12,939 bases of DNA, taken from an uncultured bacterium. GTDB taxonomy: Bacteria > Lernaellota > Lernaellaia > Lernaellales > Lernaellaceae. How positions within the stretch are numbered: the first letter of the stretch is position 1; each line of letters starts with the position of its first letter. The stretch covers positions 1-12,939 of the forward strand of contig CAZHPN010000041.1 of assembly GCA_964534375.1 (NCBI GenBank), given 5' to 3'. The notes under the pieces were generated by a model, which made no database searches, was not told the DNA's origin, and was given only the letters and a program-made list of their open reading frames with translations. Positions 1 to 12,939 of the stretch are shown in pieces. The position numbers were made by a program, and so were the translations under genes.

Positions 1-246
1 GCGATGGTCGTCGCCAAGGGGCCGATGATCGACGAGGGCGATCTGTCGTTCCCCTCGGCCGCCGAGGAAGAGCCGGCGCCGGAGCGCGCGCTGCTGTCGC
101 TGAAGGACCTGGAGAAAATTCACATTCAAAAAGTGCTCGAAAGCCTGGATTGGAACATTTCCCGCGCCGCCGACGTGCTCGAGATCGACCGCGTCACGCT
201 GTACAACAAGATCAAGAAATACGGTTTGCGCGATCTGGAAGAATAA
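1..246 (+). CDS. Sigma54-dependent (NtrC/Fis-family) transcriptional regulator, C-terminal part; 5' truncated by window edge
   Basis: Frame is open from base 1. AMVVAKGPMIDEGDL resembles the end of the AAA+ domain, and SLKDLEKIHIQKVLESLDWNISRAADVLEIDRVTLYNKIKKYGL is a classic Fis-type HTH. Stop TAA at 244-246. Confidence 0.93.
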   Translation, partial: AMVVAKGPMIDEGDLSFPSAAEEEPAPERALLSLKDLEKIHIQKVLESLDWNISRAADVLEIDRVTLYNKIKKYGLRDLEE

Positions 247-252
247 GGCCGG

Positions 253-792
253 ATGCCCTGCATTTATCTCATGCCGGCCGGCGGCGTCGGCGCTTCGGTC
301 CTGGAGGCGGTCGCGCCGGCCGTCGCCCGCACCTTCCTGCTCGACGTGCAGATCGGGCCGCGCCTCGCCGACATCGGGTTCGCCTACGACGGCGTCCGCA
401 GTCAATATCACGTTTCCAAGCTGCTGCTCGAACTGATCAAGAACCCGCCGCCGGACGCCGCGAAAATCCTCGGCGTCGCCGACGTCGATCTCTTCCTGCC
501 CATCTTCACTTTTGTCTTCGGCCAGGCGCAGCTCAACGGTTTGGGCGCGATCTTCTCGGCGCATCGCCTGCGCCACGAGTTTTACGGTCTGCCTCCGGAA
601 CCCGTCGTGTTCGCCGAACGCCTGCGCAAGGAAGCCGTGCATGAACTCGGCCACGCCTTCGGCCTGGTCCACTGCCTCGATCCGGCTTGCGTGATGCGTT
701 CCTCGACCTACGTCGAAGACGTCGACTTCAAAGGGCTGGAGTTCTGCTATACCTGCCGGCGGCAGCTCAACGAACGGTTGAAATCGCGGTAA
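253..792 (+). CDS. amzA: Archaemetzincin-family Zn metalloprotease (peptidase M54)
   Basis: Zinc motif HELGHAFGLVH (HExxHxxGxxH) followed by C-x4-C-V-M (Met-turn) and a distal CxxC (FCYTC), the archaemetzincin Cys4 site. Also DVDLFLPIFTFVFGQA and ERLRKEAVHE. Starts 6 bp after the regulator stop, with AAGG upstream. Confidence 0.92.
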   Translation: MPCIYLMPAGGVGASVLEAVAPAVARTFLLDVQIGPRLADIGFAYDGVRSQYHVSKLLLELIKNPPPDAAKILGVADVDLFLPIFTFVFGQAQLNGLGAIFSAHRLRHEFYGLPPEPVVFAERLRKEAVHELGHAFGLVHCLDPACVMRSSTYVEDVDFKGLEFCYTCRRQLNERLKSR

Positions 793-834
793 CGAGACCG
801 GAACCGCGAAGGAAATGAATGAACTGGTCTAAAC

Positions 835-861
835 CGCGAATGCACGCGAATGCACGCGAAT
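835..861. repeat. 10-bp tandem repeat (CGCGAATGCA)x2.7
   Basis: cgcgaatgca cgcgaatgca cgcgaat read directly. The lead-in AACCGCGAA (832-840) also occurs at 802-810. Confidence 0.85.
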
Positions 862-897
862 AAGAGCCGGCAGACGCATGCCCAGCCGCGATCGTTC

Positions 898-943
898 ACA
901 CGGCGTTGAATCCGTTCGGCATAAACAGGCGCCGTGTTTTGTT
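898..943 (+). terminator. Possible terminator-like stem-loop for the + strand genes
   Basis: ACACGGCG (898-905) pairs with CGCCGTGT (930-937), extendable by G-U pairs, and is followed by TTTGTT. The loop is long (~20 nt), so this is not a canonical terminator. Confidence 0.35.
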
Positions 944-1017
944 AAAGCATTCTCTATATTTGTTCACGACCGTTCACAAAAATCCAAAACCTAGGCGCAT
1001 GAACAATATCCAATTAG

Positions 1018-1047
1018 AAAAAGGGGGCGGGCCGAAGCCCACCCCCT
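1018..1047 (-). terminator. Rho-independent terminator of the minus-strand gene string
   Basis: Minus strand reads AGGGGGTGGGC-TTCG-GCCCGCCCCCT-TTTT: an 11-bp stem with a cUUCGg tetraloop and a U-tract. One pair works as U-G only on the minus strand. Confidence 0.9.
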
Positions 1048-1069
1048 AAGAACCGACGTTGCGCAGGCG

Positions 1070-1174
1070 TCAGTGATCCACGTCCGGGAAGTCGGGCAAG
1101 CGGTACAGCACCGGCATGCGGTTGACGATCCATTTGGGGAAGCGGCTGATGCGCCGGCAAGGTATGTCCGCCAT
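1070..1174 (-). CDS. Small ORF (34 aa, MADIPCRRISRFPKWIVNRMPVLYRLPDFPDVDH), or 3' remnant of a truncated gene
   Basis: 29 of 33 non-start codons end in G/C, and the stop lies ~22 nt before the terminator. No clear Shine-Dalgarno, so the start is uncertain. Confidence 0.4.
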   Translation of the reverse strand: MADIPCRRISRFPKWIVNRMPVLYRLPDFPDVDH

Positions 1175-1376
1175 GGTTAGCCGCGCTGCTACGCGCCGCG
1201 GCAACGGAAGCGGAACACATAATTCGACGCTGGTTTGCCCCATTCCGATTATCTGCGCCTTAATTCGAGCGTTTACGCTAGGCGGTTCCGGCCCTCGGCT
1301 CTGGCTGGCAGACTTCGTTCGCGATGGCGTGTGGTCCATTGCCTTGAGAGGCGCAACCGCAACCAACGTTCCGATA

Positions 1377-2174
1377 TCATTCTGGCGCATCGCAGACCGC
1401 CTCGCCTCCTCCACACTGGCCTTCCGCTTGTTGACAGTCTTGGCCTGCGATCCATGTGCCTTGGTTGATCGCGCAAGCAATCGCCGAGTATCCGTCCCAA
1501 CATTCGTCGCCTTTTACGCAACAAGCGCCGTTCACGGCCCAACCGCACGGGTTCGATTCGCAGACACCGTTGACCGGCGCAAAGATCTTGAGATACGCTT
1601 GCAGTGCAGCGCACTCCACCAAGGAAGCGTCAATACAGCCGCCGACGCTGCAACAGGCGACGGCGGTTCCCCACTCGCACGGGTTGCTCGCGCAAGTCGC
1701 GCCGGCATGCCAGGTCGTCGATCCCGCGGTCAAAATACCAAAGTCACAGCCGCCGTTGTTGCAATCAGTTTCCGTGTCCTGGCAACAGAAGCCAAACGCA
1801 TCGCAGCAAGCCCCCCAGCTATCATCGTTGTCATTGTCATTGTCATTGTCATCGTCGTTGTCGTTGTCGTCGTTATCGTCATCGTCGTCGGCCGGGACCT
1901 GCGCGCAGCAGTAGTTATCGCAAACCCAACCTTCGCCAAGCGTATTGATGCACGTCGCCGAATTTTGGCAAGGAAGAGCGCAATCGCACTGCGTCGAATC
2001 GTCGTTGTCGTCGTTGTTGTCATCGTCGTCATCATCGTCGTTTGTCTTTTGATACGCCTTGCTTTGCGAATGAGAAAGATCGACGCAGGAGGCTCCAAGC
2101 AACAACACAGCTAGGAGCCCGAGGGCCGTGATGACGACTGCCGTTCGCCCTTGGCTCGAATTTCTTCCCCACAT
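1377..2174 (-). CDS. Asp-rich/Cys-rich lipoprotein (265 aa) with three GACC-type Cys modules
   Basis: GGGGTG RBS-like motif upstream. Hydrophobic signal ending LLLGAS|C, two poly-D/N linkers flanking a 6-Cys module, then WGACC..., AVACC... and NGACC... repeats. Confidence 0.85.
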   Translation of the reverse strand: MWGRNSSQGRTAVVITALGLLAVLLLGASCVDLSHSQSKAYQKTNDDDDDDDNNDDNDDSTQCDCALPCQNSATCINTLGEGWVCDNYCCAQVPADDDDDNDDNDNDDDNDNDNDNDDSWGACCDAFGFCCQDTETDCNNGGCDFGILTAGSTTWHAGATCASNPCEWGTAVACCSVGGCIDASLVECAALQAYLKIFAPVNGVCESNPCGWAVNGACCVKGDECWDGYSAIACAINQGTWIAGQDCQQAEGQCGGGEAVCDAPE

Positions 2175-2224
2175 GAATCACACCCCACCGCACGGTTTAG
2201 GCCTTCGCGTCGTGTCGCGAGCCG

Positions 2225-5200
2225 CTAGGGGCCGTAGTACAGGATCGTCCCGCCGTCGCCCACGGCGAAAACATCGGACGGCGACGTTCCCCAGACGCAA
2301 TACAAGAATTCCGACGTGCCGCTGATCATCGCCGACCAGGATGAGCCGTTGTAATGGATGATCGTGCCGGAGTTACCAACGGCGAACACGTCCGATCCGG
2401 AACTTCCCCAAATAAACTGCATCCACTGAGTCGTGCCGCTCGACATCGTCGTCCACGAGGAACCGTTGTAGTGCAAAATCTCGCCGGATCCGCTGGGATT
2501 TGCCATAGTGCCGACCGCAGAGAATACGTTCGACGAAGAGGTCCCCCATAGGTTGTTGGACTCCACTCCTGTGCCACTCGACATCTCCGACCAGGATGTT
2601 CCGTCGTAGTGATATAATGCGGTCGAGCCAGCGACGAACACGTCTGAGGGAGCGCTTCCCCAAACGCCGTTTAAATTCGCCGGCTGGAGAGACGTCATCA
2701 TCCACCACGTCGAGCCGTTATAGTTCCAAATATCGGCGCCTGCAGACGTATTTCCGACTGCGAACACGTTCGAGTCAGAGCTTCCCCAGACACCGTTGGA
2801 TTCGTATCCGGTTTCTGTTGCCATCGTCGACCACGAGGAGCCGTCGTAGTGATGAAACCCTCCGCTGCCGTCGACCGTGAACACATCCGAGGCGGTGAAT
2901 CCCCATACGCCGGTCAGACCCGCGTTCGTCCCGCTCGTCATCGAAGTCCACGAGGAGGCTTTGTATTGCAGGATCGTGCCCGAGTCGCCGACAGCAAACA
3001 CTTCCGAGTCAGCGCTTCCCCAAACGCCGTGCAAATTCGCCGACGTGCCGCTCGTCATCGGCGACCATGAAAGCGCGTGGCATTGCTGCGAGTCGCACAT
3101 TTTGCTTGCGCCGCAATTCACGCACGCCGCGCCGCCGCTGCCGCAGTTGACGCCCGTGGTTCCCCCATAGCAGGCGCCCCCGGCGCAGCAACCCGCCGCG
3201 CAATTGTTGGCATTGCACGTCTCGTCGCCGGTTGCGCCGCAAAGCACGAACGCGGTGCTTGGATCATCAACGCCAGCAGATTTCACGTCGCGCCACGTCG
3301 AGCCTAGTTCAAAACCGCCCGCAGGGTTGATTAGTTGGGCGTCGTTCGGCGCCGCTGCGGTCGAGCAATACGGGCCCCAGAAACCCCAGGAATCGGACGC
3401 GGCCGTCGCCGCACAGACAAGCCAATAGGTTCCCGCCGCCAGCGTCGGCGGCGACACGGGCGTAAACACGAAACTGGAGTCCCAGGTGTTGCCGGCATCC
3501 AAATCGTAGGTGGAGACAAGCTTAACGTTTGCGCCGGCGGGCGCCGAGGTTTCATACCACAGGGGCGTCCCGCCGCCGTTCGGGACGCCTGCTGGCACGC
3601 CGCTCGCATCCGCGTAGATCCAGCAATCAATGGTGGTCGCTGCCGCGAGCGTCGAGAACGATCCGCTGCTGTCGGCCCATCCGTCGCCCCAAATAGCTAA
3701 TCCCTGGACTTGCCAAGATTGGCCGCTCGGTACCACGAAATCATCGGCCGTGTAACTCGTGTAGCCCCTGGGGTCGGATGAAAAAACGACAGAAAGAATC
3801 GCGCTTGCGGTCGGGCCCGTATTGACATCGTTATGACCCAGCACTGCGGTGGCCCCACACAGGGGAACGCACAGGCCGTTTTGGCAGTAATCTGTCGCTA
3901 CGCACGGGAGGCAGTCCTCCCCGTTCGCGCCGCAAAACGCGGCGGCCGTGCCGGGCATGCACACGGCCCCGGCGCAACAACCGGTGGAGCAGGTCGTGGC
4001 GTTGCATTCGCATTGGCCGCCGGTGTCGGGGTTGGTGACGGCGCAGACCGCGCCCGGACCGCACGAAGCGCAGGCCGCGCCGCCCGCGCCGCAGACGTCG
4101 GCGGTCTGGTCGGCGTAAGAGGTGCAGGCCGAGCCGTTGCAGCAACCGGTCGGACAACTAATTGCGTTGCATGCATCGTTGTCATTGTTGTCATCGTCGT
4201 CGTTGTAGACGCTCGATTCCGTGCCGCACAGGGTGTAGGCAGTCGTGGTGTCCCCGCTGGAGAGGCCGAGTTCGCTGATCGGGATCCAGGTCGTGCCGAT
4301 GCCAAAGCCGCCCGGCGGGTTGATGATGTCTGCCGTGCCCACCTTCGCGGTCGACAAGAACGGACCCCACGGGCCAGGAGCGTACGTCGCCGACGCTGCG
4401 TTGCACTCGAGCCAGTACGTGCCGGCGGTGAGGGTCGGCGGGCTCGTGACCGCCATCGCGAAGCTCGACAGCCAGGTAGCGCCGCTGAGCGGGTCATACG
4501 TATCATAAAGCGTGATGGCCGCCGAATCCGGAGCACTCGACTGAGTCCAGGTCGGCGTCCCGGCGCCGCCCGGCGTTCCGCTCGGCTGGCCGGATGCATC
4601 CGCGTAAATGTAGCAACCGAGCGATGTCACGTTGGCCAACGTCGAGAACACGCCCGGAGGGGTCGTCGCGCTCCACGTCCAGCCGTCGCCCGGAATGTAC
4701 ACGGTGTCGATGGTCCAGGACGCGCCGGTCGGAACGACGAAGCTCTGGGCCACATACGCGGTCAGGCCCGAGCCGTCCGTCGCGAACGATTCGCAAATGA
4801 TCGAGCCGGCGTCAGACGACGGGTCGGGAGCGTTCGCCGCAAGTTGCGTGTCGCTTCCGCAAGTGAAGGCCGAATCGTCGTTGTCGTCGTTGTCGTCGTT
4901 GTCGTCGTTGTCGTCGTCGTTGTCGTCGTTGTCGTCGTTGTCGTCGTCGTCGTCGACGGTGTCGTCGTCAACCGGCGGCGAGGTGTCGTCGTCAACCGGC
5001 GGCGAAGTGTCGTCGTTGTCGTCGCTGTCGTCGTTGTCGTCGTCGTCGTCGTCGGTCGGCGAGGTGTCGTCGTCGACGGTGGGCGACACGTCGTCATCGT
5101 CGTCGTCCGTCGAGACGTCGTCGTCGTTGTCGTCATCATCGTCTGTCTTTTGATACGCCTTGCTTTGCGAGTGGGAAAGATCGAGGCACGAGGCGCCAAA

Positions 5201-5275
5201 AGCCAACACAGCCAAGAGCCCGATGGTCGTGATGACAACTGCCTTTCGCGTTTCGTTCGACCTATTGCCTGACAC
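2225..5275 (-). CDS. Large modular surface lipoprotein (~1016 aa): Asp-rich stalk, two ~200-aa repeated beta-rich domains, three Cys-rich modules, C-terminal 7-blade beta-propeller
   Basis: Start reassigned to GTG at 5275, preceded by GGAGG just after the upstream stop. Lipobox AFGAS|C. Repeated domains at ~4213-4870 and ~3228-3866 (FVVPxGxSW...IxGDGW...STLA...YADASGxPxGxP...PPTLxAGTYWLxC...INPxGGF). Seven xWxxMxSG...GVWGS..SxVFAVG...HYxG blades at ~2228-3070. Confidence 0.9.
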   Translation of the reverse strand: MSGNRSNETRKAVVITTIGLLAVLAFGASCLDLSHSQSKAYQKTDDDDDNDDDVSTDDDDDDVSPTVDDDTSPTDDDDDDNDDSDDNDDTSPPVDDDTSPPVDDDTVDDDDDNDDNDDNDDDNDDNDDNDDNDDSAFTCGSDTQLAANAPDPSSDAGSIICESFATDGSGLTAYVAQSFVVPTGASWTIDTVYIPGDGWTWSATTPPGVFSTLANVTSLGCYIYADASGQPSGTPGGAGTPTWTQSSAPDSAAITLYDTYDPLSGATWLSSFAMAVTSPPTLTAGTYWLECNAASATYAPGPWGPFLSTAKVGTADIINPPGGFGIGTTWIPISELGLSSGDTTTAYTLCGTESSVYNDDDDNNDNDACNAISCPTGCCNGSACTSYADQTADVCGAGGAACASCGPGAVCAVTNPDTGGQCECNATTCSTGCCAGAVCMPGTAAAFCGANGEDCLPCVATDYCQNGLCVPLCGATAVLGHNDVNTGPTASAILSVVFSSDPRGYTSYTADDFVVPSGQSWQVQGLAIWGDGWADSSGSFSTLAAATTIDCWIYADASGVPAGVPNGGGTPLWYETSAPAGANVKLVSTYDLDAGNTWDSSFVFTPVSPPTLAAGTYWLVCAATAASDSWGFWGPYCSTAAAPNDAQLINPAGGFELGSTWRDVKSAGVDDPSTAFVLCGATGDETCNANNCAAGCCAGGACYGGTTGVNCGSGGAACVNCGASKMCDSQQCHALSWSPMTSGTSANLHGVWGSADSEVFAVGDSGTILQYKASSWTSMTSGTNAGLTGVWGFTASDVFTVDGSGGFHHYDGSSWSTMATETGYESNGVWGSSDSNVFAVGNTSAGADIWNYNGSTWWMMTSLQPANLNGVWGSAPSDVFVAGSTALYHYDGTSWSEMSSGTGVESNNLWGTSSSNVFSAVGTMANPSGSGEILHYNGSSWTTMSSGTTQWMQFIWGSSGSDVFAVGNSGTIIHYNGSSWSAMISGTSEFLYCVWGTSPSDVFAVGDGGTILYYGP
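4875..5141. repeat. Low-complexity in-frame repeats (GAC/AAC 3- and 9-bp units; DDDTSP[P/T] units) encoding the poly-Asp stalk
   Basis: (tcgtcgttg)n at 4875-4940 and repeated gtcgtcgtcaaccggcggcga units. Similar tracts at ~1821-1890, ~1998-2040, ~4174-4205 and ~6781-6886. Confidence 0.9.
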
Positions 5276-5285
5276 GCCGCCCTCC

Positions 5286-6503
5286 CTACCAAGCGATGGC
5301 CAAAGCAAGATGCTGTCGACCAGCCGCTGGCCCATAGATAAACGCCGCCTTAATGTCTCTGTCGCTGTAGACGAACAGTGGAATTGCCGCGATCAACGAG
5401 GCCCCGCCGATACTGAAGGCCGCCCCGAGAACGGCTTCGTCCGTAGGCACATCACGAGCCGCGGCATTCGCAACCTTCTTGGACGGCGTGTTCTTAAACA
5501 ACTGGTAATTATACGCCAGTACGGCAGAAAACCCGATGCCGGTCCCGATGCCGGCGATGGCAATGCCCGTGCAGGCCCAGGCTGCCGCGCGCATCGATTG
5601 ACGCGACGATGCAGGTTGAGGGCCTTTTGCCGTCGGGACCGTACCCGACCCGTCGGCTGGCGGCGCCGCAAGGGCGGCCACCCTTGCAGAAACCGAGTCT
5701 TGGTCCGCGGGTGGCTGCGCAGCGCTCGTCGCGCCGGCCAACACGGCCATCACCCGCGTCGTTTCGCCCTCGCTGATCTCAACCCAATCAGACCACAATT
5801 TATCTCCCGCGCGAATCTCAACCCGGCGACGGCCAAGGGCAACCTTGAATTTGCCGGGCGAGCGCCCCACTTCAACCCCGTCCACCCAGACTTCGGCCTC
5901 GATGGCATTGCCGTTGCCGTCCTGAGCGGAAACAGAAAATGCGCCGCTTGCGGCCGGCGTCACTGGAACCGTTCCGGTTTCCGGCGCGGCCTCGGCGGCC
6001 GGGGCTCGGGCGAGGATCTTGTCGAAAAGCACCGCCTCGGCGTCCCGAAATGCCTCTTCCAAATCCCGGCGTGTCGCCCCTTCCGCGGGCTCGGCGGCGA
6101 GCTGCTCCCCGCGGCCAACGTCAATTGCCCGGAGCTTCGCTCCGAACCGCCCGGCGGCCCCAGCAATTTCACCGGTGATGATAAATTGCGCGCCGATTCG
6201 CCGTCCCATTTCGACCTCGCAAGCCAGCACCCCGCCGCACTTGCTCACGTCGGCCCCATCGGGCGCTCTTCCGACGATCTCCTGCCGCGACATGACGGAA
6301 AACCCGCGCGCGCCCAACGTCGAGACGGCGGCGTCGCGAATCTCGTCAGTCAGCACACGGCCGTCCTCGTCGCCGCCCCCCGCCCCACGCGACAGATCCA
6401 GCACCGCGACCTTCGATGCGGCCGCGGCCGTCGCCACGAGTACCGCGGAAAACATGAGAGTCGCAACAACAACGAAACCGCATTTTCTCATTTCGATCCG
6501 CAT
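5286..6503 (-). CDS. Secreted PEGA-domain protein (~405 aa) with N-terminal CsgG/TolB-N/DUF2380-like alpha/beta domain and hydrophobic C-terminus
   Basis: Start reassigned to ATG 6503 (GGAGG upstream; TTG 6509 is an alternative). Signal peptide ...FSAVLVATAAAA, then KVAVLDL...GFSVMSRQEI...C...CEVEMGRRIGAQFIITGEI. PEGA-like AEVWVDGVEVGRSPGKFKVALGRRRVEI, two Gly-rich hydrophobic segments, and a final alternating strand ending in W. Confidence 0.82.
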   Translation of the reverse strand: MRIEMRKCGFVVVATLMFSAVLVATAAAASKVAVLDLSRGAGGGDEDGRVLTDEIRDAAVSTLGARGFSVMSRQEIVGRAPDGADVSKCGGVLACEVEMGRRIGAQFIITGEIAGAAGRFGAKLRAIDVGRGEQLAAEPAEGATRRDLEEAFRDAEAVLFDKILARAPAAEAAPETGTVPVTPAASGAFSVSAQDGNGNAIEAEVWVDGVEVGRSPGKFKVALGRRRVEIRAGDKLWSDWVEISEGETTRVMAVLAGATSAAQPPADQDSVSARVAALAAPPADGSGTVPTAKGPQPASSRQSMRAAAWACTGIAIAGIGTGIGFSAVLAYNYQLFKNTPSKKVANAAARDVPTDEAVLGAAFSIGGASLIAAIPLFVYSDRDIKAAFIYGPAAGRQHLALAIAW

Positions 6504-6519
6504 TCCCAATTGTCCTCCG

Positions 6520-6984
6520 TCAAACACATTTTCCGGTTTTACAATGCGTGCCCCCACCGCACGCCACGCACGGCGCCCCGTCCGTGCCGCAGGAATCGTC
6601 GTTCGGCGAAGATACGCACGTCGTGCCGCCGCAACATCCGGCGGAGCAATTCGTACAGCGTGGACTGGGGTCATCCTCGCATTTCTTGCCTTCATGCCAA
6701 GGGAACGATCCGCACCCTTCTTTCTCCGTGTCGCTGCAAGAGGCCAACGCGCAGCAAGCGCCGGTCGGCGGCGGGGTGCTGTTGTCGTCATCATCATTGT
6801 GGTCGTTGTCGTCGTCCGGTTTATGGCTGTCGTCGTCGTCCGGTTTGTGGCTGTCGTCATCGTCGTCCGGCGAGGTGTCGTCGTCGGCGAGAATTCCGGA
6901 ACCGCCGTCCCCAAGGCAAGCGGCCAGCGAAAGCAGCGCGATGGTCAAAAGCATCAGTAACGCCCCCAAGAAAACTTTTTTCAT
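6520..6984 (-). CDS. Small Asp-rich/Cys-rich lipoprotein (154 aa)
   Basis: Start reassigned to ATG 6984 with AGGAG 7 nt upstream. MKKVFLGALLMLLTIALLSLAA|C lipoprotein signal, a DDDTSPDDDDDSHKPDDDDSHKP linker and two Cys modules. Confidence 0.88.
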   Translation of the reverse strand: MKKVFLGALLMLLTIALLSLAACLGDGGSGILADDDTSPDDDDDSHKPDDDDSHKPDDDNDHNDDDDNSTPPPTGACCALASCSDTEKEGCGSFPWHEGKKCEDDPSPRCTNCSAGCCGGTTCVSSPNDDSCGTDGAPCVACGGGTHCKTGKCV

Positions 6985-7036
6985 CGCCTTACTCCTGGAC
7001 TTCCGGCTCTGGCCCGCGCTTTCCGCGCGGCCGCAA

Positions 7037-8785
7037 TCAGGAAACGACCCTATACCGCACCTCCCGAAAGATCTTTTCGCCCTCCGGCGCCTCTGCGAGT
7101 TTCTGGCGAATCTCCGCTTGCAGGGCCCGATGCTCTTCACGGCCGAGCGCTAGCACGGCTTCCGTCGCGGTTCTTTTATCTGGCCAAATCGGCTTTTTCG
7201 CCGCGATGAGTTCGAACCGGTTCTCGCCGGCCGCCACCGGCCGCCACCGGACGGGAAACGCCGCGCCGGGCAAAACGTGGGTCATGCCGCCCAGCAGAAA
7301 ACCGTCGCGGGCGTAGCAATTGGGGAACATGACCTGTGCGTCGCCATCGCTCTCGCGGTTGAGAATGATCAGATAAACCGACCAGTTCGATTTGACGCAC
7401 AGGTGCAATTCACGTCCCACCGGAACGGTGTAAACCGAAGTTCCCGAGTTCTGCACGCTGTCGTGGGGCGTCGCCCCGTCGACGGACGACGACAGCCAAA
7501 CCTGCATTTCGATGCCGGCGGCCGGCGCAAGCGAGCCGCGCGCCGGCGTCGGCGGCAGCGACGGCGCCGCCGGGCCGTCGTCGGCCACGTACGCCCGCAG
7601 CGGCGGGATGACGTTGGCTTCCAGGTTCTTTATGGTCGACTTAAAATACGGCGTCTTCGACCCGGCCGGCGCTATCGGCAACGAAAACGGCCCGGGCGCC
7701 GGCGCGGCTTTGGCTTTCATCTCTTCGACGATTTCGCAATATTGATTCAAGGCCATTTCGAAATTGGCCTGGTGGATGGCCAACGCCGCTTTGAAATTGT
7801 CCCGGGTTTTCTTGAAGTGATTCGCCGCGGCTTTGGCGGTTTCCTGTTGCACGTAAGTCGCGCCCTTTTCCAGCCCCTCGCTCATTCGGCGGCGCGATTC
7901 TCTTCGATATTGAAAAACGGTCGTGCCCAATGTGATGATCAGGGCCGGCGGCAAGCTGAACTTAAAAAATTCTGCGCGCAACCTGAAATCGCCGCCGCCA
8001 ACGACGTAGGTGAATATGAAACTCAACGTAAACAACTGACCGATGATATATTGCAAGTTGGCCCTAATGACACTCCAGAATCCGATCTTGTCAATTCGGT
8101 AAGCCAAGGCGGGCGTCTCCAACGGTGGCACGGAAAACGCGAAACGAGGCCGGAGTTTGATGCCCGCGGGAATGCCTTTCTTCTTCGCGAAGGCTTCTGC
8201 CTGCTGCAACTGACCGGAAAGATCCTTTTGCAGACACGAGTTGATGCGGTCGGCCGTTTCCGTGAACTGCCGTCTCACCAAGCGATCGAGCGCCGCGGCA
8301 ACCTGTCGCCGCGTTGCCTCTTCCGGGCTCAACAGCACGACGCCTGGCTCGCCGCGCTGTACCGTTCGCAATTCCTTGACTGTATGGAGCACGTTTTCTT
8401 CAATTTGCAGGTCGCGTCGCGTCATTTCCATGACGCACAGCGCGATCTTGTCCTTGAATTTCGCGACGATTTTCTTGAGCAGCGGCGGCATGGCCGTCAA
8501 TTCCGCCAGGTCGTTCGCGGCCGTTGACGCCGGCGGGTCCGGAGCAGCCGCCAGCGGCGTCTGCTCCCGCAAGTCGGCGATGACCTGCTCGGCGGCGGCC
8601 AGCGCCATCCGATAGAGCCCGATTTTGTTCGCCGGCGAACTATCGGCGGCGCCGGCCATTTTCACCGCTTGCAATTCCGACAAAATCGTGCGCGTGCGCT
8701 GGGGCAGGCACGCGTCCAACCGCAAAGCCAGCAGAGCGCCTAGCGCGCCCACGGGCTCGAGTTTCATCACTGGCGGCTTCGTCAT
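7037..8785 (-). CDS. Helical membrane-hairpin protein with C-terminal DUF4384-like domain (~582 aa)
   Basis: Long ORF in operon register; start ATG 8785 or TTG 8791. Helical N-half, two hydrophobic segments at ~7907-8056, and Pro/Ala linkers. The C-terminal VGRELHLCVKSNWSVYLIILNRESDGDAQVMFPN...THVLPG...GENRFELIA matches the DUF4384 pattern as I recall it. Confidence 0.78.
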   Translation of the reverse strand: MTKPPVMKLEPVGALGALLALRLDACLPQRTRTILSELQAVKMAGAADSSPANKIGLYRMALAAAEQVIADLREQTPLAAAPDPPASTAANDLAELTAMPPLLKKIVAKFKDKIALCVMEMTRRDLQIEENVLHTVKELRTVQRGEPGVVLLSPEEATRRQVAAALDRLVRRQFTETADRINSCLQKDLSGQLQQAEAFAKKKGIPAGIKLRPRFAFSVPPLETPALAYRIDKIGFWSVIRANLQYIIGQLFTLSFIFTYVVGGGDFRLRAEFFKFSLPPALIITLGTTVFQYRRESRRRMSEGLEKGATYVQQETAKAAANHFKKTRDNFKAALAIHQANFEMALNQYCEIVEEMKAKAAPAPGPFSLPIAPAGSKTPYFKSTIKNLEANVIPPLRAYVADDGPAAPSLPPTPARGSLAPAAGIEMQVWLSSSVDGATPHDSVQNSGTSVYTVPVGRELHLCVKSNWSVYLIILNRESDGDAQVMFPNCYARDGFLLGGMTHVLPGAAFPVRWRPVAAGENRFELIAAKKPIWPDKRTATEAVLALGREEHRALQAEIRQKLAEAPEGEKIFREVRYRVVS

Positions 8786-8806
8786 CGCCAACGCAGCATC
8801 GCTTTT

Positions 8807-9838
8807 CTACCGGCCACGGCGGTGACCGCCGCCGGGATGAGGCGGCGGGTTTGGATGGTGAGCGGGCGGCGCAGGGTGATGCTGTGGCGCAGGGCCCGGC
8901 GGATGCGAACCTGGCCCTCCACCGTGGGCAGGACCGGCGAGATGCGAGTGATCCGGCTGGTGACCAGGGTCAGGATGGTGGCCGCCCGCGAACGGATGCC
9001 CGTGGTCGACGGCGTGGTCGATGGCGTGGTCAACGGCATCGCCAAGAGCGTGATCCAGCGCGACGCCGGCGCCGCCAAGGGCGTGATCGACAGCCGAACT
9101 CAAGGCTGCCGTAGCCGCGTTTTCAAGGTGTTCCGCCAACGGGCCGCCGGCGTCGGCGACAACCAGGTGCGCCTGTGCGGCGAGTTGCTGCTGCGCGGCG
9201 AGCAACTCGTTATGGAGATTTTGCGCCAGGCTCGCCAAGTGTTCGTGCGCGGCGTTTCCGGCATCGTGCAGGTCGGCGCTGATTTGCGAAACTGCCGCCC
9301 CGAGCGACGCATGCGCCTCGTGAACCGCCCGCTCCAGTTCGGCCAGATGGGTCTGGCCAGCCGTTTCGAGTTGGTGGTTCCACGTCGAAAACACTTGTTG
9401 CAATTGCTCGTGATGATGCGCGACGGCTTGCTCCAACTGTTGCGCATGGTTTTCAAATTGCTGCGCCAAGTGTGCGACGGCTTGCTGGCCGTGGGCCTCG
9501 ATCTGGTGCATTGTCGTTTCCGAAATAGAGCGCAGGTGTTCCTGCAACGACTGCGCCTGCTGCGCCAGCAGGTCATGGGCTTGGTCGCCGTGGGTTTTGA
9601 TCTGCGCGACGATTTCCTGGGAGTGTTGTTCGGCCGCGTGAACGGCTTGTTGGATATGACCGATCTGCTCGTGCGCCGAGGACGCTGCGGCGCCGGCGGC
9701 GACCGCCCCGCCGCCTACCACCGCGGCAGAGCCAAGGCCCGCGCCGAGTTTGATCTTGTTCAGGATGCCGTCGGCCATAGCGCTGATCTCGTTCCACTTC
9801 GCGTAAAATTGCTCGATTTGCACTTTATCGATGTCCAT
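8807..9838 (-). CDS. His/Gln/Ala-rich 11-residue-repeat helical protein, paralog B (343 aa), with His/Pro-rich tail
   Basis: GGAGG 7 nt before ATG. Aligns without gaps to the neighbouring paralog over ~220 aa and has 13 hendecads from residue 79. Confidence 0.88.
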   Translation of the reverse strand: MDIDKVQIEQFYAKWNEISAMADGILNKIKLGAGLGSAAVVGGGAVAAGAAASSAHEQIGHIQQAVHAAEQHSQEIVAQIKTHGDQAHDLLAQQAQSLQEHLRSISETTMHQIEAHGQQAVAHLAQQFENHAQQLEQAVAHHHEQLQQVFSTWNHQLETAGQTHLAELERAVHEAHASLGAAVSQISADLHDAGNAAHEHLASLAQNLHNELLAAQQQLAAQAHLVVADAGGPLAEHLENAATAALSSAVDHALGGAGVALDHALGDAVDHAIDHAVDHGHPFAGGHHPDPGHQPDHSHLAGPAHGGGPGSHPPGPAPQHHPAPPAHHPNPPPHPGGGHRRGR

Positions 9839-9879
9839 CGTCTGCCCTCCCTGTTTCGCGTTCTGCCGTCAACGACGTC

Positions 9880-10644
9880 TCACCATTTTCTGATCAGATG
9901 ATCGACGAGATGGCCGACCCCGGCTTCGACCGCGCGCCCCGAAAGATCCTGCAGCACGTCGCCGGCCCCGGCCGTGGACTGCGCGACAACCTGCTGTTGC
10001 GCGGACGACAACGCGCTCTGGGCGCTTTCCGCCAGTTGCGTCAGGCGGTCGTGCTCGGCCGCCGCCGCGGCCTGCAAGTTGTTGTGCGCCTCGGAAACCA
10101 TCGCCCCGATCGTTTCCTGCGCATGATGGATCGCCTGTTCAATCGTTTCGAGATGATGCTGGCTCTGCGTTTCCAACTGCTGAATCATTTGCGCAGAGAC
10201 TTGTTGCAATTGTTCATGGTGATGCGCGATGGTCTGCTCCAATTGTTGCACGTGCGTCTCGAATTGGTGCGTGACCTGATTGGCCAACTGGTTGCCGTGC
10301 GCGTTGATCTGGTGGAGCGTGGTTTCGGAAACGGACTGCAGGTGCTCTTGCAACGACTGCGCGTGCTGAACCAGCGCCTGGTGCGTTTCGTCACCGTGCG
10401 TCTTGACCTGGGCGATCATCTCCTGCGAATGCTGCTCCGCGGCGTGGACGGCGTCGTGAACCTGCCCGACTTGGTGGTGCGCCACGGCTGCCGTGGCGCC
10501 GGTCGCGACCGCTCCGCCGCCCGCGAGGGCCGCCGCGCCGACGCCGGCGCCTTGCTTGATCTTCTTCAGGATTGCGTCCCCCAGCGCGCTGAACTCGTTG
10601 TACTTCGACAGGAAGTTCTCAATCTGCTCTTTGTCGAGTTCCAT
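9880..10644 (-). CDS. His/Gln/Ala-rich 11-residue-repeat helical protein, paralog A (254 aa)
   Basis: GGAGAGGG upstream of ATG. Clear paralogy with 8807-9838 (AVHAAEQHSQE, KTHGD, AQSLQEHL, SETT, AHHHEQLQQV conserved) and 13 hendecads. Confidence 0.88.
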   Translation of the reverse strand: MELDKEQIENFLSKYNEFSALGDAILKKIKQGAGVGAAALAGGGAVATGATAAVAHHQVGQVHDAVHAAEQHSQEMIAQVKTHGDETHQALVQHAQSLQEHLQSVSETTLHQINAHGNQLANQVTHQFETHVQQLEQTIAHHHEQLQQVSAQMIQQLETQSQHHLETIEQAIHHAQETIGAMVSEAHNNLQAAAAAEHDRLTQLAESAQSALSSAQQQVVAQSTAGAGDVLQDLSGRAVEAGVGHLVDHLIRKW

Positions 10645-10670
10645 TGCTCATCCCTCTCCCTTTTGCCCGA

Positions 10671-11972
10671 TCAAAAGGCAAAAGAAACCATGAGATCGAG
10701 GACCTCATGGCCGGTTGCAATCTTCGGCGGGGTACTGTCCCCGTACAAACTCTTGTTGTTCTGAGCTAGCGACGCGCCAACAGGAAATTGATGTTCGAAA
10801 CTGGCGTCGATTGCAAATATCTTGTACTGACCGCCAATTCCGGCGGTGAGGCGAGTGCCGCTCGAAAGCGCCGGGGCAAACAACAGGCTGTTTGCGAACT
10901 GCGAGCCGTAATTAGCGCCTAGGCGCAAGGCCAAGGGACGAATCGGGTTGTACTGCACGCCGCCCGCGAGTGTGGTTTGTGGCGACCAGTGGAGCGGGAG
11001 AGCCAAATATGCCTCGTTCGAGCCCCGACTCGAGTTGAGCGTGAAGTCGGTTCGCAAATAATGATAATTCCAATCAATCCATCCGACGTCCAGGCCCAAT
11101 AGCACGGTGCTGCCGATTTCGGCAGCAACGCCGCCGCCGATACGGAAAGGCAACGGCAGCGAGAATCCCGCCGGTGGTGAGACACGAATTGATTCGGGAA
11201 CCGTGGCCAGGGAAAAATCGTGGTTCAGGCCGGTGATCGTCAAATTGCGCATGAATTTGAACGAGTAAATCGGGGTGGTTGCGGCAAGCCCGAAGCGCAA
11301 CCATCTCAACGGCATGAACAGCAAACCCTCCGTCAACCCAAGACTGGGCGTGTTCGGGCTGTAGCCGGTGTCGGCTTCGACAGAGTAAAGACCGCTGACC
11401 GGTGGCGATCGCTTTGGGAGCGTGACGTATTTGTCCGCCATGACCGTTCGAAAACCCATGTTCGCCATTTCCAAGTACGGCGACAGGCCGATGCCCAACC
11501 ACTCGACCGGCTGATATGCGACCACAGGCGCGATTCGGTAAGCGTCATAACGAGAATAGAGGCTGTAATCAGATGTGAGATCGGTTCGGAAAAAATGCCT
11601 CGCGGTCGTGAAGATGCCGCCTCCGAGGACAACTGGCGCCGTCTCCTTGCCGAACCGATGACAATACGCCGCATTCGGACCTCCTCCGTACAACTCGGGA
11701 GTCCCCGTGTGCTCGCCGTTGTCGCGCTGTAACGTCGGATTTTCAAACGTCAAGAATCCACTGATGTCTATGCGGTTGCCCACCTGCATCACCAGACCGG
11801 CGGGGTTCACAGCGATAGCCATGGCGTCCGTCGGGTTGCCGATCATCACGCCGCCCAGGCCGTGGGACCGGGCGCCGAAAGCGATGGGCAGAAAACCGTC
11901 CTCGCCACGGGCGGCCGTCGCCGTCGCCGCGACCAAGCAAACAGTAAAGAGGACTGTCGAAAAATGTTTCAT
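10671..11972 (-). CDS. OmpP1/FadL/TodX-family outer-membrane transporter (433 aa)
   Basis: GGAGG RBS and Sec signal peptide. The N-terminal GARSHGLGG...DAMAIAVNPAGL carries the FadL NPA motif. Alternating beta-strands, C-terminal Phe (VSFAF), and a typical size. Confidence 0.85.
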   Translation of the reverse strand: MKHFSTVLFTVCLVAATATAARGEDGFLPIAFGARSHGLGGVMIGNPTDAMAIAVNPAGLVMQVGNRIDISGFLTFENPTLQRDNGEHTGTPELYGGGPNAAYCHRFGKETAPVVLGGGIFTTARHFFRTDLTSDYSLYSRYDAYRIAPVVAYQPVEWLGIGLSPYLEMANMGFRTVMADKYVTLPKRSPPVSGLYSVEADTGYSPNTPSLGLTEGLLFMPLRWLRFGLAATTPIYSFKFMRNLTITGLNHDFSLATVPESIRVSPPAGFSLPLPFRIGGGVAAEIGSTVLLGLDVGWIDWNYHYLRTDFTLNSSRGSNEAYLALPLHWSPQTTLAGGVQYNPIRPLALRLGANYGSQFANSLLFAPALSSGTRLTAGIGGQYKIFAIDASFEHQFPVGASLAQNNKSLYGDSTPPKIATGHEVLDLMVSFAF

Positions 11973-11987
11973 ATTTGCCCTCCGGGA

Positions 11988-12939
11988 CTATGACCCGTCC
12001 CCAGTGACAACCGTCTTCTTTTTCGCCGACGCGGGCGGCTGCTCAGAATTTGCTGGCGGCGATTCGGGCGCTTTCGGGACCGGCAATATCGGCGCGGCGA
12101 CGGTCTGGGCGGCGGGCAACGGCGCCGGAGCCCTCTTCAAAGGCTTTGGGTGCACGGGACCGGCGACCGCGGCCTGTTTCTCGGCGTTGTCTCCAACATT
12201 TCCGGCGGCGGCTGGCGCAGGCGCGGCGGGTGCAGGCGCGGCAGCCTCCGCATCGGTCGCCGGCGACGGCGGAATTGCCAACACGGCTGGAGCCTCGGGC
12301 GCGGACGCCTCAGTCAGCGTGCGCCCGGACAACCGGTAATAAACGCTTACGGCGACAACAATCAACAACGCCGCGGCCATCGTCAGGAAGAATCCGATGG
12401 CGATCTTCGTTCCGAGCGGCCGCGCGGGCTTCGTCGGCGCGGCTCGCCGCTTGGCCATGGCGGCCATCATTGACGGTGTGATGACTCGCTGCTGTTTCGC
12501 CGTCGCAGGTCCAACTTCCCGCGGGACAATCTGGACCCCATCCCAACGGCCAGTGATGACTCGCTGCTGGTTCGCCGTCGCAGGTCCAACAGCCTGTACC
12601 TGTTTCGCATTTGCCTGCGTCGGAGCGGGCGCCGGCTGCGGGAACACAATAGGCGGTTCAGGTTTCGCCGCCGCCGGAACGGGCGTCGGTTGCGGGAACA
12701 CGATGGGCGGTTCGAGCTTCGTCGCTATCGGAACGGGGGCCGGTTGCGGGAACACGGTGGTCTGTTCGAGATTCGTCGCTATCGGAAAGGGCGCCGGTTG
12801 CGGGAACGCGATCGTCGGTTCAGTTTTCGTCGCCGGAGGCGGGAGCGCGGGGAATGCCAAGACGGGCGGCGGTTCAGGTTTTGCCGCCGGAGGCGGGAGC
12901 GCGGGGAATGCCAAGACGGGCGGCGGTTCAGGTTTTGCC
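11988..12939 (-). CDS. Pro-rich repeat, single-pass membrane protein; 5' truncated (could be the tail of a Ser/Thr kinase or other signalling protein)
   Basis: Frame is open to the window edge. 18-aa Pro-rich repeats, then a basic patch KRRAAPTKPARPLGTK followed by the TM segment IAIGFFLTMAAALLIVVAVSVYY and a Pro/Ala-rich tail. Stop is 15 bp before the FadL start. No catalytic domain is visible. Confidence 0.75.
   Translation of the reverse strand, partial: AKPEPPPVLAFPALPPPAAKPEPPPVLAFPALPPPATKTEPTIAFPQPAPFPIATNLEQTTVFPQPAPVPIATKLEPPIVFPQPTPVPAAAKPEPPIVFPQPAPAPTQANAKQVQAVGPATANQQRVITGRWDGVQIVPREVGPATAKQQRVITPSMMAAMAKRRAAPTKPARPLGTKIAIGFFLTMAAALLIVVAVSVYYRLSGRTLTEASAPEAPAVLAIPPSPATDAEAAAPAPAAPAPAAAGNVGDNAEKQAAVAGPVHPKPLKRAPAPLPAAQTVAAPILPVPKAPESPPANSEQPPASAKKKTVVTGDGS
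12478..12590. repeat. 38-bp direct repeat, 75 bp apart, encoding VGPATA[N/K]QQRVIT
   Basis: 12478-12515 and 12553-12590 differ at one base. Confidence 0.88.
12615..12939. repeat. 54-bp in-frame tandem repeat, at least 6 copies (two exact copies at 12831-12938)
   Basis: Peptides AKPEPPPVLAFPALPPPA x2, TKTEPTIAFPQPAPFPIA, TNLEQTTVFPQPAPVPIA, TKLEPPIVFPQPTPVPAA, AKPEPPIVFPQPAPAPTQ. Confidence 0.9.

Follow-up and report, generated by a model that had tools for sequence, protein, structure and literature searches.

The b subunit of F-type ATPases carries an N-terminal membrane anchor, and some bacteria encode a paralogous b and b′ pair. The class A helices of the apolipoprotein A1/A4/E family consist of 11/22-mers punctuated by Pro, with Lys/Arg where the polar and apolar faces meet, and LAH4-type peptides interact with membranes in a pH-dependent manner. 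The E-G peripheral stalk of A/V-type ATPases is described in PMC3293630 as long hendecad helices in a right-handed, nearly parallel coiled coil, and a right-handed coiled coil is predicted there for the F-ATPase b dimer. For the ZorA tail, PMC11946911 describes a very long right-handed pentameric coiled coil attached to a membrane protein, and LAH4-type sequences appear in PMC8160934 as designed His-rich amphipathic peptides whose apolar face has His along its edge. Hydrophobic moments of 11-mer helices that bind lipid surfaces are 0.39 for ApoA-I, 0.35 for Plin3, 0.30 for alpha-synuclein and 0.257 for Plin4 (PMC5889406 Table 1).

The locus examined here lies in a window of 12,939 nucleotides (the whole stretch of DNA that was analysed) from an uncultured wetland bacterium, where two adjacent genes, A and B, encode similar proteins (Table 1). 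Their likeness to rotary ATPase stalks consists of long helices on a hendecad register; in contrast to those stalks, A and B are His/Gln-rich and Lys/Arg-poor and carry a 30-residue helix before the hydrophobic segment. They are further set apart from F-type b/b′ by the absence of ATP-synt_B (PF00430) from the 18 Pfam families listed at E ≤ 1 for A/B and by a window without atp genes. With apolipoproteins, perilipins and alpha-synuclein they share the 11-residue 3-11 amphipathic periodicity, a similar hydrophobic moment and hydrophobic fraction, and a 33-residue super-period as in Plin4, but they are bacterial, lack a signal peptide, have a narrower stripe and place His instead of Lys at its edges. 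The best PADLOC match was the ZorA tail (E = 2.7e-7, 27.7 bits), which covered periodic helix only (e.g. profile positions 279-501 of 692). Unlike ZorA, A and B have no MotA/ExbB domain; ZorB, ZorC and ZorD were not found nearby, the neighbouring genes gave no PADLOC match, and the A/B rod would measure ~26 nm as opposed to 70 nm for the ZorA tail. LAH4-type peptides are short and synthetic, whereas the A/B helix is natural, ~175 residues long and has a Glu/Gln polar face.

Table 1. Positions of the genes, protein segments and flanking elements in the window
Feature	Position	Strand	Description
Upstream neighbour	10671..11972	-	Outer-membrane beta-barrel candidate; 26 nt from A
Shine-Dalgarno-like GGGAGAGGG	10652..10660	-	7 nt 5' of A ATG
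Gene A	9880..10644	-	254 aa, Cys-free; from the ORF list
A residues 1-30	10555..10644	-	N-terminal amphipathic helix; holds the aromatics of A and 5 K/R; hydrophobic moment 0.42
A residues 31-56	10477..10554	-	Uncharged, Gly/Ala-rich (7 G, 11 A); could be a hinge or anchor the protein in a membrane
A residues 79-221	9982..10410	-	13 hendecads
Shine-Dalgarno-like GGGAGGG	9845..9851	-	6 nt 5' of B ATG
Gene B	8807..9838	-	343 aa, paralog of A
B residues 1-30	9749..9838	-	N-terminal amphipathic helix
B residues 31-56	9671..9748	-	Uncharged, Gly/Ala-rich (7 G, 10 A)
B residues 79-221	9176..9604	-	13 hendecads
B residues 234-278	9005..9139	-	Second predicted helix, Asp-His repeats
B residues 279-343	8810..9004	-	Predicted disordered tail, His/Pro/Gly-rich
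Downstream neighbour	7037..8791	-	584 aa, C-terminal DUF4384 (Pfam 36.1 bits, cut-off 27); 15 nt from B

Coding status and distribution of A and B

The two proteins are 48% identical (BLASTP), and their alignment starts at Met1 and runs gap-free across residues 1-222. Beyond this point they diverge, B having ~30 additional residues, the second helix and the 65-residue disordered tail. In the annotated frame dN/dS was 0.27 and dS 1.13, the lowest and the highest values among the six frames, respectively, and identity was lower at third codon positions (0.50) than at first (0.72) and second (0.81) positions. The start of A is unambiguous, its open frame (255 aa) being one codon longer than the ORF. 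A metatranscriptome library yielded one contig (216 nt) identical to part of the B interior, which is a weak hint of B being a real gene because such libraries can contain DNA. It is extremely unlikely that A and B are not genes at all, either with the plus-strand ORFs at 8822-9901 and 9898-10764 being the real ones or with the region being non-coding. These antisense ORFs (359 and 288 aa) do equal or exceed A and B in length, and the exact sequences of A and B were absent from a 15-billion-protein collection; this is countered by the dN/dS and dS values of the sense frame, by N-termini that align from Met1 with a Shine-Dalgarno site before each gene, by the Arg-rich composition of the antisense products, typical of antisense frames in GC-rich DNA, and by the ESM Atlas, which contains protein A letter for letter. 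We conclude that A and B are real genes, as judged from dN/dS, Shine-Dalgarno sites and the metatranscriptome contig, and that they are lineage-restricted tandem duplicates.

Relatives of A and B were sought at several depths. A word-indexed search and an exhaustive profile search of 1.84 billion representative proteins each gave 0 matches; A and B alone were recovered at E <0.09 in their own genome, and none were found in 40 other genomes or in any of the 16 other genomes of the same phylum in the collection. DNA pattern scans returned 0 matches in the genome and viral contigs and the same locus only in metagenome contigs, and PHROGs gave no matches to A/B. Runs X6-X8 gave small shares only, with the X8 pieces mostly unlike the window. 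The exact look-up in the 15-billion-protein collection missed both antisense ORFs as well as A and B; the absence of A and B suggests that protein-level searches may under-sample such genes. In the ESM Atlas, neither A nor residues 1-78 of B gave a usable feature match, and the structure matches all had TM ≤ 0.40 and were generic long-helix matches. A Foldseek comparison of the A model with the PDB gave no match at E ≤ 0.001. The best sub-threshold Pfam families were Apolipoprotein (PF01442; 34.5 bits for A and 30.7 for B, gathering threshold 90) and then Phasin (PF05597; 20.2 and 12.1 bits, cut-off 28.8), and the best PDB sequence match was ApoA-IV (E = 0.06). No confident full-length match to a characterised family was thus obtained, all matches being far below threshold, and the apolipoprotein, phasin and ZorA-tail matches mirror the common periodicity. 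A and B form an orphan family known from a single genome.

The 11-residue register and its composition

In the earlier note both proteins were divided, starting at residue 79, into a run of 13 11-mers that all have an aliphatic residue at position 2. This was confirmed: the 13 units are gapless in each protein, and position 2 is I/L/V in 13/13 units of A and 13/13 of B (26/26 in total). Position 10410, at one end of the reported span, is the first base of A codon 79, and 9176, at the other, falls within B codon 221. I/L/V/M make up 21% (A) and 20% (B) of this segment, and at that content a score of 13/13 in any one of the 11 phases would arise by chance with a probability of ~2e-8 for A and ~7e-9 for B. 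The hydrophobicity spectrum of residues 79-221, a check of the predicted 3.67 periodicity, peaked at period 3.66 in both proteins. Power at 11/3 was 193.5 for A and 178.7 for B (shuffle mean 9; z = 20.7 and 17.8), a level reached by 0/2000 shuffles, and the top peaks at any period over 300 shuffles were 94 and 105; power at the heptad period of 3.5 was at background in the same spectra. A six-frame survey of the 6.3-Mb genome yielded 17,982 stop-to-stop ORFs of at least 150 aa, among which A and B ranked 1 and 2 for 11/3 power and their antisense frames 3 and 4; the best unrelated ORF scored 135, and the 99.9th percentile was 101. The register exceeds the 13 units, as the 11/3 phase stayed within ~65 degrees from windows starting at about residue 46 to windows ending at about residue 232, and was steady from about residue 50 to 230 in A/B. 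A perfect 11/3 register over >140 residues is uncommon in natural helices.

Tandem Repeats Finder detected no 33-bp period in the DNA, and self-similarity at offsets of 11, 22, 33 and 44 residues reached z of just 3.6-5.1, with 33 residues as the best internal offset. The 11-mers are therefore not DNA-level copies of one another, and the periodicity is structural rather than the product of recent repeat expansion. A separate 12-bp repeat, present in 3.1 copies at 9001-9037, overlaps the stretch that encodes the second helix of B.

Mean Kyte-Doolittle values (A/B) were highest at position 2 (4.0/3.9), followed by positions 6 (1.1/1.2), 9 (0.35/0.92) and 5 (0.17/0.76), and were negative at the remaining positions. 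The apolar positions 2, 5, 6 and 9 correspond to a/d/e/h of a hendecad, in line with the hendecad assignment already proposed; the 11/3 periodicity is in phase, and apolar or small residues occupy a, d, e and h. Position a alone is strictly aliphatic; the other three core positions hold small or mixed residues, with 3 conserved His at h. Conservation between A and B was 9/13 and 8/13 at polar-face positions f and c, versus 9/13, 8/13 and 8/13 at core positions a, d and e. The proteins have 15/22 His in common, and Gly is conserved at the e position (G84 and G117). The constraint on the helix thus goes beyond simple amphipathicity, as seen in the polar-face conservation, the common His and the conserved Gly.

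Residues 57-225 are Pro-free in both proteins, as had been noted for the repeats, and the reported scarcity of Lys/Arg also stood: per 169 residues, K+R numbered 2 in A and 3 in B, with 21 and 22 His (~13% of the rod) and 34 and 30 Gln. For combined His+Gln richness A and B ranked 1 and 3 among the 17,982 ORFs. His clusters along both margins of the apolar stripe (positions 5, 8, 9 and 10), and Glu/Gln gather on the opposite side of the helix (positions 3, 7 and 11). Nearly all Lys/Arg are thus exchanged for His, giving a titratable hendecad rod or 3-11 amphipathic helix. With the pKa of His set to 6.5, the rod was calculated to carry a net charge of about -14 at pH 7.5, 0 near pH 6 and +7/+8 at pH 5. 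The pH part of the charge switch suggested earlier was borne out by this calculation, but its metal part was not, composition being its sole basis. Pairs of His with His, Glu or Asp at i+3/i+4 were not enriched relative to shuffles (13 vs 13.7 and 11 vs 15.2). Since Lys/Arg are near-absent, His makes up ~13% and the charge shifts between pH 7.5 and 5, we expect pH, and perhaps also divalent metals, to gate assembly or surface binding.

Predicted architecture and possible modes of action

Consistent with the continuous helix anticipated from the sequence, AlphaFold2 predicts one helix in each protein (A 48-223, B 46-227; core pLDDT ~75-89), ~176-182 residues and ~26 nm long, and each monomer model is one isolated helix. 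The reading that we tentatively favour is a membrane-tethered hendecad coiled-coil rod with a His-flanked apolar stripe and with pH- or metal-dependent assembly. It draws on the hendecad register, the single long helix of both models, the conservation beyond the core, the computed charge switch, weak profile matches to other long coiled coils such as ZorA tails, the precedent of hendecad stalks in rotary ATPases and the envelope genes nearby. The 26-residue Gly/Ala segment would most likely keep the protein at the membrane. The long helix would present a narrow apolar stripe with His on its flanks and Gln/Glu behind, the rod would be straight or a slightly right-handed coiled coil, and self-association along the stripe could pair A with A, B with B or A with B. 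In B, the Asp-His-repeat helix and the disordered tail could form a metal-binding or wall-reaching extension. The hydropathy of the Gly/Ala segment is weak (best 19-residue Kyte-Doolittle mean 1.43-1.45), the customary cut-off for a membrane span being 1.6, and AlphaFold2 models it as helix, GGG hinge and helix with pLDDT <50 (A residues 32-53); for these reasons the tether is uncertain. Should the switch by pH or metal prove genuine, A and B would be a compact model of gating in straight or right-handed coiled coils or in perilipin-like coats, and a building block for protein design.

The main rival, which we regard as rather unlikely, is a chain that is disordered in solution and adopts its long helix lying flat on a lipid or other hydrophobic surface, like apolipoproteins, perilipins, alpha-synuclein, LEA proteins and phasins, with His replacing interfacial Lys so that binding to anionic lipid is switched on at low pH. 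The 11/3 periodicity, the ranking of Apolipoprotein, Phasin and ApoA-IV among the sub-threshold matches, the placement of His and Glu/Gln around the stripe and the best self-similarity offset of 33 residues (compare the Plin4 33-mers) all agree with such a coat, as does the sub-threshold similarity of the upstream barrel to FadL/TodX, a family of hydrophobic-substrate channels. The hydrophobic moment (0.33/0.35 for A/B), hydrophobic fraction (0.36/0.41), aromatic fraction (0.007/0.02) and charged fraction (0.12/0.13) are all within the values tabulated for 11-mer helices that bind lipid surfaces (PMC5889406 Table 1), so the same features that describe the rod also suit a surface-coating helix. 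However, every family score is far under its curated cut-off, Pro punctuation is absent and Lys/Arg nearly so, the interface included, the stripe is strongly apolar over a width of essentially one position, and polar-face positions equal the core in conservation. As for phasins, the genome, which is 94% complete, gave no match to PHA synthase (PhaC_N).

A third reading, which we judge improbable, makes A and B chiefly a metal store, buffer or chaperone, whose His/Gln/Glu helix, together with the Asp-His/His-Pro tail of B, binds Ni, Zn, Co or Cu; analogues are Hpn-type proteins and the His-rich tails of metallochaperones. The His counts and the His+Gln ranks given above fit this reading, and so does the 118-residue tail of B with its Asp-His repeats (residues 226-343: 20 H, 19 P and 20 G). 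Storage would not need a register kept strictly over 143 residues, nor an aliphatic residue that never varies at one position, though, and the His-acid pairs are not enriched, A lacks a His-rich tail, and the window contains no metal transporter or metalloenzyme gene.

Gene neighbourhood and envelope context

The neighbouring genes all lie on the same strand with a spacing of 15-41 nt, and their products are envelope proteins: the outer-membrane barrel candidate, lipobox-bearing lipoproteins and a PEGA protein with a signal peptide. The barrel candidate scored below threshold in both Pfam Toluene_X (FadL/TodX; 26.9 bits, cut-off 29.7) and NCBIfam PorV_fam (39.2 bits, cut-off 90). A sigma-54 promoter pattern matched 9 times versus 6.1 expected, a number reached by 33/200 shuffles, with no match usefully positioned, and scans for sigma-70 promoters and terminators gave chance-level counts (2 vs 1.0 and 6 vs 8.1, respectively); these scans therefore delimit no transcription units. 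The sole homolog of the DUF4384 gene (22% identity), in genome G006, lies immediately 3' of a gene for a Pro-rich single-TM protein, with the barrel, A and B absent between. The Pro-rich proteins of the two loci had no significant BLASTP similarity (E = 2.8), and reading the A/B region as an insertion is therefore a suggestion only. A and B may be tied to the adjacent envelope genes, and they mark a cluster of envelope genes that has gone unstudied, in a poorly sampled wetland phylum.

A more specific arrangement is quite improbable, namely that A and B form a hendecad heteromer, Lys/Arg-free and edged with His, which is anchored in the inner membrane and whose ~26 nm rod crosses the periplasm to reach toward the outer-membrane barrel encoded alongside, the charge flip near pH 6 driving assembly or collapse with the acidity of peat or wetland water. 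Were it true, it would provide a natural pH-gated trans-envelope tether or ruler, in a phylum with 17 species genomes in the collection. The identical repeat number, earlier taken to suggest a length-matched heteromer or molecular ruler, does not require a ruler, because equal numbers are expected from paralogs that align without gaps.

It is very unlikely that A and B act as a GvpC-like strengthener on the outside of gas vesicles. The genome does hold a gvp cluster on another contig, C29 (three GvpA-family genes and genes for GvpN-like AAA, GvpF/L, GvpG and GvpK), and A and B are all-helical with a best internal offset of 33 residues; GvpC is marked by a repeat of this length, and the Pfam Gas_vesicle_C model has 33 positions. 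But Gas_vesicle_C (PF01304) was unmatched at E ≤ 1 in a six-frame search of the genome and is absent from the A/B Pfam matches, A and B sit on contig C41 amid envelope genes and away from the gvp genes, and G006, the sole other gvp-bearing genome of the phylum (84% complete), lacks both. An A/B profile gave an hhalign probability of 0.1 against a 142-aa helical ORF that the gvp cluster itself holds between gvpA and the gvpN-like gene.

Genes A and B and their distribution

The source genome is a 94%-complete MAG of 6.3 Mb, and the window is one complete 12.9-kb contig of this MAG. The neighboring genes A and B encode paralogs with 48% identity (BLASTP, E 1e-64) that align without gaps over residues 1–222. 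Over these 222 codons, identity was 0.72, 0.81 and 0.50 at codon positions 1, 2 and 3, and the annotated frame gave the smallest dN/dS (0.27) and the largest dS (1.13) among the six frames. GGGAG-type Shine-Dalgarno sites lie 5' of the ATG in both genes; upstream of the ATGs the open frames run on for just 1 and 10 codons, so the N-termini are fixed, without a signal peptide. Gene callers can be misled by the antisense ORFs of the plus strand. A 216-nt metatranscriptome contig (n = 1, one library) identical to 9093–9308, within B, is a weak hint of transcription of B, and identical pieces were also present in DNA runs of two other wetland samples.

Coordinates of features at the A/B locus and in the gas-vesicle cluster
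Feature	Position	Strand	Remarks
Gene A	9880–10644	minus	ORF, 254 aa
Gene B	8807–9838	minus	ORF, 343 aa; adjacent to A
Antisense ORF mirroring B	8822–9901	plus	359 aa, Arg-rich
Antisense ORF mirroring A	9898–10764	plus	288 aa, Arg-rich
Extra helix of B	residues 234–278	minus	Asp-His repeats
12-bp repeat, 3.1 copies	9001–9037	minus	at the Asp-His repeats of the extra helix of B
Pro-rich repeat protein, one TM segment	11988–12938; more in metagenome contig L021:3–1280	minus	upstream of barrel gene; runs off the contig end
Three lipobox-like proteins	1377–2174, 2225–5335, 6520–7140	minus	lipobox-like N-termini such as LLGASC, AFGASC, LSLAAC
Gas-vesicle cluster	source genome contig C29, about 8000–30600		three GvpA-family, GvpN-like AAA_5, GvpF/L, GvpG, GvpK
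142-aa helical ORF	L025 (C29:8000–24000):5853–6281		between gvpA and gvpN-like gene

No homologs of A or B turned up among 5.8 billion clusters (word-indexed search) or 1.84 billion representatives (exhaustive profile search), or in six-frame searches of other genomes (0/40) and of every further genome that the collection has for the phylum (0/16). Pattern scans of genome contigs and of viral contigs gave no matches, and that of metagenome contigs returned the same locus only (L021). The exact A and B sequences are absent from a 15-billion-protein collection, so genes of this kind may be under-represented in protein-level searches; six-frame and tblastn searches are independent of gene calling.

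The 11-residue register and its charge

The earlier note had described 13 consecutive 11-mers with an aliphatic residue at position 2. From residue 79 both proteins indeed parse into 13 gapless 11-mers, with I, L or V at that position in 26/26. The hydrophobicity spectrum, proposed as a check for a 3.67-residue period, had its maximum at 3.66 residues (z = 20.7 for A and 17.8 for B; 0/2000 shuffles as high), with nothing at the heptad period of 3.5 in either protein. The 11/3 phase stayed steady within about 65 degrees from residue about 50 to about 230, and the register is therefore closer to 16 units than 13. The apolar places of the 11-mer were, in order, 2, then 6, 9 and 5, corresponding to hendecad a/e/h/d. 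In a genome-wide scan of 17,982 six-frame ORFs for the 11/3 signal, A and B ranked 1 and 2, and their antisense ORFs 3 and 4.

The DNA of A and B contains no 33-bp tandem repeat, and self-similarity was modest at offsets 11, 22, 33 and 44 (top offset 33; z = 4.6 and 5.1); the 11-mers are not recent copies of each other. The lack of any indel across 222 codons at dS >1 speaks mildly for constraint on the register. The equal repeat number, from which a length-matched heteromer or ruler had been proposed, is accounted for by the paralogy of A and B, and this proposal does not follow from it.

Both proteins begin with an amphipathic helix (residues 1–30) bearing the aromatic residues and 4–5 K/R, followed by a Gly/Ala-rich segment without charge and with GGG at its center (residues 31–56). 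The top 19-residue Kyte-Doolittle mean of this segment is 1.43–1.45, under the usual membrane-span cut-off of 1.6, and its AlphaFold2 pLDDT is <50, the model being unsure there. AlphaFold2 predicts a single helix at residues 48–223 of A and 46–227 of B (core pLDDT 75–89), in agreement with the continuous hendecad helix suggested earlier; at a rise of 0.15 nm per residue, its predicted length is ~26–27 nm.

The absence of Pro and scarcity of Lys/Arg in this His-rich helix were likewise confirmed: residues 57–225 contain (A/B) 21/22 His, 34/30 Gln, 18/19 Asp+Glu, 2/3 Lys+Arg and no Pro. Most His sits at the apolar-stripe edges (positions 5, 8, 9 and 10), with Glu/Gln on the opposite side. A charge switch with pH or metal binding had been envisaged. 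Its pH part agrees with the computed rod charge, which is -14 at pH 7.5, about 0 at pH 6 and +7/+8 at pH 5; specific metal sites on the rod are not indicated, since His-acid i+3/i+4 pairs were not above expectation. Beyond residue 222 A and B diverge, the last 32 residues of A fitting B best at offset +30. B has its extra helix and a predicted 65-residue disordered His/Pro/Gly tail at the C-terminus, which does look like a metal binder.

Possible roles: coiled-coil rod, surface helix or gas-vesicle protein

None of the family matches supports membership of A or B. The top Pfam matches were Apolipoprotein, at 34.5 (A) and 30.7 bits (B) against a cut-off of 90, and Phasin, at 20.2 bits against 28.8; the top PDB sequence match was ApoA-IV (E 0.06), the top PADLOC matches were ZorA tails (27.7 bits) and coiled-coil arms of SMC-like proteins, and NCBIfam matches were scattered coiled-coil regions far under cut-offs. 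In all of these, one periodic helix is aligned to another. According to the literature, the ZorA tail is a pentameric coiled coil with right-handed twist (PMC11946911), and the A-ATPase E-G stalk is a right-handed coiled coil on a hendecad register, the F-type b dimer being predicted as one (PMC3293630); a faint resemblance to these helices would be expected of a hendecad register. A and B are hendecad or 11-mer helix proteins, distinctive in orphan status, length, perfect phase and His-for-Lys chemistry.

The sequence is compatible with two readings. The one we tentatively prefer is that the long helix of A and B would form a tethered hendecad coiled-coil rod. This is favored by the invariably aliphatic position a, by conserved Gly/small residues at e and d, fit for close helix packing, and by three conserved His at h. 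The polar face is conserved between A and B (f 9/13, c 8/13) like the core (a 9/13, d and e 8/13), suggesting contacts on more than one face, and membrane-anchored hendecad stalks of paralogous pairs are already known. Somewhat less likely, in our estimate, is a surface-coating 3-11 amphipathic helix, with which the hydrophobic moment (0.33 and 0.35 for A and B) and the hydrophobic (0.36 and 0.41), aromatic (0.007 and 0.02) and charged (0.12 and 0.13) fractions, derived from residue counts, are consistent: A and B fall among ApoA-I (0.39), Plin3 (0.35), alpha-synuclein (0.30) and Plin4 (0.257) (PMC5889406 Table 1), and their His occupies the places of Lys in class A helices. For rod and surface helix alike, a switch around pH 6 is predicted from the His edges.

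Because the source genome has a gas-vesicle cluster, a role as GvpC was considered; besides the gvp genes, the cluster includes a CDC48-like AAA ATPase, a histidine kinase and CheR. Such a role is unlikely: A and B lie outside the cluster and match no GvpC model. Moreover, the cluster already has a small helical ORF in the place after gvpA, and G006, the sole other gvp-bearing genome of the phylum (GvpA-family genes in 2/17), has neither A nor B.

Gene neighborhood

All genes near A and B are on the minus strand, with gaps of 26 nt (barrel-A), 41 nt (A-B) and 15 nt (B-next gene). Upstream of A lies a candidate outer-membrane barrel (sub-threshold FadL/TodX and PorV-family matches). Promoter and terminator scans of the region were at chance level (6 terminator-like sites vs 8.1 in shuffles). 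At 10686–10712 (minus), a stem-loop of 12 base pairs with a T-rich run after it overlaps the last codons and stop of the barrel gene, whose end is 26 nt from A, and might act as attenuator or terminator between the two genes. The Pro-rich protein has tandem ~17-residue units (KPEPPxVF.QPA.PPPAA), then the TM segment and an Ala/Pro-rich tail; its ORF is open at the 5' end even in the longer L021, and assemblies probably break within the repeat.

Downstream of B come a DUF4384 protein of 584 aa, a PEGA-domain protein that has a signal peptide, and the three lipobox-like proteins. The only homolog of this DUF4384 protein in the phylum (22% identity) is in G006, gvp-bearing like the source genome, directly after a Pro-rich TM protein with no barrel, A or B in between; similarity between the Pro-rich proteins of the window and G006 was not detectable. 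The G006 genes in this comparison are on contigs C269, C135 and C338. With two genomes of one family, the gvp/DUF4384 co-occurrence may simply reflect common descent.

After their N-termini the lipobox-like proteins have long poly-Asp/Asn linkers and Cys-rich modules, and none has a Pfam or NCBIfam family match. The product of 2225–5335 (1036 aa), likewise without a family match, contains a region of about 190 aa duplicated within the protein and C-terminal ~40-residue repeats (SSW..M.SGT...L.GVWG) that look beta-propeller-like. On the plus strand, 1–246 encodes a Fis-type HTH, the C-terminal part of a sigma-54-dependent activator, adjoining an archaemetzincin-type peptidase gene at 253–792 (Peptidase_M54, 79 bits).
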